A stretch of DNA of 64,000 nt from an uncultured Spirochaetota bacterium (lineage in GTDB: Bacteria > Spirochaetota > Spirochaetia > SZUA-6 > Fen-1364), in NCBI GenBank assembly GCA_963745235.1, contig CAVUXE010000003.1:1-64000 (forward strand), read 5' to 3'. The position numbers and the translations under genes are program-made. How positions within the stretch are numbered: the first letter of the stretch is position 1; each line of letters starts with the position of its first letter. Shown piece after piece: positions 1-64,000 of this stretch. The notes below the pieces were generated by a model. That model was given only the letters and a program-made list of their open reading frames with translations. It made no database searches and had not been told where the DNA came from.

Positions 1-860
1 TGATTGCAAAGATCACGCGCGCCATACTATCACGGGAACTCCGCGAGAAATGCGACAAGCTCATCCGGGGAGATCTGCTCGGAAAGCCCCGTGAAGTTGC
101 GTATGTCCAGGAACAGAACGGCTACCTTCTGGCGCCTGCCGCGGCGCACGACCTCAGGATTCGCAGTGATTTCCTCTACGACCCCGGGAGAGAAGTACCG
201 AGAAAGCAGGACCTTCTGCTGCTGTGCGTCTGCCAAACGCCGCACCATTGAGACGGCTCGATAGATGCTGTAAATCGTGATAAGGCCCACGACAATCACG
301 ATGATGGGGCGTTTCAAAAGAGCATCCAGCAAATACAATTTTCCACTCATACGAGCCTCCGGGAAGCTGGTCGTCAGCGCAGCGTGACCGAGGAGGGCAA
401 GACCGCAAGGCAGTACTGGATGGCAAGCATGAACGCGATGGTGACAACAACGGGCCTGGTTCGCAATTGCAGGACTTGCAAAATCAAGGGAACAACAGAA
501 TCCAGTAATTCTCGTTCTTCAAGGCGAGCACATAGTCTGCGCTGCCATCACTTCCTGCGGACTGCATCAGGATCATGGCGAAAATGGCCGAGCAATCAAG
601 CACCACCACGAGATAGTTGAAGGCCTTGGACCATACGGGCTCGTGTTTGCGCAGGACAATCGTATTGCCTATAGTCACCAGCAGAACACAAGCAGCGTAG
701 CGATAGACGGCGCTGCCGGGCCATCCTTGCGGAATACGAACATCATCGCGCTGAGCAGGGGCAGGAAAATGTAGCGGAAACGGTTCGCCATCATCATGGC
801 GTTCTCGCTTTCCCTTTCAAGCGCGGCGCGGGACAGCGCCAACAGGCATGGGGCTCCCTG
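1..860 (-). pseudogene. Membrane-bound class III adenylate/guanylate cyclase, multiply frameshifted, runs off the left edge
   Basis: ORF 30..350 has LSRYFSPGVVEEI and VAVLFLDIRNFTGLSEQISPDELVAFL (start of the cyclase domain); hydrophobic segments continue in other frames (484..678, 675..~860). The 5' boundary is approximate. Confidence 0.75.
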
Positions 861-1082
861 GCCCCGAGCTTCCCACTGTGCCGACCTCTTCACGCGGGAT
901 TCCTTCCGATGACTCGCGCCACTGAGACTGGCTGTTCTCGCAATCCCATGACTTCCCTCCTTGTAACGCAGACGGAAGCTTTGTTGGTTTGTTGCATCGT
1001 GCCGGCCATTTCCCTTCAGTGCGTTTCCGTGCAATAAGAGCGGGTCTTGCGAGTCATTAGAGGGGGAGAAGAGGTGTCTGCG

Positions 1083-1772
1083 ATGAATGGGGAAAACTTG
1101 ATCGACGAAGGGGTACGCATTGAGCAAAAGGGCGGTATCGGCCGCGTCTGCTATTCAGGGGAAAGAAAACGCACGAAGCCATGGATAGGCGACCTGATTG
1201 CGTTTCTCTATGACCCGATCATGACCAGGTCCATGTTCCCCAAGAAGTTCGAAGCCTCGTACGAAAAGCATCTGGAGTTTCTGAGATCGCAACTGTCCGG
1301 ATTCCATGGGATCAACGTGCTTGAGCTCGCGACCGGCAGCGGGAATCTCGCCGACGTGCTTCCTCCCGACAACCGCTATTTCGGCATCGACGTGAGCGAA
1401 GGACTACTCAGGGCGGCCAGGAGAAAGTTCGAAAAGGCACGGATCGCATCGTTCAAGCTGTATGCCTGTCCGGCCGAGGACCTGCCTTTTGCTTCCGGAA
1501 TCTTCGATATCGCAGTGTGCAATCTGTCCTTGAACTTTTTTTCATCACTCGAAAAGGTCCTGGCAGAGGTCACGCGCGTCCTGAGACCCGGCGGGGATTT
1601 CATCTGTAGCGTTCCCGTGCCGGAACGCAACCGTCGCGGTACGATCATCCGTGGCGATTTGCGTTCCGAAGCACAACTTTCGGAGGCATTCAAATCTCAT
1701 GGACTGTCCTTTTCACCCAACGAGCTGAAAAACGGGGCACTGCTGTATTTCAAGGCGACCCGCGAGATATAG
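1083..1772 (+). CDS. Class I SAM-dependent methyltransferase (UbiE-like)
   Basis: VLELATGSG motif I, GIDVSEGLL, AEDLPFASGIFD, RVLRPGG; ATG 1083 follows GAGG. Confidence 0.88.
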   Translation: MNGENLIDEGVRIEQKGGIGRVCYSGERKRTKPWIGDLIAFLYDPIMTRSMFPKKFEASYEKHLEFLRSQLSGFHGINVLELATGSGNLADVLPPDNRYFGIDVSEGLLRAARRKFEKARIASFKLYACPAEDLPFASGIFDIAVCNLSLNFFSSLEKVLAEVTRVLRPGGDFICSVPVPERNRRGTIIRGDLRSEAQLSEAFKSHGLSFSPNELKNGALLYFKATREI

Positions 1773-1934
1773 CGCCGCGGACCGCGACAACTGCTCTCCA
1801 CCAGAGGCTATTTGGCGGTTTGGCGCCGCTGACCTTCTTTGGCGGGTCGATCCCGCGTGAGCATGTTCGTTGAGTGGTTCGTGTTGCTTTCGTGACAACT
1901 TGACACGAATCCGGAGTTATGACACCCTTAAGTC

Positions 1935-2174
1935 ATGAAGACGATGCGAGTCGGTGAGCTCAAGAACAAGTTTTCCCAAGTCCTCGATCGCGTCAAGAAA
2001 GGGGAAAAAATCGTCATCTCTTACGGAAGGAGTAAAGAGAATGTCGCCGTCATAGTCCCTTACGCTGAATACAAAGCTACGAACACCATAAGACTCGGCG
2101 TACTCAAAGGAAAGGCTTCTTACAAGTTTTACGACAGCTTCGAAATGACTGCAGAAGAACTCCTTGCCGAATGA
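1935..2174 (+). CDS. Type II TA antitoxin, Phd/YefM family
   Basis: 79 aa, MKTMRVGELKNKFSQVLDRVKKGEKIVIS; ATGA overlap with a PIN toxin gene. Confidence 0.9.
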   Translation: MKTMRVGELKNKFSQVLDRVKKGEKIVISYGRSKENVAVIVPYAEYKATNTIRLGVLKGKASYKFYDSFEMTAEELLAE

Positions 2175-2578
2175 ACTACCTTGTTGACACGCACTACTTG
2201 ATCTGGAGTCTCTTTGATCCTGACAAAATAGCACCGATCCACCGCGAGGTGCTTCTCGACGCACGCTCAACCAAATACGTGAGCAGGATTAGCTACTGGG
2301 AAATTGCGCTGAAATATGGTCTCGGAAAACTGCAATTGGAGGGCGTTACTCCAGAAAGCTTGCTTGAGATTGCGGTTGACGCTGGATATGAGGTTTACGA
2401 CGTCACGGAAGACGATCTAATTACCTCGTATCGTTTGCCCATAAGCAAGACTCATCGTGATCCGTTTGATCGACTTCTGGTTTGGCAATGCATTCGTAAC
2501 AATCTCGTGTTCATAAGTGCCGACAAAAGGCTCAGAGAGTACACAGAACATGGGCTGAAGCTCGTAAAATCAAAATGA
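2171..2578 (+). CDS. vapC: Type II TA toxin, VapC/PIN-domain ribonuclease
   Basis: YLVDTH, SYWEIALK, HRDPFDRLL and ISAD PIN motifs. Confidence 0.92.
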   Translation: MNYLVDTHYLIWSLFDPDKIAPIHREVLLDARSTKYVSRISYWEIALKYGLGKLQLEGVTPESLLEIAVDAGYEVYDVTEDDLITSYRLPISKTHRDPFDRLLVWQCIRNNLVFISADKRLREYTEHGLKLVKSK

Positions 2579-2674
2579 CATCGGGCTGACGTGCGCGGTA
2601 GTCAGAAGGCGGGTTATGGACGGCTCTTGTTCCCCCGGTGGGACTCGACCCTGCCAAGAGCCAGCGCGTCAGGC

Positions 2675-2940
2675 TTAGGTTTTCACGCGCTTACCAGCTT
2701 GGAAGCCGCCCACGGGCCACCGTACCCAAAAATGTCAGCCCAGGGTCGTGTTGGCTATTTCATCCATTCCCCAGCTCCATGAGATGCTTCTCATAGCCTG
2801 ATGTCGCTGCTTGAAAGTCAACGATGACAAGCTCGCCGCCTGGCTTGAGAACGCGTACCGCCTCGTCGATCGCCTGATTGCGTCCGGAATGGCTCGGAAT
2901 ATTGCGAATCGCCAAAGCTTGAGAGAGAACATCCGGGGTG
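2675..2940 (-). pseudogene. 3' remnant of a class I SAM methyltransferase
   Basis: Manual minus-strand translation gives LAIRNIPSHSGRNQAIDEAVRVLKPGGELVIVDF...YGGPWAASKLV with frameshifts and in-frame stops; no 5' half. Boundaries approximate. Confidence 0.7.
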
Positions 2941-3508
2941 GCGGTCAGTCAATGTGCTCCATACCTATCGTGCTCAAGATCGACTGCGCTGAGTAGATCG
3001 AATCGCCCATTATGGAAATCGCGGGGTCAACAGGTGCGTTGCGCTGCAAGACTATTCCTGCAGTTCATCGAGCTTCATCGCGGACAGCCTTGGTACTGCC
3101 GATCCCAAGGAATAGCTTGTTATTGTCTCAAATGCGAGACGCCGTCCGCTTCTTGGATTGATAAGAAGTTTCACGAGTACGACGGCGAGCACCAGAAGCG
3201 ACCTGAAATCCTTCAAAATAGGGATCATCCCTTCGATGCTGTTTTCATAAATTCCTTTTCTGAAGGTCGCAGCGCACAATTCCCGAAGCACATCTATCCG
3301 CGAGTGACTGCGGCCAGCAGCCCCCAGGATCGCTTGGATAGTAGAGTGACTTTTCAAAGCGGTAGGAGGGGATACGAAGCGCGGATCTGATGGGAGCATC
3401 TGACCCTTTGGCGCTCATATGGTAGACATGGAGAGCCGCCAGAGTTTGGTCAACAGGGGGGAACGTTCTTGAGGGGACCTTCCACATAGCCCCCCGTCGA
3501 AATCACAC

Positions 3509-6217
3509 TCACGATCGGGACGGACTTGGTGCAGCATCCAACACCCGTCTCAGAGTTTCAAGCAGGGTGTCGGCCGTGAAGGGCTTGGCGAGAAACTCTT
3601 GGATGCCGAGGTCCATCATTTTCTTTGACTGCCAGTCCGCCATGAGACCGCTGGTGGCGATGATTTTCACCTCAGGGTTGATCTTTCGAAGCGCTCGAGC
3701 GGTCGCCACTCCATCCATATAGGGCATCACCACATCGGTGATCACTGTCTGGATTTCCCCTTTCTTTTCTGCATAAAGAGCAACTGCCTCGGCCCCATCG
3801 TTCGCCGTGGCTACCCGGTAGCCGTAAAACTCCAGGATCTGCTTGGCAATCTCCCGCACGGCCGCCTCATCATCCACGACAAGGATCAATTCGCCCTCTC
3901 CCATCGGGATGCCCTCCGTCACCATTTCGTTTCTTTCCTCTACGAGGTGAGAAGTCGGGAGGTACACCTTGAAAGAACTCCCTTTGCCGATTTCACTGTA
4001 CAAGGTGATGAACCCCCCATGGCTTTTCACGATCGTGCGGGCCATAGACAGTCCCAGGCCTGTGCCTTTCCCCGGATCTTTGGTTGTGAAAAACGGCTCG
4101 AAAATCTTCTCCACGAGACCGGGTGCCATACCTGTGCCGGTGTCTTCGACCTTCAGCACCACGTAGTCGATCGGCTTGGCTTCAATATGCATTCGGACAT
4201 ACGTCTCGTCCAGATGGACCGTTTCCGTGGAGAGAGTAAGTTTTCCGCCATTCGGCATTGCGTCCCTCGCGTTCACACAGAGGTTCATCAGCACCTGGTG
4301 GATCTGGGTGGGGTCAGCGCTGATAGCGGGAAGGTCCTTCGGGATTGGGGCGCTTATCTGAATTGATTTGGGGAACGTCTCCTCCATGATCTGGACCACC
4401 TCACGGATGATGTGTTTCAGTTGGACCTCCGAGTGCTGCCCTTCCATACCTCGTGCAAAGCTGAGGACCTGGCGCACGATGGAAGCCCCCCGTTGGGCGG
4501 CCGTCCTGATGATGTCGAGGACGATCCTGGACTTCTCGTCGGCATGCTGAACGCTCAGGCCTTCGACCCCCATGAGTATGGGGGAAAGCACATTGTTCAG
4601 GTCATGGGCGATTCCCCCCGCAAGGGTGCCGAGGCTCTCCAGTCGTTGGACGCGCAGAAGCTGAGATTGGACGGCCCGACGCTCCGTAACATCTGTGTTC
4701 ACCGAAAGAATGCCGGTCGGGGTTCCCTGTGAGTCACGGATCAGGGTCAAGCTCGCCTCGACGATGAGCTCGCGGCCGTCCTTTGTCCTCGCATGGAGAT
4801 CTCCAGACCACTGTCCCTTTTCCATCACGATTGACGATGCTTTCATGAGTTCTTCCGCGTGCGCGGGGCTGTTCAGCAGGTCGTTCGCGTCTTTGCCCAG
4901 CGCCTCCTCCCGGCTCCATCCAAAGATTCTCGTCGCGCTCTTATTCCAGTAGAGAATGCGGTTGCGCATGTCGCGGACTAAGATGGCATCAGTTGTGATG
5001 TCAAGGAGAGCGGCCTGTTCCTGCTGTTTCTGCTCGGTTAGCTTTCGATGGGTAATGTCGTGACTGCTGCCCACGAGCCCGACCACGGCTCCCGCTTCTT
5101 CCCGGAGGGGTACTTTGGTAGTCAAAAGCCACCGAAGCTCTCCCTGGGCGGACCTGCCGAGCTCTTCCATACCGACGAGTTCGATGCCTTCCTCGATGAC
5201 ACGACGATCGTCGGTCCGGTACTTGTCCGCAATGTCTGGAGAATGGAAATCAGAGTCGGTTTTCCCGATCAGCTGCGCCGGATCCTGAACTCCCCGGAAA
5301 TCCGCTTCAGCCCGGTTGGCAAGAATGTAACGACCTTCGCGATCTTTCACGTACACTAAGTCGTGAAGGCTGTTGATAAGAGTGAGAAGGAGGCTCCTCT
5401 CCTGTTCCAGGCTATGCTGCAGGCGTTTGCGATCAGTGATGTTGTCGAAGATAGCAACGAAGTGCTCCCTTTGCGGGCAATACACAGAGATCGAGAACCA
5501 GATCTTCAGCTCCGGCACGTATGTCTCAAGCCTCTCAGGCGTGCCGCTAAGAGACACTCTGCCATAAACCTCGAATAGCTCGGGGTTGGACTCGCGTATG
5601 CCCGGAATCACTTCAGTTACCTTTTTCCCCACAACATTCCGCAACCCAGTCAAAGTCTCGAATGCACCATTCACTTCCAGGTAGATGAAGTCCTGTGGCT
5701 TGTTATCCTCGAAAATCATTCTGCAGTACGCGAATCCATTCAACATGTTCTGGAAAAGTGAACGATAGCCCTCCTCGCTTTTCCGCAGTTCCTCCTCAAC
5801 TCTCGTGCGCTCGGTGATATCTCTTGCGATGCCGATCAAACCCATGATCGTGCCTTCCTCATTCCTGAGAGGGAGCTTGACCGTATCGTAGTACCGTGTC
5901 TCACCTGCGATTTCGACCGGTTCCTGGGCGGCCCGGACCGTGGAGCCGGCCAGCGCTGCTATATCATCCTCCTGCCATCCCTTGATGCCCTTCTGCGGGT
6001 TTCCCATTACGAGCTCTGGGCTCCATCCATTCTCTATGTCCGTCTTTCCGTATGTTTCCTCGGGACGTTGCCCTAAGGCTCGGGCAAGGACTGAGTTGCA
6101 GAGGACCATGCGCAGTGCCGTGTCTTTTATGAAAATCAAGTCTGAGGAAGATTCCATGAGGCTTTGCAGAATATTGGAACTCGCCAGTGCACCCTCTGGC
6201 TCAGATCGATTTGTCAC
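3509..6217 (-). CDS. Cytoplasmic multi-PAS hybrid sensor histidine kinase with receiver (CckA-like)
   Basis: Four PAS/PAC units, H-box LAGGIAHDLNN, NLCVNARDAM, FEPFFTTK, GTGLGL, C-terminal REC (VVDDE, TDVVMP, KPF). GTG start after GGAG chosen; the ORF extends to 6265. Confidence 0.93.
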   Translation of the reverse strand: MTNRSEPEGALASSNILQSLMESSSDLIFIKDTALRMVLCNSVLARALGQRPEETYGKTDIENGWSPELVMGNPQKGIKGWQEDDIAALAGSTVRAAQEPVEIAGETRYYDTVKLPLRNEEGTIMGLIGIARDITERTRVEEELRKSEEGYRSLFQNMLNGFAYCRMIFEDNKPQDFIYLEVNGAFETLTGLRNVVGKKVTEVIPGIRESNPELFEVYGRVSLSGTPERLETYVPELKIWFSISVYCPQREHFVAIFDNITDRKRLQHSLEQERSLLLTLINSLHDLVYVKDREGRYILANRAEADFRGVQDPAQLIGKTDSDFHSPDIADKYRTDDRRVIEEGIELVGMEELGRSAQGELRWLLTTKVPLREEAGAVVGLVGSSHDITHRKLTEQKQQEQAALLDITTDAILVRDMRNRILYWNKSATRIFGWSREEALGKDANDLLNSPAHAEELMKASSIVMEKGQWSGDLHARTKDGRELIVEASLTLIRDSQGTPTGILSVNTDVTERRAVQSQLLRVQRLESLGTLAGGIAHDLNNVLSPILMGVEGLSVQHADEKSRIVLDIIRTAAQRGASIVRQVLSFARGMEGQHSEVQLKHIIREVVQIMEETFPKSIQISAPIPKDLPAISADPTQIHQVLMNLCVNARDAMPNGGKLTLSTETVHLDETYVRMHIEAKPIDYVVLKVEDTGTGMAPGLVEKIFEPFFTTKDPGKGTGLGLSMARTIVKSHGGFITLYSEIGKGSSFKVYLPTSHLVEERNEMVTEGIPMGEGELILVVDDEAAVREIAKQILEFYGYRVATANDGAEAVALYAEKKGEIQTVITDVVMPYMDGVATARALRKINPEVKIIATSGLMADWQSKKMMDLGIQEFLAKPFTADTLLETLRRVLDAAPSPSRS

Positions 6218-6338
6218 ACCATATCTCCAGACTATGCTCCGGGCCGTGTGGAACCGTCGGGGCATAGATAGCTATCATTTATTCATCTTTAATATACTAT
6301 TATGTTCTCATGGTTGGCAATATCTGGACAAGTATGGT

Positions 6339-6354
6339 AAGTATCGCGATACTT
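6339..6354. promoter_or_regulatory. Perfect 16-bp palindrome AAGTATCGCGATACTT, candidate operator
   Basis: Lies in an AT-rich divergent intergenic region just upstream of the RBS of the HTH-MEDS gene. Confidence 0.5.
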
Positions 6355-6378
6355 GCTGGTGGCTACGAAGGAGGTATC

Positions 6379-7152
6379 ATGGCCGAGACGTCAGAGCACA
6401 CAGAGTTGCTGGACATCAAACAGGCTGCCCAGTTTCTGGGAGTCAGTGAAACCTCGCTGCGTCGCTGGACCAACCAGGGCGCGCTTGCCTGCCTTCGTGT
6501 CGGCCGCCGGCGGGAGCGCCGTTTCCGCCGGGCCGACTTGGTGGCCTTCATGGACGATCAACCCGCTTCTGGAGAGAGGCCGCAGGGTGGCCACCCCGGC
6601 GGCACCCCGGGCGCGCAGCAGGTTGTCGTTGATGGGATCCCCCTGCCCATCGGGACTCACCTGAGCGGGCTCTACGGCAGCAATGCGGGTCGGATCAAGC
6701 TCGCGACGGGGTTCCTGGCCGGCGGCCTGGGGCCCGACAGCCTCTGCTGCCTGCTGACCGAGGCGAAGGGCCAAGAGGAAATCCTGAGCCGTCTGGGAAT
6801 TGACTCGGACACTCTCCGCCAGGAAATGAAAGCGGGTCACCTTATTGCGACGCGCTACAAGAGCTCGCCCAGAGCCCAGCTGGCCTATTTCGAGGATACA
6901 CTGTCCAACGCCATCGCCAAGGGAGCACGATCCCTGCGGGTCGTGGGAGATGCGATTGGGTTAGCCAAGGGAATCGCTCCTGAGGAATTGGTGGACTACG
7001 AGGCCGAGGCCGACCAGCGGATTGCGCGCCGCTTTCCCATTGTGATCTTGTGTCTCTATGACACCCGGTTTTTCTCACCCACAGACATTCTCAACGCGCT
7101 GAAAGGCCACAGGGACGGTTTTCGCTATCCGATCGAGCGCCTGCTTGGCTGA
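6379..7152 (+). CDS. Excisionase-type HTH + MEDS domain regulator (DcmR-like)
   Basis: LLDIKQAAQFLGVSETSLRRWTNQG (HTH_17/MerR-like), then MEDS-type HLSGLY, LRVVGD, DYE, LCLYDTRFF, ALKGH; RBS AAGGAGG. Confidence 0.85.
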   Translation: MAETSEHTELLDIKQAAQFLGVSETSLRRWTNQGALACLRVGRRRERRFRRADLVAFMDDQPASGERPQGGHPGGTPGAQQVVVDGIPLPIGTHLSGLYGSNAGRIKLATGFLAGGLGPDSLCCLLTEAKGQEEILSRLGIDSDTLRQEMKAGHLIATRYKSSPRAQLAYFEDTLSNAIAKGARSLRVVGDAIGLAKGIAPEELVDYEAEADQRIARRFPIVILCLYDTRFFSPTDILNALKGHRDGFRYPIERLLG

Positions 7153-7258
7153 ACACGGCGACGAGAGCGGCAAATTTTACGAAACGCCGTGCTGGGTGGT
7201 CAGAAGGCGGAGTTATTGGAAGTGACGCGCTCTGGCGACCATCGTGGAACCTCCACGA

Positions 7259-8134
7259 TCAGGTGTCTTCGATTACGCGGACAGGCACGGGCATCCGCGG
7301 AGCGGCCCTCAAGAACTGCACCGTAGGGTATCCAACCAGAATGACCGCGTGCACGTTGTCCTTGCGCGTCAGACCGATGACTCGCTTGCACGCACTGCTC
7401 GCATTGATGGCGCTCTGCGCGAGGGTAACGAAACAGGTTCATAGGCCAAGCGATTGCCCGGCGAGGGACAACGCGTATCCGGCCAGCACCGAATCCTCCC
7501 TGGGGGTAGGAATGCATTCCCTGGAATGGATGATGACGACGACAGGCGCATCGTAGAATACAGGATCTTCCCCGGCTTCCAGACGTGAAATGATATCCCG
7601 CATTCTACCGCCGTATTCACGATCCTCGAGGAAAGCCCTGGCTTGCCTGTCGACAAAGGGCCGCAGAAGCCTTCGGAGTACCGGATTGTTCATCAGGGCG
7701 CTTCGCGTTCGATAGACCCGCTTTATCTCGATCATAAGCGTTTTGCGCGTGTGATGGCCGGAGAGGACAATGAACTGGTGCGAATGGCGATTGCCGCCTG
7801 ACGGGGTATATGCGGCCGCCGTAAAGAGTTTCGCCAACAGATTCTCGGGCACCGCATCGGCTCGAAAATGCCGAGTGCTCCGCCGAAAGGCGAGAAAGTC
7901 AGTGACTTCCTGGATTCCGATAGGCGAGGCAAGCGCGGCGGGGCTCGCCAGATTCGGACGGTCACGCACCGCGATTGCCCCAGAAGGGCAGACTGCGAAG
8001 CAATGAAAGCATTTCTCACATTTGGCCCATGCCTGATCGTGGAGCACCTGCGGACCGCCATGGCCACATTCCCGGATACATGCGCCACAGTTGGTGCAAC
8101 GCCCGACGTCAATCTCGACTGCCATCGTTCTCAT
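7259..8134 (-). pseudogene. 4Fe-4S ferredoxin-nitroreductase fusion with an in-frame TGA at 7439-7441
   Basis: CTNCGACIREC and CEKCFHCFAVCP; RRSTRHF; TPSGGN; reads SLGL*TCFVT...VILVGYP to a stop at 7259. Confidence 0.85.
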
Positions 8135-8205
8135 TCGAATCTCCCTTTCCTCTTACTCTTCGAGAGATTCGATGCAGAAGCGACGCTATTGGTTATGGGC
8201 GTTTC

Positions 8206-9000
8206 TCAGTTTTTTTTCTGGAGCTCCGCAAGATAGCTCTTGAGAGTTTCAGCCTTGAAGGCGAGGCGAGGGAGCTTGCTGTAAAGCTCGCCAATCTCGT
8301 CCACCTGCTGGCTGACGAACTGGATGTAGGCTGGGTCGGATTCGGTCTTCCTCGCCTTCATACGTACGCGCTTGAGCAGCTCCGGATCAAAAGCGAGAGC
8401 AAACGGGACGCGCGACTTGCAGGAGCAGGAAGCGTTTTCCGGATTCAACCATTGGCAGCGGGCACGAAAGAACTTCTCGAGCTTGGCATGAGCCCTGTGC
8501 AGGCGCGCCTTCACCACAGTCTCCGAGACCTGGAGAACCTCTGCAATCTCCTGGTAAGTGAAGTCCAGGACCATGCGCATGATGTAAGGGACCCGCTGTT
8601 CATCGGTGAGCCGAAAGGCCATGAAGTGCAGGCAGCCCTGGTTGACCTCGCCGAGGAGCGCCTGGATGTAGACCGCCCTTTCGGGCTCGTCGTACCATTC
8701 CTGCACCTCAGCGGGGATCTCGTCTCCGAAGGCTTCGATCCTCTCGTCTAGCGAGTCCAGATACGCTCTGTCCAAGCCCCTTTTCACCTTCAGACCGGCG
8801 TTCACCGCAATCCTATAGATCCACGTGTAGGGGTGGCATTCACCGCGGAAGCTTGGAAGGCCATTGAGCACCTGCAGAAAAGTCTCCTGTACCACGTCCT
8901 CAGCGTCCTGCCTGTTCCCCGTGATGCGAAAAGCGAGATTGAAGACTTTCCCGCTGTACGTTTCGACGAGCTCGTTGAAGTTCAAAATCTGGGATGCCAT
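8206..9000 (-). CDS. ECF sigma-70 factor with Cys-containing C-terminal extension
   Basis: DAEDVVQETF, TWIYRIAVN, YQEIAEVL, VKARLHRA; tail RCQWLNPENASCSC. Confidence 0.9.
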   Translation of the reverse strand: MASQILNFNELVETYSGKVFNLAFRITGNRQDAEDVVQETFLQVLNGLPSFRGECHPYTWIYRIAVNAGLKVKRGLDRAYLDSLDERIEAFGDEIPAEVQEWYDEPERAVYIQALLGEVNQGCLHFMAFRLTDEQRVPYIMRMVLDFTYQEIAEVLQVSETVVKARLHRAHAKLEKFFRARCQWLNPENASCSCKSRVPFALAFDPELLKRVRMKARKTESDPAYIQFVSQQVDEIGELYSKLPRLAFKAETLKSYLAELQKKN

Positions 9001-9099
9001 GCTTCTACCACGTCCTTGGTTATGTACGACAAATCCGAGAGCCGCGACCTGGCGCAAGGCGTTCCCAGGACAGTTCCAAAGGTATTCCCTGAACGCTGA

Positions 9100-9885
9100 T
9101 CATGACCCAGCCGTATTTTCCACTAGCGCCTCGCCGCTACTGATACGCTCAGAAAGCCTCTTCATGAATCGCGCAGCTGGCGCCCCATCAACTATGTCAT
9201 GGTTGAAGGAGACCGTCAAACAGAGGTGTTCACGCATTTCTGGACGGCCATCTTTCAACATCAAGCGCTCCACAATACTTCCCACGGTGACAAGCACCGT
9301 TGCCCCACCGAGAGGTACGAACCACAGCGCCTTATTGCCGAACATGCCAACCGCAGTAACGCTTACCGTCCCATAACGCTCCATCATAGATACGCTGTGA
9401 GAGGCTGCTCGAATAAAAGTGCGAAGAAGGAAGCTCGGAATGAATCTTACCCACCCCATCCCGGAAAGACTGCCATATTTCCCGCTGCTGTGCTGAGCTG
9501 CCCTGATCTCATCGTGAATCTGACGATACGTCTTTGACTGCGCCGCACGGATTCCAAGAGGCTCAGGGGCTTTTTCGCCGTCGATTTCTCGTTCAACAAA
9601 AGCACCTACAGTCACATCCTTCAGCAGAATCAGCTTCCGCCCCTTGCGAAAGGAGTTCAGCTCGGGGCGTTAAGCCACGGCACGAGCCAAACACGAAATG
9701 ACGTATGCGGTCAAAGATAGCGTTTCTCCTGTTCGCTGCTTATGCTGTTGCATGATCCGTCGCGGTTCACTGATATCAACCTCGGTGATCGCGTGGATCG
9801 TGGGGCTCGCATTGGCAACGGCAGCAGCAGCGGCAGCTACCCGCCTGTTTGCGGGAAATGGGACAGTTTTGAGCCTACTGTTCAT
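9100..9885 (-). pseudogene. 2-oxoacid dehydrogenase E2-like acyltransferase catalytic domain, in-frame TAA at 9670-9672
   Basis: TIHAITEVDIS, LSLTAYVISCLARAVA*RPELNS, LTVSFNHDIVDGAPAARF; both ORF pieces are in the same frame. Confidence 0.85.
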
Positions 9886-10124
9886 TCTTGCCTCCGCACA
9901 GGCATCATAGGGCCACCACCCTACCCTTAGCCCCAGACCCCCGTCATAGGCAGAGTCAACCTAAAACCGCAAAGGGACAAGATTCACCCACTATTGCGAA
10001 CGGGACAGTAGGCTCCTTAGGGAGAGAGAACGGCCAGGTGCCTTTCGATTCGTATAGCCTCTTCGCTTAGCGATAGTCGACGGCCTTGACCGCTCTCCGT
10101 CTTGGCCCTCCTGCCCGGAAACGG

Positions 10125-10785
10125 TCAAATAGATCTCCGGACGGGCTGAGGCCTGGCTTCGATGGCGTGGAAAACGCCAAAGAAGAATCGCCGATGGGCT
10201 GTCACGATCAGCCCTGCGGTTCGTGCGAGATCTCAGCGGTTCTTGATTCCAACGGCAGCCCGCTGCCTCGAAGTGACCGCGGGCTGTTCGATCCTGGTGG
10301 TGACCTATAGGACCCCAACTGCTGCGACCGTGTTCGAGTAGCAGGATGCGGCCATTCGGCCTGACCACCCGGCTCATCTCACGCAGCGCGGCCACAGGGT
10401 CCGAGAATGTGCAGGTCGAAAGGGCCGACACAACCACGTCGAAGCATCCGTCGATGAAATCGAGTCGCCCAGCATCCATCACGCGCAAGTTAACCGGCAG
10501 ACCCAAACGGTCAGCCCTTCGGCGGGCAATGCTCAGCATTCCTGGGCTGAGATCAATCCCTGTGACATGGCTGGCGGCGCGCAAGAACGGGAAGCTTGCG
10601 CCGGTGCCGCAGGCCACGTCAAGCACGTGGCCCGCAACGTCGTTCAGCAGGCGGCGGCGTTGGCGATCTACTCCAAACAGGCGCCGGTCCATGAAGGTCA
10701 TACGGCCGTAGGCGGGAGCAAGTCGATCGTATGTCCGCTGGATTTCTTCTCTGGGCATGGTCCGGTAATCGAGGCAAGTACTCAT
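10125..10785 (-). pseudogene. Class I SAM methyltransferase (PmtA-like), frameshift near 10235
   Basis: VLDVACGTG, GIDLSPGML, RVVRPNGRILLLEHG; the alternative frame gives ...FFFGVFHAIEARP ending at 10125. Confidence 0.75.
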
Positions 10786-10813
10786 CTTTGCTCGTCTCCT
10801 TCAAAGCGGGGCG

Positions 10814-11250
10814 TCATGTGACAGGGCGAGTCGTAGATGCTGTTGCCGGCCCGGCAGGTCTGATCGTGCAACTGCATGCGCGTGCGCGAGCCCTCAGGTT
10901 AAGCGCGAGGGCTAACAAAACGAGCAAGCGGCCACTCCCCCACAGCGGCCAGCCGCGTAAACCCGTCCCGCCCAGAGACGAATAGCGGCCCACCCACAAG
11001 AGCACGCCACCTGATAGGAACAAAGCCAAAGGGACGATCCGGCGATGACCCCGATAGTCGAGGACAAGGCCAACCAGCCCGACAACCAGTAGCCCAGCGG
11101 AGAGCCACATCCATACAGGGGCAAGTATGCCTAGATTGATTCCGTTGACAACCGCGTTCATCGGTTCGGTAATGCGCGGGTTGGCGTCGATATAGGAAGG
11201 TTGCCCAGTCTGTCGGTCTAGAAAATAGTCAATTGAAAGACTACCGTGTC
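10814..11250 (-). pseudogene. Chimeric remnant: ATP-grasp fragment joined to a MerC-like membrane protein fragment
   Basis: HGSLSIDYFLD...YIDANPRITEPMNA (ATP-grasp C-terminal), then TM helices with DYRGHRRIVPLAL and a terminal ACSC. Confidence 0.5.
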
Positions 11251-11428
11251 GCTCGCAAGCATTCGAGCGATGTTGAATGGCACCAACAGGGACTATAGAT
11301 ATTTCAAGGAAAAAGATTGGTTCCACTGGCGGGAAGGTTCTTCGATTTTTTCGGAGGACGGATGGGCAGAGCACGTCTCGCTGAAGCAGCAAAGGTGTGA
11401 GACTTCGGGCGCCGTTGCTGATTTCCGG

Positions 11429-12247
11429 TCAAAAGGCCGCGGTCAAGCCGACCTGTCCACCCACGAAGAGAGTGTATTGGCTATAGCGGTCAGCCAGGAA
11501 GGTCCCCAGCATCAAAGCGGAATACAGCGAAAGCCTTTCCGTGAGCCCTTTGGCTAACACACCGACGCCGGCCACGCGGTGCGAGATGTATGCGGATCCT
11601 GGAACGATCAGCAGGTAGTCATTGAAACCTGCAAGGAGGCCGGGGAAGATCGTAACGAGACCGTAGAGTTGGTTTGAAAGCTCGTAGTCGCTCTTGCCAA
11701 GAGCGCAGTTGGCAATCCACTCGAAGAAATAGCCGCTGCCGTCACCAACATGGAAATAGGTGACGGAGAATGTCTCCAGCGCGGCGAACGGTCCGAAGGC
11801 AACCTTGAGCGTGGGAGCGGCTCCAAGCATGTATCCGGCTGCGCCGCTCTGGGTGAGCTCTGAGACGGAAGCCTTGTCGAAACCAGCCGCATAGCCCGGA
11901 AGGTCGACAAGGCCGAAGCCCAGAGCGCTGAAGTATCCCGTGAATTGTGCGGTAAGGGCCAGATCAAAGAACGCGATCGGTTCAACATCTACAAACACCC
12001 CCGCCAGCTCGTACGCCGGGGAAAGGGTATTGATGACTCCAAAGTCGATCTTCGTGGATTCCCACAGGATTCCAGTGGATCTTGCGAGGGGCACGCGATA
12101 AAGGAATTGGCTCACGAGCTGAACGCCGAGGGGGACGTTGGAGGTCTGGACAGACTGATCGAGGTAGAGTCCGGGGACTGCCTTGTCTGCAAAAAGGCTC
12201 CCGATCACGAGCACTGAAAGCACAAAGGCGAGAGTCACTTTCTTCAT
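11429..12247 (-). CDS. Secreted or outer-membrane hypothetical protein (possible beta-barrel)
   Basis: Signal peptide MKKVTLAFVLSVLVIGSLFA, alternating beta-strand pattern, C-terminal Phe; ATGA overlap with the upstream gene. Confidence 0.65.
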   Translation of the reverse strand: MKKVTLAFVLSVLVIGSLFADKAVPGLYLDQSVQTSNVPLGVQLVSQFLYRVPLARSTGILWESTKIDFGVINTLSPAYELAGVFVDVEPIAFFDLALTAQFTGYFSALGFGLVDLPGYAAGFDKASVSELTQSGAAGYMLGAAPTLKVAFGPFAALETFSVTYFHVGDGSGYFFEWIANCALGKSDYELSNQLYGLVTIFPGLLAGFNDYLLIVPGSAYISHRVAGVGVLAKGLTERLSLYSALMLGTFLADRYSQYTLFVGGQVGLTAAF

Positions 12248-13023
12248 GGGTTCTGCTGCACGGCTACCGAGATATCTGCAACGATTTCCGAAGCAGTGGT
12301 GATTCCCGCAAGGTCAGGATCAATCGAGCCATCCCTGCCGTCCGCCGCGCCATGACCCTCAAGGGAGAGCTGGTAGACGCGGACTCCGGAATCCAGATCG
12401 ATGTCCGCCGCGTACACGAGGGACGGCTGTCCGCTCCCCCCAACCGGGCCGCCCGAGTATCCCGGTTCTCCCGGTTTGGCAGAAGCCGGATATCGGTCGT
12501 TGAAATCGAGTGATTGGTTGAACTCGGCAAGAATCCGAAACTTCCTGAGGCCAGGCTTCTCCATGAACGCGGCATCGACCCCCGCCTTCGATGTCGCGCC
12601 GCTCACCGCGTCCGCCTCGGGGTCGGCTTTTGTCGGCATGAAGAGCCCGTCCGCGGATTTGATTCCTCTGTGATGGCTCCAGACAGGAAGAGACTCAGGG
12701 CGCCGGATTCCTCCCTCGGGGATCTCCTCTCCCGGAGAGGCGACCCATCCCTGGGTTGCTGTCTTGTGCGTGACGAAGATGGTGCTCAGGTAGGTTCCGT
12801 TTTCGTCTTCGATCCAGATCGCGTACTGCGGCGGAGTCTGGAAGGTGAGGCCAAGAAACAAGGGATGCCTGTGCAGCCATGCTTTTCCCGGTGTCACGGA
12901 GACCTCTATGGGTCCTGTTCCGACCTTCGCAGGGACCGCGGCGCAGCCCGTCAGGATTGCCAGTACGGCGGCTGACAGCAGCATGCGCCGGCTCCCGCGT
13001 CCCGTTTTGGTTTGGCTTTTCAT
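12244..13023 (-). CDS. DUF2271-like lipoprotein with flavinylation motif DAVSGAT
   Basis: Lipobox LTGC; PQYAIWIEDENG, RPESLPVW, DAVSGAT, EFNQSLDFN, SGQPSLVY. Confidence 0.75.
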   Translation of the reverse strand: MKSQTKTGRGSRRMLLSAAVLAILTGCAAVPAKVGTGPIEVSVTPGKAWLHRHPLFLGLTFQTPPQYAIWIEDENGTYLSTIFVTHKTATQGWVASPGEEIPEGGIRRPESLPVWSHHRGIKSADGLFMPTKADPEADAVSGATSKAGVDAAFMEKPGLRKFRILAEFNQSLDFNDRYPASAKPGEPGYSGGPVGGSGQPSLVYAADIDLDSGVRVYQLSLEGHGAADGRDGSIDPDLAGITTASEIVADISVAVQQNP

Positions 13024-13679
13024 GTGCCCTTTCCTTTCGTTGTTCCGATTGATCTCAGGATGTGTTGAAACATCGCTTCCACCAGGGCTTCCGGGCCGAC
13101 GCCGCGGTACTTTCGGAGATAAGCCGCCTTCTTGTCCAGGAGAAGGTTAAGCCCGAGAAGCTCTGCCCACAGCACCAGCGCCGTCTCCTCCGGGTCCAGG
13201 TCGCTGCGGAGGCTTCCATCGCGGACCCCATCGCGGATAGTGCTGGTCAGAAGGTCCGCGATCTTTTCCCCTTCGGCATAACATTTGCGCGCAACGTGGT
13301 CGTCTTCGGCGAAATCGGCGTCCTGCGTCTCATAGAGTACGATCGTTCGAAAATGGTGGAAATGGCTCTTTCGAAACTCGACATACGTTCGACCCACTGC
13401 CGCCAGTCGGTCGGCCGCAGGCCCATCCGCCAGGTTGCTCACAGTCTCCCGCAGCATTGCATTGAGGAGACGGAAGCCCCGATGCGCGATGGCAAGGGTG
13501 AGCTGGTTCTTGCCAGAGAAGTACTTGTACAGCGTCCTCTTGCTGAAGTCGGACTCACGGGCGACGTCGTCCATGGTCGCGCCATCGAAACCGCGCGCAA
13601 AGAAGATCCGCTCCGCTGCGTCGATGATATCGTCTTCGCGAATTAACTTTTCCCGTTCTCTGCGTTCGGGCGCACCCAT
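13020..13679 (-). CDS. TetR/AcrR family regulator
   Basis: IIDAAERIFFARGFDGATMDDVARESDFSKRTLYKYF. Confidence 0.93.
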   Translation of the reverse strand: MGAPERREREKLIREDDIIDAAERIFFARGFDGATMDDVARESDFSKRTLYKYFSGKNQLTLAIAHRGFRLLNAMLRETVSNLADGPAADRLAAVGRTYVEFRKSHFHHFRTIVLYETQDADFAEDDHVARKCYAEGEKIADLLTSTIRDGVRDGSLRSDLDPEETALVLWAELLGLNLLLDKKAAYLRKYRGVGPEALVEAMFQHILRSIGTTKGKGT

Positions 13680-13695
13680 TGCATATCCTCCAGAA

Positions 13696-13748
13696 TAAAC
13701 TTATAGTTTACTTCATTGCACTGTAGTATACTTATTGAGGTCCGTCAA
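13696..13748 (-). promoter_or_regulatory. Sigma70 promoter of tetR with a palindromic operator
   Basis: Minus strand TTGACG(13748-13743)-N17-TACAGT(13725-13720); near-palindrome TAAACTTATAGTTTA at 13696-13710. Confidence 0.65.
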
Positions 13749-13854
13749 GTCCTCGAATGTTCAGGTGCAGTCGGGAGATGCGCGAACATGGGGCGCGCGG
13801 GCGTTTTCGCGGGCGAGTGTGTTCATTTGGGAGCGAGGTCAAGGAGGCCTTAAG

Positions 13855-14958
13855 ATGAAGATCCTCTTCCGGTTTGTTGTCGTCATGCTCATTGCCAGTT
13901 GCTCGTCTTGCAGTATTCGTTCCTCACCGCTCGCGCCCGGGTCGTGGCTTGATATCATGGACCGTGCCCGTTGGGCACAGAACGCGCATAACATGCAGAG
14001 TTGGAAGTTGACTCCGGCGCCCAAAGACAGAGACACACTATGGATCTGGCTCGATTCTGGCAGGCTCCTTCCTCAGACCGATCCCCTGTCACGCCAATTG
14101 TTGATCTCGGTCGGGTGTTTCCTGGCAGCCGCGGAGGACGCCGCGGCCGCCCGGGGTCTGAAGCTTTCCTGGACCCTGTTCCCGAACGGTGTCTGGAACC
14201 CCACCAGGCCGGCGGGAACACCGGTGGCCGCTTTGTCGAAGGCTCCCGACCCACAGGCGTCGCCGCGGGAGAAGCTGGATGCGCTGTCCACGGCAACGGT
14301 AAAGTACAGGGTCACCCCGCTTGTTTTTTCAAAGGATTTCTTTGACTCCCAGGAAACCCGTTATTCGGAGGCAAGGATTCGGTTCGCGTGGATCCAGGAG
14401 CCGGGCCAGCTGGAGAAGATCAAGAAAATCGCCCGCGATGCATATGCCGTCGAGATGACGCTCCCACGGACGCTCGACGAGAGCTACCTGAACACTCGGT
14501 TCAACGGTGACCAAAGGCGACGGAGGCCCTGGGGCATCACCCTTCTGCCGAACTTCCCTGCAGGGGTTATCCCCCTGGTTGACGTTTGGGAAACGCTCTT
14601 TCCTGAGTCGCGGCAAGACTACGCGAAATCTTCCATAAAGCTCTTCTCTTCGGCGATTGATTCTTCGAGAGCCATCCTCGTCGTGACGACCCAGGGAAAT
14701 ACTCCTGAGCTTCAAGTTCGCACGGGAGTGTTGTTGCAGAGGCTCTGGATGGAAGTGCTGTCTGCCGGCGGAAGTCTGCTACCCCTTTCCCAGGCGCTGC
14801 AGGAGTATCCGGAGATGAGGGAGCTTCGCGGGGCGATCCACAGGGAAGCATCCCAGCCGGGGGAGACGGTTCAGATGCTTCTTTCACTAGGAAAGCCAAA
14901 GGGAGCATTTGTTCGCTCTCCGCGGATTCCCGCAAGCGAGTTGTTCCCTCGGAAGTGA
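13855..14958 (+). CDS. Acg-family nitroreductase-like FMN-binding protein with putative lipoprotein signal
   Basis: WAQNAHNMQSW, RLLPQTDPLSRQLLISVGCFL, GVLLQRLW, PLSQALQEYPEM, VQMLLSLG, SPR; N-terminal LIASC; RBS AAGGAGG. Confidence 0.8.
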   Translation: MKILFRFVVVMLIASCSSCSIRSSPLAPGSWLDIMDRARWAQNAHNMQSWKLTPAPKDRDTLWIWLDSGRLLPQTDPLSRQLLISVGCFLAAAEDAAAARGLKLSWTLFPNGVWNPTRPAGTPVAALSKAPDPQASPREKLDALSTATVKYRVTPLVFSKDFFDSQETRYSEARIRFAWIQEPGQLEKIKKIARDAYAVEMTLPRTLDESYLNTRFNGDQRRRRPWGITLLPNFPAGVIPLVDVWETLFPESRQDYAKSSIKLFSSAIDSSRAILVVTTQGNTPELQVRTGVLLQRLWMEVLSAGGSLLPLSQALQEYPEMRELRGAIHREASQPGETVQMLLSLGKPKGAFVRSPRIPASELFPRK

Positions 14959-15141
14959 CAGAGGCTAACCGCCCCCCCACGAGAAAAGGCGTTCCCGAGG
15001 GCGCGGCGCCTCTCGGCAGGAATCGATTCCGGATGACGGGTCGCCCGAGTCGAGGCAACACGCGGATAACACGGATTTATCCTTCTTTCATGTGCTGTTT
15101 ATTGATTTCACTGCTGGCCGGATTAGTCTTGAATTGCTGAA

Positions 15142-15795
15142 ATGACCAGGAGAGGAGCATTCATTCTCAGTTTCCTGGGAGCCTTGGCGCTCGCAGGGAC
15201 CACAGCCTCATACGCTGAGAATCTTTTCGAGCTGGCAAAAGGCGGCGCGCCGCTGCAGGTGCAAGCCGCCGTGGACGCCGGAGCGGATGTCAATGAGCGG
15301 GGAAGAAATGGCGTGACCCCGTTGATGCTCGCAGCGCTGTTCAACAGGGACCCGGACGTCATTCAGGTGCTCATAAAGGCAGGGGCAAGGCTTGCGGACA
15401 CAAACTCTGACGGCCGCACTGCCCTCCAGCTTGCCGCCCAGTTCAGTGGCAACCCGGCGGTCATCACTGCGCTCCTGAACGCCGCCGGGGTCACCGACAG
15501 TGACGCAAAGACGGCTCTGCTGTTTGCCGCGGAGAGCAACCCGAATCCTGACACTATCGCGGCGCTCGTGGGAGCAGGACTGAACGTTGACGCCACAATG
15601 TCCGATGGGCGCACTTCCCTGATGCTTGCAGCCGAGTTCAATCAGAACCCTGCGGTCATTTCCGCTCTCCTGGTGGCCGGAGCGAATGCAAAGCTCAAGT
15701 CCAGTGAGGGGAAAACGGCGCTTGAATATGCAGAGGAAAACCCAAAGCTGAAGGGGACCCAGGAATACCTTGAGCTGAAGAGCGTGACCCGATAG
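15142..15795 (+). CDS. Secreted ankyrin-repeat protein
   Basis: Signal peptide; GVTPLMLAA, GRTALQLAA, GRTSLMLAA, GKTALEYA. Confidence 0.9.
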   Translation: MTRRGAFILSFLGALALAGTTASYAENLFELAKGGAPLQVQAAVDAGADVNERGRNGVTPLMLAALFNRDPDVIQVLIKAGARLADTNSDGRTALQLAAQFSGNPAVITALLNAAGVTDSDAKTALLFAAESNPNPDTIAALVGAGLNVDATMSDGRTSLMLAAEFNQNPAVISALLVAGANAKLKSSEGKTALEYAEENPKLKGTQEYLELKSVTR

Positions 15796-15868
15796 GCCTG
15801 GAGTTGGTTCGGTTTGTACCGAATTGGCAAAAGGATTATTTCTTGCATAGCAGTGAGTTGCGTATAGG

Positions 15869-15961
15869 TGTTTAGTTTGAGATACACTGCTGTAACACGA
15901 AGGAAACACTTTTGAGCTGATTTATCGCCTTCGGCTTGTTTGTTGTTTCGAGGACGAAACA
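15869..15961 (+). promoter_or_regulatory. Three TGT-N12-ACA sites, candidate bEBP enhancers
   Basis: 15869-15886, 15891-15908 and 15944-15961 (perfect TGTTTCG-N4-CGAAACA), 100-190 bp upstream of a sigma54 promoter. Confidence 0.6.
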
Positions 15962-16060
15962 GATTCCGCAGAAATGTTTCCCAACGTCGCCAAGCCCGAT
16001 CCACCTGACTCTAATTATCTGAGAGCAAAGAAATTAGTAATAGGTGATATTCTTTGCTCC

Positions 16061-16076
16061 TGGCACATGCTTTGCA
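16061..16076 (+). promoter_or_regulatory. Sigma54 (-24/-12) promoter
   Basis: TGGCACATGCTTTGCA matches TGGCAC-N5-TTGCA, about 30 bp before the ATG at 16108. Confidence 0.85.
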
Positions 16077-16107
16077 TATATTTACTCCACTAAGGAGGCA
16101 CTCGAAA

Positions 16108-17212
16108 ATGAGACGAATCGCTCTTGTTCTGGCTCTCTTTGTGCTGGCTCTGCCAGTGGCCGTATTTGCCGGAGGCGCAAAAGAAGCCGGCGGCGGAAAG
16201 CTGGCTGTCGGTATCGTTCTCCCCACAAAAGACGAGCCCAGGTGGATCCAGGACCAGACAAGGTTCCAGGATGCATTCAAGAAGCTCGGCTACAACGTGC
16301 AGATCCTCTTCAGCCAGGGCGACTCGGCCAAGGAAAAGGCCAACGTCGAAGCCCTGATCTCCCAGCGGCGTCAAAGTCATCATCATCTGCCCCCAGGACG
16401 CCTCGGCGGCGGCAGCGGCAGCGGATGAAGCGCATGCAGCGGGCGTAAAGGTCATCTCGTATGACCGCCTGATCCGTGACACCGCCTCCGTCGACTACTA
16501 CGTGACCTTCGACAGCGTGGCGGTCGGCGCGGCATGGGGCACCTACCTCTGCCAGCAAGGCTACCGGCACGGGAACAACCTGTACCTGTATGCCGGCGCT
16601 GCCTCGGACAACAACGCGTTCCTCTTCTTCCAGGGCGCATGGAGCGTTCTGCAGCCCAAGATCGCTGACGGCACCTTCGTCATCAGGAACTCAAGCGCAG
16701 CCGTGGCGCTTCAAAACAAGGCCATGCTCTCTCGCGAAGAGGAAGCAAGCATCATCGGCCAGGTCACCACGAACTGGAACTTCAACGATGCGAAGAACAA
16801 GGCAGAGGCTGACCTGACTGCGGCTTCCGCAGACGCGAAGGGCACGGTGTACATCGCTGCCCCGAACGACGGGACCGCCCGCGCCATCGCGGATGCCTTC
16901 GCCGCCGACAAGGCCGTCACGAAGTACTACATCACCGGACAGGACGCTGAGAAGGCTTCCATCCAGTACATCATCGACGGCAAGCAGTCCATGACGGTCC
17001 TGAAGGACGTGCGCGTGCTCGTTGATGACGCCATCAACGCGGCTGTTGCCTATGTCAAAGGCCAGGCACCTGAGAAGACCACGACATACAACAACGGCAA
17101 GATCGACGTCCCCGCAAAGCCCTCGGCCATCGTCACGGTGACCAGGGACAACGTGAAGGCCGCCATTGTGGACTCCGGCTACTGGCCGGCCAGCGCTTTC
17201 ACGGGCCTCTAA
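16108..17212 (+). CDS. chvE: Sugar ABC substrate-binding protein, ChvE/XylF type (frameshifts near 16365 and 16565)
   Basis: VGIVLPTKDEPRWIQD, VISYDRLI, APNDGTARAI, ITGQDAEKAS, TTTYNNGKIDVP across frames. Confidence 0.8.
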
Positions 17213-17244
17213 GACACCTCTCCTGAATCTGTTCTGATTTCCGG

Positions 17245-17280
17245 CAGGAGCAGCGATGGACACGTCCACCGCTGCTCCTG
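17245..17280 (+). terminator. GC-rich intercistronic hairpin after the SBP gene
   Basis: CAGGAGCAGCG...CGCTGCTCCTG; no adjacent U tract, so more likely an mRNA-stabilising stem-loop. Confidence 0.6.
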
Positions 17281-17323
17281 TACTATGGGTCATCCCTTTT
17301 CACTCGACTGAAGCGGAGCCGCC

Positions 17324-18845
17324 ATGGGTACCCCACTCTTGGAGATGAAAAACATAACAAAGACCTTCCCGGGCGTCGTTGCTCTGAACAACGTCAGCTT
17401 CCAGGTCATGGAGAAGGAAATACACTGCCTGGTCGGAGAAAACGGGGCAGGGAAATCCACCCTCATGAAAGTCCTGAGCGGCGTGCACCGCTACGGAGAC
17501 TACCAGGGAGAGATCATCTTCGGCGGCAAGGTCCAGCAATTCCACCACATCGCGGACAGCGAAAAGGCGGGCATCGCCATCATCTACCAGGAGCTCGCGC
17601 TGGTCCCCGAAATGACGGTCTATGAAAACATCTTCCTGGGCCACGAGATAGGAAACGGCTTTACCATGGACTGGAATGAAACGGTGAAAAAGGCCACCGA
17701 AATGCTCCGGCAGGGTGCAGGCTGTCGGTGAACCCGGATACGAAGGTGAAGGACCTCGGCATCGGGAAGCAGCAGCTCGTGGAGATTGCCAAGGCGCTTT
17801 CCCGCGACGTGAAGCTCCTCATCCTGGATGAGCCCACGGCGGCCCTCAACGAGGACGACTGCGACAACCTCCTGGACCTGCTCCGCGGCCTCAGGCAGCA
17901 CGGGGTCACCTGCGTTCTCATTTCCCACAAGCTGAAGGAGGTCATCAGGATCGCCGACACGGTCACCGTGTTGCGTGACGGTCAGACCATCACCACGCTG
18001 AGCGCCGCACGGGGAGAGGTTTCCGAATCCGTGCTGATCAAGCACATGGTGGGGAGAGAGATCGACAATATCTACCCCCGACGGGAGCACGTTCGGTCCG
18101 AGAAGGTCGTGCTGGAGGTGAAGGACTGGAACGCATACGACCCGAACCTCGGCCGGGCTATCCTCAAGGACGTTTCCTTCAAAGTGAAGAAGGGGGAGAT
18201 CGTGGGGTTTGCCGGGCTGATGGGCTCAGGCCGTACGGAGCTCGCCAAGAGCATTTTCGGAAACCCGGACGGCTACGCCATCAGGGGGAGCTTCGCGTAG
18301 ACGGCTCCGTACGGCACTTCCACAATCCCAAGGATGCCATCAGCTCCTCCGTCGCGTACGCGACGGAGGACAGGAAGAAGAACGGCCTCATCCTCATCCA
18401 GGACGTGAAGCAGAACATCACCCTCGCCAATCTGCGCGAGATCTCGCGGAGAGGGATCGTCAACGGCAACGCGGAGGTCAAGGTCGCGGAGGAATACACC
18501 AACGCGCTCAGCATCAAGACGCCGAGCCTGGAGCAGACCGTCTCCAACCTCAGCGGCGGCAACCAGCAGAAGGTGTCCGTGGCCAAATGGCTGTTCGTGA
18601 AGCCCGAGGTGCTCATCCTGGACGAGCCCACGCGGGGGATCGACGTCGGCGCGAAATATGAGATCTACACGATCATGAACAGGCTCGTGAGCCAGGGAAT
18701 GAGCATCATCATGATTTCATCCGAGCTGCCTGAGATCCTGGGCATGAGCGACCGCATCTATGTAGTTTCAACGGGAAGGATCACCGGCGAGCTGCCGACT
18801 TCGGAAGCGACGCAGGAAAAAATCATGCAGCTGGCAACGAGCTAG
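17324..18845 (+). CDS. gguA: Sugar ABC ATP-binding protein, GguA/XylG type (frameshifts near 17715 and 18290)
   Basis: [47 protein letters not shown] in three consecutive ORFs. Confidence 0.82.
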
Positions 18846-18855
18846 GAGGCGCCTT

Positions 18856-20039
18856 GTGACCGTCAACGACCTGCAGAAAGCCGCGCGGCAGAACATCCGC
18901 GACTACGGCATGTACATCGCGCTGTTCATCATCATGGCCATTTTCACCATCACCACGAAGGGCCTCTTCATATCCTCGCGCAACATCTCCAACCTCATGA
19001 ACCAGACCGGCTACATTGCCGTGCTTGCCGTGGGCATGACGCTGGTCATCGTGATCCGGCACATCGACCTTTCCGTCGGGTTCCTGTCCGGGTTCCTCGG
19101 GGCAATTGCGGCAATCAGCCTCGTGTTCTGGCACGTGCCGGTCTTCTTCGCCATCCTGCTGGTGCTCGTGCTCGGGATAGGCGCGGGGCTGCTCACCGCG
19201 TTCCCCGTGGCCCAGCTGGGCATCCCTTCCTTCGTCGCCTCCCTGGCGGGCTGGCTGATCTACCGCGGAGCCTTGCTCCTCGTCACGCTGAACACGGGCA
19301 CCATCATCATCCCGGACAAGATCTTCAATGCGATCGGAAATGGCTACATTCCTGACCTGTTTCCGACCGCCGGGTTTTTCCCGGGGTCCACAAACTGACG
19401 GTCTTCCTCGGGCTCCTGGGTATCGTCTGGTTCATCCTGGGCCAGATCCGCAGCCGACGGAGCAAGAAGGCGTACAACTTCGAGGTGATCCCCGCGGACA
19501 TGTTCGCGCTGAAGCTCGTCTTCATCTCCGCCCTGCTGGCCGTCATCACCTGGGTGCTTGCCGGCTACAACGGCCTCTCGTGGACCCTGGTCATCGTGCT
19601 CGTCGTGGTCGGAGTCTACAACTTCATTGCCAACCAGACGGTGCTGGGCCGTCACATCTACGCCGTGGGCGGCAACCCCGAAGCGGCTGAGCTGAGCGGC
19701 GTCAGCGTGAAACGGATCACGTACCTGGTCTTTGGTTCCATGGGGATGCTCTCCGGCCTCTCCGGCATCCTTTTCGCCTCCCGTCTTCAGTCAGCCACGA
19801 CCACCGCCGGGTCGCTGTTCGAGCTGGACTCCATTGCCGCCGCCTACATCGGCGGCGTATCGGCGGCCGGCGGCGTCGGAAAGATCATGGGGTCCCTCAT
19901 CGGAGCCCTGGTCTACATTTCCCTCACCAGCGGAATGAACCTCATGGGAACCGACATTTCCTCCCAGTACATCGTGCGCGGGGCGGTGCTCGCGGCGGCC
20001 GTCATCTTCGACGTGACGACGCGCAGGACGCGCAAGTGA
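18856..20039 (+). CDS. gguB: Sugar ABC permease, GguB/XylH type (frameshift near 19390)
   Basis: RHIDLSVG, GRHIYAVGGNPEAAELSG, ELDSIAAAYIGG. Confidence 0.82.
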
Positions 20040-20093
20040 GGTGGCTGGATCGGGACGCTGCCGAGGGGCCGCCTCGATCGACGCCGGACGTCC

Positions 20094-22195
20094 ATGCGCC
20101 TGAGGACAAAGCTCCTTGCCGGCATACTCGTCACGCTCCTGCTCCAGATTGCCGTCACGGGGACTTTCACCCTCAGGTCTTTCCTCCACACCACCCGCAG
20201 CTCCATGGACACGGATCTGCGCCGGGACTGGGACCGCGCCCGCGCGTACTTCGAGAACCTGAAGCACAGGCTCTACACGGACATTTTCCAGCTGTGCTTC
20301 CTCCTGGAGGAAGGGCAGACCGCGAACGCCTCGGAAGAATACCTGCGAAGCATGATGCGCCACTTCATCAGCCTTACGACCGTGGATCGAATTGTGCTGG
20401 TGGACGACCGGGGCGGCGTGATTGCTGATGAGCGCTCGGGCTTTGTCCAGGGAGACGTTCTCCCCGCGGCCATGCTGAACCCGAGGGACTTCCGGTTCCC
20501 CCGCAACCAGTTCGTGACTGCAACGGACGCCGGGGCGCAATGCGGCTCTTCCTGGTGACCGGAACGACCATTTCCCGTCCCGGTTTCCCGCCATGGCACC
20601 TGTACCTCGTGACGAACGTTGACAAGAGTGTCGTGGAGGAAATCCTGGAAAAGACGGGGACCAATGTCGCCCTGTACGCGGGCGACGTTCCGGTGGTTTT
20701 CACCGACGAGTTTCAGCCCTTCAAGACACTCGGACAGCTTCGCGTCGGCACCGTGCGCTTCGGCAACCATCCCTACAGCGTCTACTCCCGGCCGCTGTCC
20801 GCGGACCTGCGGGACAAGCTGTACCTCGTGTCCCTTCGATCCACCCTGGAGGAGCAGCTGTACATTAGCTCGGTCCTCATCTCGTACCTCACTGCTTTCC
20901 TGATAACGCTGGCGGCGTCCCTGTTCCTGGCGGCGGGGATCACAAGCCTCGCCATTTCCCCCTTTACCCGCCTGTCGCAGTGGCTGCACCGCTACATGGA
21001 CACGGGTGAGGTCGGAAACATCGACATCCGCTCCCGGGATGAGACGGGGTTCCTTGCCGGGGCCTTTCATGCCATGGTGAGCACCCTCATCGCGGAGAAG
21101 CACACGGTGAGCGATCAGCTGGACCAGATACGGCAGCTCGCCTCGTACAACGAGCGCATCATGAACGGGATCCGGGCGGCAATCGTGGTTGCGGATGCCG
21201 AGGGCGCCATCGAGTTCTGCAACAGCTACTTTGCCCAGGTGGCCGGCGAGGAGCGGGAGGCCCTTCGCGGCCAGAGCTTTCGGGGCAAGGTGTCCTCCCT
21301 GTTCACCCTTCGAAACGGCGCCGCGGCGGCAGATGCTTTCCCGCTGGACAGGGAAGCCGTGGTTGAGGGGCTTTCCCTTCCGCGTCCGGGGGAAAGCCCG
21401 CTTCACTTCACGGCAAAGCTCTCCCCCATAGGACTTTCTGGAAACAGGAGGGGCTCCCTCATCGTGCTGGAGGATGTCACGGACTCGGAGCGGTTCTGGG
21501 CCGGAGCCACCATCGCGGACAAGGTCACGTCCCTGGGAATCCTTTCCGCGGGCATGGCGCACGAGATCAACAACCCCCTGGGGTCCATTCTTTCCCACGT
21601 CAACTACCTGAAGGCGGTGGAGAAAGGCCGTGAAAAGCTCGACTCCCTGTTCTGGATCGAAAGCGAGACGAACCGGATCGCGGCCATCATCAAGCGCATC
21701 CGCGCCTACACGGCGCCGGCCGCGGGAGGTGAGCTCACGGCGGACCTGAACCTCCTGGCTGGCCAGACCCTGGAGCTCCTGCGCTTCACGCTGGAGAAGC
21801 GGCGCCTGAACGTCTCCCTGGATCTCGCGGAGGACCTGGGCGTCGTGGTCTGTCCGCCCGACGAGCTGAAGCAGGTGGTCCTCAACATCCTCCTGAACGC
21901 GTGCGAGGCCTGCACGGACGGGGGAGCAATCCGGATCCATACGCGCCATGACTGTGACGGGAAAGCCCTCCTGATGGTCGCGGACAATGGGCTGGGAATC
22001 GACCCTGCCAACATGAAGAACATCTTCGACCCCTTCTTCACGACGAAGAACATGAGCCAGGGAAACGGGCTCGGTCTCTCGATCTGCTACGCCATCGTCA
22101 AACGAGCGGGCGGGGACATCCGCGTCTCCAGCGCCCCGGGTGCGGGGACGGAGGTGGAGGTGGTTCTCAATGTACATGAACATCCTCATCGTTGA
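20094..22195 (+). CDS. Membrane sensor histidine kinase with HAMP and PAS (frameshift near 20540)
   Basis: Two TM segments, HAMP (RSRDETGFLA), AGMAHEINNPL, FDPFFTTK, GNGLGL. Confidence 0.85.
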
Positions 22196-23522
22196 TGATG
22201 AGCCGGGGCTGCGCAACGGCCTCTCGAAAGTGCTTGCCCTTCAAGGCTACCGTGCGCTGGAGGCTTCCACGGCGGCGGAAGCGAGGAAGGTCATGGCGAG
22301 CGCGGAGGTGCACCTGGTGCTCCTGGACCTGAAGCTGGGGGGGGAAGACGGGCTTGCGCTTCTGAAGAGCCTGAAGGCCGAAGAGCCGGCAGTTCCGATC
22401 ATCATCATCACCGGCCACGGAGACGTCACGCGCGCCGTGGAGTGCATGCAGGCGGGCGCCACGAATTACATTCCCAAGCCCATTGACAATGACCTCCTCT
22501 TTTCGGTCCTGGACAAGGAGCGCTCCGCCCTGAATGACAGGCAGAGCACGCTTGCCTTCCGCGAATCCCTGCGAACCAGCACCCGGACCCAGCTTGCCCC
22601 CAGCTCCTCCCCGCAGATGAAGGAAATCGAGAAAGTGATCCTGAAGATCAGGGATTCCGACGTGCCCCTGCTCCTGCTGGGAGAGACGGGCACGGGCAAG
22701 GAGGTGGTGGCAAAAAGCATCCACTATTCCGGCGCATACCGCGACAGGCCTTTCGTCGGTCTGAACTGCGCCTCCCTGAACGAAAACCTGCTGGAGAGCG
22801 AGATGTTCGGACACGAAAAGGGCGCTTTCTCCGGAGCGGTGGCCCGCAAGATCGGCAGGTTCGAGCTGGCGGGGAGCGGGACCCTTTTCCTGGACGAGAT
22901 TGGCGATATGAGCCTCGCAATGCAGGCAAAGCTCCTGCGCGTCCTCCAGGAACGGACGCTGGAGCGCGTCGGGGGGACAAAGCCGGTCTCCGTGTATTGC
23001 AGGCTCATCGCGGCAACCAACAAGGATCTTGCGGCCCTGCGGTCCGACGGCGCCTTTCGCGAAGACCTCTATTACAGGCTGAGCACAGTCACGTTAAAGC
23101 TCCCGCCTTTGCGAGAGCGCGCGCGTGACATCCCTTCGCTGGTCACGCTGTTCGTCGAGGAAGCCAACGCAACGTATGGCCGCTCAGTGCGGACCATCCC
23201 GGACCCGGTCATGCGCCGTCTCACGTCGAGTCCCTGGCCGGGAAACATCCGTCAACTCCGCAACGTGATAACAAACGCCGTGATCCTGAGCGACAGAGAA
23301 GAAATTGCGGACATTGACCTCGGAGACGGAGTCTCCGAGCTGGGGGAGATCGCATTGGAGGGGGATCTGCATACCACGATAGAGCGCCATTGCGCGGACC
23401 TGGAAAAAAAGATCATACGATCCGAGCTGGAGAAGAGCGGAAGGAACATCACGAGGACCGCGTCCCGGCTGGGCATAAGCAGGAAGACTCTCTATGAAAA
23501 GATGCGTCGCTATGGGTTCTAA
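22170..23522 (+). CDS. Sigma54-dependent response regulator (NtrC/AtoC family)
   Basis: REC domain, GETGTGKE, ESEMFGHEKGAFSGA, FLDEIG, WPGNIRQL, Fis-type HTH. Confidence 0.93.
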   Translation: MYMNILIVDDEPGLRNGLSKVLALQGYRALEASTAAEARKVMASAEVHLVLLDLKLGGEDGLALLKSLKAEEPAVPIIIITGHGDVTRAVECMQAGATNYIPKPIDNDLLFSVLDKERSALNDRQSTLAFRESLRTSTRTQLAPSSSPQMKEIEKVILKIRDSDVPLLLLGETGTGKEVVAKSIHYSGAYRDRPFVGLNCASLNENLLESEMFGHEKGAFSGAVARKIGRFELAGSGTLFLDEIGDMSLAMQAKLLRVLQERTLERVGGTKPVSVYCRLIAATNKDLAALRSDGAFREDLYYRLSTVTLKLPPLRERARDIPSLVTLFVEEANATYGRSVRTIPDPVMRRLTSSPWPGNIRQLRNVITNAVILSDREEIADIDLGDGVSELGEIALEGDLHTTIERHCADLEKKIIRSELEKSGRNITRTASRLGISRKTLYEKMRRYGF

Positions 23523-24798
23523 GCGCCTGCTGTCCGCCGGGAGGCTGGCCTGCCTCACGGCCCTCCTCCTGTCATGCGCCGCCCCCGTCGTGCTGTCCGC
23601 AGGGGGCAGGCCCGAACCCCGGGACCCGCGGCTGGAGATCTTCAGCTGGTGGACTGCGGGGGGCGAGGCAGAGGGGCTTGCGGCGATGTTCCAGCTATAC
23701 AACGCGAAGTTTCCCACGGTGCAGATCATCAACGCAACCGTGGCCGGGGGAGCGGGCTCCAACGCCAAGGCCGTGCTGGATACGCGCATGCGCGGGGGAA
23801 ACCCGCCCGACTCTTTCCAGGTGCACGCCGGCCACGAGCTGATCGACTCCTGGGTCCGTGCGGGAAAGATGGAGCCCATCACGTTTGTCTTCAGGGACAA
23901 CGGGTGGCTCACGGCCTTCCCCAAGGACCTCATAGAGATCATCTCGTACCAGGGAGAGATCTACAGCGTTCCCGTGAACATCCATCGTTCCAACGTCCTC
24001 TGGTACAACAAGAAGATCTTCGCCGACGCGGGGATTCTCCCGCCGAAGAGCTTCGACCAGCTGGTCCGGGACTGCGAGGCGCTGGCCAACAAAGGCACCA
24101 CACCGCTGGCCCTGGGGGACAACGGGATATGGGCCTCCCTGCACCTCATGGAAAACGTGCTCCTCGCCACCATGGGACCTGCGCGATACAAGGGCCTGTG
24201 GACGGGGGCCACTCCCTGGAACGGGGGGGAGCTGCGCACGGCGCTTGCCCGGTTTGCCACGCTCCTGCGCTACGCCAATACGGACCATGCGACGCTGAGC
24301 TGGGATGCGGCTGCTCAATACGTCATTGACGGGAAAGCCGCCATGACGGTGATGGGTGACTGGGCGGAGGGTTACTTCAAGGCCAGGGGACTTACGCCGA
24401 ACAAGGAGTTCGGCTGGGTCCCCTTTCCCGGCACCGGCGGCTCCTTCATGATGCTCTCGGATTCCTTCGGCCTGCCTCGGGGCGCCCCGGACAGGGACGC
24501 CGCGGTCAAGTGGCTCACCATGGCCGCCTCACGGGAAGGCCAGGATGCCTTCAACCCGAAGAAGGGCTCCATCCCCTCGCGTATAGACGGGGATCGCTCC
24601 CTGTACGACGTCTATCTCCAGTCCGCAATGGACTCCTTCAGGACCGACACGATTGTCCCGAGCGTGACTCACGGCGCGGCGGCCGCGGAGGGGTGGGTCA
24701 ACGAGATCCAGGACGTGATTGCCACCTTTGTTTGTGACCAGGACGTGGAAAAAGCAGCCGCGGCCCTGATCGAGGCTGCGAAGAAATACGTGAGGTGA
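23512..24798 (+). CDS. Carbohydrate ABC substrate-binding protein (glucose-binding type)
   Basis: IFSWWTAGGEAEGL, NPPDSFQVHAG, VPVNIHRSN, VMGDWA, FNPKKGSIP. Confidence 0.9.
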   Translation: MGSKRLLSAGRLACLTALLLSCAAPVVLSAGGRPEPRDPRLEIFSWWTAGGEAEGLAAMFQLYNAKFPTVQIINATVAGGAGSNAKAVLDTRMRGGNPPDSFQVHAGHELIDSWVRAGKMEPITFVFRDNGWLTAFPKDLIEIISYQGEIYSVPVNIHRSNVLWYNKKIFADAGILPPKSFDQLVRDCEALANKGTTPLALGDNGIWASLHLMENVLLATMGPARYKGLWTGATPWNGGELRTALARFATLLRYANTDHATLSWDAAAQYVIDGKAAMTVMGDWAEGYFKARGLTPNKEFGWVPFPGTGGSFMMLSDSFGLPRGAPDRDAAVKWLTMAASREGQDAFNPKKGSIPSRIDGDRSLYDVYLQSAMDSFRTDTIVPSVTHGAAAAEGWVNEIQDVIATFVCDQDVEKAAAALIEAAKKYVR

Positions 24799-24860
24799 CG
24801 GCGCGCCCTCGTGATGCGGCGCGCCCCCGTGATGCGGCGCCACTCTGATGCGGCGCCCCT
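24795..24860 (+). repeat. Four imperfect 16-18 bp tandem repeats (GTGATGCGGCGC core)
   Basis: gtgacggcgcgccctc / gtgatgcggcgcgccccc / gtgatgcggcgccactc / tgatgcggcgcccct. Confidence 0.75.
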
Positions 24861-24914
24861 TTCTCCCCTGCCGGCCTCGTTTGTTAATACCTGACAAAAT
24901 CAGTAACCTAGACC

Positions 24915-25700
24915 GTGAACTTCAGGGACGCGTCTTACATCATTGAGCTTCTGACGCCGAAGCAAAACGACGAGAACTTCGAGGCGAAGCTGGATGAGTT
25001 TGCCCTGCGATACCGCAAGATCCTGGACCACGGCGCGGTGGTCTCGATCTGCGACAACCCCCTGGGCAACCTTCATTTCACTGCAATGGAAGTGGTGGGG
25101 TTCCTGGGTCTTCCCTTCGATCCGGATCGGACGCTGCTTCACCTCAACTCTTTTCACCGCAAGGAAGATTTCGACGCCTTCCTCCGCGATGCGCGGGAGA
25201 GAGGGATCAGGCACGTCCTTGCGGTGAGCGGAGACGGCGGGCCGCGCCTCCCGAGGCTGGAGCCGTCCGAGCTCGGCCTGACGGGCAGGACGGTGACCTC
25301 CGTGGAGATTCTGAAGTACGTCGAAAGAGAGCACGCGGGCTGGTTCAGCTGCGGAGTCGCCTTCAATCAATACGAGCCGGAAGACAGCGAGCTGGAAAAG
25401 CTGCGGCGCAAGCTGGATGCCGGCGCGAAGTTCGTGATCACACAGCCGGTGATCGCCAGGGAGGCGGCCGTGGATGTTCTTCGAAGCACCGGGGTGCCGC
25501 TGTTCATCGGCGCCTGGATGTCGAAGCGGATCGACCCTCTCTGCGAGTGCGTCGGAGTGAAAAAACCGAACGGCGCACAGTACGATCCTGCCGCAAACCT
25601 CGCCCGCATCCACGAGGGATATCCCGGCGATGGGATCTACCTTGCGCAGCTTGGATTCAAGCAAAGCTGGGCGCAGCTTCTCACGCGTTCACTGGCATAG
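24915..25700 (+). CDS. metF: Methylenetetrahydrofolate reductase (MetF)-like flavoprotein
   Basis: IELLTPK, SICDNPLG, VLAVSGD, LRRKLDAGAKFVITQP. Confidence 0.78.
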   Translation: MNFRDASYIIELLTPKQNDENFEAKLDEFALRYRKILDHGAVVSICDNPLGNLHFTAMEVVGFLGLPFDPDRTLLHLNSFHRKEDFDAFLRDARERGIRHVLAVSGDGGPRLPRLEPSELGLTGRTVTSVEILKYVEREHAGWFSCGVAFNQYEPEDSELEKLRRKLDAGAKFVITQPVIAREAAVDVLRSTGVPLFIGAWMSKRIDPLCECVGVKKPNGAQYDPAANLARIHEGYPGDGIYLAQLGFKQSWAQLLTRSLA

Positions 25701-25751
25701 GAGCCTGCGGGAGGCGGCGGGGCCCGGCCGAGGGGGCGCCGCAGATCACCG

Positions 25752-25928
25752 TCACAGCAAATCGTCCAGAAGAGCGGCCATCTCCGCGTTCCCCCCGGCG
25801 GGGGGTGACCAGTCCACGTGCACGACCTCGTAGCCCGCCGCGTGCAGAGTATCCCCGAACTCCCGGACTCCCACGTTCACGAACACGGGCTTTCCGCGCA
25901 GCAGGTCCTTCAACGGTTCGGCCATCAT
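25752..25928 (-). CDS. Small FdrA/YlbE-associated protein
   Basis: VNVGVREFGDTL...VVHVDWSPPAGGN; ATGA overlap with fdrA. Confidence 0.75.
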   Translation of the reverse strand: MMAEPLKDLLRGKPVFVNVGVREFGDTLHAAGYEVVHVDWSPPAGGNAEMAALLDDLL

Positions 25929-27508
25929 CGCACCTCTTTCCGTGCCGCAAGCAGCAGTGCTGCCTCTCGGCAGAACGCCGCGGCCTGCGCGTTGCTGGGG
26001 AACACAAGGACGCCGGCATCCGCCAGGGCACCCATCTGCGCTTCCAGTCCCTGCGCATCCGCGTCTGTCCCGCACACCGAGCCGACCACCGTGACATGGT
26101 CTCCCCGACGGCGCGCGGATTCCCGCACGGCATGGATGGCTGGCACAAGGTCTCCCACGGGGTCGCGGGATGAGATGGCGCCAAGGATGAAATCCAGAAG
26201 GACAAGCGCAACGCTGGGATCCTGCCCCTCCTCGGCAAGCCTCTTCCGCCGCAGGGTTGCGTCGATCATCGGGTGGGGCCGTCCTTCCACGAAGATCTCC
26301 GCGCCCATGTCGACAAATGAGCTTTCGAGGCTCGCCCGGGAATCCGCAAGCTCCTTCATTCCGTGTATGGGAGAGTTGGAATACACGACCAGCCCGGCGC
26401 GTCGAAAGATGGCCTGGGACTGGTAGCAGAAGGTCCCACCAGCGAAAAGGCCGCGAACATGACGTTGCGCGGGCCGCATCCTGGCCACCTCCGCCGCGGC
26501 CTGCGCGCGGAGGGCTTCCCGGGACGGCCGCGGCATCACGGATCCGCCGAGCCCCGTCTTCTGAAGGGCCATCTCCACGGCATCGTCGATGACGGAGGCC
26601 GTGAGGAGGTTTCCCGTCTCGGCAGGCATGGCGGCGGCGCCGAAGAGGCAGAGAACCACTGGTTTGTCGCAGCGCGCCAGGCGCTGCATGAGCTTTCGTG
26701 TCGCGCTCTCCCCCGGCGGCTTGGACAGGATGGCTATGACACTGGTCCCCGGATCCGTTTCCAGAGCGTCGATTGCCGTCAGCGTCGATATGCCGCCTAT
26801 GGCATCTGAAAGGTCGCGGCTGCCGGTCCCGATTGCGTGCGATATCCCCGAGCCGGCCGCATGGACCAGGCAGGAAAACTCCTGCATCCCGGTGCCCGAA
26901 GAGCCCACGATCCCGATGGGCCCGCGCCGCACGGCGTTCGCAAAGCCGATGCCGGCGCCGCAGAGAAACGCGGTGCCGCAGTCTGGTCCCATGACCACCA
27001 ACCCCCGGTCCCGCGCCGCTCTCTTGAGCGAAAGCTCGTCTTCCACGGAGACGTTGCTCGAAAAAAGGAAGACGTTCAGGCCCTGGTCCAGGGCCGCGCG
27101 CGCCTCCCGTGCAGCATATTCACCGGGAACGGAAATCACCGCCACGTTGGAATCCGGGCGCGCTTCCACGGCCTCCCGGATGGACCGCGGGTCCCGTGGT
27201 GCCTCCGTTGCGGCGGAGGCCGCCGTGGACCGTCGGAGCCAGGCTTCCGGATCCGCGGCCACGGTCCGTATCGCGGCCTCCTCTCCCTCCAGGGCAAGGA
27301 CAAGGTCGTTGGGACCCGCTGCCGCAAAGTCAGCGTCCTGTCCCCCCTGGCCATATCCGAGCTCTGTCAGGACTTTCTTGTTTGCGTCGGTTGCAAGGAG
27401 AGCCGAGGCGTCATTGACTCCCGGCTGTCCGGCGATCCGCCGCGCGACCTGCATGAGGAAAACGGAGTCGAAATAGCGATTCTTCCTGATGACGGTTATC
27501 CTGATCAT
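25925..27508 (-). CDS. fdrA: FdrA/YahF acyl-CoA synthetase-like protein
   Basis: YFDSVFLM, ISVPGEYAA, VMGPDCGT, AIGTGSRDLS, GLFAGGTFC, GRPHPMID. Confidence 0.9.
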   Translation of the reverse strand: MIRITVIRKNRYFDSVFLMQVARRIAGQPGVNDASALLATDANKKVLTELGYGQGGQDADFAAAGPNDLVLALEGEEAAIRTVAADPEAWLRRSTAASAATEAPRDPRSIREAVEARPDSNVAVISVPGEYAAREARAALDQGLNVFLFSSNVSVEDELSLKRAARDRGLVVMGPDCGTAFLCGAGIGFANAVRRGPIGIVGSSGTGMQEFSCLVHAAGSGISHAIGTGSRDLSDAIGGISTLTAIDALETDPGTSVIAILSKPPGESATRKLMQRLARCDKPVVLCLFGAAAMPAETGNLLTASVIDDAVEMALQKTGLGGSVMPRPSREALRAQAAAEVARMRPAQRHVRGLFAGGTFCYQSQAIFRRAGLVVYSNSPIHGMKELADSRASLESSFVDMGAEIFVEGRPHPMIDATLRRKRLAEEGQDPSVALVLLDFILGAISSRDPVGDLVPAIHAVRESARRRGDHVTVVGSVCGTDADAQGLEAQMGALADAGVLVFPSNAQAAAFCREAALLLAARKEVR

Positions 27509-27511
27509 CTC

Positions 27512-28756
27512 TCAACCCTTGTACTTCTCCGCGAAACGCTTCAGCGCTTTCGTGAAACATTCCATGGGCGGGCGCACGATGCCTCCGCCAATGATCCCGT
27601 GACCCGGCTCCTTGTGAGCGATTGCCGTGTCGATGACGGGGACCATCCCCGTCTGGACCACCTTCCGGATGTCGATGCCCACCGCGGTGCCCTCGAAGTC
27701 CAGCGCGGGCATCAGGTAGTCGGGGCTCCTGCCCACCGAGATTGCGCGCATGTCGCGGCTGTAAGCCAGGGCCTGCGCCGCGGAGCCGCCCGTGAAGCTC
27801 AGGATCCCCGGCGCCCCGCCGATCACGAAGCCGCCCCAGCCGACTGTCTCCGTGATGGCGGAGTCCCCCATGTCCAGCCCCGCGTCCTCTTCCTTCCAGC
27901 CCGGAAGGAGGAGCCCGTTGACGCGCGGCGCGGGCGCGGTAAACCATTCCCCATCCAGGCCGCTCACCTGGACCCCGAACTCCGTGCCGTTGCGCGCCAT
28001 GGCGGTCACCACGCTGCTGGCCTCTACTGCCCGCGCGGGATCCACGCACGCCTTTGCGGCAGCCATCGAGATCCCGAGGAAGAGGAAGGGATGGTTGCCC
28101 GTGTAGTACAGCGTGGAAACGACCTGTTCCTTCGGGAGCCCCAGCTCCACGAGAACAGGCGCCACCGCGTTGGAAAAGATGCTCGAGGACGCTACCACCC
28201 TGTTGTGCATCTCATCACCCATGAGGAGCGCGCGGGCCACCATCTGCTTGATCGGCACACCCCCCATCTTGCGCACCGCCGCCCTCAGGGCCGGGCCCCA
28301 GACGTCCCGCCACGTGCCAAGGGCAGCCAGCGCATCCCGGGAGTAGTCCCCGAACTGCTGGAAGCTCTCCACCTGGCGGCAGTATGCCCGGTTGCCGAAG
28401 GCCTTGTTCTCCACGACCCATACCCACATGTTGCTGGTGATGGTGCCGGCCATTGGACCGACAGCGGAGTGATGGTGGTTGGGCTCGAACGCGATTTCCC
28501 CGGCCGCAATCATTCCCTCAGCTTCCTTGGGGTCCTTTGCCCAGCCCTCGAAAAGGCACATGCCGATGGCGGCGCCTCGCTGCGCGCCGCACATGTGGGC
28601 CCAGTCCACCGGAGGGCCGGAATGCAGCATCAGCCGATCCCGCATTCCGGGGATGACTTCGGCGGCCGGCGCCACGTCCACGAGCACGGGGTCGGCCGCC
28701 GTGATGCGGCGAAGCGTCTCCGCGTTGGCCGCTTCTATTTTTTCCTTCAGTGTCAT
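27512..28756 (-). CDS. ylbE: DUF1116 / YlbE-YahG family protein
   Basis: LHSGPP, AVGPMAG, MGDEMHNR, MARNGTEFG, DMGDSAITET, IAHKEPG. Confidence 0.88.
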   Translation of the reverse strand: MTLKEKIEAANAETLRRITAADPVLVDVAPAAEVIPGMRDRLMLHSGPPVDWAHMCGAQRGAAIGMCLFEGWAKDPKEAEGMIAAGEIAFEPNHHHSAVGPMAGTITSNMWVWVVENKAFGNRAYCRQVESFQQFGDYSRDALAALGTWRDVWGPALRAAVRKMGGVPIKQMVARALLMGDEMHNRVVASSSIFSNAVAPVLVELGLPKEQVVSTLYYTGNHPFLFLGISMAAAKACVDPARAVEASSVVTAMARNGTEFGVQVSGLDGEWFTAPAPRVNGLLLPGWKEEDAGLDMGDSAITETVGWGGFVIGGAPGILSFTGGSAAQALAYSRDMRAISVGRSPDYLMPALDFEGTAVGIDIRKVVQTGMVPVIDTAIAHKEPGHGIIGGGIVRPPMECFTKALKRFAEKYKG

Positions 28757-28759
28757 GGG

Positions 28760-29842
28760 CTACTGGACCTTCCCGACCACCCCTTCGACGTACCACTTGA
28801 AGTTGCCCATCTTGTCGCCGCCCCAGCTTTCCCCTGCCGGGATCTGGACCACCCCGGTATTGTCGACGATGGGACCGGTGAACGGGTTGAAGCCCTTGGC
28901 GATCTTGTCAGCGGATGCGGTCACGAGCTTTCGCACCTCCGCCGGTACCGCGGCGCCGAACGGGGCAATCGTGACCATTCCCTCACCGAGGCCGAGGTGG
29001 GTGGAGGAGGCCTTGAAGGTGCCTGCCATGACGCTCTTTGCCACTTCCGTGAAGTAGGGAGCCCACGTGAAGCCCAGGCCGGTGATCCATCCCCGGGGAG
29101 CGAGGGCGCGCGCCTCGATGGACTGGAAGCCAATGGACATCGCGCCGCGGGACTCCGCGGTCTGGATGACGGTGGCCGGAGAGTCGACGTGCATTGCAAG
29201 GACATCGCAGCCCTGGTCCAGGAGCGCATTGGCCGCGGCGGCTTCCTTCGCCTTGTCCGACCATCCGCCCGTTACCACGACGGTGGTCTGCGCATCAGGG
29301 TTGACCGAGCGCGCGCCCAGCTCGAAGGCGTTCACGTTTCCGACTGCGAATCCAATTGGCACGCCGATCACGAACCCCAGCTTGTTGGTCTTCGTCATCT
29401 TCCCTGCCGCCACGCCCATGGGGTACCAGGCAGCCTGGGTGTTCCCGAAGTAGTTGCCGAAGTTGGCGGACATCATCCAGCCGCCGGCATGCTCGAAGTA
29501 CACGTCGGGGTGCCGCTTTGCCACGTTGAAGGCCGGCTCCTGGTGGCCGAAGCTGGTGGGGAAGATGAGCCTGGCGCCCTGCTGGATCATGTTCTCCATG
29601 ACGCGCTCAGCCTCCGCGCTCTCGGGTACGTTCTCAGCCTCCAGGAGCTTGACTCCGGGAAGGTTCCTGGCCACGGTGGTCAGCGCGTCATGGAAGGAAC
29701 GGTTGTAGCCGTAGTCGTTGACGCTGCCGACGTAGATGGCGCCAATGATCAGCTTCGGAGTATCCGCGGCAACAGAAGGTGCCACGGCCAGGCAAAGCGC
29801 CAGGGCCACCAGGATGCTCACAAATCCGAGTCTTTTGCTCAT
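28760..29842 (-). CDS. BMP-family (purine/nucleoside) ABC substrate-binding protein
   Basis: IYVGSVNDYGYN, ENVPE, NAFELGARSVNP, W-D-AKE, HVDSP. Confidence 0.9.
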   Translation of the reverse strand: MSKRLGFVSILVALALCLAVAPSVAADTPKLIIGAIYVGSVNDYGYNRSFHDALTTVARNLPGVKLLEAENVPESAEAERVMENMIQQGARLIFPTSFGHQEPAFNVAKRHPDVYFEHAGGWMMSANFGNYFGNTQAAWYPMGVAAGKMTKTNKLGFVIGVPIGFAVGNVNAFELGARSVNPDAQTTVVVTGGWSDKAKEAAAANALLDQGCDVLAMHVDSPATVIQTAESRGAMSIGFQSIEARALAPRGWITGLGFTWAPYFTEVAKSVMAGTFKASSTHLGLGEGMVTIAPFGAAVPAEVRKLVTASADKIAKGFNPFTGPIVDNTGVVQIPAGESWGGDKMGNFKWYVEGVVGKVQ

Positions 29843-29901
29843 GTGATCACCTCTCGAAAAATATGCAGGCATGGCAACGCCACGCGGAGCACGGGACGCA
29901 T

Positions 29902-30823
29902 TCAATCAGAGCCATAGAAAGTCCGCCCCAGGGCGGCGGGGGCCGCGAGTCTCCGGGCCCCTCCCCAGGCCAGGAGGACGAGCAGTGTCAGCACATACGG
30001 AATCATATCGAGGAGAAAGGGTGACACGTCCGCCCCCCTGGCCTGCAGCTGCAGCTGGAGGGCTTCGGCCCCGCCGAAGACGAGGGCACCCACGACTGCG
30101 CGCAGGGGATGCCACTTCGAGAATATGACCAGGGCGATGGCGATGAAGCCGCGGCCGGCCGTCATGCCTTCCGCCCACGTCAGGGTCAGGGAGAGTGACA
30201 GGTGCGCGCCGGCCAGACCGCCCAGCACTCCCCCGGCGAAAAGTCCCTGGAACCGCAGCGCGGAAGGGTTACGGCCCGCCGCGAAGGCCGCTGCCGGACT
30301 CTCCCCGACCGCCCGCAGGCCCAGACCCCAGCGCGTCTTGAACAGGGCCCACCACACCAGGAAAGCCACCGGGCAGGGCGAGCCAGATGAGGATGTCGTA
30401 ATTGAAAAGAGTCGTGGACCTCACCCATGGCAGCCCGGCCAGGAAGGAGGGCCTCCATTTCGGCAGGCCCGTAATGACCGCGCCGACGAACGGGCCCCCG
30501 ACGAGGGCGCTCACCCCGATGCCGAAGAACATCATGGCCAGTCCGCTGGCCAGCTGGTTGGCGCGTCGCGACACGACGAGCCACCCGAAGAGGAGGTTGG
30601 CCAGCCCACCGGCCAGAGCGGCCGCGACCACCCCCAGGTAGGCGCTCCTGGTGGAGGCCGCGATGGCGAAACCCACCGAAGCGCCGATCAGGAGAATGCC
30701 CTCGAGCCCGAGGTTCACGATGCCGCTGCGCTCCACGATCGTCTCGCCCAGGGTTGCATACAGGAGAGAGGCGCCGGAGAGGATTGCTCCCGCGAGGACC
30801 CCGAGGACAAGCGGCGTGCTCAT
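29902..30823 (-). CDS. Nucleoside-type ABC permease (frameshift near 30370)
   Basis: LGETIVERSGIVNLGLEG, GLRAVGESP, AGRGFIAIALV, MIPYVLT. Confidence 0.83.
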
Positions 30824-31881
30824 CCGGCGGCTCTCCGCGCCGGGCGGCGCGCCAGCACGATGAAAAGGAGAAGGGCAAGAAGGATGTTGACCACCGAATA
30901 AGGCAGCCCCTGGGTGATCTGGAGAATGTCGCCCGCCGACGTGATGATGGCAAAAAGGAAGGCCATGAGCAGGATGCCCAGCGGCCGTCCCCCCGCCAGC
31001 CAGGCAATGAGGAACCCCGTGAAGCCGTACCCGGGGGAGAGCCCCTGGCGCAGCCTGCCATGGATGCCCGACACCTCGCCCATGCCTGCCAGTCCTGCCA
31101 TCCCGCCCCCGATTGCCAGCGCGACAACGATCCATGCGGCCACGGGGATGCCGAGCCGCTGGGCCGCCTCCTGGTTTCCGCCGATGGAGCGCATCTGGAC
31201 TCCCCACCGGGTTCTCTCCATCAGCAGCCAGTAGAGAAGCAGGGAAACGAGCGCAATGATGAGGCCCGCGTGGATACGCGTGTTGAAGAAGCTTGGCAGG
31301 CGGGCGGCATCCGGGAAGGCGGGAGACTGGGGATACGCGGAGCTCTCCGCGCTGCGCCAGGGGCCGAAAATGAAGTAGCTGACGATGAGAGGAGCCACGT
31401 AGTTCAGCAGAAGAGTCGCTATGGTCTCATTGACCAGCTTTCTCGCCCTGAGGATCCCGGGTATCGCGGCCCATACGGCGCCGCCGGCGAAGCCCAGAAG
31501 AGTGACGATGGGCAGCAGGACCCAGGCCGGCAGGTGGGGAAAGCTGAGAGCGCCGGCGGTGGCCATCCAGGCCCCCAGGTACAGCTGGCCCTCTCCGCCG
31601 ACGTTGATGAGACCGAGGCGGGAAGGAATGGCGACGGCCACGGCGGTCAGGAGAATGGGGGTCATTCGAACGAGGAGCTCGGAAAAGCCGTACGCATTTG
31701 CGAGCGTGTAGAGGAAGGTATCCGCGTAGGCCTTGAGGGGATTTTTGCCGGCCACCAGGAGGATCCCCCCGAAAACGGCCAGAACAACGAGGACAATGCC
31801 GGCATAGCGGCCCGTCTCCCCCACCACGCGCGGAAACCGGCGCGCGGCGGCATTCCTTTCAGCCGGCACGGGTTGCCTCAC
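30820..31881 (-). CDS. Nucleoside-type ABC permease
   Basis: LINVGGEGQL, VNETIATLLLNY, GYGFTGFLIAWLA. Confidence 0.9.
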   Translation of the reverse strand: MRQPVPAERNAAARRFPRVVGETGRYAGIVLVVLAVFGGILLVAGKNPLKAYADTFLYTLANAYGFSELLVRMTPILLTAVAVAIPSRLGLINVGGEGQLYLGAWMATAGALSFPHLPAWVLLPIVTLLGFAGGAVWAAIPGILRARKLVNETIATLLLNYVAPLIVSYFIFGPWRSAESSAYPQSPAFPDAARLPSFFNTRIHAGLIIALVSLLLYWLLMERTRWGVQMRSIGGNQEAAQRLGIPVAAWIVVALAIGGGMAGLAGMGEVSGIHGRLRQGLSPGYGFTGFLIAWLAGGRPLGILLMAFLFAIITSAGDILQITQGLPYSVVNILLALLLFIVLARRPARRAAG

Positions 31882-33406
31882 CGGACCCCGTCATGAGGTG
31901 GCCCACCTGCTCCGCATCCCATCGGCCGCGCGGATACTCCCCGACGACGGCCCCCTCGTACATCACGAGGAGGCGGTCACTCATCTCGACCAGCTCTTCG
32001 AGGTCTTCGGAAATGAGGAGGATCCCGCTGCCCGAATCCCGGACTTTTCGAAGAAGATCCCTGACTGACACGGCACTGCGAGCGTCGAGGCCTCGCGTGG
32101 GGTAGAGGGCGATGACGAGCTTCGGCTCGTGAGCCATCTCCCTTGCAACCACGACGCGCTGCACATTCCCCCCGGAGAGCCCGCCCACCGGCATGGCAAG
32201 CCGGGGAAGAGGGAAATCGAGGGTCCGAAACGAATCTCCCATCCTCGTTTCGAGGGAACCCCAGTCTATGGATGCCCCTTTCCAGTAGCGTCGTCCCGTG
32301 CCCAGGACGAGATTCTCCCGCACGGACATGCCGGGCACGGCCGCCATTCCCAGGCAATCTTCCGGCACGAAGGCCACACCGGCGTCCCGCATCCTCGCGA
32401 TGGACCATCGGGACGCGTCGGCCCCGCGGAAGAGTTTCCTGCCGGCCGCCAGGGGGCGGAGGCCGAGGATGAGGTCCCCGAGCTCCTTCTGTCCGCTCCC
32501 GGACACCCCGGCCACGCCGACAATCTCCCCTTCCCCGATCCGCAGCTCGATGTCCCGCAGCGCCGTTTCGCTGCCCCTGGCCCGGGTGCCGGCGCCGTGG
32601 AGCTCCAGGAGGTCTTTCGCGCCCCGCGTCGCCCGGCCGGCATCCGGCGTTTGGCCTCGTTCACCGACGCCTTTCTCCCCGAACATCATTGTGACAAGCG
32701 TCCCGGCGTCCGCCTTTCCTCGGGGCAGCTCACCGGTAACCCGCCCCTGGCGCATGACGGTGATGCGGTCCGCGCAGGAGATGACTTCCCGCAGCTTGTG
32801 CGTGATGAAGAGGATTGCGTACCCTTCCGCCTTCAGCGCCTCGAAGACCTGGAAGAGCTCCAGCACCTCGTGGGGCGCCAGGACTTTCGTCGGTTCGTCC
32901 AGGATGAGGACCCTGGCTTCCGCAAGCAGAAGCTTGAGGATCTCCACCTTCTGCTGGTCCCCGATGGAAAGCTGGCGCACTGGCGCGCCGGGATCCACGC
33001 GGAGGCCGAAACGCCCGGCGAGGCGTCGAATGCGCGCCTCCACCGCGGACGTGCGCACCACTGCGGGAAGGTCGGTGAGGAAGAGCGCTATGTTTTCCGC
33101 GACACTGAGGGCAGGGATGAGCATGAAGTTCTGGAAGACCATCCCAATGCCCATGGCCCGCGCGTCTCGCGGGGAGCGCAGGTCGACCGCCGTGCCGCCG
33201 CGGAGGATTTCCCCTGAGTCGGGACGCGTGAAACCGTAGAGGATTTTCGAGAGGGTGCTCTTCCCGGCCCCATTTTCCCCCAGAAGGGCGTGGACCTCAC
33301 CGCCCTTGAGCGTGAGGCTCACCCGGTCGTTTGCCAGGACGCTCCCGTATCTCTTTGTGATGGAGCGCGCCTCGATCAGGTCCGCTCCGTCCGCCGGTAC
33401 GTTCAT
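31859..33406 (-). CDS. Nucleoside-type ABC ATP-binding protein (two NBDs)
   Basis: [36 protein letters not shown]. Confidence 0.92.
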   Translation of the reverse strand: MNVPADGADLIEARSITKRYGSVLANDRVSLTLKGGEVHALLGENGAGKSTLSKILYGFTRPDSGEILRGGTAVDLRSPRDARAMGIGMVFQNFMLIPALSVAENIALFLTDLPAVVRTSAVEARIRRLAGRFGLRVDPGAPVRQLSIGDQQKVEILKLLLAEARVLILDEPTKVLAPHEVLELFQVFEALKAEGYAILFITHKLREVISCADRITVMRQGRVTGELPRGKADAGTLVTMMFGEKGVGERGQTPDAGRATRGAKDLLELHGAGTRARGSETALRDIELRIGEGEIVGVAGVSGSGQKELGDLILGLRPLAAGRKLFRGADASRWSIARMRDAGVAFVPEDCLGMAAVPGMSVRENLVLGTGRRYWKGASIDWGSLETRMGDSFRTLDFPLPRLAMPVGGLSGGNVQRVVVAREMAHEPKLVIALYPTRGLDARSAVSVRDLLRKVRDSGSGILLISEDLEELVEMSDRLLVMYEGAVVGEYPRGRWDAEQVGHLMTGSGEATRAG

Positions 33407-33436
33407 CCGACCTCTCCTCCTGGCGTCAGCAGCGCA

Positions 33437-33895
33437 TTACGGCGGGCTGCCCCCCGATCCTGAGCGGGACCCAGTGCTCGCTCCATAGTCCAGCGAGTCC
33501 TGGGAACCTATGCTCGAATAATACTCGATCTCGGCCGTGACGGCGCGCTCCCAGTCCGAGGCGGGAAGCCATTCGCTGGACAGCGGCGGCCCTTCCTCTA
33601 TCCGGTACTCCATCGCATTGTCTCCTCTCAGGACCACGGTGAGAGTCAGCCGCGGATAGCTGTGCAGCGTGACGCCGTCCCTGCGCGCATCGCTTGGCTG
33701 ACAGCCGAACTCGCGTCGAAACGCGCGGGGGAAAGAATCAGGGGAGTCATAGCCGAAGCGCAGGGCGAGCTCGATCACCTTCCTCCCTCCCCCAGTGGAT
33801 AGGACCATTGCGGCCTCGGAAAGCCTGCGCCTGCGCGCCCTGCTGGGGCGGCGGCCGCACAACGAATAGCACATTGGCCGGGGAGAGTTGTCCAA
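33437..33895 (-). pseudogene. Degraded AraC + GyrI-like regulator with internal deletion
   Basis: RRRRLSEAA, VIELALRFGYDSPDSFPRAFRREFG, MEYRIEE jumping directly to SEWLPAS; N-terminus missing. Confidence 0.75.
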
Positions 33896-33916
33896 AGTGG
33901 ACCCGAAGAGCCGACG

Positions 33917-35395
33917 CTAATCGCCGGATACGGCAATCTCCTCCGTCGGCGACTCCGGCACCTGCTCCCCTTCGATTCGCTGGCCCGCCACCATGTGAGG
34001 CTGGGACGCCATTTTTTCGATGGTTGCCCGTGCCCACCAATAGCCGGCCGCAGCCATGACCAGGTTTGTCGCGGCCAGGGCAATCCACGCGGCCCGAAGC
34101 GGCAGGTTCAGGGGACGAAGCAGGATGTAAGCCGCCGGGATGGCTATGGCGACCCGCACCAGCGTCAGGAAGAACCCGGGCCACGAGCGGCCCACCGCCT
34201 GCAGGGAGCTGATCTCCACGAACAGCATGGCATAGAGACCGTACGTGAAAGGGATCGTGAGGAAGTATGCCCGTGCATATTCGCTCACCCGGGGGTCCGT
34301 GGTGAATACGCCAATGATCTGGTTGTGGAACGCGACTACCGCAAAACCGAAGATCGTTGCGATTCCAAATCCCCACCCGAGGGTTGCACGGTACGCTGCC
34401 CGCACGCGGGCGAATTGCCCTGCGCCGGTGTTCTGCCCCAGCATTGCGAGGGCGGCCACACCGAATCCAATGGCGGGAAGGTAGGCAAAGAACTCCACGC
34501 GGAACCCGATGGAGAAGCTGATTGCTCCCGCTTCAAGGAAGCGGCTCGATATGATCACCGTGAACAGTGACAGAGACAGAGGGCCTACCACGTTTGTCAA
34601 CGCCGCGGGAAGGCCGATATTGAGCACCTGCTTGACCGAGATCCACCGGATGCGCAGGCGCGCCCACCTCAGCGCCACCATCATAGTAGCCCTCTTGAGA
34701 ATGACGAGACCCGCCACCAGGACCATGAGCTCCGCGAAGAGAGTTGCGAGCGCAGAGCCGCTGACCCCCATCGCGGGAAACCCCACCCACCCGAAGATCA
34801 GGATGGGATTCAGGACGGCGTTGACGACCGTGGAGACGACGAACAGGATCGTTACAGTCTTGTTGTCACCCTGGGAGCTGAAAGCGAAGACCACGGAAAA
34901 CATCAGGAAGACCAGGATGGAGCCGCCGGAGACCCAGGTGAAATACTGCAGGGCCAGCGGCAGGATCGAGCCCGTGGCGCCGGAAGCCACCAGAAGCTGG
35001 GTCCGGAAGACGAGGCAGACGGCCGTAAAGACCACGCCCGCGATCGCGGAGAGCACGAAGGACTGGCCAAGGATCCTTTCGGCCTCCGCGATGTTCCTGC
35101 GCCCGATGTTCATGGCCATGAGAACGCCGGAGCCAACGGTGATCCCCATGCTGAGGGAAACCATGATGAACAGAGTGATCTGCGAAATGCTCACGGCCGC
35201 GATGGCTGCGGGAGCGAGCTTGCTCACCCAGAACGCGTCCACCGCGTTGTAGAGAGTCTGGAAAAATATCGAAAGCATGACAGGCCACGCCAGCGACCAT
35301 ATCTGTGGCATGAGCCTCCCCTGCGTCAGGTCCTGTCCGCGCAAAACTGCCTCCTGAACGGGTTGCGCGCGGAGCATGCGCCGCGCGCTTACCAC
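33917..35395 (-). CDS. MATE family efflux transporter
   Basis: DLTQG, LAWPVML, YNAVDAFWVSKL, MGVSGSALAT, GQNTGA; about 12 TM segments. Confidence 0.92.
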   Translation of the reverse strand: MVSARRMLRAQPVQEAVLRGQDLTQGRLMPQIWSLAWPVMLSIFFQTLYNAVDAFWVSKLAPAAIAAVSISQITLFIMVSLSMGITVGSGVLMAMNIGRRNIAEAERILGQSFVLSAIAGVVFTAVCLVFRTQLLVASGATGSILPLALQYFTWVSGGSILVFLMFSVVFAFSSQGDNKTVTILFVVSTVVNAVLNPILIFGWVGFPAMGVSGSALATLFAELMVLVAGLVILKRATMMVALRWARLRIRWISVKQVLNIGLPAALTNVVGPLSLSLFTVIISSRFLEAGAISFSIGFRVEFFAYLPAIGFGVAALAMLGQNTGAGQFARVRAAYRATLGWGFGIATIFGFAVVAFHNQIIGVFTTDPRVSEYARAYFLTIPFTYGLYAMLFVEISSLQAVGRSWPGFFLTLVRVAIAIPAAYILLRPLNLPLRAAWIALAATNLVMAAAGYWWARATIEKMASQPHMVAGQRIEGEQVPESPTEEIAVSGD

Positions 35396-35550
35396 AAAGG
35401 ATAGTGGCCGGAGGGCGTTGTCGACAATTGGAGCTCAGAAAGGGGATGGCGTCATCCGAGGTTATAGGAGGGTGGTCTGAGAACGGGTATGAGACATTGT
35501 TCTCATATTGTCATATAGTACCACCGTCATACCTTCTGCAAGGAGCTCGT

Positions 35551-37989
35551 GTGAAGCGACTCTTCGCTTTCGGGTATCTGGCAGTCCTGTTCTTTCTGGG
35601 CACGCCGCTGGTGAGGTCGGATCCCCTTGTCGTTGGGGACGGCCCCCACTACAGCCTGGGCGGTCATCTGGAGATCCTGCGGGATGACACGGCCGCCATG
35701 ACGTTCGCCCAGGTTTCAGCGAGCTCCTCCTGGGCGGCCACGCCGGAGGATGAGCCGAACCCCGGGTTCTCGAATGCCGTCTATTGGGTCAGGTTCCAGC
35801 TCGAATCCCGCACGGCACACCGGCTCCTCCTGGTCTTCCAGTACGCCAATGTCGATTTCGTGGATCTGTTCGTGGCCTATCCCGACGGGGGGCTGCGGCA
35901 CATGGCCTCGGGTGACGACATCCCTTTTGCAGAGAGATCGATCGCCCACCGGTATCCGCTTTTCCCGCTGACTCTGCCGACGGCTCAGCCAGTCTGGTGT
36001 TACGTGCAGCTGCGGGATCCAAACAGCCTGTTTCCGCTTTCAGTCTGGGACGAGGCGGCCTTCCGCAGGGCTGACAGCGACCAGCAGCTGGTCATTGGGC
36101 TATTCGTCGGGCTCTTCCTCATCGGCCTTCTGTTCAACGCGCTGTTCTTTCTCGCAACCCGAGACAGGGCGTATCTCTACTATTTCTTCTTTGTGCTGTC
36201 GTACCTCGTCTTCGAGCTCGCGTTCAGGGGCATCGCGGGCGAGTATCTCTGGCCATGGCACACCTGGATTGACGATGCGGTGGAAGTGACCGCGGCCTCT
36301 GTTGCCATCACGATGGGGCTCGCATTCACCCGCAGCTTCCTCCAGACGAAGACCTGGGCGCCCTTCATGCACGTATTCCTCGGCGGGGTTCTTTTCGCGG
36401 GCGCGGTGAACACGCTCTGCACGCTCGTATTTCCGTTTGTGATCATGGTCCAGGTGACGAATGCATACCTCCTTTTCGCGGCGATCGTTCTCATTCCGAG
36501 CGCCTTCATCGTGCTTCGCCGTGGTTTTCGAGCGGCGCGCTTCTACCTGGCCGCGTGGGTCATGCTCCTGGCGGGCGGCATCATCTTTGCGCTCTTGAAC
36601 CTGGGCCTGCTGCCGAGCAACCCGTTCACGCGGAACGCGCTCTCCGTGGGCGGGTCACTCGAAATGGTCCTCCTCTTCCTGGCCATCGTGGACCGGTACC
36701 TGCTCCTGCGTCGCGACGGCGAGAAGATGCAGACGGAACGGCTGGAAGCCGTTGAGAAGAGGCTCTACTCGGACACACTGACGGAGCTTCCCAACCGCAA
36801 CCGGCTCATTGCCGACCTGCAGCAGGGGAAGGCCGTCACGATCATCCTGGTCAACATCGACCATTTCAAGGAGATCAACGACTGCTTCGGACAGAAGGCG
36901 GGAGACCACGTCATCATCGAGCTCGGCAACCGCATTCGTGGCGCGGTTTCCGAGCGCAGCGGCGCGGTCTACCGGCTGCACGCGGATGAGTTCGCCGTCG
37001 TGCTGGAGTCCACCTCGGACGGGAGCGATCTCGCCGCGCTGGGCCGAACGCTCGTCTCGCGCTGCCAGGACCATCCCTACCTGTATGAAAACGAGACCCT
37101 CCGCCTGGATGTCAGCGTGGGAATGGCGGTGACCAGCGCCCGTCACCTGGAGAGAGCAGACATGGCTCTCTCGGTGGCGCGGTCCCGCAAGACGCCGGTC
37201 GTCTACGAGCCCGGGCTCGAGGTGTTGAAGAGGTTCGCCGACAACCTCCACTGGCTGCACGTCATCCGCGAATCGATCGAGGAAGACCGCATCATTCCTT
37301 TCTTCCAGCCCATCCGGAACAACCAGACCGGATCCATCGACAAGTACGAATCCCTCATGAGGATCCGCATGAGGGACGGTGTCTTCGTGGCACCGGGCGC
37401 CTTCTTCCCGGTGGCGAAGAAGAGCAAGCTCTACCCGGAGCTCTCCCGCGTGATCATCGAGAAGACCGCCGGGATCATGAGGACTCTCGACCAGGAAGTG
37501 TCCATCAACGTGTCCCTGGAGGACATTACTCACCCCGACGTCCGCGCGGTCATAGACCAGGTCGTCTCCCAGCGGGACATCGGGCCGCGCGTCGTCTTCG
37601 AGCTGCTCGAATCCGAAGGCATCGAGAACTACGACGAGGTTTCGCACTTCATCCAGCTGATGAAGGACAAGGGATGCAAGATTGCCATCGATGATTTCGG
37701 GGCCGGGTACTCCAACTTCGCGCATATCCTCCGCCTCCGGGTGGATTACCTGAAGCTGGATTCCTCTCTCATCAAGTCCATCGTGGAGGATGCCAACGCC
37801 CGCTGCATAGTCCAGACCATCGTCTCGTTCGCCCGGAGCCTGGGAATTCAGACCATCGCGGAGTTCGTGCACAACGAAGCCGTGCAGAATGTGGTTGACT
37901 CGATGGGGGTGAACCATTCCCAGGGGTATTTCATCGGCGAGCCGCGTCCCATGAAGACAGAATCCCAGATTTTCAAGCCGGCCGAGTGA
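35551..37989 (+). CDS. 7TMR-DISM sensor with degenerate GGDEF and EAL domain (c-di-GMP phosphodiesterase)
   Basis: NPGFSNAVYW (DISMED2), 7TM region, DTLTELPNR, HADEF in place of GGDEF, YESLMR, IAIDDFGAGYS, IAEFV, QGYF. Confidence 0.9.
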   Translation: MKRLFAFGYLAVLFFLGTPLVRSDPLVVGDGPHYSLGGHLEILRDDTAAMTFAQVSASSSWAATPEDEPNPGFSNAVYWVRFQLESRTAHRLLLVFQYANVDFVDLFVAYPDGGLRHMASGDDIPFAERSIAHRYPLFPLTLPTAQPVWCYVQLRDPNSLFPLSVWDEAAFRRADSDQQLVIGLFVGLFLIGLLFNALFFLATRDRAYLYYFFFVLSYLVFELAFRGIAGEYLWPWHTWIDDAVEVTAASVAITMGLAFTRSFLQTKTWAPFMHVFLGGVLFAGAVNTLCTLVFPFVIMVQVTNAYLLFAAIVLIPSAFIVLRRGFRAARFYLAAWVMLLAGGIIFALLNLGLLPSNPFTRNALSVGGSLEMVLLFLAIVDRYLLLRRDGEKMQTERLEAVEKRLYSDTLTELPNRNRLIADLQQGKAVTIILVNIDHFKEINDCFGQKAGDHVIIELGNRIRGAVSERSGAVYRLHADEFAVVLESTSDGSDLAALGRTLVSRCQDHPYLYENETLRLDVSVGMAVTSARHLERADMALSVARSRKTPVVYEPGLEVLKRFADNLHWLHVIRESIEEDRIIPFFQPIRNNQTGSIDKYESLMRIRMRDGVFVAPGAFFPVAKKSKLYPELSRVIIEKTAGIMRTLDQEVSINVSLEDITHPDVRAVIDQVVSQRDIGPRVVFELLESEGIENYDEVSHFIQLMKDKGCKIAIDDFGAGYSNFAHILRLRVDYLKLDSSLIKSIVEDANARCIVQTIVSFARSLGIQTIAEFVHNEAVQNVVDSMGVNHSQGYFIGEPRPMKTESQIFKPAE

Positions 37990-38040
37990 CGGCCGCCGGG
38001 CACTGGAAGGCAGGAACGGGCCGCGGAGCCAGAAGGGGAA

Positions 38041-39129
38041 TCAACCGTCGGGCAGGAGGTTGCCGCTGCTCCCCGTTTCATCGGAGGGCTGGCTTTCGTA
38101 GAGCTCCCGGAAAACATCCTGGGAACCCCGAAAGACTTTGAGAAGGTCCGGCGAGAAATGCTCTGGCCGTGTCCGCTCGTCCCCGCGGGTCAGGATTTCC
38201 ATGACCTGGGCGTGGCCGTACGCCGGCTTGTAGGGTCGACTGCTTCGCAGCGCGTCGTACTGGTCGCACATCATCAGGATGCGGCCGCACAGGGGTATCG
38301 CCTCCCCCGCAAGACCGCGCGGATATCCGCTCCCGTCCCACCGCTCGTGGTGGGTCAGCGAGATCTCTGCGCCCATTTTCACGTACGGCGTTGTTCCCTT
38401 TTTCAATATGTTCCAGCCGAGGAGCGTGTGGTTCTTCATGATCTCCCACTCCTCGGTATCGAGCGGGCTCGGCTTGAGCAGGATCCGATCCGGAATCCCG
38501 ATCTTTCCGATGTCATGCATCGGGCTGGCATAGAGGATGCAATCCACGTAGTGGTCGTCCATGCCGCACCTTCGCGCAAGCTCTGCTGACAGCGCACTGA
38601 TGCGGCGGACGTGGGCACCGGTGTCCTCATCCCGATATTCGGCCGCGCTGGTCATCAGATAGACGGTCTCCCGGTACTGGTTTCGAAGCTGCGCCGTCCT
38701 TTCCTGGACCTCGGATTCCAGGGTGCGGCTGTGCTGGACGACAATGTCGTGGTATTCCTTCATGCGCAGGAGATTGCGGACCCGGGCCCGCAGCTCGGAT
38801 CTCTCCACGGGCTTGGCCAGGAAATCCTCCGCCCCGGCCTGGAACGCCTCGGTCCGTGAATCGGGGTTCGCGAACCCGGTGATGACAACGATGGGAATGA
38901 CCCGAGACCTCTCCTGCGCTTTCAGCCTCTGAAGGACATCCAATCCACCGATACCGGGCATCACAAGGTCCAGGAGGATCAAGTCCGGCAGCTCCGCTTC
39001 CACCGCCTCCAGGGCTGCCTGCCCGCTCGCGGCAGTCCGCGTCCGGTAGCCGTCCTCCCTGAGCATGGACTCGAACAGGGTGCGGTTCAACTCCTGGTCG
39101 TCGACAATAAGCACTACCGGGTTGTTCAT
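38041..39129 (-). CDS. Response regulator with HD-GYP domain (RpfG-like)
   Basis: REC domain, DTGAHVRR, MHDIGKIGIPD, HHERWDGSGYP, RPYK. Confidence 0.93.
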   Translation of the reverse strand: MNNPVVLIVDDQELNRTLFESMLREDGYRTRTAASGQAALEAVEAELPDLILLDLVMPGIGGLDVLQRLKAQERSRVIPIVVITGFANPDSRTEAFQAGAEDFLAKPVERSELRARVRNLLRMKEYHDIVVQHSRTLESEVQERTAQLRNQYRETVYLMTSAAEYRDEDTGAHVRRISALSAELARRCGMDDHYVDCILYASPMHDIGKIGIPDRILLKPSPLDTEEWEIMKNHTLLGWNILKKGTTPYVKMGAEISLTHHERWDGSGYPRGLAGEAIPLCGRILMMCDQYDALRSSRPYKPAYGHAQVMEILTRGDERTRPEHFSPDLLKVFRGSQDVFRELYESQPSDETGSSGNLLPDG

Positions 39130-39185
39130 GCAGGAGCTTCCGCGATCCAATATTGCATAATTCCGCGGTTGGGTCATCATTGGGC

Positions 39186-39647
39186 ATGGCGTTTTCACTG
39201 TCCTCGGCGGGCTTCACGCCCGCAGGCGGAATACCCAGGACATTCACCGCTGACGGCAGGGATATTTCCCCCGCGCTGAGCTGGGAGGACCCGCCGCCGG
39301 GGACCCAGGCTTTTGCTCTCGTCTGCGATGACCCGGACGCCCCCGCGGGAACGTGGGTCCACTGGGTGATCTGGAACATCCCGGCCTCGGCAAAGGGGCT
39401 CGGTGAAGCAGTCCAGCACATCAAGACCCTGCCGGACGGCAGCGCTCAGGGCAAAAACGACTTCGGGCGGATGGGCTACGGGGGCCCGAGCCCTCCGCCC
39501 GGAAAGGCGCACAGGTACTTCTTCCGATTGCATGCGCTGCGGGAAAAGCTTCCCCTTGCAGCCGGGGCAGGCCGCGGGGAGCTGGAACGAGCCATGCAAG
39601 GGAAGATACTCGCCACCGCCGAGGTCTTCGGCACCTACAAGAGATGA
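39186..39647 (+). CDS. YbhB/YbcL (PEBP, Raf kinase inhibitor-like) protein
   Basis: SPALSW, DDPDAP, WVHWV, GYGGPSPPPG, HRYFF. Confidence 0.92.
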   Translation: MAFSLSSAGFTPAGGIPRTFTADGRDISPALSWEDPPPGTQAFALVCDDPDAPAGTWVHWVIWNIPASAKGLGEAVQHIKTLPDGSAQGKNDFGRMGYGGPSPPPGKAHRYFFRLHALREKLPLAAGAGRGELERAMQGKILATAEVFGTYKR

Positions 39648-40300
39648 GGACGCTGCTCGATCGTTCTCCCGCGGAGATCGTCCAGGTCATCATCATCATC
39701 GTGATGAGCCTGACGGTCCACGAGTTCGCGCATTCCCTGGTGACCATCACGCTGGGAGACGACACACCCCGGCGCCAGGGCCGGCTGACGTTGAACCCGC
39801 TGGCTCATATTGACCTGGTCGGCTTCATCATGCTGGTCATTGCCGGGTTCGGATGGGCAAAGCCTGTCCAGATCAACCCTGCCAACCTGAAAAAGCCGCG
39901 GCGGGACGAGATCCTGATCGCCCTCGCCGGTCCGGTTTCGAATCTCCTGTTCGCGATGGTGGCCGTTGTCGTCATGGGGGCGGTCTTTTCCACCCATGCG
40001 CTGGTTTCTCCACGCTCGCTGCAGGACTTCGGCAACTTCATGCTGATGCTTGCGGCCATCAACGTGAGCCTCGCCATCTTCAACATGATCCCCATCCCGC
40101 CCCTGGACGGGTCGCACCTGGTGACGCCTTTCCTCGGCAGGATCAACACTGCCGTGGCGGCAACGTACTTCCGCTATGGATCTCTCCTCCTGCTGGGCAT
40201 CATCCTCATTCAAAGCTTCACGAGAGTGGACATACTGCACATCGGCCGCCTCACCTATTCCATCGTGGCCTGGATGCTCCGCCTGGTCGGAATTGCCTGA
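39644..40300 (+). CDS. Site-2 protease family (M50) metalloprotease
   Basis: HEFAH, GRLTLNPLAHID, AGPVSN, FNMIPIPPLDG. Confidence 0.92.
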   Translation: MRTLLDRSPAEIVQVIIIIVMSLTVHEFAHSLVTITLGDDTPRRQGRLTLNPLAHIDLVGFIMLVIAGFGWAKPVQINPANLKKPRRDEILIALAGPVSNLLFAMVAVVVMGAVFSTHALVSPRSLQDFGNFMLMLAAINVSLAIFNMIPIPPLDGSHLVTPFLGRINTAVAATYFRYGSLLLLGIILIQSFTRVDILHIGRLTYSIVAWMLRLVGIA

Positions 40301-40322
40301 GGCGGCACCGGCCCATCTTACG

Positions 40323-40381
40323 TGCTTAAAATTATGCAATAACTCTTGACAGCCGCCGCACATTGTGCTTAAAATTAAGCA
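40323..40381 (+). promoter_or_regulatory. Sigma70 promoter flanked by two 16-bp operators (probable BlaI-family sites)
   Basis: TGCTTAAAATTATGCA 40323-40338; TTGACA 40346-40351, N18, TAAAAT 40370-40375 inside TGCTTAAAATTAAGCA 40366-40381. Confidence 0.8.
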
Positions 40382-40405
40382 TGTTGACGGAAAGGAGGGC
40401 GGATC

Positions 40406-41089
40406 ATGCGACGCATGGCTTTTCTCACCTTTGGCGTGGCGTCTTTGGTTCTTCTGGCCGGGTGCTCAAAGCCGGATACGAGGTCGACGTTTGACATCGC
40501 GCGGGACGGAACACCGCAGGCTGTCAAGACCGCAATCGACAGGGCAAAAGGCACGGACGGCAATACGCGGGAATACACCCAGGGCAAGACCCTGCTGATG
40601 TGGGCTGCCCAGTTCAACAGCAACCCGGAGGTGACCGCGGTGATCCTGAAATCCGGCGCAGATCTGGAGGCGCGGGACTACGACTCATCCGCGTACGGCT
40701 GGACGGCGCTGATGTGGGCGGCAGATTCTTCGAAGAACCCCGAGGTGATCACGACCCTTGTCAAAGCGGGCGCTGATGTCAAGGCAAAGGACAAGGAAGG
40801 CTTTACTCCGCTCCTGATCGCCGCGGAGAACAACGAGAACGCCGCGGTTGTCGCCAGGGTCGCAAGCGTCGGTTCAGACCTGGAGGCGAAGGACAACAAC
40901 GGATATACGGCCCTGATACAGGCCGCAAGCAAGAATCACAACCCTGACGTCGTTGTCGCGCTGCTCAGTGCGGGAGCCAACGCAAAGGTGAAAAACGCCA
41001 AGGGATACACGGCCCTGGACTACGCGAAGGTCAACCAGTATCTGAAAAACACTGACGCATTCAAAAAACTCGAGGAGGCATCCCGGTAG
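40406..41089 (+). CDS. Ankyrin-repeat lipoprotein
   Basis: Lipobox LAGC; GKTLLMWAA, GWTALMWAA, GFTPLLIAA, GYTALIQAA, GYTALDYA. Confidence 0.92.
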   Translation: MRRMAFLTFGVASLVLLAGCSKPDTRSTFDIARDGTPQAVKTAIDRAKGTDGNTREYTQGKTLLMWAAQFNSNPEVTAVILKSGADLEARDYDSSAYGWTALMWAADSSKNPEVITTLVKAGADVKAKDKEGFTPLLIAAENNENAAVVARVASVGSDLEAKDNNGYTALIQAASKNHNPDVVVALLSAGANAKVKNAKGYTALDYAKVNQYLKNTDAFKKLEEASR

Positions 41090-41128
41090 ACGGGCCTGGT
41101 CCGCAGGCGACCAGAAGGGAGATCGAGC

Positions 41129-42271
41129 ATGAAATTCCTGCAAGCATCCCTCGCATTTGTCATGGCTGTCAGTGCCGTCGTCATGGGCTGCCAGCAGGCG
41201 CCGAAAGAGGTGAAGATTGCCATTGTCGCGCCTCTCTCAGGCGGCCTCTCGGGGTGGGGGGACCTGCTCCGCAACGGTGTCATGTTGGCAGTGGATGAAT
41301 GGAACGCGCAGGGCGGTGTCCTGGGGAAGAAGATTTCTGTTGTCAGCGCTGACAGCCAGGGTGACCCCGCGGTGGTCGTCAGCGCGGCCAACACGGTGAT
41401 TGCCTCGGAGAAAGTTCACTATATGGTCGGGGATGTCTTCTCCAGCCTTTCAATTCCCCTTTCGAACGCGGCAAACGGCGCAAAGGCCATCGTGATCACG
41501 CCGACATCCACAAACAGTGCGGTCACGGTCGACGCGAATGGCTCAACCAAGGCGTACGTCTTTCGCGCCTGCTTCAGCGATCAGTTCCAGGGCCGTGCGG
41601 GTGCCTCTTTCGCGTTCGGAAATCTGAAAGCCCGAAAGGCCTGCGTGATGTTCGATCCCGCGGATGTCTACGTCCGCGGCCTGGCGGAGGCATTTGCGGA
41701 GGCCTTCACCAGGCGCGGCGGAACCGTCGTGGGAAAGGAGAGCTATTCGAACACTGACACCGACTTCTCAAAGACTCTGGCCGCAATCAAGACCGCGGCT
41801 CCCAATGTCATCTACCTCCCGGCGGCCTCCATCCCACTGGTGAACCTCGTCACGGAAAAGGCAAAGGAGGCGGGGATCGGGGCTGCTTTCCTGGGAGGCG
41901 ATTTCTGGGATTCCCCTCAACTCGACCTTGATGCGGCGGAGGGAAGCTACTTTACGAATCACTACTGGCCGGCTGACCAGAGGCCGGAAGTGCGGGCCTT
42001 CGAAAAGGCATACGATCAGAAATATTCGGCCCCCGGTGCGCCGGACATCGTTGCCGGTTTATCCTACGATGCCGCGAACCTGCTGCTGCAGGCAATCCAG
42101 AAAGCAGGCAGGGACGACGTTGCCAGCGTGAGAGCCGCCCTGGAAGGCATCAGCTTCAAGGGGGTCAGCGGCACAATCACTTTCGACGCTCAGCACAACG
42201 CGGTGAAGAGCGCGACGATTGTCCACGTCACCGGCGGAAAGACGGTCCTTGACTCGTATGTTTCACCTTGA
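41129..42271 (+). CDS. LivJ/LivK-type substrate-binding lipoprotein (orphan)
   Basis: VMGC lipobox, APLSG, NAQGGVLGKKI, YVFRACFSD, GGDFWD, SYDAA. Confidence 0.9.
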   Translation: MKFLQASLAFVMAVSAVVMGCQQAPKEVKIAIVAPLSGGLSGWGDLLRNGVMLAVDEWNAQGGVLGKKISVVSADSQGDPAVVVSAANTVIASEKVHYMVGDVFSSLSIPLSNAANGAKAIVITPTSTNSAVTVDANGSTKAYVFRACFSDQFQGRAGASFAFGNLKARKACVMFDPADVYVRGLAEAFAEAFTRRGGTVVGKESYSNTDTDFSKTLAAIKTAAPNVIYLPAASIPLVNLVTEKAKEAGIGAAFLGGDFWDSPQLDLDAAEGSYFTNHYWPADQRPEVRAFEKAYDQKYSAPGAPDIVAGLSYDAANLLLQAIQKAGRDDVASVRAALEGISFKGVSGTITFDAQHNAVKSATIVHVTGGKTVLDSYVSP

Positions 42272-42277
42272 CTCCGA

Positions 42278-43381
42278 TCAGGGCGAAATATACGAGTCGA
42301 AGGCTACTTTTCCTCCCGTGACGTGCTCAACAACAACACCTTTCAGGGGGGTGTGGCTAGCATTCATGGCGATTGTGCCGGTCACCCCCACAAAGGAGAT
42401 CTTTTCCAGCGCGGCACGCACGGCGTCGGTGTTGTCGACCCCGGCGTCGCGGATTGCCGTCAGGAGCAGGTTCGCTGTGTCATAAGAAAGTGCGGCGGCG
42501 AAGCTCGGCGCGTCACTGTACTTTGCGCGATAAGCCTTCACGAAGGCCTGTGCTTCCGGCCGCGGGTCATCCGGCCTGTAATGGGTCGTGAAGTAGCTGC
42601 CATCCGCCGCCTTTGGGTCCAGTGAGGCGTCGTCCCAGCCGTCCCCGCCCATGAAGGTGGCGGTGATCCCTTTCTCTCTGGCCTGCCGCGTGACAAGGTT
42701 CACGATCTGGAGGGAGAGTGCGGAAAGATAGACCAGGTCGGGCCGGGCGCTCCTGATCCGGGCAAGGGTATCGGTGAAATCAGTATCCGTGACGGAATAG
42801 CGCGCCGTTCCCAGCACGGCGCCGCCGAGTCTCGTGAAGCTTGCGGAAAAGATATCCGCAAGGTCGCTGATGTAGACATTGGTGGGATCCACCATGATGA
42901 ATGCCTTCCGTGCCTTCAAGTTCCTGACCGCAAAAGAAGCAGCCAACCTTCCCTGAGTCGCATCGTCAAAGCAGGCTCGAAAGACATAGGGCTTGGGAGC
43001 TCCATGCGTGTCCACAGTCACCGCGGCAACCGTGGAAGTCGGCGTGATCTGAATGACTTTCGCCGCGTTGGCAACCTCGGATACCGCGATGGACAGGGGT
43101 GAAAAGATGTCCCCGATGATGTAGCTGGCATGATCCTTCATTATGACATCCTTCGCTGCCTCGACAGCGGAATCCACGTCGTCAACGCTGGTGCCCTTCA
43201 TGACCATCGTGATCTGTCTCCCCAGCACTCCTCCTCTGGCATTCCACTCATCGATTGCGAGCTGGGCCCCTTCTTGCGCGCCTCCCAGGGAGGCCAGCAC
43301 GGCGATCTTCAAAGGCGCCCTCTGGCAGCCCATTATCAGGGCGAAAGTAAGAGGGACCAGGATCAAGGCTTGACGCTTCAT
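42278..43381 (-). CDS. LivJ/LivK-type substrate-binding lipoprotein (orphan paralog)
   Basis: IMGC lipobox, NARGGVLGRQI, YVFRACFDD, GGDGWD, SYDTA. Confidence 0.9.
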   Translation of the reverse strand: MKRQALILVPLTFALIMGCQRAPLKIAVLASLGGAQEGAQLAIDEWNARGGVLGRQITMVMKGTSVDDVDSAVEAAKDVIMKDHASYIIGDIFSPLSIAVSEVANAAKVIQITPTSTVAAVTVDTHGAPKPYVFRACFDDATQGRLAASFAVRNLKARKAFIMVDPTNVYISDLADIFSASFTRLGGAVLGTARYSVTDTDFTDTLARIRSARPDLVYLSALSLQIVNLVTRQAREKGITATFMGGDGWDDASLDPKAADGSYFTTHYRPDDPRPEAQAFVKAYRAKYSDAPSFAAALSYDTANLLLTAIRDAGVDNTDAVRAALEKISFVGVTGTIAMNASHTPLKGVVVEHVTGGKVAFDSYISP

Positions 43382-43429
43382 GGGAACCTCCGCTCGCCCT
43401 GCTGATGCCCCCGACCGACAGAAGTGCTG

Positions 43430-44911
43430 CTAACTTTTTACCCGGTCGTTTCTGCCCCAGGCGTCCAGCACTCGCCAACCTCCCGCCTCTTTCTCCATTG
43501 TGAATGTGAAGTCGTCAAGATAGTCCCCTGTTTCCAGGAGGAGGCGCACAACGGCCGTGTCTCCGGAGACGGTTATCGCCGGGTCGTAGAAGGTCTGGAA
43601 CTTGAACATGCCGAAGTCCTGCTCTATGACGCGTTGGCAATACGGTGATGCAACCGGAAACTTAGTATACCAGCATGTCCGCGGCATGTAGAGTCCGCCC
43701 TGTACAAACACTGAAAGCATCCCTTGCAGGCTGTGAGAGTTGAACCCATTCTCGAATTGGATCAAGGTATCGAGGATTCGTGCCTCATCCGCGTTCCTGA
43801 CCCTGTATTCCGTCAGGTAGAGCGAGCCATACCTCTTCCCCGGGTCCTGCCCTGTTGCGCCCAGCAGCGCCGCGGCAAGAAGCAGGAGCGCGGCAAGGCC
43901 GGACAAGGCGAGGCACTTTTTCACGGATTTTCGTTCTCCGACGATTGTTCGGATCCTGTCTTTGAGGATCTTTTTCCTTCCTCCCGAGAAGCTGAGCCCC
44001 GCGAACAGCGCCGGTTCCCGGCACAGCTGCGCCGCATCCAGGATGCAGGCCGCGTACGCTTGCGGACGAACTCCGCTTTCGATCACCGCTTCATCGCATG
44101 CTTTTTCCTGCTCCAGATAGAGCCGCGCGTAAGCGGCCCAGACCGGCGGCACGAACCACAGGAGAGAGCAGATCCAGTACGCGATGGCAAGCGTGCATGA
44201 GTCTCCACGCCTGACGTGACGAAGCTCGTGGAGCAGGACGGATTGCCTGCCAGCCGGGGACCATCCCCTGATGCCGGACGGCAGGAAGATGACCGGGCGG
44301 ATTATTCCGCGAGTCATCGGAGTGACGCAGAGCTCGCTCTCCACCACGCTGACCTTCCGGCGGATGCCGATGCGCCGGGAAAGACCCCGGACCATGCGCT
44401 CGTATCCGCGCGTCGTGTCACGGGTTTTTCGTGAAAGACCCAGGAGCTGGAGCCTGCCCCGGATGATTCGTAACCATCCCGCCGCGGCGCCCGCGATCCA
44501 GGCGAGCATGGCGACTGACGGCCAGAGGCTGAGCCACACCTGACCCGTCGATATCTGGCGCCATTCCCGGGCCGCCAGGGGAGGCATGCCTCCCGACAAT
44601 CCGAAGGTCCCCGACGATGGAAGCAGCGCGGAGGAAAGCGCGGCAAGAGCGCCGTGGGTGCCGGGCGCACTGTGTGGGAGAGGCACGTGGAAAACCGGTC
44701 CCGTGAGCGTCAGCGCGAAAATGACGAGGCTGCCTGCGATGGCGGACAGCCAGAGGATGTGCCTCAGCTTCGCGGACGCTTGCTTCAAGATCCACAGGGC
44801 GCCGAATGATACGGCAAGCAGGATTGACACCCTGAAGCAGGCCAACAGGAGGGCCGGAATGAACGGGAGCGCCGTCCGGGCGGCCGCCAGGAGAATGGAG
44901 GGCTCTGTCAT
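43430..44911 (-). CDS. BlaR1/MecR1-like M56 metalloprotease with NTF2-like C-terminal domain
   Basis: SAKLRHILW, RPVIFLP, LLHELRHVRRGD, WFVPPVW, EQEKACD, LKDRI; about 135-aa extracytoplasmic tail ending ITVSGDTAVV...GWRV. Confidence 0.9.
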   Translation of the reverse strand: MTEPSILLAAARTALPFIPALLLACFRVSILLAVSFGALWILKQASAKLRHILWLSAIAGSLVIFALTLTGPVFHVPLPHSAPGTHGALAALSSALLPSSGTFGLSGGMPPLAAREWRQISTGQVWLSLWPSVAMLAWIAGAAAGWLRIIRGRLQLLGLSRKTRDTTRGYERMVRGLSRRIGIRRKVSVVESELCVTPMTRGIIRPVIFLPSGIRGWSPAGRQSVLLHELRHVRRGDSCTLAIAYWICSLLWFVPPVWAAYARLYLEQEKACDEAVIESGVRPQAYAACILDAAQLCREPALFAGLSFSGGRKKILKDRIRTIVGERKSVKKCLALSGLAALLLLAAALLGATGQDPGKRYGSLYLTEYRVRNADEARILDTLIQFENGFNSHSLQGMLSVFVQGGLYMPRTCWYTKFPVASPYCQRVIEQDFGMFKFQTFYDPAITVSGDTAVVRLLLETGDYLDDFTFTMEKEAGGWRVLDAWGRNDRVKS

Positions 44912-45291
44912 GACGAGTCACCTTTCTTCGACTGCTCGATGACCTGGATGAGCTCGCGCACGTCCTCATCGCTCAGGTCCCCGGCATGCAGCGCCACCAT
45001 TGCGGCCACGGCCCGGGGAAGCGAGTCTCCGAAGTAGGTGCTGAGAAGGCTCTTCACCGCGCCCCGGACAGCCTTCGTGCGCGGGGCGGTCGGACTATAG
45101 ATGTACTTCTTGCCGCGCTTGACGTGCTTGAGGTGCCCTTTGCGCTCGAGCACATTCACGATGACGCGCACCGCCGAGTAGCTTGCCGGTTCGGGCATTG
45201 CGGCCCGGATCTCCTCCACTGACGCGCTGGAGCCGCGGTAGATGATTTCCATGACCTGCCGCTCCCGCCTGCTCAGAGCCGAATGAAGCAA
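44908..45291 (-). CDS. BlaI/MecI/CopY family repressor
   Basis: LSRRERQVMEIIY, SYSAVRVIVNVLERKGHL, YIYSP, LLSTYFGDS; TTG start after GGAGG; ATGA-coupled to the M56 gene. Confidence 0.92.
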   Translation of the reverse strand: MLHSALSRRERQVMEIIYRGSSASVEEIRAAMPEPASYSAVRVIVNVLERKGHLKHVKRGKKYIYSPTAPRTKAVRGAVKSLLSTYFGDSLPRAVAAMVALHAGDLSDEDVRELIQVIEQSKKGDSS

Positions 45292-45305
45292 TGACCCTCC
45301 TCTCG

Positions 45306-45341
45306 TGCTTAATTTTGAGCATAAAATCGAGGGGGTGTCAA
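45306..45341 (-). promoter_or_regulatory. Promoter and auto-operator of the blaI-like gene
   Basis: Minus strand TTGACA(45341-45336)-N18-CAAAAT inside TGCTCAAAATTAAGCA (45321-45306). Confidence 0.8.
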
Positions 45342-45434
45342 GACGGCGGGTGTCACGACGGCGCGGCAATTGACGCGTCTCCCGCGGCCGAGATAAAGTT
45401 TCCTGTTTCCCTCGATCACGTTCGATCACTTTCG

Positions 45435-48400
45435 ATGAGACGCCTGGGAATAGATATCGGGTCCCTCACCCTCTCCATGGTCCTCCTCGAGGAGGGGCGG
45501 ATCGTGGCACGGCACTCCTGCGCGCACGAGGGGAGGCCGGGCCCCCTCGTGAAGTCACTGGTCGACCGCGCTCCTTTCTTTCCCTGGGAATGCGCGGGAG
45601 TGACGGGAAGCCTCGCGGGCGCGGGCAAGGGAATCATCGACAACACCCTGGCGACCATCGAGGGAGCTCGCAGGCTCCTTCCCACCTGCGGCAACCTCAT
45701 CGCGATGGGAGGCCAGAGCTTCTCTCTCATCCTTCTTGATGGCGACGGCCGCTACATCGAGCACGTGTCCAACCCGCCGTGTGCGTCAGGCACCGGTTCA
45801 TTCCTGGAGCAGCAAGCCGAGCGGTTGGGGCTCGGCATCCAGGACTTTGCGGAGCGCGCTGCCGCCTTCTCGGGGGAGATTCCGAGGATAGCGACACGCT
45901 GCGCGGTCTTTGCAAAGACGGACATCGTTCACGCAATGCAGGAAGGCTACTGCCTGGACGCCATCTGCGCCGGACTGTGCGAGGGAATTGCCCGCAGCAT
46001 GCTGGACATGCTCCTCAAGGGAAGACGGTTGTCGCCGCCTGTCGGCCTGGTGGGCGGAGTTGCCCTCAATGAGAAGATCGTACAGACCATCGGCCGGATC
46101 CTCGGGATGACAGTGGCGGTCCCTGAGGACTGCCAGTACGCCGGGGCGCTCGGCGCCGCTCTCCTGGGATCGGATGCGACCCTCGGAGACCTGCATCCGG
46201 CGCGCGGGGGCCGCGCGGTCCGACAGCCCCTTCCCAGCGTGCTTGCCGACTACCCTTCCCTTGACGGTTTCGACGTCTCCCTGCGGGATGACGTGGAAGT
46301 ATTCAGACCACGGGAGCGCCCCGACGGAGACGGCTTCTTCCTCGGCATCGACATAGGCTCTACGAGCACGAAGGCGGTGCTCGTAGGCGCCGACGGGAAG
46401 ATCGGAGACGGGTTCTACACTCGCACGAGCGGAGATCCCGTGGGCGCCGTGCAGCGGTTGCTCACGGCCGTGGAAGGCGTGCGCGGCGGCGACGCACCAC
46501 GCCTTCTCGGAGTAGCCACAACGGGGTCCGGCCGGTCCATCATCCGCCACGTGTTCCAGGCTGACCGCGAGATGAACGAGATCACGGCCCACGCAAAGGC
46601 CGCGGTTTTCCTCCAGCCGGACGTGGACACCATCATCGAGATAGGAGGGCAGGACTCGAAGTTCACGCGCATCAGGGACGGCGAGGTGTACTTCTCCACG
46701 ATGAACTACGTCTGCGCGGCGGGCACGGGGAGCTTCATCGAGGAGCAGGCAAAGAGGCTGGGCGCAAGCCTTGCGGATTTCTCTGACATGGCCCTTTCCG
46801 AGCCCGCGCCTTTCACGAGCGACCGGTGCACTGTCTACATGGAGCGGGACCTCGCGGCACTGGTCGGGGAAGGATGGCCGCGGGAGACCCTGGCCGCGGC
46901 CGTCCTGCACTCTGTGCGGGACAATTACCTCTCCAAGGTCGTAGGCAAGAGCGCCCTGGGAGAGACCATCGTTTTTCAGGGGGCCACCGCGCGCAACAAG
47001 GCGCTGGTGGCCGCCTTCGAGCAGCACCTGGGCAAGCCGCTGCACGTGTCTCCGTGGTGCCACCTGACGGGCGCGGTCGGCGCCGCTCTTCTCTGCCGCG
47101 AGGAGGGACTGGCAGCTTCCCGCTTCCTCTGGGAGACGGGACCGATTGCACTCGAATCAGAAGAATGCCGGCTGTGCGCGAACCACTGCCGCCTTACGGT
47201 CATGGACCGCGGCGGCCTTCGCAGCGGCTGGGGAATGAAGTGCGGGCGCGAATACGCGGACAGAAAGCCTCTGCGGCCGGCGGGCCGGACCTCCTCAGTC
47301 TCCTCTATCATAGAGAGGTTCCAGGAAGCCATGCAGCCCCTCTACCAGCAACCAGAGGCGCTCTCCCAATCCGCCCAGCGCAGGAAGTCGATCTCAATCG
47401 GTGTGCCCCGCAGCCTGTACAACGTTTCCTACGAGCCGCTGTGGCACAGCTTCCTTTCCCGCCTTGGGTTCTCCGTGGCCGGCTCGGACCAGCGCACGGG
47501 CGCCCGGGAAGCCGGAACAGAGCTCGTGAACTCTGATTTCTGCGCTCCCATGGTCCTCTCCCATGGTCATGTCAGACGCCTGGTAGACGCGGGGGCAGAC
47601 TTTGTCTTCCTGCCGGGCAGTGGAGAACAGCGCAGAGGGACCCGAGCCGATCCGCTCCACGTTCCGCAGAAGGGACTCGGACAGCGCGTACTGCTACTAC
47701 TCCCAGTACCTGCCGTCGGTTGTCGGGAAGCTGCCGGGCATTCCCCGTCTCAGAGCGCCTCATCTCGCCGCTGCTGCCGCTTCGTGAAAGAAGCCCTGAG
47801 GAGACAAGCGGACTCCTCCATGACGCTCTTGCGGCGAAGGTCCCCGGCTTGACCCGTGAGGAGACGCAGCAGGCATTCACGGAGGCAAACGCCCTTTTCA
47901 CGGCGGCGCGGACACGGCTCGCGGGGAGTTTCCAGCGTGCAGGAAATGACGAGAGTGGGCTGCGCATCCTCCTGCTGGGCAGGCCCTACGTTGTTTTCGA
48001 TGAGAGCCTGAGCCTCTCCCTGCCGCAGACTTTCGAAGAGCTGGGGGCCGCGGTGTTCTGGCAGGAGGAGCTTGACCTGGAGGGCTTCGCGCTGACGTAC
48101 GGGGCCCAGTACCTGGAGCGCATGCACTGGCATTACGGCAAGCTCATCGTGAGAGCCGCTGAGTTCGCGGCTCGCACGGAGAACCTGTTCCCCGTCTTTC
48201 TGACCTGCTTCCGATGCAGCCCGGATTCCTTCCTGATGAGCTACGTGAAGGACATCCTGACCCATTTCGGAAAGCCATTCCTGTTCCTCCAGCTCGACTC
48301 CCACGCTTCGGACGTCGGCTACCTGACCCGGATCGAGGCCGCCCTGCATTCGTTCCGCAACTACCGCAAGGGGGAAAAAGCCGCGCGAAAGGCGCCATTG

Positions 48401-49651
48401 CCCCCTGCCGTCGTCCACGCCCGGAATGACAGCCTCTCTGCAGGTGACACAATCCTCATCCCGGCCATCGACACGCTGATCAGCCGGTTCTGGGGTGATG
48501 TCTTCTCGCGCATGGGCCACCCCGTCGTCCTCCTGGAGGCGGGGGCCACCGCGCTGAACACCGGTTATCGTTTCGCGAGCGGCGGTGAGTGCATGCCCCT
48601 GGTCTCCATCGTGGGAGCGGCCATCGAGAGGATCCGGGATGGAGCCCTCGACCCTTCCAGGACATTCTTTTTCATGCCTACCTCGCCTTTCTCCTGCAAC
48701 ATGCCGCAGTTCCCGGTGTTTTCCGACATGGCATTTCGCGCGGCCGGCATCCGGGGCTTGAAGATCGGCCAGCTGAACTTCATGGCCCTCGGGGACACGC
48801 TTCCACAGACACTCGCCGGGAAGGTCCTGGAGACCTACATCGTCGCGTGCCTTCTGTACAAGCTGACATCCAGGATCAGGCCGTACGAGAAAAGGCGGGG
48901 GGACACGGACCACGCCCTTTGCCATGCGGAAGCCAGAATCCGCGCGGCCATCATGTCCGGCGGAGACTTGCGCTCTTCGCTTGCCGGATGTGTCGAGCTT
49001 TTCCGCGGAGTCGAGCGGGACGAGTCAGCAGGCCGCAAGCCGCGCATCGCGCTGCTCGGGGACCTGTACGTGAAGTACAACGCCGTGTTGAACGAGGGCA
49101 TCCAGTCCCTCGTTGAAGCCCTCGGCGGAGAGATGGTCATCTCATCAATGACGGAGTACCCGGCCCACCTGCTGGACATCGGCGCGCGCCGCTACGGTGA
49201 GGACCCCCGTTCGGCACGGATCCTCAAGACCGTGGAACAGCGCTATGAAAAGCTCGCTGAGGACCTGATTGGAGACCAGGCGGAGCCCGACTTCGCGGAG
49301 TGCGTGAGGCTGATGAAGGAAAACGGCTTCTCCCACTACATCGCCGGTGAGACGTCGATCAACGTCGGAAGGGCGCTGTGGTATTGCGCTCACCACGCCG
49401 TGGAGGCAATTGTCCATGTCAATCCCATGTTCTGCTGCCCCGGTGTCGTCACGGCCTCCCTGTTCCGCAAGATCCAGGCGGACTTTGGAGTTCCCCTCAT
49501 CGACATCTTTTTTGACGGGACGGGAAGCACGTCGCGAGTGCTCATCCCGCACTTGCACTACCTGCGGCCGGCAAGGACAGGCGCGGCCGTGATATACTCG
49601 AGCTCACAAGGTAATGTCCATGAAAAAGACCATTCGTCTGCTGATCGCTGA
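45435..49651 (+). CDS. Large 2-hydroxyacyl-CoA dehydratase activase (two ASKHA ATPase domains plus DUF2229-like); frameshifts near 47615 and 47745
   Basis: GIDIGS twice, CASGTGSFLEQQA, RCAVFAKTD, EIGGQDSK, NYVCAAGTGSF, TCFRCSPDSF, GGECMP, NPMFCCPG. Confidence 0.87.
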
Positions 49652-50295
49652 CGATCACGGCATTGTCCGCAAGGGCATCAAGGCCCTCCTGGCCACGGAG
49701 AAAGACATGCAGGTTGTCGGGGAGGCGGAGAACGGCGCCCAGGCCCTGGAGAAGGCCGCGGCCCTGAAGCCGGATGTCGTCCTGATGGACCTCGTGATGC
49801 CGGAGATGGACGGGATAGAGGCGACGCGCCGGATCACCGCGGAGCAGCCCGGCACCAGGATCCTTGTCCTCACGAGCTTCGCCGCTGATGACAAGGTCTT
49901 CCCGGCAGTCAAGGCCGGCGCCCTCGGATACCTGTTGAAGGACTCGACTCCCGAGCAGCTCCTGGAGGCAATCCGCCAGGTCTACCGGGGCGAGCCTTCC
50001 CTGGAACCCTCCATCGCGCGCAAGGTGCTGCAGGAGCTGTCCCATCCCGGCCAGGGCAAGCAGACAGCGGAACCGCTCACCGAGAGAGAGCTGGAAGTGC
50101 TGCGGCTCATCGCGCAGGGAATGAGCAACAAGGACATCGCGGCAAAGATCTTCGTCGCGGAGTGGACCGTGCGCAGCCATGTCAGCAACATCCTTGGCAA
50201 GCTTCACCTGGCCGAGCCGGACGCAGGCCGCCCTCTATGCCCTTCGCTCGGGCATAGCGTCCCTTTCCGACGCGTCGGCTTCCGATCACGCCTGA
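49620..50295 (+). CDS. NarL/LuxR-family response regulator (frameshift near 50212)
   Basis: IADDH, MDLVMP, GYLLKD, LTERELEVL, HVSNILGKL; the alternative frame gives SRTQAALYA to a stop at 50295. Confidence 0.88.
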
Positions 50296-50352
50296 GACAA
50301 TCACACATTTTATCGATGCAAGCAGGCGGCGGGGCGGACCTATACTCGTATC

Positions 50353-50721
50353 GTGAGAATCATCATCGCCGACGACCAGAAGCACACGAGAAACGGCTTG
50401 CGGGCCGTGCTTTCGGCGTGCCTGGATGCGCCCGAGATATGGGAAGCGACCACGGGGCTTGAAGCGGAGCATCTCGCGGAGGCGGTTCACCCTCATCTCA
50501 TCGTGATGGACATCCGCATGCCGGGCCGTGACGGGCTGTCCGCCACCAGGCGGATCAAGTCCGAGCACCCGGAGATCAAGGTCCTGGTGCTGTCCCTGCG
50601 CGCCGATGGCTCGCGGGATGCGCTGGCCGCCGGGGCGGACGCGTTCGTGAGCAAGGGCGAGAGCCCCCAGCGGCTCCTCGCCGCAATAGCGGAGCTTGCG
50701 GACGGGCGCCCCCGGCCGTAG
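50353..50721 (+). CDS. Stand-alone receiver domain protein
   Basis: IIADD, MDIRMPGRDG, AGADAFVSK; no output domain. Confidence 0.88.
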   Translation: MRIIIADDQKHTRNGLRAVLSACLDAPEIWEATTGLEAEHLAEAVHPHLIVMDIRMPGRDGLSATRRIKSEHPEIKVLVLSLRADGSRDALAAGADAFVSKGESPQRLLAAIAELADGRPRP

Positions 50722-50732
50722 TATCGGAGGTC

Positions 50733-53073
50733 ATGCGGCGGAGAGTCAGTCGGGAAGCTTTTTCCCTCGCGGAAACGGATCTCCAGACGTGGAGGACGCG
50801 GGCGCTGAGCCTTGTCCTGGTTGTCGTGGCAGTTGCGGGCCTGCCGGCCTTCTTCACCGTCGTCGCAAACGCATATCTCAGCGACAGGTTGTCCCCGCTG
50901 CTCATCGCCTATTCCACGGTCTACATCGGCTTTGTTGCGCTGGCCATACTGCGGCGGGTCCCCATCGCAATCAGGACCTGGCTCTTCATTGGCCTCGCCT
51001 ACGTCATTGCCGCGGCCAGCTTCGCCAGGGTCGGCCTGGTTGGAAGCGGGAGGCTGTACCTGGTCTTCCTTCCTGCGCTCGCCATCGTTCTGGTAGGGCA
51101 GCGCGCGGGCTACCTGTGCCTCGGCGTGAGCCTCTTCGAGTTTGCCATTTTTACCGAGATAGCCAGGCTCGGTTTCCTGTCGAAGTGGCTCACCGAGACT
51201 GCCAACCCCGTTGACGTCGGGACCTGGATAGAGTCCGGGGCGGCCCTCGCGGTGATCCTCCTGACCCTGAGCGTGCTGCTGGAGCGCTTCTTTACGCGGC
51301 ACGTGTTCACGCTCGAAGTGAGTCACAAGATCAGGGGCGAGCTGGAGAAGGCATACAGGGCGCTCAAGCAGCGCGTCACGGAACGCACACGCGAGCTTGC
51401 ACTGCTGAACTCAGTGGCGGCGGTGGCAAGCGGGCTCACCGATATCCGCCGGATCCTGACGGTGTCCCTGGAGAAGACCCTGGAGGCGTTCGGGATCGAG
51501 GCCGGGGGCGCATACGGAATGGAGGAAGACACCGGCACCATGGTCATGCTTGCTCATACGGGGCTGTCGGAAAACTTTCTTCGGCAGATGGAGCGGCTGG
51601 TCCTCAAGGATGCCCTGGCGGGCAGGCAGCTCAGCCTGGAGGAGCCGCTCGCCTGGGGCATCGACGAGGTCCCGGACGGGCCCATGCGGCAGTTCCTGGT
51701 TGATGAGGGGCTGCGGTGGATCATCGGGGTCCCCCTGGTGGCCAAAGGGAAGCTTGTCGGCGGGCTGATCGCCAACTCCCGGTCCGAGCGGATGCTTACC
51801 CCTGAGGAAGGGTCCCTCCTCATTGCCGTCGGTCAGCAGATCGGGCTTGCCATGGAGAATGCCCGGCTCCTGGAAACGCAGCGCGCGCAGCGTGAGGAGG
51901 AGGAGAAACGCCGCAAAGTTGCCGAAGGGATGCGGGAGATACTGGCCATCCTCAACTCCAACCGGCAGCCCCAGGAAACCCTGGATTTCGTCATCTCCCA
52001 GGCCTGCCCGGCTCATGGAGTGCGACGCCTCCTCGCTCTTCCAGATCGAGGCACCTGAGGGCCAGCTTCGACTCCGGGCAGCCTGCGGTGTGGACATGGC
52101 CGCGGTAACAACCATCCGCCTTGCCCTGGGCGAGGGCGCGGTTGAAAGAGCATTCCGCTGGAAGCAGCCCATTACCGTCCAGGACACCGAGGCATACATC
52201 GAGTGGCAGAAGCAGGAGTCGAACCCCGAGTTCGCTGAGGATTTGAGCGGGCTGGAGCTGCTCATGGACCAGGGATTCAGGGCAATCCTTGCGGTGCCTC
52301 TGATCGTCTCCGGCGCGACCTACGGCGGTATCACGTTGTACTACCGGGAGCCGCGGAGCTTCACTGAGGAGGACATCTCCCTCGCCATGGCCATCGGCCG
52401 ACAGGCTGCCCTGGCCATCGAGAACGCGCAGCTGCGGGCCCAGGCCGAACAGAGCGCCGCATTCGCGGAGCGAAACCGCCTTGCCCGTGAGCTCCATGAC
52501 TCGGTGACGCAGTCCCTGTACAGCGTGACGCTGTATGCCGAGGCTGCCGCGCGCCTGCTCCAGGGCGGGCAGAGCGCGGAGGCAGCGGGGCACCTTCGAG
52601 ACCTGGGCACCACGGCCCGGGAAGCGCTTCGCGAAATGCGCCTCCTCATCTTCGAATTGAGCCCCCCCGCCCTGGAGGGCGGCAGCCTGGCGGAAGCAAT
52701 CCAGACGAGGCTGGACGCCGTTGAGGCGCGCGGCGGCATGACGGTCAACTTCCGCGTGGAGGGAGACGAATGCCTTTCCGCGAAGACCCGGCAGGAGCTC
52801 TACCAGATTGCGCAGGAAGCGCTGAACAACGCCTTGAAGCATTCCCGTGCCCAGGCCGTGCGGATTCTCCTCATCCACGGCGGGGCCCAGACCCGGTTGG
52901 AGATCAGTGATGACGGGGTCGGCTTTCGCATGGAACAGGCGCAAAAAAGCGGCGGCCTGGGGCTGAGGGGAATGACGGAGAGGGTGGAAAGGATCAGCGG
53001 CACCCTCTCGGTTGACAGCGTCCCCGGCGGCGGGACAAAGGTGACCGTGGTGGCACCTTCGGCGCGCGCGTAG
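50733..53073 (+). CDS. Membrane two-GAF sensor histidine kinase, HisKA_3 type (frameshift near 52010)
   Basis: TM bundle, two GAF domains, ERNRLARELHDSVTQ, QEALNNALKHS, DDGVGF, GLGLRGM. Confidence 0.87.
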
Positions 53074-53247
53074 CGACGCGGCGCGTGCCGAGCCACCGGG
53101 TGAGGTGACCCGAACCGTGTGACCGGCGGCCGAACGGCTTTGGATAGCGTGGTGTAAGTAGCGCTTCTTTACAACGCGCGAACTTGAAGAGCACTTGGAT
53201 GCAGCTATCGGCGGAAAACGGCAAGCATCCGAGGGGCGAAAAAACAC

Positions 53248-53276
53248 TTGCAGTCATAGCTACACAGATGTATAGT
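53248..53276 (+). promoter_or_regulatory. Sigma70 promoter for a leaderless transcript, overlapped by an imperfect palindrome
   Basis: TTGCAG-N17-TATAGT, ATG 7 bp downstream, no SD; CTACAC-AGAT-GTATAG at 53260-53275. Confidence 0.65.
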
Positions 53277-53283
53277 ACCTGCC

Positions 53284-54614
53284 ATGGAGAACCTCGAGGA
53301 ACTCGGTCAGGAGATCGCCAGCTTGTCCGCCCACCTGGATGCAGCCGCCCATCGTCTGCTGGAATGCATCCGACGCTTCGATGAGGCGTGCGGATGGCAC
53401 GAGCAGGGCGCGGTGTCCTGCGCTCACTGGCTGGCGTGGCGCCTCGGATGGGACCTGGCCACCGCCCGCGAGAAGGTACGGGTGGCACGCGCGCTGGGTA
53501 GGCTGCCCGCCATCAACGAATCGTTGCGCACTGCCAGGCTATCCTACGCCAAGGTCCGCGCGCTCACTCGGGTGGCGACCCCCGAGAACGAAGCGAAGCT
53601 GCTGGAGATGGCGCTGATGGCAACCGGGGCGCAGCTTGAGCGGCTGTGCCGAGGCTATCGAGGGGTGCTGGACTCTGAAAGGACGCCGGCGCCGGAGGAG
53701 CGTTCGGTACGCCAGCGGCTGCTGCCGGGGGGGATGGTCAAGCTGGAGTTGGTGCTTGAGCCTGACGAGGCGGATTTGATCCTGCGCGCCATCGAGCGCG
53801 CCCGGGAGGTGCACGCCCGCAGGGCAGCGCCGCTGGAGACAGAGGCTCCCGGAGCGCCTGTCGTCGTGCCTCCGGTACCTGCGGCGCGGGGGGAGGCGGA
53901 GGCAGTTGAAGCCGCCGGCATTTCCCCGGAAACGTGCTGGCCCTCGCGGGCTGATGGCGCGGTGAAGCTCGCCGAGTCGTTCCTGGCAGGCAATCCCGTG
54001 ACGGGAACCGGCGGGGAGCGCTTCCAGGTCATGGTTCACCTGGATCAGGAGGTGCTTGGGCCAGACAGTGCTTGGGCGGCCACCCTGGAGGACGGAACCC
54101 GCATTTCCGCGGAAACGTTGCGCCGGGTGGCCTGCGATTGCGGCCTGGTGGCCACAGGCGGAGATGGGGAGGCACTGAACATCGGCCGCCGCGCCCGCAG
54201 TATTCCGCCCGCCATACGTCGCGCACTGATGCTGCGTGACCGCGGCTGCGCCTTTCCGGGGTGCACTCACACGGCCTTCCTCCACGGGCACCACATCCAG
54301 CACTGGCTGCACGGCGGAGAAACCAGCCTGGTCAATGCTGTCCTGCTCTGCAGCGTGCATCATCACCTGGTTCACGAAGGCGGGTGGACCGTAACCCATG
54401 GAGCCGACGGCGTTTTGCCTTCCACTCGCCTGCCGGCAAGCTGCTCGCGCCCGAGCCGCCGCGCGAGTTGGTTGACGACACGCTGGACTGGCTGCGGGAG
54501 TGGGCGGATGAGCACGAGCTGGACCTTGGCCCTGACGTCAACGTGCCGCAGTGGGATGGGAAGACACCGGACTACAACGCTGCTGTGGGATGGCTGCTGG
54601 CGGCTGACCTGTAG
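53284..54614 (+). CDS. DUF222 (13E12 repeat-like) + HNH endonuclease protein (frameshift near 54415)
   Basis: SCAHWLAW, AREKVRVARAL, LSYAKVRALTR, ETLRRVACD, RDRGCAFPGC, HHIQHW, GGETSLVNAVLLCSVHHHLVHEG. Confidence 0.88.
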
Positions 54615-54660
54615 CCGCTGGCGCCCACGGCGATTGTCAAGCTATTTCTGTAACATTACA

Positions 54661-55161
54661 CTAGCTCGCCAGGCGGGCCTCGCCGTGTCGCCGCAGGGAG
54701 CGAAGCCGCTTGCGCACCCCTGAGATGGACAGCCCCACCTCCTGCGCTGTTTCGGCCAGAGTCTTCTCCTCCAGGTAATGCATGCGGGCCGCCAGCTGCG
54801 TGCTCTCCCTGACGCCAAGGAAGACCTGTTCCAGCTCCCAGGAGTCGAGCACACGGTCCTCCGTGCTGTCGCGCCCGGCAATGGCGCTCATGAAGGGCTC
54901 GGCGCTGACGGTGAACTTGCGCCGGCGGCTTCGCATGGCGTTCAGGCAGGTATTCGTGGCAATGCGGTACAGGAGGCTCGAGGGATAGCGGGCATTCAGG
55001 CTGGACCTGTGGCGAAGCACCTGGACGAAGGTCTCCTGCATGGCGTCTGCGGCAAGGTCCTCATCCCTCAGCATCCCCCGGCACCTGCGCAGCACCATGG
55101 GCCCGTACCGGCGGTACAGGTCTTCCACGTCAATGGTTTCACGTTCTCTCGTTTCATTCAT
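54661..55161 (-). CDS. ECF sigma-70 factor
   Basis: LYRRYGPMVLRRC, AADAMQETF, LYRIATNTCLN, LAETAQEVGLSISGVRKRL. Confidence 0.9.
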   Translation of the reverse strand: MNETRERETIDVEDLYRRYGPMVLRRCRGMLRDEDLAADAMQETFVQVLRHRSSLNARYPSSLLYRIATNTCLNAMRSRRRKFTVSAEPFMSAIAGRDSTEDRVLDSWELEQVFLGVRESTQLAARMHYLEEKTLAETAQEVGLSISGVRKRLRSLRRHGEARLAS

Positions 55162-55261
55162 GACTTCCTCGCTCCTGTCACCCCTACTGTAGGCCGTGGC
55201 GGATTCCCATCGCATCACCAAAATGTGGGATTTGGCAGGGGAAAAAAGTGCGGCCCCCGGT

Positions 55262-55305
55262 GCAGGCGGGAGGCAGCCAGGAGGCAGGCGGGAAGCAGCT
55301 GGGAG
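55262..55305 (+). repeat. Four tandem 11-bp repeats
   Basis: gcaggcgggag / gcagccaggag / gcaggcgggaa / gcagctgggag. Confidence 0.7.
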
Positions 55306-55364
55306 GCCGAGCTTGACGTGCGGGCCGGGGTCGATCAAATTCAATCGCAGGAAGGAAGGTTGAG

Positions 55365-56720
55365 ATGGCTGGGAGATCGGCTCGATTCGTGATTCTTGCG
55401 GCTTTGATCGGAGCCTTTTCCGTGACGAGCGTTGGCGCGCAGACAAAGGGCTTCAAGGCGCCACCAGGCAAGATGGTGATCTGGGCCTTCGGGCAGCCGA
55501 AGTTCCTGCAGCTCCAGATCGACGACTATTTCCAGCGCAACCCGTCGGAGGTCCAGGGGGTCACCGCCGAAGTGGTTGCGACAAAGGGAGAAGAAGAGGT
55601 CAGGCAGAAGACCATGCTCGCCTACGCGTCGCAGACCTGGGACGACATGGCGGACGTCATCTCCACGTTCCCTGTCAGCATGCAAGCCATGGCGGAAGCC
55701 GGGGTGCTGATGGACGTCACCTCCTACCTGGCGCCGTTCAAGGACAAGTTCGTGGCCGGCGCGTACGACCAGGCCCTCTATAAGGGCAGGCTGTGGGCGC
55801 TTCCCCGGTCTCTTCGGCCGCAGCTTCTCTTCTATAACAGGCAGATCCTGGAGAAGTACGGAATCGACCCGAAGCAGATGACCACCTTCGAGGGATATCT
55901 GGAGGTGGGACGCAAGCTCAAGGCAGCGAGCAATGGGCAGGTCTTCCTGTCCTACGAAGATCCCGGTTCGCGCACATGGCGCTACTGGGGCCGCCGCGGC
56001 CTGATGCCGCAGGCAGGAGCCAGGATCTGGGATGATGACGGGAACGTCGTCATTGACAAGGACGCGGGGGCTCTCAAGGCGCTGCAGTATTTCGAGACGC
56101 TGCACAAGGAAGGGCTCCTCTTCAACTCCGTCATCCTCCAGCCCCCGCTGTACCAGGCCACGCGGGAAGGCAAGATCGCCACGTTCTACATCGGCGCCTT
56201 CTATGACGAGTTCCTGAAAGCGAACGACAAGGACATGGCGGGCGCGTGGCGCGTGATGGCGCCTCCGGTCTTCTCGGGTGTCAACCTCGGCGGCGCTCCG
56301 GTTGTGGACATCGTGGGAATCACGGCCAAGCCCAACGCCCCGTATGCCGAGCTCTACAAGAGGATATGGTACGACTACAACTTCAACAGCCCGGCCCGAC
56401 AGGCCTATACGCTGGAGGTCCTGCACCAGAACGGCCCGGTGCAGAACCCGCTGTCCAAGGCCATGCTGGAGGAGGCGTTCTGGAAGGAGCCTGACCCGTA
56501 CTACGGGGGGGAGTCGTTCAAGCAGATGGAAGGGCTGGGGCTCCGCAACGTGTCGAAGAACATGCGGGTGACGACGGCAGACGCGGAGGCGGACACCATC
56601 ATCTCCGCGGAGCTTGAAAAGTTCGTCGCGAATGCCCAGACCATGGACCAGGCCATCGCGAACATGGGCTCGGTGCTGCGGGAGAAGATCGGCACGGCCC
56701 CCGCGAACCCTGACAGGTAG
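55365..56720 (+). CDS. Carbohydrate (CUT1) ABC substrate-binding protein
   Basis: Signal peptide, YKGRLWALP, LFYNRQILEKYGID, GAWRVM, DPYYGG; followed by two permeases. Confidence 0.88.
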   Translation: MAGRSARFVILAALIGAFSVTSVGAQTKGFKAPPGKMVIWAFGQPKFLQLQIDDYFQRNPSEVQGVTAEVVATKGEEEVRQKTMLAYASQTWDDMADVISTFPVSMQAMAEAGVLMDVTSYLAPFKDKFVAGAYDQALYKGRLWALPRSLRPQLLFYNRQILEKYGIDPKQMTTFEGYLEVGRKLKAASNGQVFLSYEDPGSRTWRYWGRRGLMPQAGARIWDDDGNVVIDKDAGALKALQYFETLHKEGLLFNSVILQPPLYQATREGKIATFYIGAFYDEFLKANDKDMAGAWRVMAPPVFSGVNLGGAPVVDIVGITAKPNAPYAELYKRIWYDYNFNSPARQAYTLEVLHQNGPVQNPLSKAMLEEAFWKEPDPYYGGESFKQMEGLGLRNVSKNMRVTTADAEADTIISAELEKFVANAQTMDQAIANMGSVLREKIGTAPANPDR

Positions 56721-56743
56721 CTGTCACGCGGACCTTTCGGCGC

Positions 56744-57621
56744 ATGTGGGCGATGCGGCATGCCTATGCCTTCATCGCCCCCTTCTACCTCCTGTTCCTG
56801 GTTTTTGGAGCCTTCCCCCTCGTGTGGTCGCTGTACCTGAGCTTCCAGGAATGGGACGGGCTTCGACCCATGAAGCACGTGGGCCTGCGGAACTTCGCCA
56901 TGCTCCTGCGGGACCACAGGTTCCTGGACGCCCTGGGCAACACGGCCATCTACTGGACGGTCGACGTCGCCTTCATCATCTGTCTTGCCCTCGTCATGGC
57001 TGTGCTTCTGCACACGCCCCGCCTTTCCGGCAGGCGTTTCTACCGCCTCGTTCTGTTTCTGCCGAATGTCACTGCCACTGTCGCGGTCGGCCTTGTGTTC
57101 ATCATGCTCTTCGATTTCAACAGCGGCCTCATCAACGGTCTCCTCGGGTCCCTGGGGCTTCCGAGGCTCGGCTGGCTGAACAGCACCGGACTTTCGAAGG
57201 TGCCCGTGATGGTGCTCGCCATCTGGCGGGCCACTCCGTGGTACATGCTGATCCTCCTCTCGGGGCTCCAGGCCATCAATCCGGAGCTCTACCAGGCGGC
57301 AACGGTTGACGGCGCCGGACCGGTCCAGAAGCTCTTTCGCATCACCATCCCGAGCCTTGCGACGGTGCTCTTCTTCTGCTTCCTGACGGAAACGATTGAC
57401 TCGTTTCGGCTCTTCACCGAGCCGTACATCACGACGGGCGGCGGGCCGGGATCCTCCTCCCTTTCCATTGTGCAGTATCTCTATGAGAGCGGCTTCACGG
57501 TCTTCAAGCTGGGTTACGCGTCCGCCATCGGCTACGTGCTGACCGTCATCCTCCTGGTGATATCCGCGGCCCAGGTGATTTTCCTCCGCCGGGGGGAGGC
57601 GCAATCGGGAGCGCGCAGTGA
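56744..57621 (+). CDS. CUT1 ABC permease 1 (3' end frameshifted near 57590)
   Basis: YAFIAPFY, VGLRNF, LSGLQAINPELYQAATVDGA, GYASAIG. Confidence 0.85.
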
Positions 57622-58451
57622 GGTCCGCCGCGCGGCGCGCTCACGCGCCCGTTCACCTCGTTCTCCTGGCGTGGTGCGCGCTCTCCGTGTTCCCGCTCCT
57701 GTGGATGGTGGGGACATCCATGAAGCCCGTTGCCGAAGGCATAGGCGGGCTCGGCTCCATGATCCCGAATGTCCCGACCATCGTGAACTACGAGGCGGTG
57801 GCAGGCCTCCTGCCCCTTGCGCGCAACACTCTCAACAGCTTCATTGCGGCCACGGCGGGGACGCTCAGCACCGTGTTCCTCTGCTCTCTCGCCGGCTTCG
57901 CCTTTGCCAAGTACAGCTTCCCCGGTCGGGACTTCCTGTTCCTCTTTCTCCTGGCCACCATGCTGATCCCGCCCGAGGTGGGCATCGTGCCCACGTTCCT
58001 CATCATGAGGCGCCTGCGCTGGATCAACACCTACTGGGCGCTGATAGTCCCCCGCGCCGCGACCGCAATAGGGATCTTCTACATGCGCCAGTACATCGCC
58101 GGCTTCCCCACGGAGGTCATTGAGCAGGGGCGGCTGGACGGCTGCGGGGAGTTCCGCGTCTACTGGCAGCTGGTCCTGCCCTCCATCTCCCCGGCGCTTG
58201 CGGCGTGGGCCACCATATCTTTCATTGCGCGATGGAACGACTTCATGTGGCCGCTGCTGCTCATGCGCTCGAAACAGATGTATACCCTCATGGTGTCCAT
58301 ATCTGTGCTGCCGGTGAGCGAAGGGCTGTCCACGCCCTGGCCGGTCATCATGGCCGGGTCCACTATTGCGGTTCTGCCCCTGATCTGCATCTACTTTGTG
58401 CTGCAGAGATTCCAGGTCTCGGGGCTCATGGTAGGCGCGGTCAAGGGATAG
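57618..58451 (+). CDS. CUT1 ABC permease 2
   Basis: AGFAFAKYSFPGR, EQGRLDGC (EAA-like), WNDFMWPL. Confidence 0.9.
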   Translation: MRSAARRAHAPVHLVLLAWCALSVFPLLWMVGTSMKPVAEGIGGLGSMIPNVPTIVNYEAVAGLLPLARNTLNSFIAATAGTLSTVFLCSLAGFAFAKYSFPGRDFLFLFLLATMLIPPEVGIVPTFLIMRRLRWINTYWALIVPRAATAIGIFYMRQYIAGFPTEVIEQGRLDGCGEFRVYWQLVLPSISPALAAWATISFIARWNDFMWPLLLMRSKQMYTLMVSISVLPVSEGLSTPWPVIMAGSTIAVLPLICIYFVLQRFQVSGLMVGAVKG

Positions 58452-58460
58452 GAGGACTCT

Positions 58461-59399
58461 ATGAACAAGCGGGATGCGTTGTTGAAGCTCGTTGATCCGT
58501 CGTACAAGCCGGAGTCGGTGCCGGCAGCGTTCTTCCTCCATTTCGACCCGGCTTTCCATCGCGGACAGGCAGCCGTGGACAAGCACCTGGATTTCTTCCG
58601 GTTTACCGGCATGGACATGGTCAAGATCCAATTCGAGCACCGGATGCCGCCCGTGGAGATCAAGCAGCCCCGGGACTGGGCGAGCGTGCCCATGAGGGAC
58701 AAGGAGTTCTGGGGTGACCCGCTTGCCGTGGTGAAGGGCCTCGTTCAGGCCGCGGGGAAGGATGCCGTCGTCGTCCTCACCCTGTACTCCCCGTTCATGC
58801 TGGCAGGCCAGATTGCGGGAGCCGAGACTGTTGTCCGCCACATCCAGGAAGACCCCACGGCGTTCAAGAAGGGAATTCAGATCATAACGGAGGGACTGCT
58901 TGTCTTCGTGAAGGAATGCGCCAGGATCGGGTTGGACGGCTTCTACGCATCCACCCAGGGCGGTGAGAAAGGTCGCCTGGCGGACAGGAAGTCCTTCGAC
59001 GACTGCGTGCGGCCCTACGACCTGGCCGTCATGACAGAGATCAACCGATCCTGCCGCTTCAACATCCTGCACGTGTGCGACTACCACCTGCCCTACGCGG
59101 ACATCGCACCGTTTGCGAGCTACCCCGGTCATGTCGTGAATACGAGCTTGAAGCTCGTGGAGAAAGACATCAGCGCCCGTGATGTTTCGCGGATGTTCAA
59201 CCGGCCTTTCATGGGCGGGCTGGACAGAAAGGGCGTCATAGCAACCGGTCCGGCGGAGGCAATCCGCCAGGAAGTCCGCGCGGCTGTCGACGCTGCCCCG
59301 CAACGCTTCATCCTGGGGGCGGACTGCACCGTCCCCGCGGACACCCCGTGGGAGAACCTGAAGCTCGCAATCCAGACCGCCCATGACTACCGCCGGTAG
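58461..59399 (+). CDS. Uroporphyrinogen decarboxylase / MtaA-CmuA superfamily protein
   Basis: TLYSPF, GLDGFY, PYDL, ILHVC, MGGLD, FILGADCTVP. Confidence 0.85.
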   Translation: MNKRDALLKLVDPSYKPESVPAAFFLHFDPAFHRGQAAVDKHLDFFRFTGMDMVKIQFEHRMPPVEIKQPRDWASVPMRDKEFWGDPLAVVKGLVQAAGKDAVVVLTLYSPFMLAGQIAGAETVVRHIQEDPTAFKKGIQIITEGLLVFVKECARIGLDGFYASTQGGEKGRLADRKSFDDCVRPYDLAVMTEINRSCRFNILHVCDYHLPYADIAPFASYPGHVVNTSLKLVEKDISARDVSRMFNRPFMGGLDRKGVIATGPAEAIRQEVRAAVDAAPQRFILGADCTVPADTPWENLKLAIQTAHDYRR

Positions 59400-59498
59400 G
59401 CCGGCTTCCCGCTGAGTGCACCGCAAGATCCGGGTTGCGCGCGCGGCCCCCTGTCGTGATACTTGACTCATGCGGCACCGCACAGCCGCCATGGAGAC

Positions 59499-60383
59499 AT
59501 GAGCATGACGACAATGGAAGTGCTGGAGGAAGATTACCTCCGCGTGGAAAAAGCAATACGGTTCATCGAGACCGAAGCCCTCAGGCAGCCTTCGCTTGCC
59601 GAGATTGCCGCCAGCGTCGGTCTCAGCGAGTTCCATTTCCAGAGGCTGTTCAGCAGGTGGGTCGGAATCAGCCCGAAGCGCTTCCTCCAGTTCCTGACAA
59701 AGGAATACGCGCGGAAACTCCTGGAGGAGTCGCGGGACGTCCTCAGCGTGACCTACGACGCCGGGCTGTCGAGTCCGGGCAGGCTGCACGAGCTTTTCGT
59801 GACATGCGAGGCGGTGACGCCCGGCGAGGTCAAGACCCGGGGGGAGGGGCTGGCAATCCAGTACGGCTTCCATCCGTCGCCCTTCGGCCGCTGCCTGCTT
59901 GCCCGGACGGACCGGGGCATCTGCGGGCTCTCCTTCGTGCAGGAAGAGGCGCCGGAGGCCGTCCTCGTGAAACACCTGCGCTCCCGGTGGCCCGGTGCGC
60001 GCATCCAGGAGGGCGCGGAGTCCACCGCGGGGCTCGTGAAGCAGGTGTTCGCCTTTCCGGAGAAGCATGATCCCGCCCCGCTTCACCTTTTCATTCGGGG
60101 CACGAACTTCCAGATCCAGGTATGGCAGGCCCTGATCCGGATCCCCTTCGGGAAAGCCGTTGCATATGAGGACATAGCGCGCCACATCGGGATGCCGGCA
60201 GCAAGCCGCGCGGTGGGCAACGCGGTGGGAAGCAACCCCATCCCGTTCCTCATTCCCTGCCACAGGGTGATACGAAAGCTCGGTGAGTTTGGAAACTACG
60301 GCGAAGGCCCCGAGAGAAAGAAAGCCATCCTTGGATGGGAGGCGGCGTTTGCACTCGGAGAGGCAGCGGCAAAGGCCGTATAG
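59499..60383 (+). CDS. ada: AraC-HTH + methylated-DNA--protein-cysteine methyltransferase (Ada/Ogt)
   Basis: QPSLAEIA, FHFQRLF, GTNFQIQVW, RAVGNAVGSNP, IPCHRVI. Confidence 0.88.
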   Translation: MSMTTMEVLEEDYLRVEKAIRFIETEALRQPSLAEIAASVGLSEFHFQRLFSRWVGISPKRFLQFLTKEYARKLLEESRDVLSVTYDAGLSSPGRLHELFVTCEAVTPGEVKTRGEGLAIQYGFHPSPFGRCLLARTDRGICGLSFVQEEAPEAVLVKHLRSRWPGARIQEGAESTAGLVKQVFAFPEKHDPAPLHLFIRGTNFQIQVWQALIRIPFGKAVAYEDIARHIGMPAASRAVGNAVGSNPIPFLIPCHRVIRKLGEFGNYGEGPERKKAILGWEAAFALGEAAAKAV

Positions 60384-60436
60384 GTTTCGCGACGCCGACG
60401 CCCGCGCGCTGCAGCATGCGAACCATCGGCGGGCCG

Positions 60437-61810
60437 TCAGCGCCGCCAGGCGCCCGTTGAAAGATCGATGGTGATGTCGTTGTCCGCAGGCTCCAGGTCG
60501 TCCCACATCCCTTCAATCAGGTCTCCGCGAGCGGCCACGACAAGCCCCCCCATGAAGCTGAGCCCCTTTTTCTTCAGCTTTTCGGCGCGCGTGAACTTCT
60601 CGTCTCCCTCGAAATGAGCGGCAAATGCCTCGGAAATCTGGCAAGACAGGAGCGCCGCCTCGTCCGCGGGGAGATAGCAGGCGGTGAGGAGCCGGGCTGC
60701 AATGCGTGCGATTGCCTCGCGGAGCGATTGCCGCGAGAAGCTCCTGAAGTCCCTTCCGCATGCCGCGAATGAGGGCAGCTCAGTAATGAATGACGATTGG
60801 ATCTGCATCTGCTGCTCCGCGTCGATTTCCACGTGTCGAACGGGATCTGGATCAGTGACCAGGGACCCTGTTTCGACGTCATAGAGAAACCTGCCGTCAT
60901 CCCACCTCTTCACCGTGACGTCCTGGGCATGGAAGTGGCCGCTAAAGACAGTCCGGACATGATAGGCGGCCAGAAGCCCGGACACCTCACGCCAGTCCTT
61001 TACCAGGTAATCCCCGTAGTACTTCTCCTGGCCTTTGAAGTGCTCAACTGCCCCATGATGCATCATTGCAACCACGGGGATTTTCTCCCGCGCCGCCCGG
61101 GAGAGCACCTCCCTTATCCACGGGACTGTCGCAGCGCCGAGCCTGCCCCCGGATTCCGCGGCGCGTCTGCCGGGGTTGTGCCGGTAGTCGCAGGCATCCA
61201 GTGCAAGCAGCCAGAGGCCGGGGACCGGCTGGGCGACGTAGCTCAGGGAATCCGTGTCCCGGAACAAGGCTGCTCCGTATCCGAAATCCCTGTACAGCTC
61301 CGCGAACTCCCCAGGAGACACGTTTTCGACGTGCTTCGTTCCTGAAGCGCTGTAGCTGAAAGCCCTGGGGTTGAGTATGTCATGGTTGCCGGGGACAACG
61401 TACGCCGGGACGCCGCTTTCCCGGAGCTCTTCGAGATACTTCACGAAAAGCTCATGGTCCTGCCTCTCACCGTCCTTCGTGAGGTCCCCGGGAACGAGCA
61501 GGAACTGGACATGAAGGTCCCGCACCCTCCTGACCGCCTCCCGGAGGATTTCCTCGCTCTCAATGAGCAGCCTGCCGTCTTCCGCAGCGCATTCCTCGAA
61601 GGCCTTTCCGCTGATGCCGAGGCTTGCATCGTAGAGGTGGGGATCACTGAAGACGGCGAAGCTGGTCGCCGGAAAGAGCGCGGCGGGAGAGGAGAGGGCG
61701 GCCGCCGTCTGTGCATCTGGGGCAGGACGGTAGCTGATGCCTGCGCAGGAGATGCAGAGCGCGGCCGCCAGGAGGACTGCGGGGGCGCGCAGCGCGCCTT
61801 TGTCTGTCAT
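60437..61810 (-). CDS. Calcineurin-like metallophosphoesterase, probably exported
   Basis: SDPH, PGDLTKDGE, PGNHD, MMHH, SGHFH. Confidence 0.9.
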   Translation of the reverse strand: MTDKGALRAPAVLLAAALCISCAGISYRPAPDAQTAAALSSPAALFPATSFAVFSDPHLYDASLGISGKAFEECAAEDGRLLIESEEILREAVRRVRDLHVQFLLVPGDLTKDGERQDHELFVKYLEELRESGVPAYVVPGNHDILNPRAFSYSASGTKHVENVSPGEFAELYRDFGYGAALFRDTDSLSYVAQPVPGLWLLALDACDYRHNPGRRAAESGGRLGAATVPWIREVLSRAAREKIPVVAMMHHGAVEHFKGQEKYYGDYLVKDWREVSGLLAAYHVRTVFSGHFHAQDVTVKRWDDGRFLYDVETGSLVTDPDPVRHVEIDAEQQMQIQSSFITELPSFAACGRDFRSFSRQSLREAIARIAARLLTACYLPADEAALLSCQISEAFAAHFEGDEKFTRAEKLKKKGLSFMGGLVVAARGDLIEGMWDDLEPADNDITIDLSTGAWRR

Positions 61811-61828
61811 GGGACGGCGCGGGTCTCC

Positions 61829-62947
61829 TTATCTTTTCCCTGCGTAGCTTTCAGCCAGAACCGTTTCCAGCCCGCCCCGGTTCTTCTCCGGGTGATAGTA
61901 GCAGTCGACGATCTTCTCATGGGGAAGGCTGTCGATCCTCTCGTTCATGATCTGGAGGGCGCGCGCGTTTATCCTGACGGCATCCAGGACGGGCATGTGC
62001 TCCGGGTTGATGTCCGCGCCGAAGTGTTCCCGGTACCCGATAGCCTTCAGGGAATAGAGCAGGGCTTCCGTGTCCTGCCAGGAGATGACCCCGACGTTGA
62101 GGTCCTGATCGTAGTTGCCCAGGGGCTGGCTGTTCACATGGATATGAGAAAGCCGGCTTTCCCGGGCTATCCGCAGATACGCCTGTGGAAGTATCTCGTA
62201 TCCCATGAGAAGGTGACCAATCTCGGGCTGGAATCCGACGATGCAATGGCCTTCGGAAAGCAGCTTTCTGTTGACGGGGCTCTTGAGCCGAGCCTCCACG
62301 TCGCGGGCCATGAGGAGCCCATCCCCCGTTGTCCGGTAGATGTTGTTGGGGACGGGCTCATAGGGTTTCGTCTCGAGCCCGATGCGTACGCCGGGGACCT
62401 CGTCCAGGCATTCAGCGAGGGCTCCCTCGAACCAGTCCCACATCTGGTAGAACACGGTGCCCAGGGGATAGAGAAACCCGTCGTTCCCTGGCCACAATCC
62501 CATGTGCGTGGCCCCTGCTTCCTTCACCAGCTTCAGGGCGCCGATGACCGTTTCCTGCGCCCGCCTGCGCTTGGCCGGGTCAGGATTGCTCAGAGTGCCG
62601 AACTCCCCGTCCTTGCCGCGGAAGCTGTCCGGGCCCAGCCCTATGAGCTTCACTCCTGATTCCTTCTCCAGCTTCCTGTACAGGGGGAGGTTCTCCTCGT
62701 TGACCTCCGAGGGATAGTGCGCTTCGATCCCCTTGACCCCGTAGCGCGCCATCTCAGCGGCAAGCTCCAGCCGCTGCGGGATGGTCATCTCCGGGACATA
62801 GCGGTCATGGAACCGTCCCCCTCCCGGGGCGAAGTACCAGATCCCGACGGTGAGCTTGATGTCGAGCGTGAAGCTCTTGAGGTGGGCAAGCAACTGTTCA
62901 GGCGTGCGTCTCTCAGCCTGGTAGCGAAGATCGGCGAGTGTATACAT
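61829..62947 (-). CDS. xylA: Xylose isomerase-like TIM-barrel protein
   Basis: EAHYP, WPGNDG, ETKPYEP, PEIGH, NSQPLGNYDQDL, DINP parallel xylose isomerase metal and substrate motifs. Confidence 0.75.
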   Translation of the reverse strand: MYTLADLRYQAERRTPEQLLAHLKSFTLDIKLTVGIWYFAPGGGRFHDRYVPEMTIPQRLELAAEMARYGVKGIEAHYPSEVNEENLPLYRKLEKESGVKLIGLGPDSFRGKDGEFGTLSNPDPAKRRRAQETVIGALKLVKEAGATHMGLWPGNDGFLYPLGTVFYQMWDWFEGALAECLDEVPGVRIGLETKPYEPVPNNIYRTTGDGLLMARDVEARLKSPVNRKLLSEGHCIVGFQPEIGHLLMGYEILPQAYLRIARESRLSHIHVNSQPLGNYDQDLNVGVISWQDTEALLYSLKAIGYREHFGADINPEHMPVLDAVRINARALQIMNERIDSLPHEKIVDCYYHPEKNRGGLETVLAESYAGKR

Positions 62948-63046
62948 TACTGAATCCTCCCCTATGACACCGTGATATCACGTTCATAACGACTCGGGAA
63001 GGGAGACACGTACGGGAAGACGACACTCAAAGCGCGGGATAAAGTC

Positions 63047-63152
63047 GCCAGCAGGAAGATACCCCGCTTGATCAATGGAACATTTTCACTTCGTCTTTAC
63101 GTTTAGGTATGAGTACTTTCAGCCCTGACTTTTTTCCTATCTTCCTGCTGGC
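63047..63152. repeat. Perfect 15-bp inverted repeat enclosing 76 bp
   Basis: GCCAGCAGGAAGATA 63047-63061 and TATCTTCCTGCTGGC 63138-63152. Confidence 0.8.
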
Positions 63153-63214
63153 CGGTCTCAACTTTATGGTCTCATTTTAGTCCGGTTGCCTCAAGATGCA
63201 ATAAGCCAAATGTC

Positions 63215-64000
63215 TCATTTTGGAGAATTTATCAGGTTCATTAGCTGAATTTTGTTTGTAACCCCTGTCTTCTGGTAGATGTGATAAATATGGTTCTTCA
63301 CCGTGGTCGAAGAGATGAAAAGCTTCTCCCCAATGATCCTGTTCGTGTAGCCTTGGACAAGCATTGTGATGATTTCCCGCTCCCGCGGCGAGATCCCGTA
63401 CTGCTTCACGATCCCTTCCGGCAGCTGGTAGGCCGCGCCGAACTCCGCCACAAAGAGGTATTGCGCGGCGTAGAAGAGGAGAAGGCCGCCAGTCGCAAAA
63501 AGGAAGAGGACCTGGACAAGGGGAAAATCCCGAAGGAACGGGGGAGCCTGAAGCGTTGCCTGTCCGATGATCTGGACGATCATGGCCGCGATCATCACGA
63601 ACGCCGCTGCGAGCAGGCTGCGAACAAGGGCCAGGAGGCGCGGATGCCTGATCTTCTCTATTCGTCCAAGGATCAACACCACCCCGTAGGCCTGGACCGC
63701 GGTCAGGCAGGCATCATTCAGGAACCGCAGGAACCTCTGCGGCATCACGACGCTCGCGCCCCCGACCACGGCGACGCCTGCGGCAAGGAAAAGGTAGGCT
63801 GCCATTCGCGCGGGAGAAAGGGGAAGCAGGACGACCCCCGCGGCAAGGATGCAGACCATGTACGCCAGGAGGCCATTTCCCGGAATGATCAGGGCAAGGG
63901 AGATGGCGGGGAGGGCGCCGCCGAACACGTGCTCGACGGTCGCAAGCTCATACGTCTTGAGAATCCTGCACAGCACGAGAAGGAGAATTGCAAAGTACAA
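63215..64000 (-). CDS. Membrane-anchored LuxR-family regulator (5' end outside the window)
   Basis: Several TM helices, then YGISPREREII, GYTNRIIGEKLFISSTTVKNHIYHIYQK. Confidence 0.9.
   Translation of the reverse strand: MYFAILLLVLCRILKTYELATVEHVFGGALPAISLALIIPGNGLLAYMVCILAAGVVLLPLSPARMAAYLFLAAGVAVVGGASVVMPQRFLRFLNDACLTAVQAYGVVLILGRIEKIRHPRLLALVRSLLAAAFVMIAAMIVQIIGQATLQAPPFLRDFPLVQVLFLFATGGLLLFYAAQYLFVAEFGAAYQLPEGIVKQYGISPREREIITMLVQGYTNRIIGEKLFISSTTVKNHIYHIYQKTGVTNKIQLMNLINSPK

Follow-up and report, generated by a model that had tools for sequence, protein, structure and literature searches.

A predicted non-canonical BlaI/BlaR1-family switch with an NTF2-like sensor domain in an uncultured Spirochaetaceae bacterium

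The BlaI-BlaR1 and MecI-MecR1 systems of Staphylococcus aureus and Bacillus licheniformis pair a winged-helix Penicillinase_R repressor, encoded upstream, with an M56 protease carrying HEXXH and EXXXD motifs, and their palindromic operators overlap the promoters of their own and the target operons, two dyads per promoter being possible. The operator core of staphylococcal BlaI and CopY is TACA-N2-TGTA. The locus described here resembles these systems in gene order, protein families and placement of its predicted operators; however, an NTF2-like fold replaces the penicillin-binding sensor, the locus has no beta-lactamase or PBP2a target, and its 6-4-6 palindrome, TGCTTA-N4-TAAGCA, is unlike the TACA/TGTA core. 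The work on CenIR of Clostridioides difficile reportedly also has a J Bacteriol 2026 version. In the preprint (bioRxiv 10.64898/2026.04.08.717257), as far as its accessible part goes, CenIR is a BlaIR pair without a beta-lactam-binding domain whose small regulon, headed by a small exported protein, lacks a beta-lactamase, and only ~6% of M56 proteins carry a penicillin-binding domain. The present locus is like CenIR in lacking both the beta-lactam-binding domain and the beta-lactamase, and it belongs to this already recognised non-canonical BlaIR class.

The host is an uncultured Spirochaetaceae bacterium of soil or peat origin. The window, a stretch of 64,000 nucleotides, holds all of the following features except the last, which lies on another contig of the same assembly.

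40323..40338, plus strand: predicted operator OP1 of the ankyrin-SBP1 promoter (P_ank), TGCTTAAAATTATGCA, separated by 7 nt from the -35 box downstream
40346..40375, plus strand: P_ank, TTGACA-N18-TAAAAT (TTGACA 40346-40351, TAAAAT 40370-40375), sigma-70-like, 11/12 consensus positions
40366..40381, plus strand: predicted operator OP2 of P_ank, TGCTTAAAATTAAGCA, over the -10 box, centre-to-centre distance to OP1 43 bp
40406..41089, plus strand: ankyrin-repeat lipoprotein gene, 227 aa, Pfam Ank_2 2.6e-33, lipobox LAGC
41129..42271, plus strand: SBP1, LivJ/HAAT-type solute-binding lipoprotein, 380 aa, Pfam Peripla_BP_6 2.9e-64
42278..43381, minus strand: SBP2, LivJ/HAAT-type solute-binding lipoprotein, 367 aa, Pfam Peripla_BP_6 4.8e-55
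43430..44911, minus strand: M56 (BlaR1-family) membrane metalloprotease, 493 aa, Pfam Peptidase_M56 1.9e-26
43433..43849, minus strand: C-terminal extracytoplasmic sensor domain of the M56 protein, ~residues 355-493, NTF2-like fold by AlphaFold2 and Foldseek
44908..45291, minus strand: BlaI/MecI/CopY-family repressor, 127 aa, Pfam Penicillinase_R 6.7e-27, whole model
45306..45321, minus strand: predicted single operator of OP2 type, TGCTCAAAATTAAGCA, over the -10 box of the blaI promoter
45312..45341, minus strand: P_blaI, TTGACA-N18-CAAAAT (TTGACA 45341-45336, CAAAAT 45317-45312), sigma-70-like, 10/12 consensus positions
G000:C35:338736-338794, minus strand: third promoter, with two predicted operators, preceding a small exported protein gene

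The original prediction placed the ankyrin and SBP1 genes on the plus strand and blaI, M56 and SBP2 on the minus strand, read from facing promoters and without a beta-lactamase, PBP, permease or ATPase; Pfam and the promoter scan agree with this layout, and Pfam found none of those four domain types among the five genes. SBP1 starts 39 nt past the ankyrin gene, SBP2 is the last gene of the blaI operon, and the stop codons of the two SBP genes lie 6 bp apart. The M56 ATG overlaps the blaI stop codon (ATGA), and the repressor gene has a TTG start preceded by a GGAGGG ribosome-binding site. All three exported proteins of the locus have a lipobox (LAGC, VMGC and IMGC). The locus is found in independent soil metagenome contigs at 99-100% identity, with the SBP1/SBP2 junction bridged, and a contig spanning 45100-45500 has the P_blaI operator unchanged; three short contigs from metatranscriptomes make up the RNA evidence and may stem from DNA carry-over. 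Orthologues of the repressor are 57-94% identical and share the stretch YSAVR..VN.LERKG in 8/8 sequences, and the match of the host protein to solved BlaI proteins is weak, being confined to the N-terminal domain of 1p6r (E 1.2e-4). The M56 protein has hydrophobic segments at ~5-43, 49-76 and 329-355 and intact HEXXH and EXXXD motifs (HELRH at residues 228-232, EKACD at 269-273), and its residues H228, E229, H232, D237, E269 and D273 are invariant in 10 sequences.

The palindrome had been placed at 40323, 40366 and 45306-45321 (minus), and all three copies were recovered. With up to 2 mismatches there were four matches, one being the palindromic reverse reading of the copy at 40366, whereas shuffled sequence gave a mean of 0.04 and 0/100 shuffles reached four; as 0.04 sites were expected and three were found, a chance origin is excluded. 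P_ank and P_blaI are the two top-scoring sigma-70-like sites within 39500-46000, and the scan upholds the proposal that two of the copies lie over -10 boxes in a common TTGACA-N18 geometry; the copy at 40323 is a second predicted operator, upstream of the -35 box. The motif itself stood as a 16-bp palindrome, with its consensus corrected across relatives to TGCTTA-N4-TAAGCA. On comparative grounds this is very likely the sequence that serves the neighbouring BlaI-family repressor as operator. Six related genomes keep a promoter module with two operators ahead of their orthologous blaI-M56 pairs: OP1-TTGACA-OP2 lies directly 5' of blaI in G014, G019, G017, G036 and G010, and in G006 an OP2 stands at blaI, the complete module being at a divergent promoter. 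These promoters keep the operators and the -35 box despite divergence of the spacers, TTGACA being invariant across an alignment of 11 promoters, and the OP1 at 40323 aligns with the OP1 of the orthologous blaI promoters. The genome scan suggested at the outset was run with a matrix built from 14 sites of relatives only (maximum 29.3 bits), and the host's five sites ranked 1st, 2nd, 3rd, 4th and 6th in 5.8 Mb. The OP2 at 40366 is the genome's top match (28.7 of the possible 29.3 bits), the OP1 at 40323 and the operator at 45306 score 24.7 bits each, and this matrix found no further strong operator site in the assembly. Since the host genome is only 86% complete, some further targets may be absent from it. 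The module had been described as self-contained, which it is not, because the third two-operator promoter sits on another contig, C35. Its target gene is broken by two frameshifts in this assembly, which may reflect either a misassembly or a true pseudogene.

The model of the sensor indicates a fold that is NTF2-like and not penicillin-binding. The isolated domain was predicted by AlphaFold2 with a pLDDT of 91.1 (15-sequence alignment), whereas the full-length M56 model was poor in this region (pLDDT under 55), so that only the isolated domain folded well. Foldseek matched the model to NTF2-like structures with probability 1.00, and VIA-align superposed it on 2rgq with Z 15.2 and an rmsd of 2.5 A over 119 residues. 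Among 1.84 billion proteins the domain has matches in only 22 representatives, and its stand-alone relatives start with hydrophobic leaders, which is consistent with a sensor outside the cytoplasm. In the M56 proteins of congeners a DJ-1/PfpI-like domain replaces it.

Both SBPs were thought to be orphans, and indeed neither adjoins a permease, whereas each of the genome's six other strong Peripla_BP_6 genes has one within ~1.1 kb. SBP2 is 54% identical to SBP1, of which the closest solved structure is the branched-chain amino-acid binding protein 3td9 (8.7e-50). The paralogue nearest to both in this genome, with 54-57% identity, is encoded at C35:131816-132964; it is the SBP of a Liv-type transporter and adjoins the permeases. 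The expectation of conservation in relatives held for the motif at blaI promoters and failed for a general blaI-M56-SBP-ankyrin synteny, as the 54 ORFs examined near six orthologous loci include neither an ankyrin gene nor an SBP gene. No genome but this one showed the ankyrin linkage, and the SBP2 linkage recurs in few metagenomic relatives; in most NTF2-type loci a small exported protein occupies the SBP position. As the output genes differ between lineages and are not kept with the switch, a coherent "regulon function" may not exist.

We propose, with a probability of about 0.7, that the locus is a non-canonical BlaI/BlaR1-family regulated-proteolysis switch. A dimer of the BlaI-family repressor would bind the 16-bp palindromes, OP2 overlapping the -10 box and OP1, where present, lying shortly before the -35 box at a distance of 43-45 bp (~four helical turns) from OP2, at three promoters: that of blaI-M56-SBP2 (OP2 only), that of ankyrin-SBP1 and that of the C35 gene (OP1 and OP2 at each). 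The co-translated M56 membrane zinc protease would expose its NTF2-like domain on the outside in place of a penicillin-binding domain, and on the model of BlaR1 the cytoplasmic protease would be activated by an external signal acting at this domain. That signal is most likely a small molecule, probably a hydrophobic one, lodged in the cone-shaped pocket that such folds typically have. BlaI would then be inactivated and all three promoters derepressed. The outputs would be exported binding-type proteins, SBP1 and SBP2 most likely serving the Liv-type ABC transporter encoded on C35 as additional substrate-binding subunits.

That the palindrome is the site of another regulator, or a promoter element common to a few promoters, is very improbable. 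It is unlike the TACA-N2-TGTA core, and the raw count of matches is not above that of a reversed-pattern control (3-8 per genome), so the operator case rests on position, pairing and A/T-rich centres. Yet the sites track the blaI-M56 pair: they are found at the pair in 5/5 pair-holding genomes scanned whole, where 13/14 sites (up to 1 mismatch) fall at these loci, indicating a specific motif, whereas five relatives that lack the pair show only three isolated sites, all with G/C-rich centres, and none that is A/T-centred or paired. Among 15 metagenome loci, six of which lack the region upstream of blaI, the remaining nine all have at least one site there, and in every locus that includes this DNA the sites lie within ~60 nt of the blaI start; moreover, other BlaI-family factors likewise have dyad-symmetric sites, two to a promoter. 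An ordinary beta-lactam response whose resistance gene lies elsewhere is suggested by the family names (Penicillinase_R, BlaR1 peptidase M56) and by the label "beta-lactamase regulating signal transducer" that one source gives to a homologue. We consider it scarcely credible: no transpeptidase or penicillin-binding domain was found, the sensor has an NTF2-like fold, none of the three operator-bearing promoters has a beta-lactamase or PBP, and the assembly has no other strong operator site.

Two other readings concern the products. The outputs could, as originally suggested, be periplasmic sponges or inhibitors, an enzyme being blocked by the ankyrin protein and a harmful ligand sequestered by the SBPs and by the small barrel-like proteins, as every product of the three promoters is exported, non-enzymatic and binding-type, neither SBP adjoins a permease, and the nearest named clusters of the small exported families are lipocalin-like or allene-oxide-cyclase-like (scores 0.77-0.82, leads only); in Bdellovibrio a periplasmic ankyrin protein inhibits a cell-wall enzyme. 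This is nevertheless unlikely: the SBP1 clade is sister to a transporter-linked clade (support 99/98), both SBPs retain every column invariant across 23 family members, as ordinary transport SBPs would, the genome has 59 ankyrin matches in all, this gene among them, and the closest orthologues of the ankyrin gene have no operator. Binding proteins dock on some sensor kinases and chemoreceptors, and ligand-loaded SBP2, or the small exported protein smallA, might likewise be a co-receptor that docks on the NTF2-like domain and triggers repressor cleavage, leaving ankyrin-SBP1 and the C35 gene as outputs. SBP2 is co-transcribed with blaI-M56, 48 nt downstream across a gap without a predicted promoter, and it also follows M56 in metagenome loci L081 (99% M56 identity) and L082 (88%). 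The linkage extends, by inference from same-sized contigs, to a lineage with 58-59% identical M56, 4/4 contigs of the SBP2-type cluster P0037 being equal in size to contigs of the M56 cluster P0006, although equal size is no proof of adjacency. The gene in the SBP2 position is always exported (smallA follows M56 in 7/15 metagenome loci and in G006 and G014), and on contig C88 a further BlaI-M56 pair, unrelated to this one, stands opposite a different orphan binding protein, of family SBP_bac_1. Still, it is equally common for an output gene to end an autoregulated operon, as with the small exported protein by cenIR, and the partner in this position is replaceable between lineages, which fits an output better than a fitted co-receptor. 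We therefore regard the co-receptor as rather improbable and keep SBP2 among the outputs of the proposed switch.

Among described systems, RsgI9 likewise joins an NTF2-like module to a transcription-control protein, the module standing on the extracytoplasmic side of a membrane regulator, and our sensor model aligns with the S1C-NTF2 bi-domain of this anti-sigma factor (PDB 7sjy) at Z 11.9. ECF sigma J is said to carry such a module as a SnoaL_2 extension. In both the transducer is an anti-sigma or sigma factor, whereas here it would be an M56 protease acting on a BlaI-type repressor, and neither has a detectable sequence relation to the host sensor. The Clostridium thermocellum factors BlaI_0696 and BlaI_1845, in the part of their description available (PMC8457756), are autoregulated, control one to three promoters with hypothetical proteins among the targets, and bind inverted repeats set as two dyads at each promoter (described as "binding sites for four protomers"), all of which resembles the present case; their half-site is GTCTAT, 5 nt apart, phylum and outputs differ, and their sites were confirmed by DAP-seq and gel shifts, while ours are predicted from sequence. 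Like the mycobacterial atypical BlaIR and Pseudomonas aeruginosa PvmSR, the locus combines an M56 protein and a BlaI-family regulator unrelated to beta-lactam resistance; unlike them, as summarised in bioRxiv 10.64898/2026.08.03.742534, where their M56 is described without any sensor domain, it has a folded sensor, swapped for another domain in congeners. The combination was originally taken as undescribed, which needs qualifying: BlaIR pairs without a penicillin-binding domain are already described as the family's majority in the CenIR paper. Neither NTF2-like nor DJ-1/PfpI domains are among the nine common architectures given in the accessible part of that paper. There too, the CenR tail is reported to be mostly unstructured, whereas here the sensor is modelled as a confidently folded NTF2-like domain, the outputs are lipoproteins (ankyrin and LivJ-type SBPs) and the operators are defined by comparison between genomes. 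The locus is thus a clearly bounded case within a large class of repressor-protease switches that has hardly been studied.

The palindrome lies at 40323-40338 (+), 40366-40381 (+) and 45306-45321 (-), as originally predicted, and 0.04 matches are expected from a dinucleotide-preserving shuffle, the observed number being reached in 0 of 100 shuffles. The promoter geometry of the prediction holds as well: TTGACA-N18-TAAAAT (11/12 consensus) and TTGACA-N18-CAAAAT (10/12), each with its -10 box inside a palindrome. These two promoters, P_ank and P_blaI, are the top sigma-70-like sites within 39500-46000, and the copy at 40323 stands 7 nt upstream of a -35 box. The predicted gene content, five genes, is borne out by Pfam:

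40406-41089, + strand: ankyrin-repeat protein
41129-42271, + strand: SBP1, LivJ-type solute-binding lipoprotein (Peripla_BP_6, 2.9e-64)
42278-43381, - strand: SBP2, LivJ-type solute-binding lipoprotein (Peripla_BP_6, 4.8e-55)
43430-44911, - strand: M56, BlaR1-family membrane metalloprotease (Peptidase_M56, 1.9e-26)
44908-45291, - strand: BlaI-family repressor (Penicillinase_R), with a TTG start after a GGAGGG site

The ankyrin protein, SBP1 and SBP2, which are exported, each have a lipobox. The M56 start overlaps the blaI stop (ATGA), and the gaps are 48 nt between M56 and SBP2 and 39 nt between ankyrin and SBP1. The stop codons of the two convergent operons are 6 bp apart (42269-42280) and no terminator-like site was found between them; were both operons derepressed together, their transcripts would enter each other's genes. 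An Rfam search detected no RNA family within the module.

The host assembly (G000) comprises 5.85 Mb in 104 contigs, of which C3 holds the window, with 61% G+C and an estimated completeness of 86%. The same stretch is present in metagenomes of soil, peat and sediment: at least half of its sampled words occur in six runs, which come from three studies. Contigs of two runs of this kind, neither belonging to the study of the best holder, match it at 99-100% identity and span the two promoter regions as well as the SBP1/SBP2 junction. Two peat metatranscriptomes give three short contigs, which fall in the ankyrin gene, across the blaI/M56 junction and inside SBP2, a weak hint that the locus is transcribed. 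The RNA contigs (two from X19 and two from X20) are too short and sparse to establish transcription or how strong it is, and one from X20 matches over 41 bases only and then diverges; from the portions that no RNA contig reaches, nothing follows about expression.

Four lines of evidence, all read from sequence, point to the palindrome as the probable operator of the adjacent BlaI-family repressor. The repressor covers the whole BlaI/MecI/CopY family model (PF03965, positions 1-115 of 115, E 6.7e-27), a family that combines a winged-helix DNA-binding domain with dimerisation helices at the C-terminus. Its N-terminal domain (residues 8-73) gives the one match to a solved structure, that of Bacillus licheniformis BlaI (1p6r, E 1.2e-4), an alignment that stops short of the region between the two domains where repressors of this family are cut. 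The layout of autoregulation is seen in silico: the -10 boxes of P_blaI and two further promoters are each covered by the palindrome. When 40 related genomes were searched with the M56 protein, orthologues came up in G006, G014, G011, G010, G019 and G017, at 50-56% identity, with a remoter relative in G036 (38%), and the palindrome is kept at the orthologous blaI promoters. A two-operator module recurs upstream of blaI in G014, G019, G017, G036 and G010, in the order OP1 (approximately TGCTTAAAAATAAGCA), 7-8 nt, CTTGACA, 13-14 nt and OP2 (approximately TGCTTAGAATTAAGCA), where OP2 holds the -10 box and is followed about 8 nt further by the ribosome-binding site; in G006 the blaI promoter has OP2, the complete module being found at a divergent promoter, and in G011 OP1 alone was seen. 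The distance between OP1 and OP2 is 43-45 bp, the operators and the -35 box being kept among the relatives while the spacers diverged. Fifteen metagenome contigs carry M56 relatives, and at least one site was found in all nine that reach DNA upstream of blaI, the remaining six starting inside blaI or M56. Among eight aligned BlaI orthologues the stretch YSAVR..VN.LERKG is invariant.

As raw motif counts are not above those of a reversed-pattern control (3-8 per genome), the argument for an operator is built on where the sites lie, on their pairing and on their A/T-rich centres, and not on number. In five genomes with the blaI-M56 pair, 13 of 14 sites with at most one mismatch are at these loci; five relatives in which the search recovered no M56 orthologue hold three isolated sites in total, all with G/C-rich centres and none paired. 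A matrix built solely from 14 sites of relatives ranks the G000 sites 1st, 2nd, 3rd, 4th and 6th assembly-wide. The P_ank spacer between the -35 box and OP2 (window 40339-40365) reads GCCGCCGCACATTG, and its counterpart at the blaI promoters of G017 and G019 (loci L029 and L028) reads GCCGCCCGGACATG. Since the P_ank spacer is closer to these than the window's own blaI promoter is, the full ancestral module may now drive the ankyrin-SBP1 operon.

The module had been described as self-contained, which it is not, as a third two-operator promoter is found on another contig of the assembly:

G000:C35:338736-338794, - strand: third promoter, with OP1, TTGACA and OP2 over a TAGACT -10 box, spacing 43 bp

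Its layout is identical to that of the module and it precedes a gene of smallB, a family of ~165-aa exported proteins. This copy (338151-338618, - strand) has two frameshifts ~140 nt apart relative to the intact 164-aa orthologue of G011, and the broken frame may reflect either a pseudogene or an error of the assembly. The ORF downstream (C35:336534-337571) encodes a 345-aa outer-membrane-like protein and directly follows a Moco (molybdenum/tungsten cofactor) riboswitch (RF01055, 66.8 bits; G000:C35:337805-337924, - strand, equivalent to L047:9806-9925). As it has a riboswitch of its own, this ORF is probably a unit separate from the operator-controlled smallB. Neither smallB, nor the smallA family of small exported proteins, nor the 345-aa ORF has a Pfam match, and the nearest named clusters of a protein atlas score 0.77-0.84, which makes them leads and not assignments. 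The matrix scan gave no further convincing operator site in the G000 assembly. The next hit, C92:4455 (19.9 bits), and its look-alike C28:9766 were rejected as extra targets, being single, in a repeated element and different in their coverage of the -10 box; the element has a near-palindrome, TGCATAATATAAAGCA or TGCACAATATAAAGCA, adjoining a TATAAT box at two homologous places, and these are probably chance matches or sites of another regulator.

A conserved blaI-M56-SBP-ankyrin synteny, which would have been expected from the original prediction, was not recovered: ankyrin or LivJ-type genes account for 0 of 54 ORFs at the six orthologous loci, and the output genes behind the switch vary between lineages. 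At the loci of the G006 and G014 lineages, whose M56 is of the same sensor type as the window's, M56 is followed by smallA, an exported protein of 146-151 aa, an order also seen in 7 of the 15 metagenome loci, and in G006 the divergent two-operator promoter has, in addition, a smallA paralogue behind it. SBP2 was seen after M56 in the window's own lineage only, at L081 (99% M56 identity) and L082 (88%). All four contigs of the SBP2-type protein cluster P0037 are equal in size to contigs of cluster P0006, whose M56 proteins are 58-59% identical, and one contig size, 44,628 bases, is common to M56, SBP2-type and SBP1-type members; equal sizes are suggestive of SBP2-M56 linkage in this further lineage and are not proof of adjacency. 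The small ankyrin-protein family is greatly expanded in the genus, with 59 matches in G000 and 85 in G001, and the window itself holds another small ankyrin-repeat gene at 15148-15789. No operator was found at the closest ankyrin orthologues (57-62% identity, in G006, G007 and G015) or, more widely, at 11 loci around the best ankyrin matches; the one 2-mismatch match there, in L065, was dismissed as it lacks the look of an operator.

A smallB gene directly precedes blaI in G011 and likewise in locus L092, and two of them precede the ankyrin orthologue of G007. These copies, tied loosely to blaI or ankyrin neighbours, have an upstream element that is conserved but different. The paralogues of G007, G000:C54 and G015 share an element of the type AATTACGTAGTTCTTACGCAT (L075:8560-8760, L080:6220-6420 and L077:4990-5200), which in G007 adjoins a divergent LuxR-type (GerE) regulator, the last gene of the operon being the orthologue of the window's ankyrin gene. 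Further smallB copies have mobile elements as neighbours (L076:4941-7406 and L080:3070-4515): on C57 these are transposases of the ISAzo13-type DDE and IS200 types, and on C54 a group II intron reverse transcriptase.

The protease carries the motifs HELRH at 228 and EKACD at 269, a feature of BlaR1/MecR1-type zinc proteases, and HEXXH (228-232), D237 and E269...D273 are invariant in 10 M56 sequences. Hydrophobic segments flank the protease core, one at ~329-355 directly before the C-terminal domain. In BlaR1 the last, C-terminal domain faces outwards, and the segment layout of M56 matches this plan. No transpeptidase (penicillin-binding) sensor family was detected in M56 at E up to 1. The best Pfam match of the sensor domain, DUF4440, is not significant (E 0.037; 14.9 bits, below the cut-off of 25.2). 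The domain itself belongs to a rare family, with 22 representatives at E <= 0.001 out of 1.84 billion proteins, the majority being stand-alone and 140-175 aa long. As the sensor was unusable in a full-length fold from a 10-sequence alignment (pLDDT < 55), we used a domain-only model from a 15-sequence alignment (pLDDT 91). In it, helices (model residues 37-54, 58-62 and 86-99) accompany five strands, in agreement with the alpha+beta cone of the NTF2-like superfamily, a curved antiparallel sheet with N-terminal helices against it. Foldseek returned 445 matches at E <= 0.001 with NTF2-like structures on top (probability 1.00), and the model resembles NTF2-like, SnoaL-like and ketosteroid-isomerase-like structures. 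VIA-align gave Z 12-15 over 108-129 residues (best Z 15.2, rmsd 2.5 A, 119 residues), and the NTF2 module of the anti-sigma factor RsgI9 is among the structural matches (Z 11.9). The sensor domain as modelled is of the NTF2-like fold.

G019, G017 and G010 share this repressor, its operators and the protease core, but their M56 ends in a DJ-1/PfpI-like domain instead:

L028:9191-10738: M56 with DJ-1/PfpI-like domain, congener
L029:8788-10389: M56 with DJ-1/PfpI-like domain, congener
L031:8463-10073: M56 with DJ-1/PfpI-like domain, congener

Aligned with the PH1704 enzyme, this domain has Asn-Ser in place of Cys-His, which we take to be the catalytic pair, and it is therefore probably non-catalytic. 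The M56 of G036 has yet another C-terminal tail. Matches to the P0006-type M56 at E 1e-90 occur in 7 of 92 genomes of the order, all of genus g1 (G000 included), and none outside it; a profile search of genome contigs with the M56 alignment gave six loci, four of them distant.

Based on these data we propose, with a probability of roughly 70%, a BlaIR-type switch by regulated proteolysis, in which the repressor would bind TGCTTA-N4-TAAGCA, an outside signal would reach M56 through its NTF2-like domain, and derepression would raise three units encoding exported binding-type proteins. The proposal builds on the anatomy of the locus, its conservation and the fold of the sensor, from which we infer binding, cleavage, signal and the roles of the outputs. 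What these outputs do is subject to several readings. Both SBP1 and SBP2 have the export signal and the two-lobe fold of the HAAT (LivJ/LivK-type) family, SBP1 matching PDB 3td9 at 8.7e-50. No LivHM-type permease or ATPase is beside them, the nearest BPD_transp_2 match on the contig ending at 31683, 9.4 kb off; the six other strong Peripla_BP_6 genes of G000 have a BPD_transp_2 permease match within ~1.1 kb. On a tree the two proteins fall in separate well-supported clades, the SBP1 clade being sister to that of the transporter-linked SBP of C35 (99/98 support), and across the 20 remaining genomes of the genus no SBP2 match exceeds 57% identity, the level of the transporter-linked paralogue. 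The plainest reading is that SBP1 and SBP2 serve as extra binding subunits for the Liv-type transporter of C35. That the outputs act by sequestration or inhibition, as the original prediction suggested from orphan binding lipoproteins, we consider unlikely.

Another reading makes M56 a binding-protein-dependent receptor, for which the exported protein encoded next (SBP2, or smallA in sister lineages) would capture the signal and present it at the NTF2-like domain. It gains a little from a second pair in the same genome, which faces a different orphan binding protein:

G000:C88 (L048), about 2864-6080: second, unrelated BlaI-M56 pair

This pair faces an SBP_bac_1 solute-binding gene (4773-6080) without an adjacent permease. 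Its blaI has one in-frame TGA in the assembly, and the palindrome TGCCAATATTTTAACA, related to that of the window and resembling OP2 of G036, lies immediately upstream of blaI in the short intergenic region (4677-4692). If a binding protein does present the signal, the pathway would have three components, BlaI, BlaR and a binding protein, with its specificity re-tuned by swapping the sensor domain or the partner, and the C88 pair with its solute-binding protein would be another instance; we find such a receptor quite improbable.

BlaI/BlaR1 is the textbook antibiotic-sensing pathway. The value of the present locus lies in an operator defined by comparison, a conserved two-operator promoter layout, a three-promoter regulon and a folded, rare NTF2-like sensor that is swapped for a DJ-1/PfpI-like one in congeners with the same repressor and operator. 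As nature has here exchanged the sensor on a constant output stage, the question of what non-canonical BlaR proteins sense becomes testable in a heterologous reporter, the practical limits being an uncultured host and outputs without conservation. Canonical BlaR1 and MecR1 combine a penicillin-binding sensor domain with a neighbouring gene for a beta-lactamase or low-affinity PBP that the same operator controls, whereas the window's M56 has an NTF2-like fold instead and neither enzyme is found at the three operator-bearing promoters, whose genes encode the ankyrin protein, the two SBPs, BlaI, M56 and a small exported protein. Among the papers listed by our search of the open-access literature, none combines a BlaR/M56 protein with an NTF2-like, SnoaL, DUF4440 or DJ-1 sensor, which is not proof of absence. 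Recent work describes ~94% of BlaI/BlaR1 relatives as lacking an antibiotic sensor, the signal and target sites being not known for the examples studied, and atypical mycobacterial and Pseudomonas pairs are described in one report with an M56 without a sensor domain (bioRxiv 10.64898/2026.08.03.742534). The Clostridioides difficile CenIR study places ~94% of M56 proteins, in 254 domain architectures, in a non-canonical class, and NTF2-like and DJ-1/PfpI are absent from the nine common architectures it gives (bioRxiv 10.64898/2026.04.08.717257). With an M56 devoid of a transpeptidase, blaI immediately upstream and a regulon free of beta-lactamase, the window system fits this non-canonical, CenIR-like class of BlaIR systems. 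Two BlaI-family factors of Clostridium thermocellum, studied by DAP-seq and gel shifts, likewise have promoters with two dyads each and regulons that are small and autoregulated (PMC8457756).
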